Sequence record: NC_019404.1
Source of the DNA: Escherichia phage vB_EcoS_ACG-M12
Direction: 5' to 3' (one strand)
Length of the DNA: 46,054 nt
A program made the translations under genes and the position numbers. Below, in pieces: positions 1-46,054 of this stretch. The notes beneath the pieces were generated by a model, which saw nothing but the letters and a program-made list of their open reading frames with translations, was not told the origin of the DNA and made no database searches. The first letter of the stretch is position 1, and every line of letters begins with the position of its first letter.

Positions 1-138
1 TGAACTCTTTCTTTATATGCAAACTTGAAACAGGCGATTCTCATTTTTGTGTGATGCATTCGATTGAAAAAGTCAATAGATGAGAGAAAGAAAACGGGCA
101 ATTTACGCAACTTTTTGCAAATTAATCCTCGCCACAAG

Positions 139-400
139 GTTACATGTAACTTTAGTTATCGCGTGTAGATAATCTGCAATAGTTACGCATATAACGCCAA
201 ATCACGCGCTGGTTACAAATAAATCCCTTATATATAAACAACTTAGATTTATTATTATTATTATTATATATATGTAACTAATGTAACCATGTCATCGGGC
301 GCGTTGATTGAAAATCCTATATTGCGCGCGACTTTTATTTATATATTAGCGGAAGGTATAGCACCCCATTTAGGTCGGTTACAGCTGTCTACTCGGTTAC
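139..400. repeat. GTTAC/GTAAC iteron cluster with 12-bp perfect palindrome GTTACATGTAAC (139-150) and (ATT)5 run (251-265)
   Basis: GTTAC or GTAAC copies at about 139, 146, 182, 212, 274, 283, 378 and 396; AT-rich non-coding leader of the first + operon. Confidence 0.6.
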
Positions 401-478
401 ACTCGCAGGAATAAAGGTGTCAGCAAAATAATTTGTGTAAATTTTGAGTATAACGCTTGTCTACGCGTAATTGAGGTA

Positions 479-488
479 GTATAGTTAT
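479..488 (+). promoter_or_regulatory. -10-like box GTATAGTTAT upstream of gene 528
   Basis: Same TATAGTTA(C) box as in the repeated cassette, but without the upstream dyad box. Confidence 0.35.
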
Positions 489-527
489 CTCACACCAAAG
501 AGAGGTGTCATTGAAAGGGTTATTAAA

Positions 528-1025
528 ATGCAAAAAGTTAGTTTGGGTGAAGTTGTACGTTACATGGTCAAGAAAGCTATCAATTCTGAGAGTGGTGAGT
601 TTGTGATTCCGGTAAGCTATATAGCCGCTCAGGTTTATGGTGCTGACCCAATCGTCATTAGCAAGGAAGACATGGAAAAAGGTGGCGTGTATGACATGAC
701 AAAATTAAAGTCTTCATACGTAGCGAACACATCCAGCAGAATGCCTGAGGTCATTGAGCGAGATTTTAGAGCTAAGATATCTTTTGTTGAAGAGCTTTAT
801 GATGATTCCTATCAGGATTGCGCCAAAATCACAATGGTTAAGGGTGCGGTAAGAAAAGGTTCACGCAAGGCATCCGACCGAATGAAAGAACAAAAGATTA
901 TTGAAGGATTCAGGGAGAAATTACTATCAGTGATGCCTGACCTAAGCCACCTGGAAGGTAATGACATAATCATAGCAGTTAACGCAATCAAGGCAATGAA
1001 AGAAGTTATTAAGGAGATTAAATAA
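528..1025 (+). CDS. hypothetical early protein (165 aa)
   Basis: ATG with upstream AAAGGG; first gene of a tightly packed operon. Confidence 0.5.
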   Translation: MQKVSLGEVVRYMVKKAINSESGEFVIPVSYIAAQVYGADPIVISKEDMEKGGVYDMTKLKSSYVANTSSRMPEVIERDFRAKISFVEELYDDSYQDCAKITMVKGAVRKGSRKASDRMKEQKIIEGFREKLLSVMPDLSHLEGNDIIIAVNAIKAMKEVIKEIK

Positions 1026-1309
1026 TGATCGACTTCAACTTTGAAGTAACAAAACTGAGCCACGAAGAGATTGCTGAAATCGCAGAGAAGAATGGCAAGC
1101 CAGTTGAGTTAATCGCCGCGAATTATAACGGAATGCGCTGGGCTTTTGAGAATGGATGCGATAAGGATAAGCTAGCTGAAATCGCCAAGGAAAATATTGC
1201 TAGCAAGAAGAAGATCAAGCCGTGGTACGAGAAGCACACTCGCACTGAATGGGAGGAAGCTATGGAGTTGTGGCAGTTAATGAAGAAGCTAAACAAATTG
1301 GTAAAATAG
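1025..1309 (+). CDS. hypothetical protein (94 aa)
   Basis: ATG overlaps the upstream stop (TAATG); SD AAGGAG. Confidence 0.5.
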   Translation: MIDFNFEVTKLSHEEIAEIAEKNGKPVELIAANYNGMRWAFENGCDKDKLAEIAKENIASKKKIKPWYEKHTRTEWEEAMELWQLMKKLNKLVK

Positions 1310-1379
1310 CACTTTTTGTTAAAACTCCATGGAGGGAGTTTGGCATAATAGCTTCATTGAAATGAGAGAGGGATTCAAA
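1305..1379 (+). promoter_or_regulatory. conserved intergenic cassette (box variant AATAGCACTTTTTGTTAAA; -10-like CATAAT)
   Basis: Box starts at 1305 and spans the stop of gene 1025..1309; leader CATTGAAATGAG precedes the ATG at 1380. Confidence 0.5.
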
Positions 1380-1460
1380 ATGTACTACGACGTTATCGCT
1401 GTTTGCCTGGTTGCCATTGTTGCTATTGTTGCAATTGTTAAGATTACGGAGAAGAAGTAA
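1380..1460 (+). CDS. tiny hydrophobic peptide (26 aa, MYYDVIAVCLVAIVAIVAIVKITEKK)
   Basis: ATG preceded by GAGAGGG; single predicted transmembrane helix; below the track length cutoff. Confidence 0.35.
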   Translation: MYYDVIAVCLVAIVAIVAIVKITEKK

Positions 1461-1588
1461 TGCATACCATACAGATTAACGATTTAATTAGCGATGCCTT
1501 ACCATGGATAATCTGGTCCCTTGGATTTATGATTGTGTATATTATTGCATCCTTCGCGGATGATGCTAAAGAGGAAATTAAAGAATGA
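1460..1588 (+). CDS. small membrane protein (42 aa)
   Basis: TAATG overlap with the previous ORF; hydrophobic core WIIWSLGFMIVYIIASF; stop overlaps the next start (ATGA). Confidence 0.35.
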   Translation: MHTIQINDLISDALPWIIWSLGFMIVYIIASFADDAKEEIKE

Positions 1589-1815
1589 TTACTATCAACC
1601 TTTCAGATAAACAAGCTGCCGAGCTTAAAGAGGCGATGTCTATAAAGAAAATTCGATACGGCCAGTTTGAACGGGCAGGAGTTATGAGGGAAGTGATTAA
1701 ACAGATCAACAACCAGCAGTTCGACGTAAGTGACTTCGAGAGCTCTCGACAATACGAGGCGCTAAGCGTTAATGCTGCGTACCTGAATAGCTGGGATAAG
1801 GCGACTAAGAAATGA
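1585..1815 (+). CDS. hypothetical protein (76 aa)
   Basis: ATG, overlap-coupled to neighbours. Confidence 0.5.
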   Translation: MITINLSDKQAAELKEAMSIKKIRYGQFERAGVMREVIKQINNQQFDVSDFESSRQYEALSVNAAYLNSWDKATKK

Positions 1816-1985
1816 ATCTTGACAAAGAGGTATTAAGAGATAATTTCATAGCTCACGGAATTGATGATGAAGATTTCCTAAATTGGTTCCTTGATAAAAA
1901 AGCCGATGAGCTTGGTTTGTACTGGTTCTCAACTGGTGCGACAATGTACGAGGCATGGGTGGCAGCAATGGAGACTAATAAATGA
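1812..1985 (+). CDS. hypothetical protein (57 aa)
   Basis: ATG overlapping the upstream stop; uninterrupted frame to TGA; below the track cutoff. Confidence 0.4.
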   Translation: MNLDKEVLRDNFIAHGIDDEDFLNWFLDKKADELGLYWFSTGATMYEAWVAAMETNK

Positions 1986-2116
1986 TTTACATCCATACGT
2001 ACTATACAGGCAAGTTTAATAGCGTTAAGCATGTTCACGTGCACGATAGCTACGATAGCGCAAAGGCGCAATGGCTTGTTCTAGGTGGTGACATTAATTC
2101 ATATAGAATCGCTTAA
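1982..2116 (+). CDS. hypothetical protein (44 aa)
   Basis: ATGA overlap with the previous ORF; stop TAA directly followed by the dyad box. Confidence 0.35.
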   Translation: MIYIHTYYTGKFNSVKHVHVHDSYDSAKAQWLVLGGDINSYRIA

Positions 2117-2190
2117 TAGCACGAATTGCTAAAACTGTATTGTGGTAATTTGATATAGTTACCCTATCAACAACGAGATGGAGCATAGAG
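2115..2190 (+). promoter_or_regulatory. conserved intergenic cassette (AATAGCACGAATTGCTAAA ... TATAGTTAC ... CAACAACGAG)
   Basis: Box at 2115-2133, TATAGTTAC at 2154-2162, gene ATG at 2191. Confidence 0.55.
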
Positions 2191-2400
2191 ATGAAAGTAA
2201 AAATTATTGATGATGATTGCACTGGATTACAGGAGTTAACGCTTACAGAATGCGGCTTTCAGATTGGTGACGTGGTAGAAGTTTACGGCAAGTACAAAGA
2301 CGGAGGCCTGTCAGTTAAGGTTATTCGTAATACTGAGTTTGTTTCAGTCGGAAATGAGATTAGCTTACAGGAAGGCGAATACGAGGTGATTGAAGAATGA
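2191..2400 (+). CDS. hypothetical protein (69 aa)
   Basis: ATG with GGAG upstream. Confidence 0.5.
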   Translation: MKVKIIDDDCTGLQELTLTECGFQIGDVVEVYGKYKDGGLSVKVIRNTEFVSVGNEISLQEGEYEVIEE

Positions 2401-2576
2401 AATTTCATCAGAGCAACCCAAAGCTACAGGCCAACCACCTCGACGGCTACGCAACTTTCATTATTGCTCAGGCTTGCGGAATGCGTGAAGACCCACAAGT
2501 TCACACCATCCACATGACTGAAGAGCAAGCTCGAGAATTGGCTTACGAAATTCTTGAGCAATTGAATCGAATTTAA
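2397..2576 (+). CDS. hypothetical protein (59 aa)
   Basis: ATGA overlap with the upstream gene; open frame to TAA. Confidence 0.4.
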   Translation: MKFHQSNPKLQANHLDGYATFIIAQACGMREDPQVHTIHMTEEQARELAYEILEQLNRI

Positions 2577-2625
2577 CGCGCATAGGACGCATTTTAACGG
2601 ACTATAATTTAAGGAATACGATTAG

Positions 2626-2763
2626 ATGGACAACTACGAATTACCAAGCCAGTGGGCCAAAAGGATGATGTATGAAGCTAAGGACGGCAACGAGTCTATG
2701 GCATACTTTGAGCTTATGAACCTATGGAAAGAGCGAGAAGATAAAAATAGCACGAATAGCTAA
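2626..2763 (+). CDS. hypothetical protein (45 aa) ending ...NSTNS
   Basis: ATG with SD AAGGAA; C-terminus is encoded by the dyad box itself (AAT AGC ACG AAT AGC TAA). Confidence 0.4.
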   Translation: MDNYELPSQWAKRMMYEAKDGNESMAYFELMNLWKEREDKNSTNS

Positions 2764-2823
2764 ACGCAGTCGCCACGGATGGCATATAATTACTTTACCA
2801 ACACAACGAAGAGAGATATAAGA
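2746..2823 (+). promoter_or_regulatory. conserved intergenic cassette (box inside the 3' end of gene 2626..2763; -10 TATAAT at 2785-2790)
   Basis: AATAGCACGAATAGCTAAA followed by GGCATATAATTAC and a leader before the ATG at 2824. Confidence 0.5.
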
Positions 2824-2970
2824 ATGAAAAATGTATTTGGCATCAGCTATGAAGAAGAGTTTGTTGATTGCCTTATTTACCTGAATGAGATCTACGGAGA
2901 TGAGTTTGAATGTGATGGTGATTCACTTCATGCAAAAATAGAACTTGAAACATTTGTGGAGGTTGTTTAA
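2824..2970 (+). CDS. hypothetical protein (48 aa)
   Basis: Track ORF 2779..2970 trimmed to the in-frame ATG at 2824, because 2779 lies inside the promoter -10 box. Confidence 0.4.
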   Translation: MKNVFGISYEEEFVDCLIYLNEIYGDEFECDGDSLHAKIELETFVEVV

Positions 2971-3212
2971 TGATGTTTGGATTATCAGAAGCACACTTCA
3001 ACGCAGTTAAACGCCAGGCAGCAAAGTTGAACGAAGAGTACAGCAAGTTATCGCCAAAACAGCGCAAGGACGATAAGCAGGTTGCGGCATTGATTTCTAA
3101 GATGTGGGAACCAGTGTTCACAATCATTAGTCGAGATAGATTTGTCTGGACTAGTGGATATCTTAAGGGTCGCGTTGGTCATGACGAGAATGGTCAATCG
3201 TTGTACGAATAG
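2970..3212 (+). CDS. hypothetical protein (80 aa)
   Basis: ATG overlapping the upstream stop. Confidence 0.5.
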   Translation: MMFGLSEAHFNAVKRQAAKLNEEYSKLSPKQRKDDKQVAALISKMWEPVFTIISRDRFVWTSGYLKGRVGHDENGQSLYE

Positions 3213-3486
3213 ATTGGATTGTTAAAAAAGAGCTTGCATCACTGAGTGGAAGTATATAATATTAATCACGTAGACAGGCGAGGCCACTAAGTGGCAACGG
3301 CGCACGGAGCGCAACTACTAAGTCCGTTGCTCATTAAGTAGCGTATGCGGCACACTTCCCAGTATGGGCTTTATCCCATTAGGGACTTGTAAGACCTAGA
3401 GCAAATAGGCAATCAAATCGGTCGTAACAGGCGACGCTGGATCCGTAACCAGCAATCTTCATCTAGCAAGTCTAGCTAAAGATTAT

Positions 3487-3561
3487 GCTCTGTTAGCTTA
3501 ATGGAAAAAGCCGCAGCCTTCTAAGCTGTTGATGGTGGTTCGACTCCACCACGGGGCGCCA
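3487..3561 (+). tRNA. tRNA-Arg(UCU)-like, 75 nt with encoded CCA
   Basis: Hand-folded cloverleaf: acceptor GCTCTGT/ACGGGGC (two G-U pairs), D-stem GCTT/AAGC with GG in the loop, anticodon stem GCAGC/GCTGT with loop CTTCTAA, T-arm GGTGG-TTCGACT-CCACC, discriminator G, CCA. Confidence 0.6.
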
Positions 3562-3580
3562 AATTCAAGGAGTCCTATCA

Positions 3581-3763
3581 ATGTGGGATGTTAAGTTATC
3601 TATCAGATTAATGGGTCGCAGTTGCAAGAATTGCACTCAAGAGTACATCGCGTCAGTTGCCGCAATCAGCGCTGAGGATGCGGTAGCGAAAGTAAAGGAT
3701 ATGTCGGGCGCTGACCCTGACACCCATAAATTCCTAGTAGCTTACATTCGTGAGCGAAAGTAA
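3581..3763 (+). CDS. hypothetical protein (60 aa)
   Basis: ATG with SD AAGGAG; followed by a terminator. Confidence 0.45.
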   Translation: MWDVKLSIRLMGRSCKNCTQEYIASVAAISAEDAVAKVKDMSGADPDTHKFLVAYIRERK

Positions 3764-3809
3764 AAAGTGTTATACCCTCGTTTAATTTTCATCTCTCTCT
3801 CGTTGTTTT

Positions 3810-3834
3810 AGCCCTCGCTTGAGGGCTTTTTTTC
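3810..3834 (+). terminator. rho-independent terminator
   Basis: Hairpin AGCCCTC-gctt-GAGGGCT followed by a T7 run. Confidence 0.7.
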
Positions 3835-3844
3835 GTCTGTAATA

Positions 3845-3853
3845 TGCTATAAT
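3845..3853 (+). promoter_or_regulatory. extended -10-like element TGCTATAAT upstream of terS
   Basis: TGn-TATAAT about 24 bp upstream of the ATG at 3877; no dyad box. Confidence 0.4.
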
Positions 3854-3876
3854 CTAGCCTCAACAAAGGAGGATTT

Positions 3877-4383
3877 ATGAGTAAAGCAGCATTAAAGCTA
3901 GGTGGAGGAAACTTTAAGACCCTATACAACAAGAAGTACGGCGACATTGCCATGGTGGCAGTTAACCGAAAGTACACGCCGGAAGAGGTGTTTGATTTCG
4001 CTGTGAGATACTTCACTTGGGCTGAAGGTGAGGCAATAAAAGCAATTGAAACCGCAGCATTCCAGGGAGTTGTTAGTGAAAACCTTATCCATAAACCGAG
4101 AGTCTTCACCTTAACTGGTCTAGCTTTGTTTATTGGCGTTAAGATCGGTAGCTTTGCTCGCTGGCGTTCAGAGCCTGGGTACTCTGACGTGATGGAGTTT
4201 ATTGATAACGTAATCTATGAGCAGAAATATCAGCTTGGCGTTGCAGGTATTATCAACTCTACCATCGTTGGTAAGGAGTTAGGCATTGATAAGCCGCAGG
4301 AAATTACCATTAGCAACAACTCAACAGCTAACGACGTTGATAGCATGAAGGAAGCGCTGGAATCCGTGATTAGTAAGCTATAA
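3877..4383 (+). CDS. terminase small subunit (168 aa)
   Basis: Immediately upstream of the large terminase; SD AAAGGAGG; small oligomeric-type protein with a TLTGLALFIGV-like segment. Confidence 0.6.
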   Translation: MSKAALKLGGGNFKTLYNKKYGDIAMVAVNRKYTPEEVFDFAVRYFTWAEGEAIKAIETAAFQGVVSENLIHKPRVFTLTGLALFIGVKIGSFARWRSEPGYSDVMEFIDNVIYEQKYQLGVAGIINSTIVGKELGIDKPQEITISNNSTANDVDSMKEALESVISKL

Positions 4384-4400
4384 CAATACGAGGGTATAAC

Positions 4401-5969
4401 ATGTCTTTAGTATGGGAAGAGATGACCATTCAGGAAAAGATGGCTGTCAAGGCGATATCAGAGCATAGTTTTGAGGGCTTTTTAAGGTGTTGGTTTTCAA
4501 TAACACAAGGCGAGCGATACATCCCTAACTGGCATCACAAGTATCTTTGCCGAATTATCGACGAGATTATTGCCGGGGAGCGCAAGGACACTATCATCAA
4601 CATAGCGCCCGGTAGCGGTAAGACAGAGATCGCTTCAATCCATTTCCCAGCCTACTCAATGGTTAAGCTGAAGAAGGTGCGAAACCTCAATATATCTTTT
4701 GCCGACTCACTGGTAAAGCGCAACTCCAAGCGCGTGCGTGACCTTATCAAGTCACCAGAATTTCAGTCGCTTTGGCCTTGCAAGTTTGGCACGTGCAAGG
4801 ACGATGAGCTTCAGGTTCTTGATGAGAGCGGGAAGGTTAGGTTTGAGTCAATATCAAAGGCGGCGGGAGGTCAGATTACTGGCGCTCGTGGTGGCTATAT
4901 AACCGAAACATATAGCGGGGCCGTCTTATTAGATGATTTTGACAAGCCCGCAGATATGCTATCAGCAGTCTACCGAGCAAATAACCATGTAATGCTAAAA
5001 AACACAATTCGCTCCCGTCGTGCGAGTTCTGTAAAGGGAAAGGCAACGCCAATCATTTCGATACAGCAGCGATTGCACGTTAATGACTCAACCTGGTTCA
5101 TGATGGAAGGTGGGATGGGTATCGAATTCGATTTGATTAAGATACCAGCGTTGGTAACTGAGGATTACCTAGACACACTACCTGAATGGATTAAAGAACA
5201 GTTTGAAGAGGATGTCCTTAGTAGTGAATACATAGAGCGCGATGGAGTAAGGTATTACAGCTACTTCCCTAAAAAGGAGTCAGTCAATGACTTGGTTGCG
5301 ATGTGGGATAGTGACCCTTACACCTTCCTTAGTCAGTATCAACAAGAACCAGTAGCTCTAGGTGGCAACCTTATTAACGTAGATTGGTTCCAGCGCCTTA
5401 GCGACACGTTCAGACCTCCCGCTAAGTACGATTATAGATTTATAACTTGCGATACAGCTATGACTACAAAAAGTTATAGTGACTTCTCTGTCCTTCAATT
5501 GTGGGGTTATAAAGATGCTAAGATTTACCTTATTGACCAGCGCAGGGGGAAATGGGAAGCGCCCGAGTTAGAGGCAGAGTTAATCGATTTCGAGAAGAAA
5601 TCAAGGGCAACCAGTCAATCGGATGGTATCCTCCGAAAGATTATCATCGAGAAGAAAGCATCTGGAATCGGACTCATTCAATCAGCAAGTCGAGTCATGA
5701 GAACGCCAGTGGAACCTTATGTTCCTGATAATGACAAGTTAACAAGGGTGATGAGTGCGCTGCCACAGATTAAGGCTGGTAACGTAGTTCTTCCTGAGTC
5801 TGCGCCGTGGTTAAGCGGATTGCTTACTGAGATTGCGGCATTTACCGCTGACGACAGCCACAATCACGACGACCAAATTGATACCATGACAATGGCTATC
5901 AACCTGGTTCTGAACATTGCGGATGACCCTAAGGCGAGACTAATGCGCATAGCGGGAATAATAAAATAG
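4401..5969 (+). CDS. terminase large subunit (522 aa)
   Basis: Walker A IAPGSGKTEIAS in the N-terminal ATPase; size and position; acidic C-terminal nuclease-like region. Confidence 0.85.
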   Translation: MSLVWEEMTIQEKMAVKAISEHSFEGFLRCWFSITQGERYIPNWHHKYLCRIIDEIIAGERKDTIINIAPGSGKTEIASIHFPAYSMVKLKKVRNLNISFADSLVKRNSKRVRDLIKSPEFQSLWPCKFGTCKDDELQVLDESGKVRFESISKAAGGQITGARGGYITETYSGAVLLDDFDKPADMLSAVYRANNHVMLKNTIRSRRASSVKGKATPIISIQQRLHVNDSTWFMMEGGMGIEFDLIKIPALVTEDYLDTLPEWIKEQFEEDVLSSEYIERDGVRYYSYFPKKESVNDLVAMWDSDPYTFLSQYQQEPVALGGNLINVDWFQRLSDTFRPPAKYDYRFITCDTAMTTKSYSDFSVLQLWGYKDAKIYLIDQRRGKWEAPELEAELIDFEKKSRATSQSDGILRKIIIEKKASGIGLIQSASRVMRTPVEPYVPDNDKLTRVMSALPQIKAGNVVLPESAPWLSGLLTEIAAFTADDSHNHDDQIDTMTMAINLVLNIADDPKARLMRIAGIIK

Positions 5970-6038
5970 CACTAATTGCTAAACATTAATGCCATGGATG
6001 GTGTATAGTTACCTCACACAAGCGAAGGGAGATAAAAG
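5965..6038 (+). promoter_or_regulatory. conserved intergenic cassette (box overlaps the terL stop TAG; TATAGTTAC at 6004-6012)
   Basis: AATAGCACTAATTGCTAAA ... GTGTATAGTTACC ... AGCGAAGGGAG. Confidence 0.55.
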
Positions 6039-6347
6039 ATGAAAGCAGTATTTAAAGGTTACAAGAAAAATGGTTATCTTAATTTTACTTTTGGTAAAAT
6101 TTATGAGCTATCAACGGCAACTGAGGCTTTCGGATTCTTAAAAGTGACTGATGACGATGGATTTAATGGAGTAATTATCCCAGGTGACACCTATGATTTC
6201 GAGGTGCTGATTCCGGATGAATTTATCAATAAAAAAAGCAATTTAAATATTACATTAATGGCGAAGTGGTTACTAAGACAAAGTTCGACGATACGCTATT
6301 GTGTGTTAAGGACTTTGAAAGAGATGGCATTGATACATCATCAATAA
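6039..6347 (+). CDS. hypothetical moron-like protein (102 aa) between terL and portal
   Basis: Own cassette upstream and terminator downstream; N-terminus FKGYKKNGY resembles gene 18912. Confidence 0.5.
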   Translation: MKAVFKGYKKNGYLNFTFGKIYELSTATEAFGFLKVTDDDGFNGVIIPGDTYDFEVLIPDEFINKKSNLNITLMAKWLLRQSSTIRYCVLRTLKEMALIHHQ

Positions 6348-6391
6348 AGTTCGAGGTAAAATTCGAGTAACCACAAAAGCTATGATAAACT

Positions 6392-6413
6392 AGCCCCTAC
6401 ATGGGGCTTTTTT
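6392..6413 (+). terminator. rho-independent terminator
   Basis: AGCCCC-tacat-GGGGCT followed by a T6 run. Confidence 0.65.
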
Positions 6414-6427
6414 ATTGGAGAAATGCA

Positions 6428-7684
6428 ATGGTAAAAACAGACAGCTACGCCAATATCTTTCTTGGCGGCAGTGACGGTAGTGAGATTTACGGAAGTTTAC
6501 AGAATCAGGCGCCTACAATTCTGGCTTCGCTTTATGCGGATAATGCACTTGTGCGTCGAATTATTGACACAATCCCAGAAACAGCATTGGCAGCAGGGTT
6601 CCATATTGATGGTATTGATGACGAACCTGCGTTCTGGTCGCGCTGGGATGATCTTGAGATGACGCAGAATATCAACGATGCCTGGTCATGGGCTCGGTTG
6701 TTCGGTGGTGCGGCAATTGTCGCTATCGTTAAGGACAATAGAGCGCTAACAAGTCCAGTCAGAGAGGGTGCTGAACTTGAAACGGTTCGTGTTTACGACC
6801 GCACGCAAGTGAAAGTGCAAAATCGCGAAGAGAATCCACGTAACGCACGCTTTGGTAAGCCTCTGACGTATCGCATCACCACTAACGAAAGCGATATGTT
6901 CTACGACGTGCACTACAGTCGCATTCACATTATCGATGGCGAGCGTGTACCTAACGCAATGCGTAGACAAAATGATGGCTGGGGTCGCAGTGTCCTTTCC
7001 AGTGACATTCTCGACTCAATCAAGGATTACACCAACTGCGAGCGACTCGCCACGCAATTACTTAGACGTAAACAGCAGGCTGTATGGAAAGCGAAAGGCC
7101 TGGCTGAGTTGTGTGATGATAGCGAAGGTTTTGGCGCTGCAAGATTGCGACTGGCGCAGGTTGATAACAACAGTGGCGTAGGTCAGGCGATTGGTATTGA
7201 TGCCGAATCTGAAGAGTATAGCGTTCTAAACTCTGACATTGGTGGGATTGATGCGTTCCTGGACAAGAAGTTTGACAGAATCGTAGCACTGAGCGGTATC
7301 CATGAAATCATCCTCAAGAACAAGAACGTTGGTGGCTTATCATCCAGTCAGAATACGGCGCTTGAGACATTCCACAAGCTGATTGACCGTAAGCGCAACG
7401 CTGAACTACTGCCCATTCTTGAGTTCTTAATACCGTTCATCGTAAACGCAGAAGAATGGTCAGTTGAGTTTAGCCCTCTAGACCATGAGTCAAGCAAGGA
7501 TAAAGCGGAGGTTCTGGAGAAGAGCGTAAACAGCATCGCAGCACTAATTGCAGCCGGAGCTATGGATATCAAAGAGGCACGCGATACACTACGCACTATC
7601 GCACCAGAGATTAAGATTGGTGATAATGATATTCAGACCGAGGAATCGGAGTTAATTACAGAGACGGAGGTTGTAATTGCGTAA
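6428..7684 (+). CDS. portal protein (418 aa)
   Basis: Position after the terminase; size; acidic C-terminus; start moved to the in-frame ATG 8 nt after GGAG because the track start lies in the terminator. Confidence 0.6.
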   Translation: MVKTDSYANIFLGGSDGSEIYGSLQNQAPTILASLYADNALVRRIIDTIPETALAAGFHIDGIDDEPAFWSRWDDLEMTQNINDAWSWARLFGGAAIVAIVKDNRALTSPVREGAELETVRVYDRTQVKVQNREENPRNARFGKPLTYRITTNESDMFYDVHYSRIHIIDGERVPNAMRRQNDGWGRSVLSSDILDSIKDYTNCERLATQLLRRKQQAVWKAKGLAELCDDSEGFGAARLRLAQVDNNSGVGQAIGIDAESEEYSVLNSDIGGIDAFLDKKFDRIVALSGIHEIILKNKNVGGLSSSQNTALETFHKLIDRKRNAELLPILEFLIPFIVNAEEWSVEFSPLDHESSKDKAEVLEKSVNSIAALIAAGAMDIKEARDTLRTIAPEIKIGDNDIQTEESELITETEVVIA

Positions 7685-7749
7685 ATTAACTGGTTTCGGT
7701 GAGGGGTAATGAAAAATGAATTTGATGGCTTTTAGTGAGGAGAATTGTG

Positions 7750-8859
7750 ATGTGTAAGATCCGCTATGACAGTGCAAAGGTAAAGGTCCGATTTGATGAA
7801 AACGGATTCCTGGTTGATACCCCGATTGTTGCGCGCGTCGGGGTGCAAACCTACTACCTTCCAGACGGTACAGAACGCAGAGAATTTAGACCAGCCTCAG
7901 AGGTCTTTAAACCTGATTCTCTTGCTAGTTATCAGGGTAAACCAATTACCTTGGGTCATGTTTTTGTTAACTCAGAGAATGCCAAAGAGGTCGTTGTGGG
8001 CGCGGTATCTGGGTCAGCTATGCGTGAGGACTCTAATGTTATTGTTCCTCTAACCGTTTACGACAAGGAATCCATCGAGAAGGCAAAGTCCGGCATTGCT
8101 GGTGAGTTATCAGTAGGTTACTCCACTGTTGATATTGATTCGAAAGGTTGGGGTAGCAATGAAACTGGTGAGTATAAGCTGGACGGAGAATACCATTCAC
8201 AAGATGAAATCCCTTCTGATTGGGTCAGATTCGATGCCCTGCAAACTGAAATCAAAGTAAATCACGTCGCTCTTGTCTATCAGGGCCGCGCTGGAGTAGC
8301 CAAACTTAATTTTGACGCTCAGCAGGAAAACCCGTATACTGGCAGCGTTGATTCTATTAAAGAGGACGTAAAAGAAATGGTTAAGATTAAACTCGACGGT
8401 GCTCAGGAGTTTGAAATTGCTCCCGAAGTCGCCGCACACATTGAAGCAGTTAAGGCCGACTTAGCAAAAGAGAAAGCAAAAGCTGACGCTCTTGAAGCTG
8501 AGCGTGATGCGCTTAAGGATAAAGTTGATGCAATGCCAGCAGAAATCGAGAAAGCAGTTGCTAAAGCGAAAGCAGACGCAGACGCGCTCGCAGCTTTGGT
8601 TGCTGTTGCTGCTGATGCTGGTGTTAAAGCTGATGGTCTGGATGCTAAAGGCATTAAAGTAGCTTACGTTAAAGAAATCTCCGGCCTTGATGTTTCGGAG
8701 AAGTCTGACGCATACATCGACGCAGCGTTCGACATTGCCAAAGAATCTGATAAAATGGCTGAAGTACGTAAAGCGACTACCGCTTCCGACAAATCTGACA
8801 GCGCCGATGAGCCTAAGAAATTAGACCCGCGTGCTCGTTTAGCTAAAATTAAGAAATAA
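7750..8859 (+). CDS. prohead scaffold/protease-like protein with Ala/Lys/Glu-rich coiled-coil C-terminus (369 aa)
   Basis: Position between portal and capsid; C-terminal AKEKAKADALEAERDALKDKVDA-type low-complexity helix; start at the ATG after AGGAG. Confidence 0.5.
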   Translation: MCKIRYDSAKVKVRFDENGFLVDTPIVARVGVQTYYLPDGTERREFRPASEVFKPDSLASYQGKPITLGHVFVNSENAKEVVVGAVSGSAMREDSNVIVPLTVYDKESIEKAKSGIAGELSVGYSTVDIDSKGWGSNETGEYKLDGEYHSQDEIPSDWVRFDALQTEIKVNHVALVYQGRAGVAKLNFDAQQENPYTGSVDSIKEDVKEMVKIKLDGAQEFEIAPEVAAHIEAVKADLAKEKAKADALEAERDALKDKVDAMPAEIEKAVAKAKADADALAALVAVAADAGVKADGLDAKGIKVAYVKEISGLDVSEKSDAYIDAAFDIAKESDKMAEVRKATTASDKSDSADEPKKLDPRARLAKIKK

Positions 8860-8871
8860 GGAGTTATAAAC

Positions 8872-9381
8872 ATGGCAATTCGTTCCGTAGCACTGGCTGG
8901 TATGGTTTCTGATACTTCTCTGTATAACATCGACGGCGCTTGTGTAGTTGGCGGCAGCGATGCAATTCCGGTTGGCACTTTTGTTGGTGTTACATCCGCT
9001 CAGCCTGTAGATGGTCACAAGGTTGTTGGACTCCCAGTCGTAACTGGCTCGGCAGTTAAACCTTATGGTGTTGTTGTTAAATCTCATTACGAGACTACAG
9101 ATGGCACAGCTCGCGTAAATGAAGCGGTTAACGTAATGACTCATGGTCGAATCTGGGTACGCACCACCCTAGCAGCTGCGCCAGTTTTTGGTAGCAAGGT
9201 TTTCGTAAACGCAAGTGGCGTTGTTGTTGCTGAGGCTGCTACCACTACTTGGGAGACTGGCTTTACATTTGCTGGCGGTTACATCGCAAACACTGGCGCA
9301 GACCCACAAAAACTGAGCGTTGATGGTGCCCTAGTTGAGGTTCAGCTTATCCAATCCGCGGACTCAACCGTTGCAGCATAA
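8872..9381 (+). CDS. possible head decoration or minor capsid protein (169 aa)
   Basis: Gly/Val-rich and beta-rich; lies between scaffold and major capsid; SD AAGGAG. Confidence 0.35.
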   Translation: MAIRSVALAGMVSDTSLYNIDGACVVGGSDAIPVGTFVGVTSAQPVDGHKVVGLPVVTGSAVKPYGVVVKSHYETTDGTARVNEAVNVMTHGRIWVRTTLAAAPVFGSKVFVNASGVVVAEAATTTWETGFTFAGGYIANTGADPQKLSVDGALVEVQLIQSADSTVAA

Positions 9382-9398
9382 TAGTTAAGACTAAACTA

Positions 9399-9420
9399 AC
9401 CCGCTTCGGCGGGTTTTTTA
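9399..9420 (+). terminator. rho-independent terminator
   Basis: ACCCGC-ttcg-GCGGGT plus T6; the same hairpin sequence recurs at 14138. Confidence 0.7.
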
Positions 9421-9460
9421 TTGCCTATCATCTCATCATTGCGTGGTCTAAAAACTCGTG

Positions 9461-9466
9461 TATAAT
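9461..9466 (+). promoter_or_regulatory. -10-like TATAAT upstream of the major capsid gene
   Basis: CGTGTATAATG about 40 bp upstream of the ATG at 9505. Confidence 0.35.
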
Positions 9467-9504
9467 GAACCCGTAGACACCTAAATGAAAAGGAACAATA
9501 AAGA

Positions 9505-10449
9505 ATGGCCATTAAATTTGATGCAGAACAAGCAAAAATCACCGCTCACCTCGAGCAAATGGGCGTAGAGAAAGCTGATGCCGCTGGTATCTGGACCGTT
9601 AAGCAGCTTACGGCTACTCTGAATCGCGCTTACGAAAAAGAATATGCGGACAACTCCGTTGTTAATATCTTCCCTGTAACCAATGAAATTCCTGGTCACG
9701 CGAAGTATTTCGAATATCCAGAATTTGATGGCGTTGGTATTGCTCAGATTATCGCTGATTACTCTGACGACCTGCCGCTGGTTGATGCTTTCATGACCGA
9801 GAAACAAGGCAAAGTTTTCCGTTTCGGTAACGCATTCCTGATTTCTACCGATGAAATTAAAGCTGGCGCCGCAACTGGTCAGTCTCTGTCAACTCGCAAA
9901 CAGGCTCTGGCTTTCGAAGCGCACGACAACCTGCTGGATAAACTGGTTTGGTCTGGTTCCACTCCTCACGGTATCGTAAGCGTATTCGATCAGCCTAACA
10001 TCAACAACGTTGTTGCAACGCCAAGCTGGAGCGAGCCGCTTAACGCAATCAATGACGTAACCGCGATGATTGATGCAGTTGAGACTTCAACTCAGGGTAT
10101 CCATCATGTGACTGATATTCTGCTTCCGGCATCCTCTCGTCGAGTAATGCAGCGCCTGGTTCCGAACACAACCCTGAGCTATGGTGAGTTGTTCACTCGT
10201 AACAACCCTGGCCTGACTATTCGTTTCCTGCAGTTCCTGGATAACTACGATGGCGCAGGTGGTAAAGCCGCTCTGGCGTTTGAGAAAAACCCGCTGAACA
10301 TGTCTATCGAGATTCCAGAAGCTACAAATGTACTTCCTGGTCAACCGAAAGATTTGCACTTTAAGTACCCGGTAACTTCTAAAGCGACAGGTTTGATTGT
10401 TTATCGTCCTCTTACGATGGCTGTAATCAAAGGAATCACCTTCGCGTAA
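9505..10449 (+). CDS. major capsid protein (314 aa)
   Basis: Size and position; strong SD; flanked by terminators as expected for an abundantly expressed gene. Confidence 0.7.
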   Translation: MAIKFDAEQAKITAHLEQMGVEKADAAGIWTVKQLTATLNRAYEKEYADNSVVNIFPVTNEIPGHAKYFEYPEFDGVGIAQIIADYSDDLPLVDAFMTEKQGKVFRFGNAFLISTDEIKAGAATGQSLSTRKQALAFEAHDNLLDKLVWSGSTPHGIVSVFDQPNINNVVATPSWSEPLNAINDVTAMIDAVETSTQGIHHVTDILLPASSRRVMQRLVPNTTLSYGELFTRNNPGLTIRFLQFLDNYDGAGGKAALAFEKNPLNMSIEIPEATNVLPGQPKDLHFKYPVTSKATGLIVYRPLTMAVIKGITFA

Positions 10450-10455
10450 TAAATC

Positions 10456-10477
10456 GCCCTCTTCGGAGGGCTTTTTT
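10456..10477 (+). terminator. rho-independent terminator
   Basis: GCCCTC-ttcg-GAGGGC plus T6. Confidence 0.7.
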
Positions 10478-10504
10478 ACGTCTGTACCAAATGGATTTGT
10501 TCGG

Positions 10505-10510
10505 TTATAA
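10505..10510 (+). promoter_or_regulatory. -10-like TATAAT upstream of gene 10542
   Basis: GGTTATAATCAC about 30 bp upstream of the ATG. Confidence 0.3.
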
Positions 10511-10541
10511 TCACTCAATCAGATAAACAAAGGAGAAAAAA

Positions 10542-10787
10542 ATGATTCGTTTAGAACATACAGGCGCTTGCCTTATCGTTTACAAAGGTGAGAAATATTT
10601 ACCTGGCGACGCTTTCGAGGTTGATGTAATTTGTGACGGTCTTAAGCGCTTAATCGCAGAGGGTAAACTCACCATTGAAGGTGATGCTAAAGCAACAAAA
10701 CAGATCGCGCAAGAAGTTGTTAGCAAGAAAAAGCGCAAAGAACCGAAAACCATCTCCGAAGCTGAGACTGGTAACGAGTACAAATAA
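10542..10787 (+). CDS. hypothetical protein (81 aa)
   Basis: SD AAAGGAG; Lys-rich C-terminus. Confidence 0.45.
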   Translation: MIRLEHTGACLIVYKGEKYLPGDAFEVDVICDGLKRLIAEGKLTIEGDAKATKQIAQEVVSKKKRKEPKTISEAETGNEYK

Positions 10788-10793
10788 TAAACA

Positions 10794-10815
10794 GGGCGCT
10801 TCGGCGTCCTTTATT
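10794..10815 (+). terminator. rho-independent terminator
   Basis: GGGCGC-ttcg-GCGTCC followed by TTTATT. Confidence 0.5.
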
Positions 10816-10828
10816 GTATGGAGCTAAT

Positions 10829-11230
10829 ATGAATGATGCAATTTTGGCGTTTATGCGCTCGCTTGTTCCTGCGCTCAAGGCAGTGGATGACGAATCAATT
10901 AATGTATGGATTGATCTGGCACGTCTATATGTATGCGAAAGCAAGTTTGGAGCAGACAAAGACAAGGCTATCGCGCTTTATGCACTGCACCTGATGCTTT
11001 CTGATGGTGCATTCAAGGGTGAGAGTGAAGGCTTGGAAACATACAGTCGTAGAATGGCAAGCTATGCGCTGAGCGGTGAATTCTCCATTACCTATGATAA
11101 CCAATCAGCAATCCAGGGTGATTTATCATCCTCCTCCTGGGGCCGTATGTACAAAGCACTGCTCCGCAAGAAAGGTGGCGGCTTTGGATTGATTACTTCC
11201 GCTGGTGGCGGTGGGTGCGGTTGCCGATGA
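10829..11230 (+). CDS. head-tail connector/adaptor candidate (133 aa)
   Basis: Position in the head-to-tail block; start at the ATG after GGAG (track start is TTG). Confidence 0.4.
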   Translation: MNDAILAFMRSLVPALKAVDDESINVWIDLARLYVCESKFGADKDKAIALYALHLMLSDGAFKGESEGLETYSRRMASYALSGEFSITYDNQSAIQGDLSSSSWGRMYKALLRKKGGGFGLITSAGGGGCGCR

Positions 11231-11598
11231 ACTACAACGAAATCGAATCAATTACTCGCGCTGGCATTAACTTCTTTAGTGATGCCAATGGCGTTTACGA
11301 GATGAGCACTGGTGCTGGATATGTTGAAATCGTTAATGGCATTGAAGTAGACGTTCCAGCGCAAACATTACAACTAAAAGGCTTAGTGCGAGAAATAAAG
11401 ACGCGCGATATCGATGGTGAGTTTATCCAGTTTGGCGATAAGCGCGGAATCTTCACGTCCCAGGTTGAAATTAAGCAGGGTTATCAGATTAAAGTCGATG
11501 GCGAGACTTTTGTTGTTGTTGACCCGCGCCCAGTTAAACCAACCGGCATAGTCGTTGGTTATAGGCCAATTCTTCGCAGGGTGGCTACTTATGGCTAG
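11227..11598 (+). CDS. head-tail joining protein candidate (123 aa)
   Basis: ATGA overlap with the upstream gene; positional call. Confidence 0.4.
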   Translation: MNYNEIESITRAGINFFSDANGVYEMSTGAGYVEIVNGIEVDVPAQTLQLKGLVREIKTRDIDGEFIQFGDKRGIFTSQVEIKQGYQIKVDGETFVVVDPRPVKPTGIVVGYRPILRRVATYG

Positions 11599-12028
11599 AA
11601 ATATTGGAAGCGTGGCTACTTTTGAGAAATCTATTGCTGACTGGATTAACAGAGCAGATAAGGGATTTGAAATTGTAGTCGCCAACACGGTTACCAAGAC
11701 AGCCAACGCAATTGTGGACTTATCCCCGGTCGATACTGGTAGGTTCAAGGCTAACTGGCAAATCACCGCAAACTCACCAGCTCAGCAATCACTGAATGAG
11801 TACGATCAGACTGGTGGGCAGACAAAAACATATCTCGCCAGACAGGCTAGAGCGGTCGCTAACTCAAAAGCTACGAGTGTTATTTATATAACCAACCGAC
11901 TTGATTACGCAGCAGATCTTGAGTACGGAGCTTCAAATCAGGCTCCAGCTGGCGTTTTGGGAGTGGTGCAAGCAAGGTTGGGCAGGTATTTCCAGGAAGC
12001 GGTAGAGGAGGCTCGTCGTGCAATATGA
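11591..12028 (+). CDS. tail completion/neck protein candidate (145 aa)
   Basis: In-frame ATG overlapping the upstream stop; positional call. Confidence 0.4.
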   Translation: MARNIGSVATFEKSIADWINRADKGFEIVVANTVTKTANAIVDLSPVDTGRFKANWQITANSPAQQSLNEYDQTGGQTKTYLARQARAVANSKATSVIYITNRLDYAADLEYGASNQAPAGVLGVVQARLGRYFQEAVEEARRAI

Positions 12029-12419
12029 ATTATCATTAGCAGCAAGGAAATTCGTCGACGATTTGTTGGTAAATGAATTTCCGGTCAGGTATCCAGTTGC
12101 GTGGGAGAATTGTAAGTTTACCCCCCCTGCCGATGGCTCAATCTGGCTTAAGTACGACTACACGGAAGTTGACACCGTAACTTACGGATTAAGCAGGAAG
12201 TGCAAATACTACGTAGGCATGGTGCAGGTTTCTGTTTTCTTCAGTCCTGGAACTGGAATTGACAGGCCCAGACAGATCGCTAATCAATTGGCAGAATCTA
12301 TCGTTGATGGTACAATGCTTGACAGCGGGACCATTTATGAGTCTGGAGTTGTTAACCCCGTTATCAAATCCAAGTCTGGGTGGTTTATCCCGGTTCGTTT
12401 TTATGTTCGTCTAGACTAA
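12018..12419 (+). CDS. tail terminator candidate (133 aa)
   Basis: GTG start 7 nt after GGAGG; positional call. Confidence 0.4.
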   Translation: MQYELSLAARKFVDDLLVNEFPVRYPVAWENCKFTPPADGSIWLKYDYTEVDTVTYGLSRKCKYYVGMVQVSVFFSPGTGIDRPRQIANQLAESIVDGTMLDSGTIYESGVVNPVIKSKSGWFIPVRFYVRLD

Positions 12420-12434
12420 CAAAAGGAAAAATAC

Positions 12435-13091
12435 ATGGCCCATCTCAGCAATGGCACGCAGGTCTTCGTAGAAGGCTCTCGCGGAGCTGCAATTGACGTA
12501 ACAGCAATTTCTAACGCAGTTACACCTGTTTTAACTGTATCTGACGCATCCGGCGTGGCTGAGGGTGATTACCTGCTTTTCACCTCCTCAGCCTCTGCGC
12601 TTCTGGCTGACAAGCAAGTTCGCGTAACCGCAGTCTCTGGCACCTCGGTAACTGTTGAGGGTATTGATACCTCAAGCACTACCAAATTCCCTGCTGGTTT
12701 AACTGGTGAGGTTGTCAAGATTACTTCATGGTTCGAAGTTCCGTGCGTTCAGGACGTATCTACTGACGGCGGCGAGCAGCAGTTCGTTAACTTCCAGTGT
12801 CTTTCTGATGACCGTGAACAGCAGATTCCGACTTATAAATCTGCCGTAACAAACACCTTTACCTTTGCTCACGAGTACACCAACCCGGTTTATCCGGTTC
12901 TGCGTAACTACGATGAGTCTGGCCAGGTTGTTGCGATTCGCCTGTTCGTACCTCGCGCTCAGGAAATGCGCTTGCAGTCCGGCACTATCGCTTTCAACGA
13001 CACCCCTACCATTGGTGTTAACGAAATCGAAACGGTATCTATCGCGGTATCCATTCGTGGTCGCTTGTCCTCCGTGGCAGCTGAAGTTTAA
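12435..13091 (+). CDS. major tail protein (218 aa)
   Basis: Position directly upstream of the chaperone/tape-measure genes; followed by a strong terminator. Confidence 0.6.
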   Translation: MAHLSNGTQVFVEGSRGAAIDVTAISNAVTPVLTVSDASGVAEGDYLLFTSSASALLADKQVRVTAVSGTSVTVEGIDTSSTTKFPAGLTGEVVKITSWFEVPCVQDVSTDGGEQQFVNFQCLSDDREQQIPTYKSAVTNTFTFAHEYTNPVYPVLRNYDESGQVVAIRLFVPRAQEMRLQSGTIAFNDTPTIGVNEIETVSIAVSIRGRLSSVAAEV

Positions 13092-13098
13092 AACACAA

Positions 13099-13121
13099 AC
13101 CCTCTTCGGAGGGTTTTTTTA
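13099..13121 (+). terminator. rho-independent terminator
   Basis: ACCCTC-ttcg-GAGGGT plus T7. Confidence 0.7.
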
Positions 13122-13124
13122 TTG

Positions 13125-13200
13125 ATAGCACTTTTTGTTAAAGACTAAAAATCAAAATGCTGTATAGTTCAATCATCGAAACGAAATGAGAAATTAAGAA
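13125..13200 (+). promoter_or_regulatory. conserved intergenic cassette (GATAGCACTTTTTGTTAAA ... TGTATAGTT ... CATCGAAACGAAATGAG)
   Basis: Precedes gene 13201. Confidence 0.5.
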
Positions 13201-13467
13201 ATGAATAGTAAGTTAGAAGTATTATCCGCACTTCGCGGCCCTATTTGTGTAGCTGCGCTGGTTGCCTTTTATGCAGCAGTTCAGATTATCAACCCAACAA
13301 GAGCGGAAACAGCAAACTCTGACGCGGCAAAATACAATTCGGTTTTCTCTGAGCACAAGGCAATCTGCGAGAAGGCTTCTGGTAGCAAGATTGATCAGGT
13401 TCTGAAGTATGGCAAGGAAATCTGCGTAGATATCGCGCACGACATTGCAAAAGAAAGCACTAAGTAA
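13201..13467 (+). CDS. hypothetical protein with N-terminal hydrophobic segment (88 aa), moron-like, inside the tail module
   Basis: Own cassette; hydrophobic stretch ICVAALVAFYAAVQII near the N-terminus. Confidence 0.45.
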   Translation: MNSKLEVLSALRGPICVAALVAFYAAVQIINPTRAETANSDAAKYNSVFSEHKAICEKASGSKIDQVLKYGKEICVDIAHDIAKESTK

Positions 13468-13503
13468 TACAATAATCAAACACTAAAAAAGAGGATTAAC
13501 GAG

Positions 13504-13818
13504 ATGGCAAAGTTCAAACTTTCACTAGCGGCACTACCTGACTTTAAACTGCCTGTAAAATTCAAGCTAGCTAACGACCAGGATGTAGAGGTTATGTTCA
13601 CAGTTAAGCACAAGAAAACTTCTGAACTGCAGGAGTTGCTTAACAAGGAAAACCTGAGCACTAAAGAGCTTATTATGGCAATTGCCTCTGATTGGGATTT
13701 AGAGGAAGAGTACAATGAGGAAAACGTTAATGAGTTCTCCGATCTGTTCCCGGCTTCAACCGTTGCTTTGACTACTGCTTACATGCAGGCACTGGCGGGT
13801 CAGCGAGTAAAAAACTAA
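13504..13818 (+). CDS. tail assembly chaperone (G-like, 104 aa)
   Basis: Immediately upstream of the tape measure; ends with the slippery heptamer A_AAA_AAC then TAA. Confidence 0.6.
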   Translation: MAKFKLSLAALPDFKLPVKFKLANDQDVEVMFTVKHKKTSELQELLNKENLSTKELIMAIASDWDLEEEYNEENVNEFSDLFPASTVALTTAYMQALAGQRVKN

Positions 13819-14138
13819 AGAGGGCGGTGTATCTACAGTACCAGTCAGAGCCAACTGATGCCGAACTGGAGGCTATTGGGATGCGCCGCTCTGATTACGA
13901 AGATGAAGAGCCTGAAGTTTTACACTTCGACGAAAACATGATGAAAGCATGGGACATTTACTGTTCAATGGCTACGCAGTGGAGAGTCGGAGCTAACGGA
14001 GCTACAGGTCTAGATTACAACGTGCTAAATTTCCTCTTTAGAGTGTATAATGTCTCAGAAGAAGAATTGGTGCTCAGCGATTTACGCATCCTTGAAGCTA
14101 AGGCTCTTGAGATGATGGATAACCTGAGAAAAAAATAA
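13504..14138 (+). CDS. predicted frameshifted chaperone fusion (GT-like) via -1 slip at 13809-13815
   Basis: ORF 13827..14138 is in the -1 frame relative to 13504..13818 and has no ATG of its own (track start is GTG); classic arrangement before the tape measure. Confidence 0.5.
13809..13815 (+). other. candidate -1 programmed frameshift site A_AAA_AAC
   Basis: X_XXY_YYZ heptamer in the zero frame (GTA AAA AAC TAA); the -1 frame stays open into ORF 13827..14138. Confidence 0.55.
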
Positions 14139-14158
14139 CCCGCTTCGGCGGGTTTTCT
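14138..14158 (+). terminator. terminator-like hairpin (attenuator?)
   Basis: ACCCGC-ttcg-GCGGGT followed by TTTTCT; the tape measure gene starts 16 nt later. Confidence 0.4.
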
Positions 14159-14173
14159 ATTATGGAGGCTTAG

Positions 14174-17152
14174 ATGGCAACAAATGAATTAGCCGGAATC
14201 ACACTAGCCGTAGACGTCTCGCAGGTAGACAGGGGAACGCAATCCCTACAAAAGTTCAGACAGGCCAACCAACAGGCTGCATCTGGGATTAGTGAGTTCG
14301 TCAATGCTGAGCAGGTTGCTAAAAACCAGGCTAGAGATACCGCTCGCGCACTTGCTGAGCAACAGGCATCTTTAGCTAAATTGCAAACAGCTATTGATCC
14401 AACCGCTGCAAAGTTCCGCAAGCTGCAAGAGGCTGCTGTAGGTCTGGATAAGGCATTCGCGGCTGGAGTAGTTCCTGATGAGGAGTTTTTCCGATTAGGT
14501 GAAGCCCTTGAAACGCAGAACGCAAAACTTGCTCGTTCACGTGCGGCACTAACTGAGGAGGGTAGAGCGGCAGCTCAGGCCGCAAAAGATAAAGCAAAGG
14601 CAAAGGCTGAAGCTGATAGGTTCATTGCGTCACTTGAGCGCCAGGCTCAAGCGGCAACATTGACGCGCGAAGAGTATCTAAAGTTACAGGCTGCTCAGCT
14701 TGGCGTAAGTTCTCAGGCGGCACCTATTATTGACAGAATCGCCGATGCATCACAGAAGGCAAACACCCAGCTAATTGCTCAGAGTAAGGCTTTTCAGAAA
14801 TCAGGATTAAGCGCGGGTCAATACAAGAATGCAATTTCTCAGCTGCCAGCGCAGATTACTGATATTGGCACGTCGCTTGCTGGCGGCATTCCGATTTGGC
14901 TTATTGCAATTCAGCAAGGTGGGCAGATCAAGGATGCATTTGGCGGTATTGGTAACACATTTAGATTCGCGCTTGCAGCCTTAAACCCATTCAATGTAGC
15001 TGTTGGTGTTTTGGGTGGGGCGCTTGTAGCTCTTGGTGTTGGTGCGGCTCAGGCTGAAAGTGAATTCAGAGCATTAAACTCCGCAATTGCTTTCTCCAAC
15101 AACTCTACAATCGCATCAATTTCGCAGGTTAGAGAGTTGGTTAGCTCTGTTTCTGATGCAACAGGTGCCACCAGAGGACTTGTGACTAGCATCGCAACAA
15201 GCCTTATTGAGCAAGGGAACCTTACGCTGACGCAGATTGACAAGATTACTAAATCGACCGCAAGATGGGCGCAGTTGACAGGTAAGGATGCGAAGGAGAT
15301 TACTGGTTACTATAACCAGATTGCAAGCGACCCAATCCAGGGTTTAGTTGATTTGGATAAGCGCTTTAACTTCCTCACACAGGGGCAGTTGACGACAATC
15401 GAAAACCTGAGAAAGACAAAGGGAGAAGTTGAGGCCGTTACTGCTGCGATTGATATTTTCAGCAAGTCTCAGGAAGCCAACCTTAACGACATAGCTGCGC
15501 AGTTAACTCCGCTTGAGCTAGCCTGGAATGATTTCAGAAAGTACATCTCTGATATATGGGATGCAATTAGCCGTAGAACGGTTGGGGCTCTAAACCTGTT
15601 TGTTGACGTAATCGCCGGAACAATTGAGCAGATCAGGGTCTTCATTAATCAGGGTGATGCGCTGATTGGTGAATTCGTAATTAGCGCAACTCAGGCATTG
15701 CAGAACATTCCTGGTCTTGATGGCGTTGGTGATGATGTTATCAAGGGGCAGCAGAAGATTATCGATGCCGCCAAGAAGCAAAACCTTGAGCTAGAGAAGT
15801 CTATCAAGGAGCGCGATGCCAGAATCAGAGAGGGAGAGCTTGGTTACGTTACTCGCAGAGAAAATCAGAATACCAATGAGCAGTCAGGTACTGATGAGGA
15901 ATTTGCAAAAAGGAAGAAGGCGCTTCAGGATGAGCTTGATGCGATCAAGAAGAACAGGAAAGAAGAAAATAGTAGGGTTAAGGAGCAAAGAGATTTAACA
16001 ATTGGTTATGAATATGGCGTTCTGGCGCTTCAGGCTCAACTCAAGGCGCTTCAGGAAAACAGGGATATTGGCGCAGTAATAAGCAATGAGCGCAAGCAGT
16101 ATCTTCAGGAGGAGGCCAAATTCAGGATTCTTGAGCAGAGACAACTTGATGGCTCAATTACCAAAGAGCAAGCAAGACTTCTCATTGAAAAGGATAAAGT
16201 TCTTGAGTTAGCCAGACAGAAGGCTGAGCTAGGTGATCAGATTGTTTTGCAGGAGCGAGCTAATAAGTTAGCTGAAGATAACCGCAAGAAGATTCTTCAG
16301 ATTAACAATGAGGCAAGTAACATTGATTTGGGTGCTGGTTTATCATCTCGCGAGCAGCAGAGAGCCAAAGAGATTCAGGCTCTTCAATCCAATCAGGTTA
16401 ATGCTGGTGGTTCTGTTGATGATGTTGATTTTCAGCAATTACTGGAAGCAAGAAAGGAATACTACAAGCAGGAGGATAATCTTAGGTCAGACTGGCAATC
16501 CGGTGTAACATCCACTCTCGCCGACTTGACAGAGAAGTACACTGACTACAACCAGATTGCTAAGGACTTAACTGTTGCGGCATTCGATGGAATTACAGAA
16601 CAGATTACAAACCTTGTAACCACTGGTGAGACTAATTTCAGAGATTTCACAGCAAGCATCCTCAAAATGATTGCGAAGATTGCAACTCAGTTACTTTTGG
16701 TTAAGGCCATCGAATCAACATTGACTAGTTTTGGTGGTGGGGGAGGTAACGTGTTTGGCTCACTTGCATCTGCCATAGGTTTTGCTGGTGGCGGCTATAC
16801 TGGTGATGGTGGGAAGTATCAGCCAGCAGGAACGGTGCACCGTGGTGAGTTTGTATTCACAAAAGAAGCGACAAGCAGAATTGGCGTGAAAAACCTTTAC
16901 GCGCTGATGAAGGGTTATGCGAATGGCGGCGCTGTTGGTGGTCCTTCCGGTTATGCGAATGGTGGTTTGGTTTCTGGTGGAACTGATGTTAATGTTAGCG
17001 GCATCACTGTTAACGTAAATTCCGGTTTGGGTGGCGACTCAGAGCAAGCAAAAGCATTGCAGAGTGGCGTCAAGGCTATCGTAGCGGAAGAAATTGCTCA
17101 GTCTTTCCAGCAGGGTGGCAGGGCGTATGCCTATTTGAGAGGTTTTAACTAA
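14174..17152 (+). CDS. tail tape measure protein (992 aa)
   Basis: Largest tail gene after the chaperones; long Ala/Gln/Glu-rich coiled coil; Gly-rich C-terminal region. Confidence 0.8.
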   Translation: MATNELAGITLAVDVSQVDRGTQSLQKFRQANQQAASGISEFVNAEQVAKNQARDTARALAEQQASLAKLQTAIDPTAAKFRKLQEAAVGLDKAFAAGVVPDEEFFRLGEALETQNAKLARSRAALTEEGRAAAQAAKDKAKAKAEADRFIASLERQAQAATLTREEYLKLQAAQLGVSSQAAPIIDRIADASQKANTQLIAQSKAFQKSGLSAGQYKNAISQLPAQITDIGTSLAGGIPIWLIAIQQGGQIKDAFGGIGNTFRFALAALNPFNVAVGVLGGALVALGVGAAQAESEFRALNSAIAFSNNSTIASISQVRELVSSVSDATGATRGLVTSIATSLIEQGNLTLTQIDKITKSTARWAQLTGKDAKEITGYYNQIASDPIQGLVDLDKRFNFLTQGQLTTIENLRKTKGEVEAVTAAIDIFSKSQEANLNDIAAQLTPLELAWNDFRKYISDIWDAISRRTVGALNLFVDVIAGTIEQIRVFINQGDALIGEFVISATQALQNIPGLDGVGDDVIKGQQKIIDAAKKQNLELEKSIKERDARIREGELGYVTRRENQNTNEQSGTDEEFAKRKKALQDELDAIKKNRKEENSRVKEQRDLTIGYEYGVLALQAQLKALQENRDIGAVISNERKQYLQEEAKFRILEQRQLDGSITKEQARLLIEKDKVLELARQKAELGDQIVLQERANKLAEDNRKKILQINNEASNIDLGAGLSSREQQRAKEIQALQSNQVNAGGSVDDVDFQQLLEARKEYYKQEDNLRSDWQSGVTSTLADLTEKYTDYNQIAKDLTVAAFDGITEQITNLVTTGETNFRDFTASILKMIAKIATQLLLVKAIESTLTSFGGGGGNVFGSLASAIGFAGGGYTGDGGKYQPAGTVHRGEFVFTKEATSRIGVKNLYALMKGYANGGAVGGPSGYANGGLVSGGTDVNVSGITVNVNSGLGGDSEQAKALQSGVKAIVAEEIAQSFQQGGRAYAYLRGFN

Positions 17153-17223
17153 TAGCACTAAATGGTAAAGCCAAAAGGATTTGGCTTGCTATAATCAACT
17201 CATTAAAAGCATGAGGTGATAAA
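17151..17223 (+). promoter_or_regulatory. conserved intergenic cassette (AATAGCACTAAATGGTAAA ... TTGGCTTGCTATAATC)
   Basis: Box directly after the tape-measure stop; TGCTATAAT extended -10-like box at 17187-17195. Confidence 0.5.
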
Positions 17224-17721
17224 ATGAACTGGAATGATATTTTTGAGTATAGAGATGGGGTTCTTTATTGGAAGATTTCAACAAGCAACAAATCAAGAAA
17301 AAAGATTGGTGATGTTGCGGGTAATCAAATGAATGATGGATACATAATGGTTCAGGCATTTGGCAAAAGAATGCTTGCTCATAGGGTTGTTTGGGAAATG
17401 CATAATGGCAGAATAACTAATGGCATGCATATAGACCATTTAAACCACATAAGGAATGACAACAGGATAGAAAACCTAAGACTGGTGTCAAGAACAGAAA
17501 ACAACAGGAATAAATCACTGTCAAAAGTAAACAAAACAGGTGTTTCAGGAGTTAGATTAAAAGATGGGCTATTTGAGGTTTCGATAGGTGGAGAAAAAAA
17601 CAAGACTTACATAGGAAGGTTCTACACACTGGATGAGGCTAGAGCAGCAAGGAAATGCGCAGAATTTGAACTTAATTACCACAATAATCATGGGGATTGC
17701 AATGGCGATAGACACATTTAA
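17224..17721 (+). CDS. HNH homing endonuclease with AP2-like DNA-binding domain (165 aa)
   Basis: HRVVWEMHNG...IDHLNHIRNDNRIENLRL HNH motif; paralogue of gene 39194; inserted between the tape measure and the M-like gene. Confidence 0.75.
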   Translation: MNWNDIFEYRDGVLYWKISTSNKSRKKIGDVAGNQMNDGYIMVQAFGKRMLAHRVVWEMHNGRITNGMHIDHLNHIRNDNRIENLRLVSRTENNRNKSLSKVNKTGVSGVRLKDGLFEVSIGGEKNKTYIGRFYTLDEARAARKCAEFELNYHNNHGDCNGDRHI

Positions 17722-18052
17722 TTACTGCACTCAAATCCAAAATGGAGGCGGCTCGTTCTCTAACACGAACAACGTCAGAATTGTTAGCTTCGGCAATGGT
17801 TATCGGCAAATTGGAATCGGGGGGTATAACACAAACGTTAGAACATACTCAATGACCTATACAAACAAGAACTGGCGTGATGTGATGGACTTTTGCTTCA
17901 ACCACATCATTAACCCGTTCTTCTGGACTACTCCGCAGGGTGATACTTCAATGTTTGTGATTCAACAGGATAGTATTAGCGTGACACCAGTCAGCAAGGA
18001 AGTTCAAACTGTAAACATGCAATTCGTAGAAGTATTTAGCTCAATGCGTTAA
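17702..18052 (+). CDS. minor tail protein, lambda M-like (116 aa)
   Basis: VRIVSFGNGYRQ...TYSMTY...FFWTTPQG resembles the lambda M family as recalled from memory; start at the ATG overlapping the HNH 3' end. Confidence 0.6.
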   Translation: MAIDTFNYCTQIQNGGGSFSNTNNVRIVSFGNGYRQIGIGGYNTNVRTYSMTYTNKNWRDVMDFCFNHIINPFFWTTPQGDTSMFVIQQDSISVTPVSKEVQTVNMQFVEVFSSMR

Positions 18053-18057
18053 ACTAA

Positions 18058-18077
18058 TCCCCTGACGGGTTTTTTTA
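18058..18077 (+). terminator. weak hairpin plus T7 run
   Basis: CCC-tgac-GGG followed by TTTTTTT. Confidence 0.35.
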
Positions 18078-18089
18078 TTGGAGAACTAT

Positions 18090-18845
18090 ATGTTAAGTCC
18101 AAAGTTTGAGAATCAGTTGCAAAGCCTTTTCCCAGGCGAGATTGTGACACTAATTCAGGTTGACGGGACCTCATTCGGAAGTCTCGTTTACAACTTCCAT
18201 AATGAGAACATATCTTACACACCTGAAGAAATCATGCTGGCCCAAATGAATGGCGATCCACTACCAGAGAAAACCATCACCTTCCGCGGCGAAGAGTATG
18301 GCCCAAGACCATTTGGTATCTCTGGTATCAATATGACTTCTGACGGCAAGGCTAACAAGGTCACGTTAACGGTATCAAACGTGGACCAGCGCATTAGCGC
18401 ATTGATTCGCACATATAACGGACTTGTTAAGGCAAAGGTTACTATCTGGATCACCACGCGCGATAACATCAATGAAGACGGAAGCATTGCTGACGGGGAC
18501 TATCGCAGATTTGTTTACTTCATTGAGCGACCAAAGCAAGTTGATTACAAAACCGCATCATTTGAGCTAAGCAGCCCGATGGATATGGACGGAATTTATA
18601 TTCCTGCACGTCTTGTTCAGTCCGTTTGCTATTGGTCGTCAAGGGGGTGGTATCGTAGCGGTAATGGTTGCGACTATGCTGGCAATCGTTATTTTGACAA
18701 GGATGACAATCCAGTGTCAGACCCTTCACTTGACTTCTGCGCCGGAACGGTAAATAGCTGTAAGATTAGGTTTGGTGAGAATAATCAGCTTTCATTTGGT
18801 GGGTGCGCAGCAGCGAGCCTTCAAGCTAAAGCTAATCAGAGTTAA
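18090..18845 (+). CDS. minor tail protein, lambda L-like (251 aa)
   Basis: C-terminal four-Cys cluster (CYWSS...C...C...C) as in the L family; position after the M-like gene. Confidence 0.6.
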   Translation: MLSPKFENQLQSLFPGEIVTLIQVDGTSFGSLVYNFHNENISYTPEEIMLAQMNGDPLPEKTITFRGEEYGPRPFGISGINMTSDGKANKVTLTVSNVDQRISALIRTYNGLVKAKVTIWITTRDNINEDGSIADGDYRRFVYFIERPKQVDYKTASFELSSPMDMDGIYIPARLVQSVCYWSSRGWYRSGNGCDYAGNRYFDKDDNPVSDPSLDFCAGTVNSCKIRFGENNQLSFGGCAAASLQAKANQS

Positions 18846-18911
18846 ATAGCACGAATTGCTAAAGACGATTTAAAAAGATGGGGTATAGTTACCCAATCGA
18901 AACGAGAGGAG
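18845..18911 (+). promoter_or_regulatory. conserved intergenic cassette (AATAGCACGAATTGCTAAA ... GGTATAGTTACC ... CAATCGAAACGAGAGGAG)
   Basis: Box at 18845-18863, TATAGTTAC at 18884-18892. Confidence 0.55.
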
Positions 18912-19274
18912 ATGAAAAAAATGTTCCAAATTAAATTTAACGGATACAAAAAAGACAAAGAAGAGTGCGCTGGTTTGTTTTTTGTTGGCCACAATTACCC
19001 CTGCAGTGTTGTTGACTCAAACAGATACTATCAGACGCAGGATGAGAATGGCAATATTGTAAAGTTTAAAAGTATTTTTCGTGATGCTTGTTACGACTTT
19101 TCAAGAATTGATACTCAGAGCAAGGTATTAGACGAGCATGATAACAAGATGAAATATCGAATGAATGGTGTTGATGTCACTAAGTCATTCTTTGATGATA
19201 AGCTACTGGAAGTTGAGATGCTTAAATCAAGAGATGTTTCAGTATTTATAGATTTTGAGGTTTATTTTGAATAA
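18912..19274 (+). CDS. hypothetical moron-like protein (120 aa) between the L-like and K-like genes
   Basis: Own cassette and terminator-like hairpin; N-terminus FNGYKKDKEE resembles gene 6039. Confidence 0.5.
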   Translation: MKKMFQIKFNGYKKDKEECAGLFFVGHNYPCSVVDSNRYYQTQDENGNIVKFKSIFRDACYDFSRIDTQSKVLDEHDNKMKYRMNGVDVTKSFFDDKLLEVEMLKSRDVSVFIDFEVYFE

Positions 19275-19332
19275 ACAAAATTAGTGTTAAACTAGGTCAA
19301 TCGAAAGGTTGGCCTTTTTTATTGGAGATAAA

Positions 19333-20091
19333 ATGTTAACACCAAAGGTTAAGCTGGAAATCTTCCAGCACGCAAAAGAAATTTACCCGCATGAGTGCTG
19401 CGGAGTTGTAACGCAGAAGGGTCGGGCGCAGAAATATCACAGAATCACTAACGCCAGCAAAGACCCCGAGAACGAGTTCATTCTTGATTCAAACGAGTAT
19501 GCAGATGTTCTCTTTGAATTGGCTCACAATGAATCTATTGTTTACGTAGTTCACTCTCACACAGGCGACGGAGCAACAACAAGGCCAAGTCCTGCGGATA
19601 TTTGTAGCTGCAATGAGTGCGAGATTCCGTATGTTATCGTAAGTATCCCAGAGGGAGATATGCGGATTCTTGAGCCGTCAACCATGCCTCTGATTGGTCG
19701 CCCGTGGGGGCTTGGTAGCTTTGATTGCTGGGAGATGGTTATGTCGTTTCACAAGAAATACGGAGTAAAACTGAATGACTACCGCGTTAATTACCCGTGG
19801 TGGGAGAAACGGTACAATGAAAATATCTATGACGACAACTGGGTTGAGGAAGGATTTGAGCTGGTGAAAACTTCAGATATTCCCATTGGCTCAATGATTA
19901 TGATGCAAGTGCAAAGCGAGGTGACAAACCACGCCGGAATCTATATTGGCAATAACAGATTCATCCACCATCTATATGGTAAAATGAGTTCAGTAGATAT
20001 CTATTCCGATTACTGGCGCGAGCGCACGGTGCGAATTGTTCGCCATAAGGATTTACCAGAGGATGTAATTTATGACCCAGAAACTGATTGA
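19333..20091 (+). CDS. tail tip assembly protein, lambda K-like (MPN/JAB plus NlpC/P60-like, 252 aa)
   Basis: HPHECCG...VVHSHTGDG JAB-type metal motif; C-terminal Cys/His peptidase-like region; start at the ATG after GGAG. Confidence 0.65.
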   Translation: MLTPKVKLEIFQHAKEIYPHECCGVVTQKGRAQKYHRITNASKDPENEFILDSNEYADVLFELAHNESIVYVVHSHTGDGATTRPSPADICSCNECEIPYVIVSIPEGDMRILEPSTMPLIGRPWGLGSFDCWEMVMSFHKKYGVKLNDYRVNYPWWEKRYNENIYDDNWVEEGFELVKTSDIPIGSMIMMQVQSEVTNHAGIYIGNNRFIHHLYGKMSSVDIYSDYWRERTVRIVRHKDLPEDVIYDPETD

Positions 20092-20644
20092 TATTAAGTT
20101 AGGCCTGTCACTAGGTCGTAAGTTTGGAAAGATTCACCAGATGGCAGTGAATAGCGTGCCTGAAGCAATGCGAGCGCTTTGCTCTCAGATCCCTGCTTTC
20201 AAAGAGTTCATGAATAGCCATATAGGGCAAAACGCAAGGTACGCAGTATTTGTAGATGGTAAAAATGTGAACGAGCATCGAATCTCTGATTTTAGTGCCG
20301 TTCAGGAGATACGCATCTTGCCAATCCCGCAAGGCCGAAAGTCAGGCGGTTTGTTTCAAACAATTTTGGGTGCCGCGCTTATCACGGTAGGTATCTTCAC
20401 TGGTCAGATTTATCTTGTCGGCGCTGGCGTTTCCCTAGCTGCTGGTGGTATTGCTCAGCTGTTATCACCGCAAGCAACTGGATTGAAGACTCAGAACAAC
20501 CAAACAAGCAACCGTGCATCATACGCATTCGGATCCGCTGTAAACACAGTGGCCGCTGGATATCCAGTCTGCCTACCATATGGCTATCGAACGGTTGGCG
20601 GCTCGGTGTTTAGTGCTGGCAGCTACGCCGAAGACAATGCTTAA
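20072..20644 (+). CDS. tail assembly protein, lambda I-like (190 aa)
   Basis: Overlaps the K-like 3' end; hydrophobic Gly-rich middle segment; position before the J-like gene. Confidence 0.55.
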   Translation: MTQKLIDIKLGLSLGRKFGKIHQMAVNSVPEAMRALCSQIPAFKEFMNSHIGQNARYAVFVDGKNVNEHRISDFSAVQEIRILPIPQGRKSGGLFQTILGAALITVGIFTGQIYLVGAGVSLAAGGIAQLLSPQATGLKTQNNQTSNRASYAFGSAVNTVAAGYPVCLPYGYRTVGGSVFSAGSYAEDNA

Positions 20645-20651
20645 ATATCAT

Positions 20652-20675
20652 ACCCGCCTAGTGCGGGTTTTTTAT
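20652..20675 (+). terminator. terminator-like hairpin
   Basis: CCCGC-ctagt-GCGGG plus T6. Confidence 0.5.
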
Positions 20676-20724
20676 TTAGTGTAGAATGGCACAAATGATC
20701 AAAACAAACATGAGGCTTTGTGAT

Positions 20725-23700
20725 ATGGCTGAAGAGATTAAGATTTATGGTGCTAAGGGTGGTAGCCAGAAGCAGCACCAACCAGTGGAACAAGAAGACA
20801 ACCTGATTTCATTAAACAAGGTTAAGGTATTACTTGCGGTTGCTGACGGCGAGGTGGATCCAAACTTCTCAATGAAGGATTTATACCTTGCTGACGTTCC
20901 GGTGCAAAACCAGGATGGCAGCTACAACTACGAGGGTGTTCGCGCTGAGTTCCGTGCTGGTACGCAGTATCAGGACTATATCGCTGGCCTTGATGGTGCT
21001 AACTCAGAGATTCAGGCTTCCAGGGAAATCACAAACGACACCCCGTACATCATTGCGGTTAACAATAACCAGCTATCGGCAATTAGAGTCAAACTTTTTT
21101 GGCCTCGGTTGGTTAAGCAAGAAAGTAACGGGGACCTGAACGGAACAACCTGCGAGTATGCGATTGACCTTTCCGTTAATGGTGGAGCATATCAGGAATA
21201 CACTCGCGGAGTTGCTAACGGGAAGACCACTACAGGTTACGACCGCAGCATTCGCGTGAACCTTCCTGCAGAGTTTGATAGCGCATTGGTTCGCATCCGT
21301 AAGATTACAGCAGATTCAACAAGTAGCACGCTGGTTAACGGAATGCAGATTACAACCTATCAGGAAGTAATCGACGCTAAATTCCGCTATCCGCTTACGG
21401 CACTTGTTTATGTTGAGTTCGGCTCTGACTTGTTCCCTAACGGCATCCCGACAATCTCAATCAAGAAGCGATGGAAGTTAATTCAGGTCCCAACGAACTA
21501 TGATCCTGAGACTAGAACCTACAGCGGCACGTGGAATGGACTGTTCAAGATGGCATGTTCAAACAACCCGGCGTGGGTTCTCTATGACTTAGTGACAAAC
21601 CGCCGATATGGTCTTGATCAGCGAGAGCTTGGTGTAGGGATTGATAAATGGGGACTGTATGAAGCTGCGCAATTCTGCGACCAGATGGTGCCGGATGGTA
21701 AGGGTGGAATGGAACCGCGATATCTATGCGACATGGTTGTACAGAACAAGGTTGAGGCCTACACACTAATTCGTGACATTTGCTCAATCTTTCGTGGACT
21801 GACTTTCTATGATGGCGAAAAGATTGGTATCGTGGTTGATAAGCCTCGCAATCCATCTTACATCTTCACTAATGATAACGTTGTAAACGGATTATTCAGC
21901 CGCACTTTTGCCAGCGATAAAAGCCTTTACACTACGGCAAACGTTCAGTTTGATGATGTGGAGAACAACTATCAGCAGGATGTTGAGCCAGTATTTGAGC
22001 TCGAGGCTACTCGCCGATTTGGTTTTAACCCGGTCGACCTAACGGCAATTGGATGTACGCGAAGAAGTGAAGCAAACAGACGCGGAAGATGGCTACTGAA
22101 AACCAACCTGAGAAGCGAAACTATCAGCTTCACTACCGGGTTGGAAGGCATGATTCCGATGATTGGTGAGGTTATTGCGGTTAATGACGCTGCATGGTCG
22201 AGCAACTACCAGTTAAACCTTTCCGGTCGTATTGAATCAGTTCAGGGATTGCAGGTTTTCACCCCGTTCAAAGTTGACGCGGCACCGGGTGACAGAATTC
22301 TTCTGAACAAGCCTGACGGAAGCCCGGAAGCAAGAACTATCGCCAGCGTTTCGGAAGATGGTAGAACTATCAACCTGAATACTGCTTTTAGTTTTGTAGC
22401 TCAGCCTGACACTGTATTCGCAATCGATAAGGATAATCTGGCGCTTCAGCAGTATGTTGTGACCGGGATTCAAAAAGCAGATTCTGATGGTTCGGATTCA
22501 TTCCAGTATACGATTACCGCGGTGGAGTATGACCCGAACAAGTATGACGAGATTGACTACGGCGTTAACATTGTTGACCGTCCAACTTCAATTGTGGAAC
22601 CTGACAGATTATCGCCACCAGAAAACCTGACCGTGTCAAGTTATAGTAAGGTTGTTCAGGGCTTGTCGGTTGAGACGATGGTTATCGGATGGGATAAGGC
22701 TCCATACGCTAAAACCTACAATGTTCAATGGAGGAAAGAAAATGGTAACTGGATTAACGTACCCAGAACAGCAAGTACAGATGTTGATATCGAAGGTATT
22801 TACGCAGGAATCTATGACGTTAGGGTTCGCAGCGTATCAGATACTGAAAACGTGTCTGCCTGGTCTGACATTGTAACTGTATCACTAACTGGCAAGATTG
22901 GACGTCCTTCGGCACCTACGGTTATCACGGCGTCAACTGATGAGGTATTTGGCATCCGTGTTAAATGGGGATTCCCTGATAGCTCTGGTGATACTGCTTA
23001 CACTGAGCTTCAGCAGGTTCCTGATAATGGCGATGGTACTTACAATCCTGATAACGCAAGCTTGCTGACGTTGCTGCCTTATCCAGCCTATGAATACTGG
23101 CATACGCCTATTCAGCCAGGTAAGGTTATCTGGTATCGCGCAAGATTGATTGACAGGATCGGAAACACCTCTGATTGGTCTGATTTCGCTAGAGGCATGA
23201 GTACTGACGACGCCAACATTATCAATGATTACATCAAGGTTGATATAGAGGGTTCGGAAGGATTCAAATACCTCGAGCAGAATGCGATTCAAAAGAATCA
23301 TGACATTCAGAATCAGGCAGAGTCAATTCTTGAGAATGCATTAGCTAATGATGCCGATGTTCGCCGGATGACCAAGGAGAACGGCAAACGTAAGGCTGAA
23401 TATGTTCAGACGGTGAATCTCATAGCCGATGAAACTCAGGCACGCGTAGAGGCTCTCACCGCACTTAAAGCGCAGATAGATGATGAAGTTGTAGCATCGA
23501 TTACGAAAGTTCAGACAGCGCTAGCTACCGAGACAGAAGCAAGGACCACCGCAGACACGGCTCTATCAGCAAGACTCGGTGATAACGAGGCGGCGATAAA
23601 CCAGAAATTAGACGCATTTTCCAATGCCACCTCAACTGGCGTGCAGTACGGAATTAGTCTTGGCCTGAAATACAATGGTCAGACTTATTCATCCGGCATG

Positions 23701-24111
23701 AGCATGGAGCTCGTTGGCACTGGTGATAACGTTCGTAGTCAATTCATTTTTGACGCAAACAGGTTTGCGATCAGTAACGGCATCGGTTCTGGCTCCGGTC
23801 AGTGGCAACTACCCTTCGTTGTCGAGAACGGAAACGTAATAATCCAGAGCGCAGTAATCGGAGATGGCTCAATCACTAACGCGAAGATTGGCAATAGGAT
23901 CCAATCTAATAACTACGTTGCTGGATCTCAAGGTTGGGCGATTGATAAGTCAGGAAGTGCAGAGCTAAGTAACGCCACTGTAAGGGGTAATCTTTACGCT
24001 AACAATGGCAACTTCGCATTTAACGGAACCAATAACACGGTTCAGATTAACAATAACGGAATCACTGTAAACTTACCTAACGGAGGAAGAGTGGTAGTTG
24101 GAGTGTGGTAA
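20725..24111 (+). CDS. central tail fibre/host specificity protein, lambda J-like (about 1128 aa)
   Basis: Size, position after the I-like gene, fibronectin-like middle and Gly/Asn-rich C-terminus; start at the ATG after GAGG (alternative ATG at 20686). Confidence 0.75.
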   Translation: MAEEIKIYGAKGGSQKQHQPVEQEDNLISLNKVKVLLAVADGEVDPNFSMKDLYLADVPVQNQDGSYNYEGVRAEFRAGTQYQDYIAGLDGANSEIQASREITNDTPYIIAVNNNQLSAIRVKLFWPRLVKQESNGDLNGTTCEYAIDLSVNGGAYQEYTRGVANGKTTTGYDRSIRVNLPAEFDSALVRIRKITADSTSSTLVNGMQITTYQEVIDAKFRYPLTALVYVEFGSDLFPNGIPTISIKKRWKLIQVPTNYDPETRTYSGTWNGLFKMACSNNPAWVLYDLVTNRRYGLDQRELGVGIDKWGLYEAAQFCDQMVPDGKGGMEPRYLCDMVVQNKVEAYTLIRDICSIFRGLTFYDGEKIGIVVDKPRNPSYIFTNDNVVNGLFSRTFASDKSLYTTANVQFDDVENNYQQDVEPVFELEATRRFGFNPVDLTAIGCTRRSEANRRGRWLLKTNLRSETISFTTGLEGMIPMIGEVIAVNDAAWSSNYQLNLSGRIESVQGLQVFTPFKVDAAPGDRILLNKPDGSPEARTIASVSEDGRTINLNTAFSFVAQPDTVFAIDKDNLALQQYVVTGIQKADSDGSDSFQYTITAVEYDPNKYDEIDYGVNIVDRPTSIVEPDRLSPPENLTVSSYSKVVQGLSVETMVIGWDKAPYAKTYNVQWRKENGNWINVPRTASTDVDIEGIYAGIYDVRVRSVSDTENVSAWSDIVTVSLTGKIGRPSAPTVITASTDEVFGIRVKWGFPDSSGDTAYTELQQVPDNGDGTYNPDNASLLTLLPYPAYEYWHTPIQPGKVIWYRARLIDRIGNTSDWSDFARGMSTDDANIINDYIKVDIEGSEGFKYLEQNAIQKNHDIQNQAESILENALANDADVRRMTKENGKRKAEYVQTVNLIADETQARVEALTALKAQIDDEVVASITKVQTALATETEARTTADTALSARLGDNEAAINQKLDAFSNATSTGVQYGISLGLKYNGQTYSSGMSMELVGTGDNVRSQFIFDANRFAISNGIGSGSGQWQLPFVVENGNVIIQSAVIGDGSITNAKIGNRIQSNNYVAGSQGWAIDKSGSAELSNATVRGNLYANNGNFAFNGTNNTVQINNNGITVNLPNGGRVVVGVW

Positions 24112-24114
24112 TAA

Positions 24115-24144
24115 ATAAAGCCCCTTAATTGGGGCTTTTCTTTT
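24115..24144. terminator. bidirectional terminator between convergent genes
   Basis: AGCCCC-ttaatt-GGGGCT flanked by an A-run and a T-run. Confidence 0.65.
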
Positions 24145-25105
24145 AGTAGAAGCTTGGAATAAATGGAAGTGCCATTGATATATTTGTGTCGAAAGGGAAC
24201 TGAGCGCCAGTCTGAGTTGAATAGTTACCTATTACAGAGCCAGGAACAGCCCTAACAGAGCCTCCAGACATGCAAACGCCCTTGTATCGCAAGTTGTTAT
24301 ATCCTCCAGTAACTCTAGTCGTAGCGCCACATCTAAGAATAGGGAAGAATCCACCATTTATTGACTGATATCCATTGCTTATTTGTATAAATCCACTAAG
24401 TACGAATGGTCGCCTAACGCTTGAAAAAACAATCTGACCAGAGCTATTTGACATTGTTAGTCCTGGTCCGGCTGGTGGGGGTTCATTTCTGAATATCACC
24501 AGCTGAACATAAGTACTTGCCGAAACATCATCTGTACCTCCGTAGGTTATATCCCTGCACCATATTGTTGATCCATCTGATTCAAGTGATACGTTTGGAT
24601 TATCCCACTTGCCGAATGGTATGCCGCTAACTGGTAGCGATGCCGCCCCGTTAACCTGTATGCCTCCAACCCATGCTGCTGACATTAGTCTCGAGTTGCT
24701 TGATATAGCAAGGAAATCAGTTGAGTTCTCAACGAGTATCCCTGGGCTTGATGAAGGTGATGCTGGTAGAATTTCAAAACAATTACCCGCAAAGTCAATT
24801 ATTCGACCATTGGCACCATTGAAGTTACTAAGTGTTATCCTGCCAACTCCGTCATTAACCTTTTGGAATCCGTTCATGTAATAAACTTCAGGTATAACAT
24901 CGTAAGCATCAACGTGGACTGCCTTCGTTGGTAGGCAGAAAGCCGTAGAGCCAGGAGACATTGTCAATCCAAAATCCCACGAACTTGCTGGGGTTGAAAG
25001 TCCATTGGTATTTATTGATCCAGTCACAGCAGGTGCCCTTAATCCTGCCGTTATTTCCATCGCTGGTCTTCCGTCATTGAGGTCAATCAATATACCCTGC
25101 GGCAT
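24143..25105 (-). CDS. beta-rich Gly/Ser/Asn-rich protein (320 aa), possibly receptor-binding or tail-associated
   Basis: Composition only; last gene of the minus operon; start at the ATG after AAGGAG. Confidence 0.35.
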   Translation of the reverse strand: MPQGILIDLNDGRPAMEITAGLRAPAVTGSINTNGLSTPASSWDFGLTMSPGSTAFCLPTKAVHVDAYDVIPEVYYMNGFQKVNDGVGRITLSNFNGANGRIIDFAGNCFEILPASPSSSPGILVENSTDFLAISSNSRLMSAAWVGGIQVNGAASLPVSGIPFGKWDNPNVSLESDGSTIWCRDITYGGTDDVSASTYVQLVIFRNEPPPAGPGLTMSNSSGQIVFSSVRRPFVLSGFIQISNGYQSINGGFFPILRCGATTRVTGGYNNLRYKGVCMSGGSVRAVPGSVIGNYSTQTGAQFPFDTNISMALPFIPSFY

Positions 25106-25356
25106 TATTTCCACTCCTTGCTGCCATGATCTGCAATAGAGCCACCGTAACCGCCGCCAGCCTTGCTTTCAATTCCGGCGTAGCGAACATCAACCTCACC
25201 AGCCGGAACAACTACGCCACCTTTCCATTTAGCTACGCACACACCATTTGCTTGTGTTGCACACCAACCATCCGGGCGAGGACCAGATGAGCAACCTACC
25301 ATCATGATTGCTGCTGCGGCGATGATTGAAAGTTTGATTAATTTAGTCATTTTCAT
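25105..25356 (-). CDS. lipoprotein (83 aa), Cor-like superinfection-exclusion candidate
   Basis: Signal peptide with lipobox MMVGC|SS; small size; located next to the tail fibre genes as cor is in T1/phi80-type phages (from memory). Confidence 0.45.
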
Positions 25357-25436
25357 GTTCCTTAGAATGTGTGTTTCGTTTTGATGGAGTAATCATATCT
25401 TAACTGTTAGGTTTGTCTTTAGCTATTCGTGCTATT
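25357..25436 (-). promoter_or_regulatory. conserved intergenic cassette, minus orientation
   Basis: Reverse complement reads AATAGCACGAATAGCTAAA ... leader CCATCAAAACGAAAC before the lipoprotein gene. Confidence 0.45.
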
Positions 25437-25679
25437 CAACCATCTGTTATATTTATCCCTCTCCTTGATTGCCTTTTCAAGTGACTTGAATCTTAAAAGT
25501 AGCGGCATACAGTCAACACCCATAATTAAGGATTCGTCGCAGCTATTTGCGCCAGTCAGCCAAAGAGAGAAGTATTGTTGATCGAGGCCGTAGTTCCTGT
25601 CTTTATTGACCCTAACGCTAACAACTTTAAATTTTAAACCAGCCAACTTAACCTTATCTATAAATTCTGACTTATTCAT
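25419..25679 (-). CDS. hypothetical protein (86 aa) ending ...NSTNS
   Basis: ATG 8 nt after AAGGAG; C-terminus encoded by the dyad box. Confidence 0.45.
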   Translation of the reverse strand: MNKSEFIDKVKLAGLKFKVVSVRVNKDRNYGLDQQYFSLWLTGANSCDESLIMGVDCMPLLLRFKSLEKAIKERDKYNRWLNSTNS

Positions 25680-25753
25680 CTTGTTGCTCCTTTTTAGTTT
25701 ACCTGGAAATGGTACATCACCCATGAGATTTGTCTTTAGCAATTAGTGCTATT
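25680..25753 (-). promoter_or_regulatory. conserved intergenic cassette, minus orientation
   Basis: Reverse complement of 25735-25753 reads AATAGCACTAATTGCTAAA; precedes gene 25419..25679. Confidence 0.45.
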
Positions 25754-26050
25754 GGTTACGCGTAACCGATGTAACTCGATGTATACCATATCCATCCGCG
25801 GGAAATCAGTTACGCCATATTGCGCACAGTTACGCTTTAGTTACACTAAAATATCTATATATATAAAGGGTTTAGATAATTATTATTATTATCTATATAT
25901 ATAGTGTAACTGCTGCAACTCATAATATTGGTATGTTGCGTTTGTTTTTCTATATGATGATTATCTTTGTTATCTGGCGTGGCTAAATGGATGTAGGGTG
26001 TGGTGCACCACATAAAAGATACCGTTACATTGGTTACATGTGAGTTACAT
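25754..26050. repeat. GTTAC/GTAAC iteron cluster with 14-bp perfect palindrome GGTTACGCGTAACC (25754-25767) and (TTA)n run (about 25878-25891)
   Basis: Direct repeats CAGTTACGC at 25808 and 25827; further GTTAC copies at 25839, 25906, 26023, 26033, 26045; divergent intergenic region. Confidence 0.6.
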
Positions 26051-26177
26051 TGAGGATTTATGCGGTCTGCGGTGGCTAAAAACGTAACAAAGGAGAGCCT
26101 ATACATGAAATTACGTCATTTGACGCGTAATCATAATTTATTAATCGGTGATATCTATTGGACTGCGCTGCCACCCT

Positions 26178-26225
26178 CTCATATGATCAACCCATCGAAA
26201 GCAAACAACCATAGAGAGACGCAAA
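26178..26225 (+). promoter_or_regulatory. -10-like box plus CCATCGAAAGC leader upstream of gene 26226
   Basis: CTCATATGATCAACCCATCGAAAGC resembles the cassette leader; no dyad box. Confidence 0.3.
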
Positions 26226-26420
26226 ATGGCTTACTTCATCATTAAAGAGAAAAACAACGCACTATTCGGCGACTGCTACTTCGGAGGTGAGGCAGGTTAC
26301 ACTACAGATAAGAATGAGGCAGACCGATTTGAAACGAAGGAAGATGCCAAATCTGTCCTGACCGGATACTTCACAGAAGAAGATTTTAAATTGGTTAAGA
26401 TTGTTAAGGTTAAGGAGTGA
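26226..26420 (+). CDS. hypothetical protein (64 aa)
   Basis: ATG after AGAGAGA; first gene of the recombination operon. Confidence 0.45.
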   Translation: MAYFIIKEKNNALFGDCYFGGEAGYTTDKNEADRFETKEDAKSVLTGYFTEEDFKLVKIVKVKE

Positions 26421-26423
26421 ATC

Positions 26424-26621
26424 ATGAAGGCTTTTATAGACATAAATAAGTCACCATACAACGACGAACCGGATCCTGAGGTAAGAATAAGGATAAAATT
26501 TAAAACTGGAAGAGAGATAAACATAACAACAACATGCTCTGGTATATCAAAAGCGATAATGGGATGCAGTGAAATCCCTGTAGATGTATCACTTAGAAAT
26601 GTAGAGGTTAAAATAAAATGA
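26424..26621 (+). CDS. hypothetical protein (65 aa)
   Basis: SD AAGGAG; overlap-coupled to the exonuclease gene. Confidence 0.45.
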   Translation: MKAFIDINKSPYNDEPDPEVRIRIKFKTGREINITTTCSGISKAIMGCSEIPVDVSLRNVEVKIK

Positions 26622-27583
26622 CATTCAAAGTCTACACGCGAGAAGAGTTAAGCAACGAAGAGTACCACTCTGAAACTGATCACATCTCTGGCAGTTCACT
26701 AGTTGAGATTATCCAGGGTTCACCAGCAAAGTGGAAGTTCAAGCAGCTCAACAGTTGTAGCAAGGCTCTTAAGTTTGGCACATTAAGCCACTGCATGATT
26801 CTAGAACAAGATGTGTTCGATAAAGAATACCTTCGAGCAACAGACCTTGAAGCTATTGAGGGGTTAATTACAAGTCAGACCGCATTATCGGCAGCACTGA
26901 AAAAAGTTGGTGTAGCTGGCACGTCAGGGAAGGGCTATAGCGAGCTTGTAGAGATGATGTATCGCTCTGGTGAGGATTGGCCTATTAAATGGTTAATTGA
27001 GCAGCAGGAGAGCGCTCAGGCTCTTGTAGAGGGTAAGGAACTGGTAAGCGCAGCGGACTACGACAAAGTGGTAGCGATGCGCGAGGTTCTCTGCAACATT
27101 CCGGCATATGATAAGATTGTTAACAGCGAAACGGCGCAGAAAGAGTTATCAATCTTTGGTGAGATTCTCGGTGTAGGAGTGAAGATTCGAATTGATCACG
27201 TAGATGTAATTGATGGTGTTGTGATGATCAACGATTACAAGACGACGGCAGATGCAGGCCCTGAAGGATTCGGCAAATCGGCCTTCTCTCACGGATACCT
27301 GGCAAAAATGTCACTTCAGCGCGATCTGTTTGTTAAGGCATTTAACGAAAAGAGAAAGGTCGTAGTTGGCCTTCTGGCGCAGGAGAAGGTGGAACCATAC
27401 CTTCCTATGAGGTACATATTGACTGACGAGCAACTTCGCATTGGAAGGCTACAGTATATTGAAGCGCTAGCTACTTACAAGAAGTGCAAAGAGCTTGATA
27501 TTTGGCCTGGTTATTCAAATGGAATTACAGAGCAAGAACTGATGATTCCTGATTGGGCAATTAAGCAGTATAAAGAGATCTAA
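26618..27583 (+). CDS. PD-(D/E)XK recombination exonuclease (321 aa)
   Basis: IDHVDV...MINDYKTT catalytic D...D/E-x-K arrangement; directly upstream of Erf and SSB. Confidence 0.6.
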   Translation: MTFKVYTREELSNEEYHSETDHISGSSLVEIIQGSPAKWKFKQLNSCSKALKFGTLSHCMILEQDVFDKEYLRATDLEAIEGLITSQTALSAALKKVGVAGTSGKGYSELVEMMYRSGEDWPIKWLIEQQESAQALVEGKELVSAADYDKVVAMREVLCNIPAYDKIVNSETAQKELSIFGEILGVGVKIRIDHVDVIDGVVMINDYKTTADAGPEGFGKSAFSHGYLAKMSLQRDLFVKAFNEKRKVVVGLLAQEKVEPYLPMRYILTDEQLRIGRLQYIEALATYKKCKELDIWPGYSNGITEQELMIPDWAIKQYKEI

Positions 27584-27655
27584 ATAGCACGAATTGCTAA
27601 AAAAAATGGGATATCTGAGGTATAGTTATCCCATCAACAGCGAACGAGGTTAAAG
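27583..27655 (+). promoter_or_regulatory. conserved intergenic cassette (AATAGCACGAATTGCTAAA ... GGTATAGTTATCC ... CATCAACAGCGAACGAGG)
   Basis: Box at 27583-27601; TATAGTTA at 27621-27628. Confidence 0.55.
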
Positions 27656-28306
27656 ATGCAAATTTCAGAATCATGCAAATCAATTTTAAACGCGCTACAC
27701 ACTGCAAAAGCAATGTTTGCAAAGGCTGAGCGCTCTAAGCAGAACTCGCACCTTAAAAACAAGTACGCAACATTAGATGATGTTTTAGCAGCCGTGGAGC
27801 CTGGTTTAGATGAGTGTGGGCTTGTAATGTTTCAGAGCGTAATTGATAGTGAAGCAACGGGGCTGCTAAAGGTAGAGACAAAGCTATTCCACGCAGAGTC
27901 AGGGGAGTGGGTTAGCTTCTTAATGATTGTTCCAATCAGCAAGAATGATGCTCAAGGTTACGGTTCTGCGCTCACATATGCTCGACGCTACGGCATTACA
28001 GCAGCTTTAGGTCTTAGTCAGGCAGATGACGATGGTAATCTAGCAGCGAAAGGTGTTAAAGACTTTAAGCGTGAGCTTGAAAAGTGCAACACTCTTGATG
28101 AGCTTCGTAACGTCTGGAAAGAAGCCAAGCAATCACTAGATGCTGCTGGATGGAAGGTTTTCGAACCTCACATTATCGAGCGAAAGGCAGAGATTGAGGC
28201 TAACGCGGCAACTGGCTTCAACCCAGCTACGCCAAAGAAAGTTGCAGAAAAAAGTAGTACTCAAGAAAAAGTTGAAGTAGAATCTCAACAAATCGACACA
28301 TTCTAA
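27656..28306 (+). CDS. erf: Erf-family single-strand annealing protein (216 aa)
   Basis: NSHLKNKYATLDDVLAAVEP and GSALTYARRYG segments match P22 Erf signature regions as recalled from memory. Confidence 0.65.
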   Translation: MQISESCKSILNALHTAKAMFAKAERSKQNSHLKNKYATLDDVLAAVEPGLDECGLVMFQSVIDSEATGLLKVETKLFHAESGEWVSFLMIVPISKNDAQGYGSALTYARRYGITAALGLSQADDDGNLAAKGVKDFKRELEKCNTLDELRNVWKEAKQSLDAAGWKVFEPHIIERKAEIEANAATGFNPATPKKVAEKSSTQEKVEVESQQIDTF

Positions 28307-28353
28307 ATTAAACGGGGCTTCGGCCCCAACATAAAACGAGAAGAGAGAATAAC

Positions 28354-28815
28354 ATGCACGTAATTACAGGTCAGATTCGCAAAGCTCCTTACACTAAAGA
28401 TGGTCAGAATGCCAAAGGTAACTGGAAAATGTACGCCATCGAGATGAGCGAATCATACAAGACTAAAGATGGCGAGCGTAAGTACAGTAATTACCGGATT
28501 ACGATGTTTGCCAGTGAGGCGCAGATTAGTTGGTATGATGAAGCATTTCAGGAAGGAAAAGTTATTTCTGTTAGTGGTGATTCATTGGCGGTTAATGAGC
28601 GTGAGCATAATGGAAAGGTTTATATTACGCTTGAGTTGCAGAATCCTCGATTGATGTTTAGCCAGCGCGGCAGTGAATTAGCTACACAGCAACAGCGCCA
28701 GCAGCATCAGCAACAGCAGCGGCAGCAACCACAGCATCAAAGCCAGTTTGAAGACGATATTCCGTTTGCTCCTATTGGTCTTCAGTACGGTATGTCAAAT
28801 ATTTATGTACTATAA
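28354..28815 (+). CDS. ssb: single-stranded DNA-binding protein (153 aa)
   Basis: Gln-rich linker QQQRQQHQQQQRQQ followed by the acidic tip FEDDIPF; unusual 15-aa extension after DDIPF. Confidence 0.7.
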   Translation: MHVITGQIRKAPYTKDGQNAKGNWKMYAIEMSESYKTKDGERKYSNYRITMFASEAQISWYDEAFQEGKVISVSGDSLAVNEREHNGKVYITLELQNPRLMFSQRGSELATQQQRQQHQQQQRQQPQHQSQFEDDIPFAPIGLQYGMSNIYVL

Positions 28816-29215
28816 AGTCTGTTTCAAATGTGGTGGGCTTAAGCCCATCACGGAGTTCTATAAACATAAAGCCATGGCTGACGGACGTGTAAATAAGTGT
28901 AATGAATGCAATAATGTTGATGTTAAATCAAATAGAAAATCAAAAATAGAATATTACAGAGAGTACGATAGAGAAAGGGGCAATAGACAGAAGGATGGTT
29001 ACGTTAAGGAGTATAGATCAAGAAACCCCATAAAATATAATTGCCACACGATTTTAAATAACGCTATAAGGGATGGTAAGATCAATAAAAAACCTTGCGA
29101 GGTTTGCGGGAATGATAAGGCGGTAGCTCATCATGATGATTACTCAAAACCAATGGATGTAAGATGGCTATGCCAAGCTCACCATATGCAATGGCACGCA
29201 GAAAACGGAGAATGA
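28805..29215 (+). CDS. HNH endonuclease with zinc ribbon (136 aa)
   Basis: CxxC ... CxxC (CFKCGG, CNEC) and AHHDDYS...WLCQAHHMQWH; start at the in-frame ATG overlapping the ssb 3' end (track start is TTG). Confidence 0.6.
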   Translation: MYYKVCFKCGGLKPITEFYKHKAMADGRVNKCNECNNVDVKSNRKSKIEYYREYDRERGNRQKDGYVKEYRSRNPIKYNCHTILNNAIRDGKINKKPCEVCGNDKAVAHHDDYSKPMDVRWLCQAHHMQWHAENGE

Positions 29216-29231
29216 TTAAACGGATAAAAGA

Positions 29232-29257
29232 TAAGGCCCCCTTCGGGGCCTTTTTTA
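29232..29257. terminator. bidirectional terminator between convergent genes
   Basis: AGGCCCCC-ttcg-GGGGCCT plus T6. Confidence 0.7.
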
Positions 29258-32074
29258 CGAAGCTGTATTTACCTGAAGATATGCACCATTAGTTGCACCA
29301 AACCATGCGTAAGCAGATCCGTAAGTTGTTGGGTTGTCATTTAAAATGAAATCACCCGCTCTAATTACGCACTTTGCTCCATATGTATCAGTGGGTCTTG
29401 CACTAAACCCATAGTCAACATATCTAAAACCAACCTTCGTTACGTTATCGTTAAGCGGGAAGATCCTTAAGAAGCTGGAATCTCTAAAGTCATTGTTCCT
29501 GAAAATTCCTCCTGTAAAGTTATCCATATCAAACATTGTTGTTAAACTTGAAGCAACAGTATTCATGAACTTGTTGCCTTCATATGTCGGAGCTACTACT
29601 TCATAGCCAACTCTTAGCTGAACAAATCCCCCATCAATAATATTGTCCTTGACTATTGGATATTGCCCGCCGATTGCTAAGCCACCAAACCCAGGTGTAA
29701 ATTTGCAACTATTATTACTAAATATAGTGCCAACCCACGCCTGATTTGTAAGGTATGGTGCCTTAGTGTCTGTCATGGTGTTCCCGGTGATAATCAATCC
29801 ATTCTTGGCCTGGATTCCCTCCTGGTAGCCCTGAATCGCTACGCCGCCACCAATCATAATGTTGCTGGATATAATAATGTTGCTCAACCCCTCATTAACA
29901 CCCCAATCACTTTCTGCATCATTTGTTATCAGTAAGTAGTGAGAAGAAGCCCTGCCAGTAGCGTCCGTAGTTATAATGCTTGTATTGCCTTTGCATATAA
30001 CATTGTTTGCCGCAAAAACCTCAACAAACATACCAGCACCTTCGTAGTAGTTATCCGTAACCGTTACGTTATTGCCAGCCGGGGTTATCCTTGACTGGAT
30101 AGATATTGGATAATAGAACTTGTTGGCGTGAGCGTAAGACCTTCGGCTTCCCTCGGATATTGCATAATCCTCCGCGAAAGTATGCCATGCCCTTCCTGAC
30201 TGTTTTGTTGTGTTTCCTATAAACTCTGAGTAGTCACAGTTTCTTGTGATTAAGCAGTAGTTAGCGTTGTATCTGAAGCTTGAATTTCTAAGAGATACGA
30301 ATGCATTAGGTAAGCCATTAAGAGCATCGGCATTAACAAAGGCCCTCGAGGCATTAACCTCCATACCCTCGATCACAACTGATGCGCATCCTTCAACCAT
30401 AAAACCAAACCAGTCTTCTCTTGGTTTATGCTCTGTATCCGTTGGTTGGATTGAGTAATCTGAAAAGTCAGTATTCCAGTTGAGTCCGCTAGCTTTAAAT
30501 GTGCAATATTTAAGCCCGAAAACAACCCTCTCGGGTGATGTGCTTCCAGAGATATCAATATCAACATCATTATTGGCAAAAATGTCAACAGTAAGTCCAT
30601 TGAGGAAGAATGCCGTTTGCCTTAACACTCTGTACTTATCATTGTACTGAACACCATCGGAGAATGAGACTTTCAGTCTTCCAGCGCTAATTCTTACCTT
30701 CCTGTTTGTATTGTGACCAAGGTTTATACATGCCATAACCGAGGCGTTTGATTCATTAACTCCAGACACATCATGACCAGCCCATTCGGTATGGATATCA
30801 TCAACACCTCCCGTAAACCTAACCCAGCAACCATTTTTACCTGGTGATGTCTCACCCGCTCCGCTAAGGAATCCTGGGAGCGTGGAATATGTACCATCAA
30901 ATGGAACTGTTGGGCTAAAGATGGTAACCCCATTGTGACTACTCTTGCTTACTGATGGATCCCAGTAAAACAAACCACCTCCAGAGTTTGCTCCAGAAAT
31001 ATAAGACCTGACATTTGCCAAGTTTCCATTCGTAGTTGGTTGCCGGATTAGTTCATAAATTGAATTAACTGAAGATAGCCCTAAATTACTCCTGGCAAGG
31101 CTTTTATCTTCAATATCAGAGAAATTCAATGATTTGTTGAAAGTCTCAGATTTTGAATAAACATCAAGTAAGCCCCTTACTCGCTGGGCGCTAGCTCCGC
31201 CAACCTGACTTCCTGATGCGACATAAAGCGCCTCTCTTGAATAGTAAGTTTTGCTTGGTGCCGTGCCAGTCTGAGTTAAATCAATCACCCTGTACGCATT
31301 ATCTGAGCCGGTAGATGCTGAAACTTGTATGTTCTTAACACCAGTAAGCCCCCTTGCTGACTTAACCTCAATCGTACAAAGTGTGCTATCGGAGTAGGTT
31401 GTATTTATCACCTCTGGAGCGTTGATCATTGCTGACTTTTGGCATAGGTATCTAGCCCCGGACTTGAAATCAAACGTATTCCAGTCAAGTTCTGTCAACT
31501 GAGGTGTATTCGAGCCACCAATACCAATATTGGCAAGAGTTACCAAAGTACCAGCGTCACCAGCATTATTAATTGCTGCAATTGTAGCGTCACGGGCAGC
31601 TGTTGTTGTGTTTCTTGCACTAACAGCAGTAGCAGCGCTATCTGCGGCGGCAATCTGGCTAGCTAAAGCATCCGCTGCTCCTTGCACTGACTGGCTTGCC
31701 AATTGCTCAAAGCGAGGCCAATCAAAAGAATCCTGACCAATGAAATCAATCAGGCTCTGAATGCTAGTTTCCCTACTCTGATAATAACGAAGTGTCTCCG
31801 CTACATTTTGAGCCAAACCCTGAACGCTAATCCCATCATGAGCAAGAATGGCATATCCAGTACCAGCAGGAACAGTTTCGCCATTTGGGTTATATACAGA
31901 CAATGAAGTGTCGCTGGTGATTTCAGAGATGGTGTAAATCTGCACAGGCTCTGTTTTGAATACAATTGTAGCACCAACACGGATTAGCGTTAGTGGCATG
32001 GTCCATTGAGTGCCAACACCAGTAACTTGACCGTTAGCTGCTAAACTGGCAGTTCCAGTATCATAAATTGCCAT
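29255..32074 (-). CDS. tail fibre/receptor-binding protein, possibly with a beta-helix domain (939 aa)
   Basis: N-terminus MAIYDTGTASLAANGQVTGVGTQW typical of fibre N-termini; Ala-rich shaft; Asn/Gly/Thr-rich C-terminal two-thirds; start at the ATG after GGAG. Confidence 0.6.
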   Translation of the reverse strand: MAIYDTGTASLAANGQVTGVGTQWTMPLTLIRVGATIVFKTEPVQIYTISEITSDTSLSVYNPNGETVPAGTGYAILAHDGISVQGLAQNVAETLRYYQSRETSIQSLIDFIGQDSFDWPRFEQLASQSVQGAADALASQIAAADSAATAVSARNTTTAARDATIAAINNAGDAGTLVTLANIGIGGSNTPQLTELDWNTFDFKSGARYLCQKSAMINAPEVINTTYSDSTLCTIEVKSARGLTGVKNIQVSASTGSDNAYRVIDLTQTGTAPSKTYYSREALYVASGSQVGGASAQRVRGLLDVYSKSETFNKSLNFSDIEDKSLARSNLGLSSVNSIYELIRQPTTNGNLANVRSYISGANSGGGLFYWDPSVSKSSHNGVTIFSPTVPFDGTYSTLPGFLSGAGETSPGKNGCWVRFTGGVDDIHTEWAGHDVSGVNESNASVMACINLGHNTNRKVRISAGRLKVSFSDGVQYNDKYRVLRQTAFFLNGLTVDIFANNDVDIDISGSTSPERVVFGLKYCTFKASGLNWNTDFSDYSIQPTDTEHKPREDWFGFMVEGCASVVIEGMEVNASRAFVNADALNGLPNAFVSLRNSSFRYNANYCLITRNCDYSEFIGNTTKQSGRAWHTFAEDYAISEGSRRSYAHANKFYYPISIQSRITPAGNNVTVTDNYYEGAGMFVEVFAANNVICKGNTSIITTDATGRASSHYLLITNDAESDWGVNEGLSNIIISSNIMIGGGVAIQGYQEGIQAKNGLIITGNTMTDTKAPYLTNQAWVGTIFSNNSCKFTPGFGGLAIGGQYPIVKDNIIDGGFVQLRVGYEVVAPTYEGNKFMNTVASSLTTMFDMDNFTGGIFRNNDFRDSSFLRIFPLNDNVTKVGFRYVDYGFSARPTDTYGAKCVIRAGDFILNDNPTTYGSAYAWFGATNGAYLQVNTAS

Positions 32075-32096
32075 TATGTAAAGTCTCCATTTGTAA

Positions 32097-32115
32097 AATA
32101 GCACGAATTGCTAAA
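32097..32115. promoter_or_regulatory. isolated dyad box AATAGCACGAATTGCTAAA at the 5' end of the tail fibre gene, without a downstream -10 or leader
   Basis: Only copy not followed by a TATAGTTAC box and leader; lies between a TACAAT-like element and the SD of the minus-strand fibre gene. Confidence 0.4.
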
Positions 32116-32140
32116 GTGGATTGTAGCATCTTTAGGGCAT

Positions 32141-32162
32141 AAAAAAACCTCCCGAAGGAGGT
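32141..32162 (-). terminator. rho-independent terminator for the minus-strand primase transcript
   Basis: Reverse complement reads ACCTCC-ttcg-GGAGGT plus T7. Confidence 0.65.
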
Positions 32163-33088
32163 TAGTTATTCAATAAATCACTTGCCTTATATATCTTCTT
32201 CCTTATTCCGCTCTTGAATGAGTTTTCATCATTTGGTATTACCACATCAAGATTGCGATCATCAGCAACGGCGAGTAAATCAAAATCATGACGAGTACAA
32301 GCGACGCGTAACTTGTAGTCTCTAAGCGCATAAGCAACCATTTCCATGTTGTAACTGGAGTAGCAAACAAGCACACACCGGTTGCCAGTAGCAAGATGAA
32401 CGCGAACACCATCAATCCAATTATCGACCAGATAAGAGTACTCATCATCCTTAAGGGAACCAATAACAGAAACAGATTGGCGAGAATAATCTTTTGCAGC
32501 ATAACTAACATCTCCTTCCTCATTGATAAACATTACATTGCACATTTCTTCTGATATACCGTCACTATAAGCCATGAAGCACGGTATTGCGTGTATTAAT
32601 TCACCGGATTTTGTCCTACCAACATCAAATCCAAACTCGCTATAAATACCCTCGTATGTACTTAGCGGGGTTGATTCTACTCTTTCCGTCCTTTCCAGTA
32701 TCTCTAAGCATCTTTCGTGGTCAATCTGCGCGCCCATCTTGTATGGTGATGTCCTCGATGCTCTTTTGTTTGCTTTAGCTACTATCTCAACTGGAACCAG
32801 ATTTAACCAGTCACCTAATACATTTATACACTCACTAAAAGACTCTCCTCTTAGTTTCTGCACCCACAAAATTCCATCGCCTGACCCACACTGGTTGCAA
32901 ATGATTCCACCATCCCCAGGTTCACTAACTTTATCAGTCCACCTGCTACGGTCATTACCGCCACAATACAAGCATGGTTGATGCTTCTTAGTTTTAAAGA
33001 AGTTTGGGTCTGCCCCGCAAATCTGAACCATTGCGTCAGCCCATAAACCTTTCATCTTTTGTAGTACTTCTTTCTTATCGTGATTCAT
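32162..33088 (-). CDS. DNA primase-like protein with N-terminal zinc-binding motif (308 aa)
   Basis: CLYCGG-x17-CNQCG zinc ribbon near the N-terminus; start at the ATG 5 nt after GGAGG. Confidence 0.45.
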   Translation of the reverse strand: MNHDKKEVLQKMKGLWADAMVQICGADPNFFKTKKHQPCLYCGGNDRSRWTDKVSEPGDGGIICNQCGSGDGILWVQKLRGESFSECINVLGDWLNLVPVEIVAKANKRASRTSPYKMGAQIDHERCLEILERTERVESTPLSTYEGIYSEFGFDVGRTKSGELIHAIPCFMAYSDGISEEMCNVMFINEEGDVSYAAKDYSRQSVSVIGSLKDDEYSYLVDNWIDGVRVHLATGNRCVLVCYSSYNMEMVAYALRDYKLRVACTRHDFDLLAVADDRNLDVVIPNDENSFKSGIRKKIYKASDLLNN

Positions 33089-33143
33089 ATGCACCTCCAT
33101 AAACAATAAAGGCACCATACATAATGTAGAGTGCCAATGTTTA

Positions 33144-33650
33144 TCAAATCGTGCTTTTTTTCTCTGCTTCTCTCTTTTTCTTATTCTCTTCTTTAATCTT
33201 ACGCCATGATCTGGCAGGCGGCTTTGTTGCTAACTCCTCTTTCTTAACAACTCTAAGCATTTCTCGACGGTCACAACGCAATGTTAAAGGCTTACCATTA
33301 CTATCAAATCGAAGGTCTGGACGAATGAAGCTAGCTCGATAACCCTCGCCTGTACGCTTGTACTTACCGTGTAATTTCTGCGCACCTTTAGCTGAAATCA
33401 TTCCGCGTTTACACCATTCAGAAACTACTGCATGTGTCACATTAGCGGCTTTTGCTAGCTTCGATTTACCACCATAAAAATCAAGTACAATCTCAAGTCG
33501 GGCGCGTAAACTAGCTCTCACCTCATCCTTCAAAGTGTAGTAGCCATAAGGTCGACTACGTTCTTTCTTGTCTTCACCGCGATGAGTTCCGTTATTACCA
33601 TTTAATGTGCGCTTGTCTACTTCACCAGTTGATGCCGCAATTCTCGTCAT
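33144..33650 (-). CDS. HTH DNA-binding protein with basic C-terminal tail (168 aa)
   Basis: LAKAANVTHAVVSEWCKRGMISAKGAQKL helix-turn-helix-like segment; Lys/Glu-rich tail; divergent from the helicase gene. Confidence 0.45.
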   Translation of the reverse strand: MTRIAASTGEVDKRTLNGNNGTHRGEDKKERSRPYGYYTLKDEVRASLRARLEIVLDFYGGKSKLAKAANVTHAVVSEWCKRGMISAKGAQKLHGKYKRTGEGYRASFIRPDLRFDSNGKPLTLRCDRREMLRVVKKEELATKPPARSWRKIKEENKKKREAEKKSTI

Positions 33651-33661
33651 TATCAATCTCC

Positions 33662-33750
33662 AATAGCACTTTTTGTTAAAAGTCGTTTTGATTTAGTGTT
33701 AGTATTGTACTCAACAAAACGCCACAACACAAATTAATAGGGCTTAACAA
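33662..33750 (+). promoter_or_regulatory. conserved intergenic cassette (AATAGCACTTTTTGTTAAA variant) in a divergent promoter region
   Basis: Box at 33662-33680; TAGTAT-like -10; precedes the helicase ATG at 33751. Confidence 0.45.
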
Positions 33751-35745
33751 ATGCTTCCCGTAGAAAAACTCGTTGCTAACTTTGATAAGAGTCGCCTTGC
33801 AGAGATTAAGCGTGATTACTCATTTGGTGAGATAACTCCTTACGACTTTCAATGCGTGACATTTGATGCAATTGGTAAAGCAATTGGCAAGTACGAAGCT
33901 CCATTTATCGCAGACCTTTCTGTATCTGCAGGTAAGACAATCATCTTGGCGATGATTGGTAAGAGAATGGAGCAACTCGGCCTTCCTTATATGGTTCTTT
34001 CTCGCCAGTCAGAGATAGTTAGCCAGGATAGCGAGGAGCTTCGTAACTTCGGTATCCGTAATAGCGTATATTGCGCTGGCCTTAACGTTAAATCAGTTTA
34101 CTACCCAACCATAGTGGCAAGCGAAGGAACGGCAGCTAATGGGTTGTTTAAGGGACTTGGTGACTATGTTCCGGCAGTTATCGCTATAGACGAGTGCCAC
34201 ATGGTGGATCACATGGATATAGTCGAAGCAGAAGAGAACGAAGAAACGTTTGAGCAAATGAGCACCGCAAAAGGTGAGATGGTTTTCAAGGATGGTGAGT
34301 ATACTGGCTTAACTGGTACAGGTCGTTCGCAATACACTTTAATCATTACAGAGATGAAACGGCGTTGCCGTGAGAAATACAAGCGCGAACTACGCATCTT
34401 CGGTCTTACTGGTAGCCCGTATCGCGATAACAATCATATCGTGGTAAGCAACCAAAATATTCGAGGATTTTGGCGTAAGACGGTTATGCAGGTTCCAACT
34501 AATTACCTGGTGGATTTAGGGTTTGTTGTCCCAACCGTTTACGGTGAGGTTGGTGATTTGGGTTATGACCTTGCTGAGTTTACGCCAGATGGTTCTGATG
34601 GGGTTAAAGACTTCACGAAGAAAGACCTGAATGCAATGGAGGAGAAGATTCACCAAAGCCAATCTATGACACAAAAGATTATGCAGTTCGCAGCTAAGTT
34701 TATGGAGACGAGGAACGCAGCACTTGTTACCTGTTCCGGTAAGCGTCATTGCGAAGAAGCAGCCGCCGCTCTTCCTGAAGGTGTAACATGGGCTATAGTA
34801 ACCAACTCAACAGGCGAGAAGAAACGCCGTGAGATTCTAGCTGACGCATCTGAGGGTAAGTATAAATTCATCTTTCAGATTGGTTGCTTAACGACCGGTG
34901 TCAATGTCCCACCGTGGGACACATCAATAATTCTCCGTAAGGTTGGCAGCATTACATTGCTTATTCAGCTTTTGGGTCGTGGCATGCGCATCCTGAAGAG
35001 GAAACATAAAGAGATGGGAATGGTTAAAGATGACCATGTGGTATTGGACTTCGCAGGCACGCTTGATGATATGGCTGAGTTGTACTTTGACCCAATCATA
35101 GAGGAGGTTCAAGACCAGAAATTCAAGTCTTCTCGTAAAGGTGGTGATGATCCAAGAGTGTGCCCAGCATGTAGCTATGAGAACTCGCCATTTGCTCGTC
35201 GTTGTAATAATTTTATCGACGGTAAAAGGTGTGAGCACTTCTTTCAGTTTCGTACTTGTGATGACATTGAAGACCCACAGACAAAGGTTATATTAAAGAA
35301 GGGGTGTGGCGAGAAGAACGACATTGCTGCCAAAAACTGTAGATGTTGTGGTGAGATGTTAATTGACCCTAATGCAAAACTTTCCGGCAAGATGTACCGT
35401 CAGGGGGATTGGTTGCGAGTTTACGGATTTGGCATTGGTTTAACAAAGAATCAAACTGGCATAGTTGCCCGTTACGAAATCATGGCGCATAGTGGTCAGA
35501 AGTTCATTGCATATGAAACATTCTTTCCAGAAAGTGACCATCGAGTTTGCTCTGTTAAGTGGAAAGCATTTTGCCAGACTCACATACAGAACAAAACAGA
35601 GGCTTTTAGGATTGGTCGCTTGCGTAATGCGAAAATGATAATGACAAATGCCAGCCAGTTCCGTGAGCCAATGCGAGTGACTCATAGAAGAAATCAGAAA
35701 GGCCGGGATATTATAGCTAATAAATCTTTTACTATGGAGGATTGA
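33751..35745 (+). CDS. SF2 DNA helicase with C-terminal Cys-rich zinc-ribbon region (664 aa)
   Basis: Walker A SVSAGKT, DExH box IAIDECHMV, motif VI-like QLLGRGMR; multiple CxxC pairs at the C-terminus. Confidence 0.7.
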   Translation: MLPVEKLVANFDKSRLAEIKRDYSFGEITPYDFQCVTFDAIGKAIGKYEAPFIADLSVSAGKTIILAMIGKRMEQLGLPYMVLSRQSEIVSQDSEELRNFGIRNSVYCAGLNVKSVYYPTIVASEGTAANGLFKGLGDYVPAVIAIDECHMVDHMDIVEAEENEETFEQMSTAKGEMVFKDGEYTGLTGTGRSQYTLIITEMKRRCREKYKRELRIFGLTGSPYRDNNHIVVSNQNIRGFWRKTVMQVPTNYLVDLGFVVPTVYGEVGDLGYDLAEFTPDGSDGVKDFTKKDLNAMEEKIHQSQSMTQKIMQFAAKFMETRNAALVTCSGKRHCEEAAAALPEGVTWAIVTNSTGEKKRREILADASEGKYKFIFQIGCLTTGVNVPPWDTSIILRKVGSITLLIQLLGRGMRILKRKHKEMGMVKDDHVVLDFAGTLDDMAELYFDPIIEEVQDQKFKSSRKGGDDPRVCPACSYENSPFARRCNNFIDGKRCEHFFQFRTCDDIEDPQTKVILKKGCGEKNDIAAKNCRCCGEMLIDPNAKLSGKMYRQGDWLRVYGFGIGLTKNQTGIVARYEIMAHSGQKFIAYETFFPESDHRVCSVKWKAFCQTHIQNKTEAFRIGRLRNAKMIMTNASQFREPMRVTHRRNQKGRDIIANKSFTMED

Positions 35746-35746
35746 A

Positions 35747-36166
35747 ATGAAGATTACAGATAAAGAAGATTACATTGAGTTTTACCCGGGTGCTGTAAAA
35801 TCATGTCCAAAGGAGGATGACGAACAAATCTTTTGCTCTGATTGGGTTAAGTACCATTATCCGCAGATTGTTTACTGGCACACGATTAATGAAAATAAGA
35901 AGACCATAGGGCAAGCAAGAAAAGACCAGGCGAAAGGACTCCTTAAGGGCGTATCAGACTGCTTATTCCTGATACCTGAATCAATGCGAGGCAAATACCC
36001 TTTTGGAGCCATAGAGCTAAAGAGGGCAGGAAAAACTCAAGCAAGCCCTGTCAGCGATGAACAAAAGGTTTTCTTAAAAAGCGTAAGGGAATCAGGCGGT
36101 TTCTCTGCTGTAGCCTACGGTCGCGAAGGTTTTCTTGCAGCATTCAAAGAAATGATTTCAAAATAG
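35747..36166 (+). CDS. VRR-NUC domain nuclease (139 aa)
   Basis: D...E-x-K arrangement (SDCLF...GAIELKRAGKTQ...Q) characteristic of VRR-NUC as recalled; coupled to the helicase. Confidence 0.5.
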   Translation: MKITDKEDYIEFYPGAVKSCPKEDDEQIFCSDWVKYHYPQIVYWHTINENKKTIGQARKDQAKGLLKGVSDCLFLIPESMRGKYPFGAIELKRAGKTQASPVSDEQKVFLKSVRESGGFSAVAYGREGFLAAFKEMISK

Positions 36167-36242
36167 CACGAATTGCTAAAGAAGATTTTAAAGGATGGGG
36201 TATAGTTACTCCATCGAAACGAAACGCAGAGAGAGAAACAAA
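36162..36242 (+). promoter_or_regulatory. conserved intergenic cassette (AATAGCACGAATTGCTAAA ... GGTATAGTTACTCCATCGAAACGAAACG)
   Basis: Box overlaps the stop TAG of the VRR-NUC gene; TATAGTTAC at 36201-36209. Confidence 0.55.
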
Positions 36243-36440
36243 ATGGCTACTATCTATACAGGAATCAACTACGAGTCACGCAAAACTGGTTACATCTACG
36301 AGCTAGTCGTTACTGAAGATGGTTACATTCTCGAGGATATCGACGACTCAAATTACGCATTCGAAGTTACCCCAACATACAAAGATGATTTAGAAACTGT
36401 TAAAAACGCATTTGGCGAAAAATTTGATGAGGTATCATAA
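36243..36440 (+). CDS. hypothetical small protein (65 aa)
   Basis: In-frame ATG after AGAGAGAGAAACAAA (track start is upstream, inside the cassette). Confidence 0.4.
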   Translation: MATIYTGINYESRKTGYIYELVVTEDGYILEDIDDSNYAFEVTPTYKDDLETVKNAFGEKFDEVS

Positions 36441-36598
36441 TGAGAGAGGCAATCGTAAACTGGAAAACCGGAGAAGATTCAAAGTTCTTCTTCAATACAT
36501 TCTCACAATATATTGACAAGTTTGTTTTCGTGATTGATGGTGGATGTGAGGTTGTTGTTCCAATTAATCTGGTTGATGTATTGGAGGTATCAGAATAA
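36440..36598 (+). CDS. hypothetical small protein (52 aa)
   Basis: TAATG overlaps at both ends; below the track cutoff. Confidence 0.35.
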   Translation: MREAIVNWKTGEDSKFFFNTFSQYIDKFVFVIDGGCEVVVPINLVDVLEVSE

Positions 36599-36819
36599 TG
36601 GCAATTTTTACATTTGAGAATCAATGGGAAGTATTTAAATTAATGGCAGTCCAGGAGCTAAAGAAATCTGGGTATAACAAAAACCCATGGGACTTAGTAT
36701 TTTGTCTTGACATGAGCTTTGAAGAAGACTACCTGAATACCGACATCGAAACATGGCGCGACCGCATGGTTGCTGATATCGAAGAAATGAAGAAAGATTG
36801 CCATGAGGATTTCTTATGA
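36598..36819 (+). CDS. hypothetical small protein (73 aa)
   Basis: ATG overlap-coupled. Confidence 0.4.
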   Translation: MAIFTFENQWEVFKLMAVQELKKSGYNKNPWDLVFCLDMSFEEDYLNTDIETWRDRMVADIEEMKKDCHEDFL

Positions 36820-37016
36820 TTAATAATAGACCGTTCGTTGTTACGTTTAAGCCAAGAAACAACACCCCACGGATGGATATTGATGAGTACCTTCTGAAAC
36901 GAGGAAATAGCTATTTTGTTCTTGAAATTTCAGCAGACTCAGATAGGTATATAGTAAAAAACGATGCTGGTATTGTTGTTAGTGTTTCAAAATTGGATGT
37001 GGAGATTGTGAGATGA
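36816..37016 (+). CDS. hypothetical small protein (66 aa)
   Basis: ATGA overlap. Confidence 0.4.
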   Translation: MINNRPFVVTFKPRNNTPRMDIDEYLLKRGNSYFVLEISADSDRYIVKNDAGIVVSVSKLDVEIVR

Positions 37017-37207
37017 TTAATGCAACTTGTGTAAAAGCAAATGGTTCCTTTACTCTACTTGAAGATTACGAAATTATCTTTAATTCAGATGGTGCAATAA
37101 CAGTATTAAGCGATGATGGATGCTATTGGTTCGTTAGTTATCAAGGTGATGGGTATTACGGGTGTAGAGATTCTAATGGAAAAGAAGTTAGCTTCTTAGT
37201 AGAATAG
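37013..37207 (+). CDS. hypothetical small protein (64 aa) with YQGDGYY motif
   Basis: Shares SYQGDGYY with gene 40864 (AEYQGDGYY). Confidence 0.4.
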   Translation: MINATCVKANGSFTLLEDYEIIFNSDGAITVLSDDGCYWFVSYQGDGYYGCRDSNGKEVSFLVE

Positions 37208-37277
37208 CATTTTTTGTTAAAACTAAAATCCACGGATGGATTATATTAAACACATCAACAGCGCAGAGGATTGAGAT
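37203..37277 (+). promoter_or_regulatory. conserved intergenic cassette (AATAGCATTTTTTGTTAAA variant)
   Basis: Box overlaps the stop TAG of gene 37013; GGATTATATTAAACACATCAACAGCGCAGAGG. Confidence 0.45.
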
Positions 37278-37403
37278 ATGAAAATTGTAGACAAAGAGAT
37301 GTTCGAAATTGCACAGACCTATGCAAGTGACGCAGTTAAAACAGGCTCAGAATATTGCTGGATGTGTGCTAAAGAATACCTGAAAATGGCTTACGGATTA
37401 TGA
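37278..37403 (+). CDS. hypothetical small protein (41 aa)
   Basis: ATG after GAGGATTGAG; ATGA overlap with the next gene; below the track cutoff. Confidence 0.3.
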   Translation: MKIVDKEMFEIAQTYASDAVKTGSEYCWMCAKEYLKMAYGL

Positions 37404-37648
37404 TCGTTGAAACCGGACGCGCCGCAGTGTGGGCTCATTGTGGAGAGGCTGGATTGCAAGATGACATTAAGCAGATATCTAGATTCTTTGATATAAAAGA
37501 TATCAGCGTCGTGTTCAATGGCAAATTCTCTTACATGGATGAGCGCCCAAGAAAATACGTAAGAGTTAAGCCAGGCGTCAGGATTGATGTTAACGAGTTC
37601 CTTAAATCTGAGGGATTCAAGTTTAAGATAACGAAGCCTAAGGATTGA
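37400..37648 (+). CDS. hypothetical protein (82 aa)
   Basis: ATG, overlap-coupled. Confidence 0.4.
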   Translation: MIVETGRAAVWAHCGEAGLQDDIKQISRFFDIKDISVVFNGKFSYMDERPRKYVRVKPGVRIDVNEFLKSEGFKFKITKPKD

Positions 37649-37902
37649 GTATGTTGGGTTTAGATTTTCAGCCAGAGCATTACGATTTAGTATATGGTCA
37701 AAGTGGTGCAAAGTTTAGAGCGATACCTATTGCTGATTGGTTCCCTCCTGATTATGTGGATGTGAACGCAAAAACTAAAGACGGGAAGTGGGTTCAGATT
37801 TACTACTCCCCAGCATGCGGAAACCTTTGTATGACTGACATTGATCAGAAATTAGCAATTAGTGCGGAAGTTATAGACTACTGGTTGAAAGAAGTTGAAT
37901 GA
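37645..37902 (+). CDS. hypothetical protein (85 aa)
   Basis: ATG, overlap-coupled. Confidence 0.4.
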   Translation: MSMLGLDFQPEHYDLVYGQSGAKFRAIPIADWFPPDYVDVNAKTKDGKWVQIYYSPACGNLCMTDIDQKLAISAEVIDYWLKEVE

Positions 37903-37985
37903 AGAGCCTGATACTAGTAGCATTAGTCCAACTATTTAGCTTTACTATCTTATATTTTATCGTAATGAATTAAGGAACTTATATA

Positions 37986-39122
37986 ATGGCAACTGCAAAA
38001 ATTACCAACGAACAGCTTCTTGAAGAGCTGATTAACGGCATGACCAACAAGGCCATTGCAGAGAAGTACGGAATGAACATTCGCAATGTTGAGTTGCGTC
38101 GCAGTAAATTGGCGAAGCAGGGTGAATGGCATGGAAACCCAGGCATCAAGAAGCTAGTTCCTGACGGTTATTTGGTCAAAGGCACATCAACGATGATTGA
38201 TGCCGAAGGTAACGAAAAGCTGCGCTGGGTTAAAACATCCGTAGATAATGAGCGCCTTGAGGTTTTAATGGAGCAAGCCCGAGAAGCATTCTGCTCTGAT
38301 TTGCCAAAGGCTATTCCATCTGAATCACCGAATGTTAACTTTGATGACAACACGCTTGCGATGTATCCAGTCTTTGACTTGCACATTGGAGCAATGGCTC
38401 ACAAACATGAGTGTGGCGAAAACTACGACACAGAAACAGCAGAGAAGGTTATGAATGGTTTCTTTGACTACGCTGTAGATAAGGCTCCGAACTCAAAGAA
38501 TGCCGTGCTTGTTCTTGGTGGTGATTTCTTGCATTACGATTCATTAGAGGCAAAAACACCAGCGTCAGGCCATATCTTAGATTCTGACAGCCGTTACGCA
38601 AAGATTGTTTATGTCGCAATCCGTTCAGTGCGACGTGCAATTTCTAGAATGATGGAAAAGCATCAAGTTATTGATATTAAAGTAATAAGTGGAAACCACG
38701 ACGAGGCAGGGATGGTTTGGCTGCGCGCTGCGCTTGCTGCGTTTTATGAAGATGAACCGCGCGTAAATGTTGATGTTAGCCCAGCCGCAATGATGATGAC
38801 CAGCTTTGGAACTACGCTTATTGGATACACCCACGGGCATCAAATGCGAAAAGCAGATACGCGACTAACTGTTATGGCAACCGATTTTCGTAAGTTATTT
38901 GGTCAAAGTGAGTATGTTTACACACATAGTGGCCACTGGCATTCGCAGAAGATTACAGAAACAAACTTGGGTATTGATGAGGTTCATGGGCAGCTTGGAA
39001 GCCCTGACGCGTACTCAGCAAATGGCGGATGGCGCTCTCAACGTCAAGCGGCGGTTATTGTCTACCATAAAGAATTCGGTGAAGTTGGCCGCTTCATTTG
39101 TCGCCCTAAAATGTTTGGATAA
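37986..39122 (+). CDS. metallophosphoesterase (calcineurin-like) with N-terminal HTH-like domain (378 aa)
   Basis: DLHIG (DxH), GGDFLHYD (GDxxD), GNHDE (GNHD/E), later HGH and GHWH motifs; N-terminal NKAIAEKYGMNIRNVELRR helix-turn-helix-like. Confidence 0.6.
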   Translation: MATAKITNEQLLEELINGMTNKAIAEKYGMNIRNVELRRSKLAKQGEWHGNPGIKKLVPDGYLVKGTSTMIDAEGNEKLRWVKTSVDNERLEVLMEQAREAFCSDLPKAIPSESPNVNFDDNTLAMYPVFDLHIGAMAHKHECGENYDTETAEKVMNGFFDYAVDKAPNSKNAVLVLGGDFLHYDSLEAKTPASGHILDSDSRYAKIVYVAIRSVRRAISRMMEKHQVIDIKVISGNHDEAGMVWLRAALAAFYEDEPRVNVDVSPAAMMMTSFGTTLIGYTHGHQMRKADTRLTVMATDFRKLFGQSEYVYTHSGHWHSQKITETNLGIDEVHGQLGSPDAYSANGGWRSQRQAAVIVYHKEFGEVGRFICRPKMFG

Positions 39123-39193
39123 TAGCACATTTTGTTAAAACAGTAGCCGCGAAAGCGGCTATTATTGTTTTATACAAACGGGAGGGGATTTAA
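39121..39193 (+). promoter_or_regulatory. conserved intergenic cassette (AATAGCACATTTTGTTAAA variant) containing hairpin TAGCCGC-gaaa-GCGGCTA
   Basis: Precedes the HNH gene at 39194. Confidence 0.45.
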
Positions 39194-39688
39194 ATGGATT
39201 GGAATGATTTTCTTGAGTATAGAGATGGCAGGCTTTACTGGACTGACCCGCATTCAACAAAACTCAAGCCAGGTGATGAGGCTGGCAGCAGGCACCATAT
39301 GGGTTATTGGTACATTCGCAGATATGACAAAACAATGTCAAGGCACAGAATCGTATGGGAGATGCACAACGGACCAATACCAGAAGGCATGGAGATAGAT
39401 CATATAAATCACGCCCCTGGTGATGACAGGATTGAAAACCTAAGAATGGTCACAAGAAGGCAAAACAATCAAAACAAGAAATTAGATGGAAGAAATACAA
39501 GCGGACACGTCGGGGTCAGCTTGAACAAGAAGACAAACAAATGGAGAGCAATGATAGGCATAAAGGGAGAGGACGGAAAGAGGAAAACTCTATACGTTTA
39601 CTATGGTGATTCTTTCGATGACGCAGTGTCAGCAAGAAAGAGAGCTGAGGTTGAGTACTCATTTCACGAAAATCACGGAAGAAGCTAG
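39194..39688 (+). CDS. HNH homing endonuclease with AP2-like domain (164 aa), paralogue of gene 17224
   Basis: MDWNDFLEYRDGRLYW ... HRIVWEMHNG ... IDHINH ... RIENLR; clear paralogy with the 17224 protein. Confidence 0.75.
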   Translation: MDWNDFLEYRDGRLYWTDPHSTKLKPGDEAGSRHHMGYWYIRRYDKTMSRHRIVWEMHNGPIPEGMEIDHINHAPGDDRIENLRMVTRRQNNQNKKLDGRNTSGHVGVSLNKKTNKWRAMIGIKGEDGKRKTLYVYYGDSFDDAVSARKRAEVEYSFHENHGRS

Positions 39689-39689
39689 A

Positions 39690-39764
39690 AATAGCACTTT
39701 TTGCCTAAAGCATGCCGTATAAATGCGGCATAATTACCACATCGAAACGAGATGAGGAATTGTA
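39690..39764 (+). promoter_or_regulatory. conserved intergenic cassette (AATAGCACTTTTTGCCTAAA ... GGCATAATTACCACATCGAAACGAG)
   Basis: Precedes gene 39765; contains hairpin ATGCCG...CGGCAT. Confidence 0.5.
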
Positions 39765-40238
39765 ATGATTTACGTATTTGATATCGATGGAACTATAGCT
39801 AATAATGAACATAGAAGTCACCTCTTGCCATACAGTGACCTTCACTTGACTTCAAGTTGGAAGGATTACAATAAAGCCTGTTCTGGAGACTCACCAATAA
39901 TCCCAATGATAAACATGATGAACAAACTTGCGGAATTATGTCAGGTTTACATTATGACCTCCAGAAGTGATGAAGTTGAATGGAGAACACTTGAGTGGCT
40001 TCAGGATAATGAGGTTGAGTATGATTCGATATACATGAGAAGTCGACATGACAACCGAAAAGATTACAAAATAAAAGAGGAATGGCTTAATGAAATCAGT
40101 GGTGGCGATAAAAGCAATGTGGTTATTTTTGAAGATAACCCACAAGTAATTAAGCACCTAAGGAGTTGCGGATACACCGTTATGGCCGTATGTGAATATG
40201 AAGAACTACCTAAAGATTGCGAATCTCACGGAGAATGA
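39765..40238 (+). CDS. HAD-superfamily phosphatase (157 aa), possibly a 3'-phosphatase or nucleotidase
   Basis: N-terminal DxDGT motif (VFDIDGTIA) and a later acidic motif, consistent with a HAD fold. Confidence 0.5.
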   Translation: MIYVFDIDGTIANNEHRSHLLPYSDLHLTSSWKDYNKACSGDSPIIPMINMMNKLAELCQVYIMTSRSDEVEWRTLEWLQDNEVEYDSIYMRSRHDNRKDYKIKEEWLNEISGGDKSNVVIFEDNPQVIKHLRSCGYTVMAVCEYEELPKDCESHGE

Positions 40239-40240
40239 AA

Positions 40241-40795
40241 ATGACTAAATTATTTATCCTTAATGGCCCCGCTGGAGTTGGTAAGGATACTATAGCGGAT
40301 ATCATGGTTGAGACTGGTGTCGCCAAAGAAAAGGTATCATTCAAGTCACCAATGTTTAACGTTGCTAGAGGTATTCTTTCAATAGATGAATTCGATTGGT
40401 TTATTGAAAACTACAACAATCGCGACGAGAAGGAGAAACATCAGAAAATTCTAGGTGGAAAAAGCATTCGAGAGTTCATGATCTGGATTAGCGAGTCTGT
40501 AATGAAGCCAGTCTTTGGTGATGATGTTTTTGGTAAAAGGCTCGCCCAGTCACTTAGTGATGGTTGCTACATTTGCGCTGACGGTGGATTTGCTAGCGAG
40601 ATTAAGCCACTGATCGACGCTGGTGTTGAGGTCACGTTAATCAGATTGCATAGGGCGGGGCACACATTTGATGGCGATAGTCGCTCATACATTCACGGGG
40701 TGTGCGCAAGAGAAATTGATGTTCGTGTTGTTGGTGGTGATATTGATGGAACATCAGCATTGGTAAGGCACGTAATAAATAGCACTAATTGCTAA
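40241..40795 (+). CDS. P-loop kinase, dNMP-kinase-like (184 aa) ending ...NSTNC
   Basis: KLFILNGPAGVGKDTIADIM resembles the T4 gp1 dNMP kinase N-terminus (from memory); ATG directly after the HAD gene stop; C-terminus encoded by the dyad box. Confidence 0.5.
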   Translation: MTKLFILNGPAGVGKDTIADIMVETGVAKEKVSFKSPMFNVARGILSIDEFDWFIENYNNRDEKEKHQKILGGKSIREFMIWISESVMKPVFGDDVFGKRLAQSLSDGCYICADGGFASEIKPLIDAGVEVTLIRLHRAGHTFDGDSRSYIHGVCAREIDVRVVGGDIDGTSALVRHVINSTNC

Positions 40796-40863
40796 AGATA
40801 ATAATAAAAACTGAGTTATCATTAACACATCGAAACGAGATGAAACAAACGAGGAAACACAAG
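40778..40863 (+). promoter_or_regulatory. conserved intergenic cassette (AATAGCACTAATTGCTAAA ... CACATCGAAACGAG)
   Basis: Box forms the last codons of the kinase gene; leader precedes the ATG at 40864. Confidence 0.5.
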
Positions 40864-41040
40864 ATGACTAAAATGATTTATTGCACCAAGAACAACTCCA
40901 AGACGCTTCCATTTACAGTTAACCAGCCGTACAATGCAGAGTATCAGGGTGACGGATATTACAAGATTTACGGAGACGATATGACGTGGATTTTAGCACC
41001 GATTGATGGTTCGCTTGTTGAATTTATTATCGCAGAATAG
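40864..41040 (+). CDS. hypothetical small protein (58 aa) with YQGDGYY motif
   Basis: In-frame ATG after ACGAGGAAACACAAG; paralogous motif with gene 37013. Confidence 0.4.
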   Translation: MTKMIYCTKNNSKTLPFTVNQPYNAEYQGDGYYKIYGDDMTWILAPIDGSLVEFIIAE

Positions 41041-41065
41041 CGCATCTAAAACATAGCTTTACAAG

Positions 41066-41093
41066 TGGGGGCCTTTTGGCTCCCTTTTTTTTG
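41066..41093 (+). terminator. rho-independent terminator
   Basis: Imperfect GC hairpin GGGGGCC...GGCTCCC followed by a T8 run. Confidence 0.55.
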
Positions 41094-41169
41094 CTTCTTT
41101 TCCGAACAGGGCTACTGTATCATGTTTACACTAACTTAAACATTGACAAATAGACAAATGGAGGATCAC

Positions 41170-41385
41170 ATGAGGGAAGTAATCAACGCCGCTACGGCGT
41201 CAACTGGAGGGGCAGCGGTAACTGGAGCGGCAACTGGTCAGATGACTATAGCAATAATCAGCCTTATCGCTTTAATCATTTTTGGTGCGTGGGGTGCTTA
41301 CTGGAAGTTTAAGGATAGCCAGGCGATTCGGCGCGCTCTTGAATCAGGAGACTTAAAAACAGCAATCAAGATAAGGAGTAAGTAA
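41170..41385 (+). CDS. holin candidate (71 aa)
   Basis: Single transmembrane helix IAIISLIALIIFGAWGAYW; charged C-terminus; immediately upstream of the endolysin; start at the ATG after GGAGG. Confidence 0.55.
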   Translation: MREVINAATASTGGAAVTGAATGQMTIAIISLIALIIFGAWGAYWKFKDSQAIRRALESGDLKTAIKIRSK

Positions 41386-41871
41386 ATGAAGCAGAAGCTG
41401 CTAATTAGCGCGGCTACGGCTACGGCAATATACATCGCAGCACCGCTTATTGAGCTCGTAGAGGGTGTGGAAAACAAGCCTTACATGGACATTGCTGGAA
41501 TCCCTACTGTTTGCTCTGGCGTTACTGGCCCTGACGTTGTTTGGGGTAAGACCTACAGCAACAGGGAATGCCGGAACTTACTGGAGAAGCACATTCAGAT
41601 TCATGCCAGGCATGTTCAGAATGCAGTTACCTACCCAATCGCACCTCAGACAAGAGCGGCTTTAATCAGCTTTAGCTACAACGTTGGTGGAAATGCGATG
41701 AGGAATTCAACGGCAGTTCGACTTATTAATCAGGGTAAAGTTGAGCAGGGTTGCAATGCTCTCGGGATGTGGAATAAGGCTCGGGTTAACGGAAAGCTAA
41801 AGGTAGTTAAAGGCCTGGTTAACAGGAGAAACGAGGAGATTAAGTTATGCTTAAGTGGATTGCAGCGTTAG
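41386..41871 (+). CDS. endolysin, GH24 lysozyme family (161 aa)
   Basis: Catalytic arrangement E-x8-D-x5-T (LVEGVENKPYMDIAGIPT), as in the P22 gp19/T4 e lysozyme family; N-terminal hydrophobic segment. Confidence 0.75.
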   Translation: MKQKLLISAATATAIYIAAPLIELVEGVENKPYMDIAGIPTVCSGVTGPDVVWGKTYSNRECRNLLEKHIQIHARHVQNAVTYPIAPQTRAALISFSYNVGGNAMRNSTAVRLINQGKVEQGCNALGMWNKARVNGKLKVVKGLVNRRNEEIKLCLSGLQR

Positions 41872-42236
41872 TAATGTGCATGGCTTTATCTGGATGCTCA
41901 GCAACTGAAGTCCTGACCGGATTGATTGGAAGTAAACCAGATGTCACTGCGCAGGTTGGAGCGGCTAACAATAAAGTCGGCGTTGGTGCTTCCGTTAGTA
42001 GCGACTCCAGCAATTCCAGTGAAGCCACTGTAAGGGATTCTAAGGTTGGGAGCCTGGATAGCTCAAGCAGAAAAAAGACCTCCGACAATTCAATTAAGGC
42101 ATCAACAATCACTGCCGAAAAGATTGAGATTACAAACAATGAATCATCATCACTACCGTGGATTGGTACTGGCGTTATGTTCTGCCTGGTTCTTATTCTT
42201 CTGGCAATTATCTTAAGACGTAAAAAAGCCCCTTAA
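41847..42236 (+). CDS. unimolecular spanin-like lipoprotein (129 aa)
   Basis: Lipobox ALSGC|S at the N-terminus plus C-terminal transmembrane helix LPWIGTGVMFCLVLILLAIIL; overlaps the endolysin 3' end, as for the T1 gp11-type u-spanin (from memory). Confidence 0.6.
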   Translation: MLKWIAALVMCMALSGCSATEVLTGLIGSKPDVTAQVGAANNKVGVGASVSSDSSNSSEATVRDSKVGSLDSSSRKKTSDNSIKASTITAEKIEITNNESSSLPWIGTGVMFCLVLILLAIILRRKKAP

Positions 42237-42251
42237 TAGGGGCTATATTTT
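42221..42251. terminator. bidirectional terminator between convergent genes
   Basis: AGCCCC-ttaata-GGGGCT flanked by A- and T-rich runs; overlaps the spanin stop. Confidence 0.55.
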
Positions 42252-42586
42252 TAGCTAAATAACTCGTCGTCAGTCATGTTTCCTATGTTCATCATTTCCT
42301 TTATGTACTTACTATCATAACCGTTCAGTGCTTCGAAGTTAAACTCAAAAGGCCTCTTCAAACTCCCTCTACTAACAAACTCACCACACTTACCATCAAT
42401 ATATCCTGAGCTTAACATCTTTGCGCAGAACTCCTTTGAAGCTGCACTGCAAAACTTCCGATGTGGCAAACCTGCCGCCTTGCTAAACCTCTCTGAATCT
42501 TTGTGCTTGTATATGAATCGCGCCAAATGCTGGCGCGTAAAATAACTGTAGGACTCGCAAAATCTGTATAAATCAAGAAGAAACAT
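42251..42586 (-). CDS. hypothetical protein (111 aa)
   Basis: ATG start; directly downstream of the DUF3987-like gene on the minus strand. Confidence 0.45.
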   Translation of the reverse strand: MFLLDLYRFCESYSYFTRQHLARFIYKHKDSERFSKAAGLPHRKFCSAASKEFCAKMLSSGYIDGKCGEFVSRGSLKRPFEFNFEALNGYDSKYIKEMMNIGNMTDDELFS

Positions 42587-42589
42587 AAA

Positions 42590-44173
42590 TCACCCCATTA
42601 CACGTGGATTAACATAAACACGGTCATCAATCATGCAAACGTAGTTACGTTCTTCAAGCATTGGGATTAAGTGGTCCTTAATCTTCGTCATTACACCGGC
42701 CTGAGATTCGAATGGCTTAACCTTTCTTGCTGACTCATACAGCGCGCGAAGGCTAACAAAACCTTTACCAGCCTTACCCATTTTCAAAGCCAGGTCGATA
42801 AGTTTATTCATCTCTGCGTTATCACCAGCATGACCTGCGGCATTAGCAGAAGATAAATATGTTTTGCTTAACTCGTTAAACATTAATACCGCCTCCTGCA
42901 TGGTTTCTAATTCAATCTCACGAGACTTTTTAGGATTGCCACCTTCTTCAGATACCCAATTGCGAACAGTATGAATAACCGAAGCTATACGGATTGCCTG
43001 CTTGTCAAATTTACCAAGTGCGCCTCGTAACATAGTGTGACTGTATTTACCTCCATCACGTAAGTGCGGTTCCATATCCTGGCGAGCACGGTTTAGATAA
43101 CGCATGGCTGAATCACTAATAGTTAGCTTAACATCCACCTCACTCATGATGTTGTGAATAAGTTTAAAGTAAGTCGCCTTAAGCGCTCCATCAATAGGTT
43201 CATAAGTTGAGCGACCTTCATCATCAACAAAAACACGTTCACCTAAGAATGATTTCTCACGAACAAGCAAAAAACGCTCTGATACACCGATACCGCGAGC
43301 ACCAGCATTCATGATTGCGTTGATTGTCTCATCTTGTGCAATTACAGAGATGCAACCCAGCGCAGTAAAAGACATGTTGTTTTCAGCGTTAGCACGAGCA
43401 ATAGAAACATCGCCAGAGTCCCATGCCTTAAGAACCAATTCACTGTTTGTCTTTTTGCTCCCGTCGCCATAAGTCATGCCTAATAATGAGTTTACAGAAG
43501 TTGCTTCATCAGATATTACAGCAAAGTTACCTTGACGGAAGTTAATTCGCGCAAGACCTTCTGGAGTTGTATCAGATACCGGAAAAACAACATCGCATAA
43601 CTTCTCTAACTTCTCCTCAAGATTCTCTTTATCCTCAAATAATCTCGCCATTTCAGAAGGTGATTGCTCCTGCTTCATTTCTTTAGCGAGAGAAGATAGT
43701 TTTGCCATAATCTTTTTTCGTTCACGCTTACGTTCCTCGTTGATTCTGTCTCGTTCAGCAATCATTGGCGCAGTTGCCAGGCTGTTAATTGCTGATTTAC
43801 CAGTTGAAGGAGGTTGGCTTGTAACAACATAAAGCGCGGTTGGCTGAGTTGTTCCGTGATACTCAACGGTAAAACGACCCAGCATTGCAGAAGATACGCA
43901 GCCTAAAAAGTGCATATAGGCAGAAGATGATGGGAACTGTACTGATCGGGCGATGTTGGCTGACAGCTTGCCTACCACATCAAAATCATTCCCGAGGCTT
44001 ATTACAGGATATTTATCATTGCAATTCTCAACCTCTACTGGGTCCTTCCAGAATGACTGAGCATATCGCATACCGTTCGCTTTAATTGCCACACGAAGCG
44101 GGGAGATGCCTTGCTGCTGCGCAATAGCCATAACCTGGTCAACACTCAACTTACTGGATTCGAACTCAAACAT
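42590..44173 (-). CDS. P-loop NTPase, DUF3987-like, putative replication/helicase-associated protein (527 aa)
   Basis: Walker-A-like YVVTSQPPSTGKSAIN; size; start at the ATG 10 nt after GGAG (track start is GTG). Confidence 0.45.
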   Translation of the reverse strand: MFEFESSKLSVDQVMAIAQQQGISPLRVAIKANGMRYAQSFWKDPVEVENCNDKYPVISLGNDFDVVGKLSANIARSVQFPSSSAYMHFLGCVSSAMLGRFTVEYHGTTQPTALYVVTSQPPSTGKSAINSLATAPMIAERDRINEERKRERKKIMAKLSSLAKEMKQEQSPSEMARLFEDKENLEEKLEKLCDVVFPVSDTTPEGLARINFRQGNFAVISDEATSVNSLLGMTYGDGSKKTNSELVLKAWDSGDVSIARANAENNMSFTALGCISVIAQDETINAIMNAGARGIGVSERFLLVREKSFLGERVFVDDEGRSTYEPIDGALKATYFKLIHNIMSEVDVKLTISDSAMRYLNRARQDMEPHLRDGGKYSHTMLRGALGKFDKQAIRIASVIHTVRNWVSEEGGNPKKSREIELETMQEAVLMFNELSKTYLSSANAAGHAGDNAEMNKLIDLALKMGKAGKGFVSLRALYESARKVKPFESQAGVMTKIKDHLIPMLEERNYVCMIDDRVYVNPRVMG

Positions 44174-44244
44174 CTTAATGCTCCATCTCGTTAATGTGCG
44201 GGTATTATATAACACCCGCTCAGTATGTCTTTATCTTTTAGTGC

Positions 44245-44598
44245 TTATTTGTATTGCGCCTCGAATTTGTAAGTCTCGCAGAGCGTCTTGAAGCCAACTT
44301 CCTCATCTCGGTAAAGCTGCCAGGCATTGCCTTCTTTGTCATAGATGTAACCAGCATTTTGGCCCAGGCCAGCGTGCATGTTTACCTGATATCTCTTTCC
44401 TTCCGCGAACACTTTAGAGACGCCACTCTTATGGTTAACCTTTGTGCAATACAGAGTCTTGGTCTTGATGTATTTGCCGCGCTCTGTAAGGTTCTTCCAT
44501 TTTCCATTAACCTTGATTTGCTCTACACCATCTTTAACGCGAGCCTTGAACAAATCGTTATCGCTTGAAACCCAGTGTTTTGTAATCGTAGTAGTCAT
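44245..44598 (-). CDS. hypothetical protein (117 aa)
   Basis: In-frame ATG after GAGAGGG; track start is further upstream. Confidence 0.4.
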   Translation of the reverse strand: MTTTITKHWVSSDNDLFKARVKDGVEQIKVNGKWKNLTERGKYIKTKTLYCTKVNHKSGVSKVFAEGKRYQVNMHAGLGQNAGYIYDKEGNAWQLYRDEEVGFKTLCETYKFEAQYK

Positions 44599-44599
44599 T

Positions 44600-44761
44600 T
44601 TAAGCCCTCTCTTTCGTTTTCCACATAAATTTGTTTGGTACTGATTTGCGAACGATTCGCACAACAATCTTATCTGTCTTTTGCACTAAGCCGTAAATCT
44701 TGCCGTCAAGTGATGAGCGGTATACTGCCTCTTCCATCTCGTCGTAAAAGTTGTCGAACAT
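44600..44761 (-). CDS. hypothetical small protein (53 aa)
   Basis: ATG after GGAGATGAGAA; the frame ends at TAA immediately before the next ATG; below the track cutoff. Confidence 0.3.
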   Translation of the reverse strand: MFDNFYDEMEEAVYRSSLDGKIYGLVQKTDKIVVRIVRKSVPNKFMWKTKERA

Positions 44762-44832
44762 TTCTCATCTCCCGTCTCGATGGAAAGATAATGCCGTATC
44801 TCACATAAATGCTTTTAGCAATTCGTGCTATT
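44762..44832 (-). promoter_or_regulatory. conserved intergenic cassette, minus orientation
   Basis: Reverse complement of 44814-44832 reads AATAGCACGAATTGCTAAAAGC; leader CCATCGAGACGGGAG. Confidence 0.45.
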
Positions 44833-44975
44833 GCGCGCCTTTTGTATCGCCTTAAGCATAATCTCATGACTCTCAAGCAAGTCCTCGCGGAACCAGTCGC
44901 CGCAAGGCCAGCCCTTTCCGCTGTATGCGCTGATGACCTCGAGATCGAAATAATTTATCTCAGATGGTAGTAGCA

Positions 44976-45218
44976 TCATTTCACCTCATCAAAAGTTGCA
45001 ATCCCAGGAATAAACATTCCAACCTTCCAGCCTGCAATGGCAATCCATCCAGAATCGTGCTTGTGCGGTCGATCAGCGCCTTTAATTAACCACTCGTTCG
45101 GGATTGTCTTGCCGTTAATGATTAGAGGCTCAGCGTCGTATACAGAGCCTTTTACGAATGGTGTTAAGGCTTTCTTGTCAGTGCTATTGATAACGTTAGT
45201 GCAGATTATTTTAGTCAT
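44976..45218 (-). CDS. hypothetical protein (80 aa)
   Basis: ATG start; overlap-coupled. Confidence 0.4.
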   Translation of the reverse strand: MTKIICTNVINSTDKKALTPFVKGSVYDAEPLIINGKTIPNEWLIKGADRPHKHDSGWIAIAGWKVGMFIPGIATFDEVK

Positions 45219-45402
45219 TTACAACCTCGTACTCACCTTTATAAACAGCGACCTCTTCATTCACATTGTTGACAATCACTGCTAAACAAAGAGCACCCAA
45301 ATATTTTACCACTTCGTACTCGCAGCCAAGCGTCAGACCATAGTCCTCACATGAACGTCCACTGCAATCTAAATCTTCGAATTTAACTAACTTAATTTTC
45401 AT
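45211..45402 (-). CDS. hypothetical small Cys-containing protein (63 aa)
   Basis: ATG start; CSGRSC and GCEYE motifs. Confidence 0.4.
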   Translation of the reverse strand: MKIKLVKFEDLDCSGRSCEDYGLTLGCEYEVVKYLGALCLAVIVNNVNEEVAVYKGEYEVVND

Positions 45403-45412
45403 ATCTCAATCC

Positions 45413-45592
45413 TCAAATAAATGGCAAGCATTCGACGCAGCCAAGCCCATCACAGCACATGAATTCATCTTCTGACTGGAACTGCTTTGCTAAATCAATG
45501 TCTAGCCTTCCGCGCAACACAAGGTCGGTGTAATCTTCATTAAGCCCAATCAGTGCGCACTCGTTACGTAACTCATCTTTATTCTTTTTCAT
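45413..45592 (-). CDS. hypothetical small protein (59 aa) with CCDGLGCVEC motif
   Basis: ATGA overlap with the upstream gene; below the track cutoff. Confidence 0.3.
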   Translation of the reverse strand: MKKNKDELRNECALIGLNEDYTDLVLRGRLDIDLAKQFQSEDEFMCCDGLGCVECLPFI

Positions 45593-45756
45593 TTATCCTG
45601 GCCTTTTAAATTATGACGCTCTCTCAGAACTTCAACCCATTCTTGCGCGTCATTCTCTCTCATGAAGAAACTTAACTTTGGGTACTTGTGAAACCCTTTA
45701 AGTTCAACTATCCAATGGCCACCTTCGTAACTATAACTAACTTTCTTCTCTGTCAT
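45589..45756 (-). CDS. hypothetical small protein (55 aa)
   Basis: Open frame from ATG to the TGA that overlaps the next ATG; below the track cutoff. Confidence 0.3.
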   Translation of the reverse strand: MTEKKVSYSYEGGHWIVELKGFHKYPKLSFFMRENDAQEWVEVLRERHNLKGQDK

Positions 45757-45995
45757 TTTGTTACCTTTTGAGTTTTTTTTGTTATCGACATCTCTTCAAC
45801 GTACTCGCTACAACTCGGGATTTTACTCCCGGCCCGGCATCCTAACAAAAGGACCCGCTCGGCGCTTTGGTGGGTGAGGTAACGCTTCCTCACATTGCGC
45901 GGTATCATTTACCCTTTTTAGTCCCTTTCGGGAGTGACTCAGAGTCTGCTACCGTGTCGATGAAATGAAGTATACGCACATCGATTCAATATGTC

Positions 45996-46014
45996 TTTAG
46001 CAAAAAGTGCTATT
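45996..46014 (-). promoter_or_regulatory. dyad box, minus orientation (reverse complement AATAGCACTTTTTGCTAAA), at the head of the terminal minus operon
   Basis: Followed in the minus direction by about 240 nt of GC-rich structured leader before the first small gene. Confidence 0.4.
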
Positions 46015-46054
46015 TATCAGATTACCCAGAACCACTGGTATCATAAAGGCATTA

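Follow-up and report, generated by a model that had tools for sequence, protein, structure and literature searches.

A conserved structured RNA at the promoter-proximal end of the leftward gene block of a T1-like coliphage

Genome context and layout of the leftward block

What is the long, hairpin-prone stretch between a promoter-like repeat and the first small gene in the leftward block of a T1-like phage, and how is it related to the genes that follow? A sequence-only reading had taken it for the structured leader of one terminal operon encoding small cysteine-motif proteins and a 527-aa P-loop protein. The box, the leader, the small open reading frames (ORFs) and the 527-aa protein were all found again in the window, which is the whole analysed stretch of 46,054 nt. 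It is the full GenBank record ON081052.1 (vB_EcoS_SCS31, 100% match), from which the annotation was taken; the phage is T1-like and belongs to the Drexlerviridae. Because the stretch is this complete 46,054-bp record, the "terminal" position is an artefact of linearisation. T1-like records are conventionally opened in the AT-rich divergent intergenic region of about 670 bp, which contains GTTAC/GTAAC repeats and borders the RNA element described below. On the minus strand, ORFs of 55, 59, 63, 80, 53, 53 and 117 aa are followed by those of 527 and 111 aa:

45589–45756, minus strand: 55-aa ORF, predicted beta-beta-beta-alpha fold (AF2 pLDDT 89.9)
45413–45592, minus strand: 59-aa protein (..MCCDGLGCVECLPFI), PHROG 9053, with a C-terminal CCxGxGCxxC
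45211–45402, minus strand: 63-aa protein (..DCSGRSCED..), PHROG 14327
44976–45218, minus strand: 80-aa ORF
44815–44976, minus strand: first 53-aa ORF
44600–44761, minus strand: second 53-aa ORF
44245–44598, minus strand: 117-aa ORF, counterpart of Rtp69 (T1 gp07-like gene)
44204–44231, minus strand: internal promoter-like site upstream of the helicase gene (AAGACA-16-TATAAT, 10/12), with a degenerate box in front of it
42590–44173, minus strand: 527-aa DUF3987 protein, homologue of T1 gp09 and Rtp67 (Pfam PF13148, E=1.2e-40)
42251–42586, minus strand: 111-aa protein, homologue of T1 gp10 and Rtp66, PHROG 2794
42227–42244, no strand assigned: bidirectional intrinsic terminator AGCCCCTTAATAGGGGCT, separating the convergent lysis block from the leftward block

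A weak Rfam match to SpF51 at 42223–42260 is the hairpin of this terminator. Inside the block, from 45756 to 42251, the minus strand has no predicted intrinsic terminator. The assumption of one operon was weakened by the promoter-like site at 44204–44231: since the helicase gene has its own promoter, the block probably comprises more than one transcription unit. In Tempevirinae-like relatives, a full box lies about 72 nt upstream of the DUF3987 gene.

Both cysteine motifs expected in the small proteins are present; the CCxGxGCxxC of the 59-aa protein is invariant in its homologues, but the CSGRSC of the 63-aa protein is not kept. The model of the 55-aa protein gave no significant fold match in the PDB. 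In the four ORFs at 44245–45218 (80, 53, 53 and 117 aa), start and stop codons overlap or abut.

The promoter of the block

The upstream end of the block carries the following elements:

45995–46014, minus strand: 21-nt promoter-associated repeat ("dyad box", AATAGCACTTTTTGCTAAAG), present 13 times in the genome
45969–45997, minus strand: predicted sigma-70-type promoter (-35 AAGACA, 17-nt spacer, -10 TATACT at 45969–45974)

The 5-bp arms of the box, TAGCA and TGCTA, flank a spacer of 5 nt; taken singly, this dyad is weak. At up to 3 mismatches, 13 copies were detected in the genome (0 expected by chance), all of them intergenic and 12 co-oriented with the downstream gene, and the box was found in nearly all related loci compared. 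An intergenic direct repeat of 21 nt, with the consensus aaATAGCACnnnTTGnTAAAA in TLS, has been described for T1-like phages; it shows the same intergenic, gene-co-oriented behaviour (PMC11447400). The dyad box shares this consensus without any difference; it is this known promoter-associated repeat and not new. A box thus does stand at the start of the block, as had been noted, but it is a genome-wide promoter repeat and not specific to the block. What can be added is that a -10-like hexamer lies at a constant distance of about 19 nt and that the first transcribed bases, CATCGAAACGA, are shared. The spacing between box and -10 of the block promoter recurs at the other 12 boxes, most of which have leaders of only about 25–30 nt. 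From the sequence, transcription would start at about 45961–45962.

A folded RNA domain in the leader

The leader contains two parts:

45779–45964, minus strand: conserved structured RNA domain of 186 nt (CM match 238 bits)
45757–45783, minus strand: A-rich linker with the Shine-Dalgarno (SD) sequence AAGG (45764–45767), between helix P1 and the first start codon

The domain was modelled with six helices, P1 and five arms, in eight helical segments. The closing helix P1 (45955–45961 paired with 45784–45790) takes in the predicted first transcribed base and encloses the five hairpin arms, which are joined by near-invariant single-stranded junctions. A GAAA tetraloop is located at 45926–45929. 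P1 was largely closed in seven of ten predicted ensembles (P(unpaired) 0.06–0.10) and more open in L005, L036 and L042 (0.27–0.51). Predicted folds and ensembles showed no pairing between the domain and the linker with the ribosome-binding site. The core has a GC content of 0.52 (genome about 0.43). The minimum free energy of the leader, -59.8 kcal/mol, sets it only modestly apart from dinucleotide-shuffled sequences (z = -1.9 to -2.5), and folding of the antisense strand is about as good; the convincing evidence is comparative.

Twelve copies were found with the CM, each exactly 186 nt long with zero indels and 89–97% identical to one another. Nucleotide identity is 69–98% in the adjacent ORF, whose product falls to 52% amino-acid identity in L042, and 60–77% in the promoter spacer. 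Base-pair cells are canonical in 96.8% (38–41% in slid-partner controls). Compensatory double changes occur at seven pairs across five helices; for the covariation score, none of 500 shuffles reached the observed value, and for the number of pairs with a double change 116 of 500 did so. The events are not the same from clade to clade: different clades have replaced C-G by U-A at neighbouring pairs of P2b, pair 113-124 is changed in L040 alone, and L042 combines a clade-2 P1 with a clade-1 P2. The wobble test gave 53 G·U pairs versus 10 A·C, which places the RNA on the operon (minus) strand. Because all 12 copies are closely related (at least 88% identical), the covariation rests on roughly six to seven events. 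The 3' half of the RNA, being almost invariant, is uninformative on structure.

The scan of the leader against Rfam 15 that had been proposed (261 nt, E≤10) gave no relevant family. Neither a terminator after the domain nor a processing signal marking a free ncRNA was found, and no expression platform of a riboswitch was recognised. The structured, hairpin-prone leader was thus borne out by the predicted fold and by comparison, and it represents a real, apparently undescribed, non-coding RNA.

An annotated reading frame within the RNA

One annotated CDS lies inside the domain:

45753–45908, minus strand: 51-aa CDS, GenBank UOX39753.1

That the leader codes for this protein is extremely improbable. 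The ORF starts with ATG in SCS31, a 46-aa version exists in ECH1, and it overlaps the start of the next gene by ATGA. However, the start codon is limited to SCS31 and ECH1, the other 10 of 12 sequences having ATA or ACG; the 3' A-run of the leader varies by frame-shifting indels of 1–2 nt; substitutions track base-pairing and not codon position; and the ATG lies within helix P2 with no obvious SD. No match was found in Pfam or PHROG, and the ECH1 record does not annotate the CDS. Across the 12 sequences, no ORF was conserved in any frame of the leader, nor in the interval from the box to the start codon at 45756, so that the leader does not hide a missed protein gene. Judged from these sequences, UOX39753.1 is probably not a gene.

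Distribution and association with the 55-aa ORF

The distribution of the RNA is narrow and comprises nine GenBank phage records and six metagenome-derived contigs. IMG/VR gave no match with three patterns, and none was obtained in bacterial genomes or in E. coli genomes and plasmids. The copies begin 7–8 nt after the -10, which is kept in all 12 RNA-bearing sequences, and end 25–33 nt before the downstream start codon; the 55-aa ORF accompanies the RNA in 12 of 12 copies. In the close relative MM01, the same box promoter is followed by a leader of 25 nt and another first gene, and both the RNA and the 55-aa gene are absent. Because MM01 keeps the promoter without both, they form an accessory cassette and not an operon-wide leader. 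Of the proposed long leader of the operon, the structured RNA therefore stands, but it travels with the first ORF.

An intergenic motif of the Rtp type resembles the RNA in part:

Rtp, L011, 151–245: Rtp-type intergenic motif
WildeMaa (Seuratvirus), L043, 1501–1595: the same motif
UPEC06 (Vequintavirinae), L044, 1501–1588: the same motif

It is likewise ORF-free, GC-rich and conserved, and in Rtp it occupies the same genomic slot downstream of a box promoter. Both elements contain the sub-motif GAGUMAC-UYCC-GAAN-GG, and a 15-nt identity, TGAGTCACTTCCGAA, is common to the Rtp motif and the IMM-001-type RNA. In contrast, its core is only about 85 nt long, and it occurs in three unrelated coliphage groups with unrelated downstream genes. 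CM R1 did not match it at E≤10, there is no global similarity, and it had no Rfam match.

The DUF3987 helicase candidate

The 527-aa protein had been described as a DUF3987-like, replication-linked P-loop protein, and this was confirmed by its Pfam match. The DUF3987 family is counted among the SF6/MCM-like replicative helicases (PMC4889955), of which AgaPH is a proven 5'→3' helicase (PMC11724360); a known non-replication family was not matched. PHROG 2373 ("DNA helicase") was hit with E=1e-246. The Walker A motif QPPSTGKS (residues 120–127, ..SQPPSTGKS..) and S221, E223 and A224 of the Walker B-like ISDEA are invariant in 23 homologues. The AF2 model has a pLDDT of 86.6, and the PDB matches listed by Foldseek were all MCM subunits or MCM-containing complexes. 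The predicted MCM-like fold, with a C-terminal helix/strand module where the winged helix of the family is described, makes the protein a candidate MCM-like (SF6) AAA+ replicative helicase. Unlike other members of this group, it has no PriCT domain and no fused or adjacent primase. The separation from the primase and helicase genes was correctly seen: the Zn-ribbon primase (32162–33088) and an SF2 helicase (33751–35745) lie about 9 kb away. Both here and in Rtp, the 111-aa gene directly follows the helicase gene; its homologues are present in most of the DUF3987 loci fetched.

Possible function of the RNA

That these identifications hold and that the RNA acts as a self-contained RNA module is considered fairly probable. 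The best guess at its role is a self-contained RNA that binds a ligand or a protein. The leading version, put forward tentatively and at somewhat less than even chances, is that of a stable ncRNA or of an RNP in which the 55-aa protein may take part.

It is possible, but rather unlikely, that the RNA is a riboswitch-like cis-regulator, in which an aptamer, through folding that depends on a ligand or a protein, would act on the translation or decay of the 55-aa mRNA and perhaps also on read-through into the operon. Like the lysine, cobalamin and M-box aptamers, the RNA has a size of about 180 nt, lies in a 5' UTR and has a closing P1, a multi-helix junction whose unpaired nucleotides are highly conserved and a GNRA tetraloop; moreover, it is always found directly 5' of the same ORF at similar spacing. 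The P4 loop of clade 1, CCUUUUG, shows complementarity to the SD region (CAAAAGG), but this is missing in clade 2 (L005, L036, L037). The ribosome-binding site stays free of the domain in predicted ensembles, no intrinsic terminator or recognisable expression platform is present, no Rfam riboswitch model matched, and the 55-aa gene, which has no metabolic annotation, offers no functional clue to a ligand. A role for the whole leftward transcript, as a put-like processive antiterminator or as a 5' stabiliser or translation enhancer, is quite improbable. The putL/putR antiterminator RNAs of HK022, which are about 70 nt long, have two hairpins and are made right after the phage early promoter, resemble the RNA in being cis-encoded and structured and in this position at the extreme 5' end of a phage early transcript, and P1 would bury the 5' end. 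The RNA, however, has 186 nt and six helices and finds no internal terminators to override, and the helicase gene has its own promoter. In MM01 and most Drexlerviridae, the homologous operon has the same promoter and a leader of about 25 nt without the RNA, and a simple stabiliser would need neither 186 nt nor invariant junctions.

A function at the DNA level (replication origin, pac site, hairpins for primosome or helicase loading, or protein operator, in double- or single-stranded DNA) is highly improbable, although the element adjoins the AT-rich divergent region with its GTTAC/GTAAC repeats, holds the palindrome GACTCTGAGTC, folds equally well in antisense, and G·T pairs are tolerated in ssDNA too. 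An excess of G·U over A·C, a GNRA tetraloop and compensatory substitutions, here spread over five helices, are what one typically sees in a transcribed RNA. The changes in L040, L037 and L038 interrupt the palindrome and leave the RNA pairs intact, and close relatives without the element must still replicate and package. The narrow distribution, the high identity and the modest z-scores would also fit a sequence without function that spread recently by recombination and folds as any GC-rich 186-mer does. This is very improbable, as the flanks are far more diverged (spacer 60–77%, ORF down to 52% aa) than the RNA, which is at least 89% identical without an indel, and variable stem positions change in pairs.

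In the preferred reading of a self-contained RNA module, the host RNA polymerase would initiate at the standard T1-type box promoter (box 45995–46014, -10 45969–45974). The first approximately 180 transcribed bases (45961–45784) would fold as an independent domain, whose 5'-terminal bases pair about 170 nt downstream. Folding would occur independently of the ribosome-binding site, and the domain would bind a protein or a small ligand. As an ncRNA or RNP, the RNA, whose 3' end and stability we infer, would be kept at the 5' end of the transcript or be freed by cleavage in the A-rich linker. The cassette of RNA and 55-aa ORF occupies a variable, promoter-proximal slot in a block of replication-associated, presumably early, genes of a T1-like phage, in which seven small ORFs downstream are followed by a separate promoter, the DUF3987 helicase candidate and its conserved 111-aa partner, up to the bidirectional terminator that closes the block.

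Organization of the minus-strand block

The queried block was 100% identical, at the same coordinates, to Escherichia phage vB_EcoS_SCS31 (ON081052.1; Drexlerviridae, Braunvirinae, Guelphvirus), whose record is likewise 46,054 bp long, so that the window comprises this genome in full. All ORFs listed in the sequence-only reading are present, in the order 55, 59, 63, 80, 53, 53, 117, 527 and 111 aa, with mostly overlapping or abutting start and stop codons; the 59-aa ORF carries a C-terminal CCDGLGCVEC, the 63-aa ORF CSGRSC and the 527-aa ORF SQPPSTGKS. The observation was confirmed, and its interpretation proved largely right. The following features are of importance here:

45995-46014 (-), dyad box AATAGCACTTTTTGCTAAAG
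45779-45964 (-), 186-nt structured RNA
45955-45961 with 45784-45790, P1, the 7-bp closing helix of this RNA
45753-45908, 51-aa CDS annotated in GenBank within the RNA, probably spurious
45589-45756 (-), 55-aa protein
44204-44231, promoter-like site of the helicase gene, with a degenerate box
42590-44173 (-), 527-aa protein
42227-42244, bidirectional terminator at the 3' end of the block; its hairpin accounts for a weak Rfam match to 'SpF51'

Genomes of T1-like phages are terminally redundant and partly circularly permuted (PMC11447400), so the terminal position of the operon reflects only where the record was opened. The block is divergent from plus-strand genes beginning at 528, and the intergenic region between them comprises about 670 bp (45965-46054 joined to 1-527). 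This region, in which T1-like records are conventionally opened, is AT-rich (considered here from 120 to 420, together with 45965-46054 on the other side of the record junction; TTATTATTATTATTATATATATG at about 250-275) and contains about eight GTTAC/GTAAC half-sites, including GGTTACATGTAAC, as well as a direct repeat TCGGTTACA at 375 and 393. The region may serve as an origin or pac site or have a regulatory role.

The dyad box is a known promoter-associated repeat

The box is present upstream of the block, as the sequence-only reading had stated, but it is not specific to it. Thirteen copies with at most three mismatches were found in the window (0 expected), namely at 1305, 5965, 13124, 18845, 25734(-), 32097, 33662, 36162, 37203, 39121, 39690, 40778 and 45995(-). 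All of them are intergenic, and 12 of the 13 are co-oriented with the next gene. The consensus matches aaATAGCACnnnTTGnTAAAA, the 21-nt repeat of TLS and T1-like phages, which there also occurs in multiple intergenic copies oriented with transcription, and which may act as UP-like element, enhancer or operator (PMC11447400). Every copy is followed after about 19 nt by a -10-like hexamer (TATAGT, CATAAT or TATACT), and at several copies the common initial transcribed sequence CATCGAAACGA(G/A)ATGAGG comes next. Since the true -35 is weak (AAGACA-like), the dyad would span about -38 to -52, as an activator or UP site would. The box was found in nearly all related loci; it marks a promoter and is an already known kind of element.

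The only copy that opposes its neighbours is the one at 32097-32116 (+), between tail-fibre and primase genes that both lie on the minus strand; downstream of this copy lies a terminator-like hairpin, CCTCCCGAAGGAGG. Furthermore, the annotated CDS 1329-1460 (+) begins 5 nt past a box (1305-1324) and thus upstream of the predicted -10, so that its start codon is probably mis-called if this box promoter is real.

A conserved structured RNA at the predicted 5' end

About 240 nt separate the box from the first conserved start codon (45756), and the GC content of the leader core is 0.52 compared to about 0.43 genome-wide. The long, GC-rich, structured leader recognized from the sequence was confirmed, and its fold is conserved and supported by covariation. 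BLAST detected the leader in few phages (ECH1, four Veterinaerplatzvirus T145P1 assemblies, vB_Ec-G8 and IMM-001). Six further contigs were reached through homologues of the 55-aa protein, and a pattern scan of metagenomes yielded one extra copy (L042). The first five copies served to build the covariance model R1, with which a total of 12 copies (11 distinct sequences) was detected. All are exactly 186 nt long and free of indels, so that aligning them is trivial and owes nothing to the model. Identity of the RNA to that of SCS31 amounts to 89-97% where the promoter spacer shows 60-77%, and the adjacent ORF of the same sequences shows 69-98% nucleotide identity and amino acid identity down to 52% (L042).

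In the model, P1 encloses five arms: P2/P2a/P2b, a long arm capped by a GAAA tetraloop; P3 with an invariant 8-nt loop (AAGCGUUA); P4, a long GC-rich arm; P5; and P6. The junctions between the arms are single-stranded and near-invariant (CGCAAU, CCACCAAA, AGUUG and AAGAGA). Canonical pairing occurs in 96.8% of 561 pair cells, compared to 38-41% when the partners are slid by 1-3 columns. Double substitutions were found at seven pairs across five helices, and the observed covariation score was reached by none of 500 shuffles. Pair 34-41 changed from C-G to U-A in one clade and the adjacent pair 33-42 did so in another, two A-U to G-C changes occur together in P2, P1 shows a compensatory change from C-G to A-U, and pair 113-124 changed from C-G to U-A in a single locus (L040). 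As read from the alignment, several of these compensatory changes are of separate origin. As the family is small and closely related, the covariation is carried by only about six to seven events, and the 3' half of the RNA is nearly invariant and neutral on its predicted helices.

Structure prediction gave a minimum free energy of -59.8 kcal/mol for the core (z about -1.9 to -2.5), which is suggestive but not decisive alone. Folding energies cannot decide the strand either, because the antisense strand folds equally well. The wobble pairs are asymmetric, with 53 G·U cells versus 10 A·C cells, the latter confined to two marginal pairs; this asymmetry indicates that the RNA belongs to the operon strand. 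Additional pairings (P4/P5 kissing loops, 138-145 and 17-59) were dropped, as variation gives them no support. Mimicry of the tRNA-Lys anticodon loop by the P4 loop was also dropped, this loop being the most variable part of the RNA, and so were CsrA-type GGA motifs, which are too few and located in stems.

A protein-coding gene missed in the leader would have contradicted its description as a structured RNA. The annotated 51-aa CDS starts with ATG in only 2 of the 12 sequences (SCS31 and ECH1), AUA or ACG being present in the others; the 3' A-run carries frame-shifting indels of 1-2 nt, and no ORF in any frame is common to all 12. The CDS matched neither Pfam nor PHROG and is absent from the annotation of ECH1. 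Judged by these comparisons, it is probably spurious.

The Rfam scan proposed for the leader revealed no family. Rfam 15 gave no match there in a 4-kb scan at E<=1, and with 261 nt at E<=10 only chance-level matches (<=21.8 bits versus gathering scores of 42-50) appeared. ARAGORN predicted no tRNA or tmRNA in the leader; its sole call in the window is a tRNA-Arg(TCT), the single phage tRNA, at 3487-3561 (+) just upstream of the terminase genes. In the literature searched, no ncRNA was described for Drexlerviridae and no structured regulatory or non-coding RNA for the T1 group. The leader is a real structured RNA family, apparently undescribed so far.

The distribution of this family is narrow. 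Three exact or degenerate patterns gave no match in IMG/VR, and the motif was found in none of 100,044 bacterial species genomes. R1 detected no distant homologues in 29 other Drexlerviridae loci or in Rtp, Seuratvirus and Vequintavirinae loci. Searches of E. coli genomes and plasmids with BLAST were also blank, which rules out a mimic of a host or plasmid RNA at the sequence level.

A variable slot for the RNA and the 55-aa ORF

A close relative, MM01 (L050:440-858, MK373793.1 42739-43157), possesses an operon that is 90% identical in the aligned parts, which cover 72% of the query. Its box promoter is the same, and is followed by a leader of about 25 nt and a different first gene, which encodes a 91-aa protein with a signal-peptide-like N-terminus and replaces the RNA and the 55-aa ORF. 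Box promoters of 29 further Drexlerviridae loci as a rule precede leaders of about 25-30 nt. The homologous operon thus runs without the RNA, and from this comparison the RNA and the 55-aa ORF are an accessory cassette and not the leader of the operon. Yet other first genes occupy the promoter slot in the fetched locus L012 and in the T1-like phage Rtp. Since MM01, L012 and Rtp carry differing first genes, the slot would be a hot spot for accessory cargo, a variable promoter-proximal position of the type that carries phage accessory genes. Long leaders at other box promoters turned out to be mostly short ORFs; a long ORF-free leader was found only in Rtp and possibly in one further locus (L025).

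The 55-aa protein is confidently predicted to adopt a beta-beta-beta-alpha fold (pLDDT 89.9). A fold search against the PDB gave no significant match (best E=0.1); the best matches, all non-significant (E>=0.1), include the dsRBD-containing DCL4, DHX29, DGCR8 and RDE-4 and an AP2 DNA-binding domain, a weak hint that the predicted fold might bind nucleic acids.

In the same slot, Rtp carries a different ORF-free, GC-rich segment of about 190 nt between two tandem box promoters. Intergenic DNA of Seuratvirus phages and Vequintavirinae myoviruses matches its core of about 85-90 nt with 85-88% identity; the core occurs at the following positions:

L011:151-245 (Rtp, AM156909.1 about 45975-46069 minus)
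L043:1501-1595 (WildeMaa)
L044:1501-1588 (UPEC06)
L046-L049

The genes downstream of this element are unrelated between the phage groups. A few compensatory changes are visible in the element (CCGG/CCGG to CCAG/CUGG; UCCC/GGGG to UCUC/GAGG), and it gave no match in Rfam or in the scan of bacterial genomes. The sub-motif GAGUMAC-UYCC-GAAN-GG is common to this element and the SCS31 RNA; R1 revealed no global similarity between the two. The spread of the Rtp-type element suggests that structured RNAs are exchanged among coliphages.

Possible function of the RNA

In all 12 copies, the RNA starts 7-8 nt past the -10 hexamer, so that P1 begins with the predicted +1 (about 45961). The 3' end of the RNA lies 25-33 nt ahead of the downstream start codon, and the gap is an A-rich linker with a Shine-Dalgarno (SD) sequence. 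In 7 of 10 predicted ensembles P1 is hardly open (probability of being unpaired 0.06-0.10), with values of 0.27-0.51 in L005, L036 and L042. The RNA is a conserved, autonomously folding domain at the predicted 5' end, which the operon as such can dispense with.

Such a domain would act as a module that binds something. In its most likely version, which we favour only tentatively, it would be a stable ncRNA or RNP, possibly working with the 55-aa protein, and would be kept at the 5' end of the transcript or freed by cleavage in the single-stranded A-rich linker. This version is favoured because P1 links the two ends of the domain, because the junctions outdo the ORF in conservation and because an expression platform is absent. 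The last point also bears on a riboswitch-like cis-regulator of the 55-aa gene, for which the conserved aptamer-type structure with its covariation would speak: no intrinsic terminator is predicted 3' of the RNA, the ribosome-binding site is not paired with the domain in the predicted ensembles, and the 7 nt of the P4 loop region that are complementary to the SD in clade 1 of the copies have lost this complementarity in clade 2, for which reason anti-SD pairing by the P4 loop was dropped. The cis-regulator ranks second to the ncRNA or RNP and is rather unlikely.

Operon-wide antitermination or stabilization is improbable. Put-type antiterminators are two-hairpin RNAs of about 70 nt, with which RNA polymerase reads through downstream terminators, whereas the RNA described here has six helices over 186 nt, no internal minus-strand terminators are predicted in the block, and relatives lack the RNA. 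A DNA-level ori, pac or operator element, against which the strand-asymmetric wobble pairs speak, is slightly less credible still. It is very improbable that a leader with compensatory changes of this kind has no function, and least probable of all is that it encodes the 51-aa protein, whose start codon and frame are not conserved.

The DUF3987 protein and the small proteins

The 527-aa P-loop protein, of a type previously linked to replication, matched Pfam DUF3987 (PF13148) at residues 95-445 with 140.2 bits (cut-off 27; E=1.2e-40) and PHROG 2373, 'DNA helicase'. Its counterpart in Rtp is Rtp67, noted in that record as similar to T1 gp09. The Walker A motif Q120-P-P-S-x-G-K-S127 is invariant in 23 homologues with identities down to 34%, as are S221, E223 and A224 within a Walker B-like ISDEA. 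The AF2 model (pLDDT 86.6) resembles MCM proteins: all 50 PDB matches listed by Foldseek are MCM subunits or MCM-containing complexes (Mcm2-7, archaeal MCM), 45 of them with a probability >=0.99 (lowest 0.72) and with low TM-scores (about 0.33). A sequence search of the PDB gave no match. In the model, the C-terminus (H451-468, E472-474, H475-482, H494-508, E512-515, E518-521) would be compatible with a winged helix. DUF3987 has been assigned to the MCM-like replicative helicases of SF6, which have a C-terminal winged helix (PMC4889955), and the PriCT-DUF3987 protein AgaPH is a 5'->3' helicase that depends on ATP, the only member for which ATP-dependent DNA unwinding was demonstrated (PMC11724360). 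The proposed link to replication is supported by these matches, and the T1 gp09-type protein is likely, from its sequence and predicted fold, an MCM-like replicative helicase of an already known kind. A sub-threshold Pfam match to ADDT (amino acid:DNA transferase) at residues 405-453 in the C-terminal part (E=0.038, 14 bits versus a cut-off of 26) is probably noise and was ignored.

The helicase is neither fused nor adjacent to an AEP or DnaG primase, an association that is common and not strictly required. Its separation from the other replication genes was correctly noted from the sequence; these lie about 9 kb away:

32162-33088, primase (Zn_Ribbon_Prim), beyond the lysis block
33751-35745, SF2 helicase
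with these two genes, VRR-NUC nuclease

A 111-aa gp10 homologue directly follows the helicase gene in SCS31 and Rtp and is present in most of the DUF3987 loci fetched. Concerning the small Cys-motif proteins, CCxGxGCxxC of the 59-aa protein is invariant, so that this protein may bind metal, but CSGRSC of the 63-aa protein is not conserved.

Significance

Virulent T1-group phages of E. coli serve as model systems and occur as phage-therapy or contamination agents. For these phages, the present analysis corrects the public annotation, as the 51-aa CDS is probably spurious, and assigns the likely role of MCM-like replicative helicase to the T1 gp09-type protein, in a phage family without its own polymerase. 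The 186-nt RNA has a complex junction fold, is conserved beyond its neighbouring genes and has no relative in Rfam; large junction-fold RNAs of such conservation have elsewhere proved to be riboswitches, ribozymes or RNP scaffolds. Because the coliphages that carry it in an accessory slot (SCS31, ECH1 and G8) are easy to manipulate, its function is directly testable.

It is conceivable, if on the doubtful side, that this RNA founds a new class of functional phage RNAs, being an ncRNA or riboswitch that binds a ligand or protein and is carried as a mobile accessory cassette in the promoter-proximal 'moron' slot of T1-like phages, and that it belongs to an unrecognized pool of exchanged RNAs. 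If this were true, the 186-nt RNA and the unrelated-looking Rtp-type motif of Drexlerviridae, Seuratvirus and Vequintavirinae would point to such a pool of horizontally exchanged RNAs, and virulent coliphages would use exchanged structured RNAs in host takeover or counter-defence.
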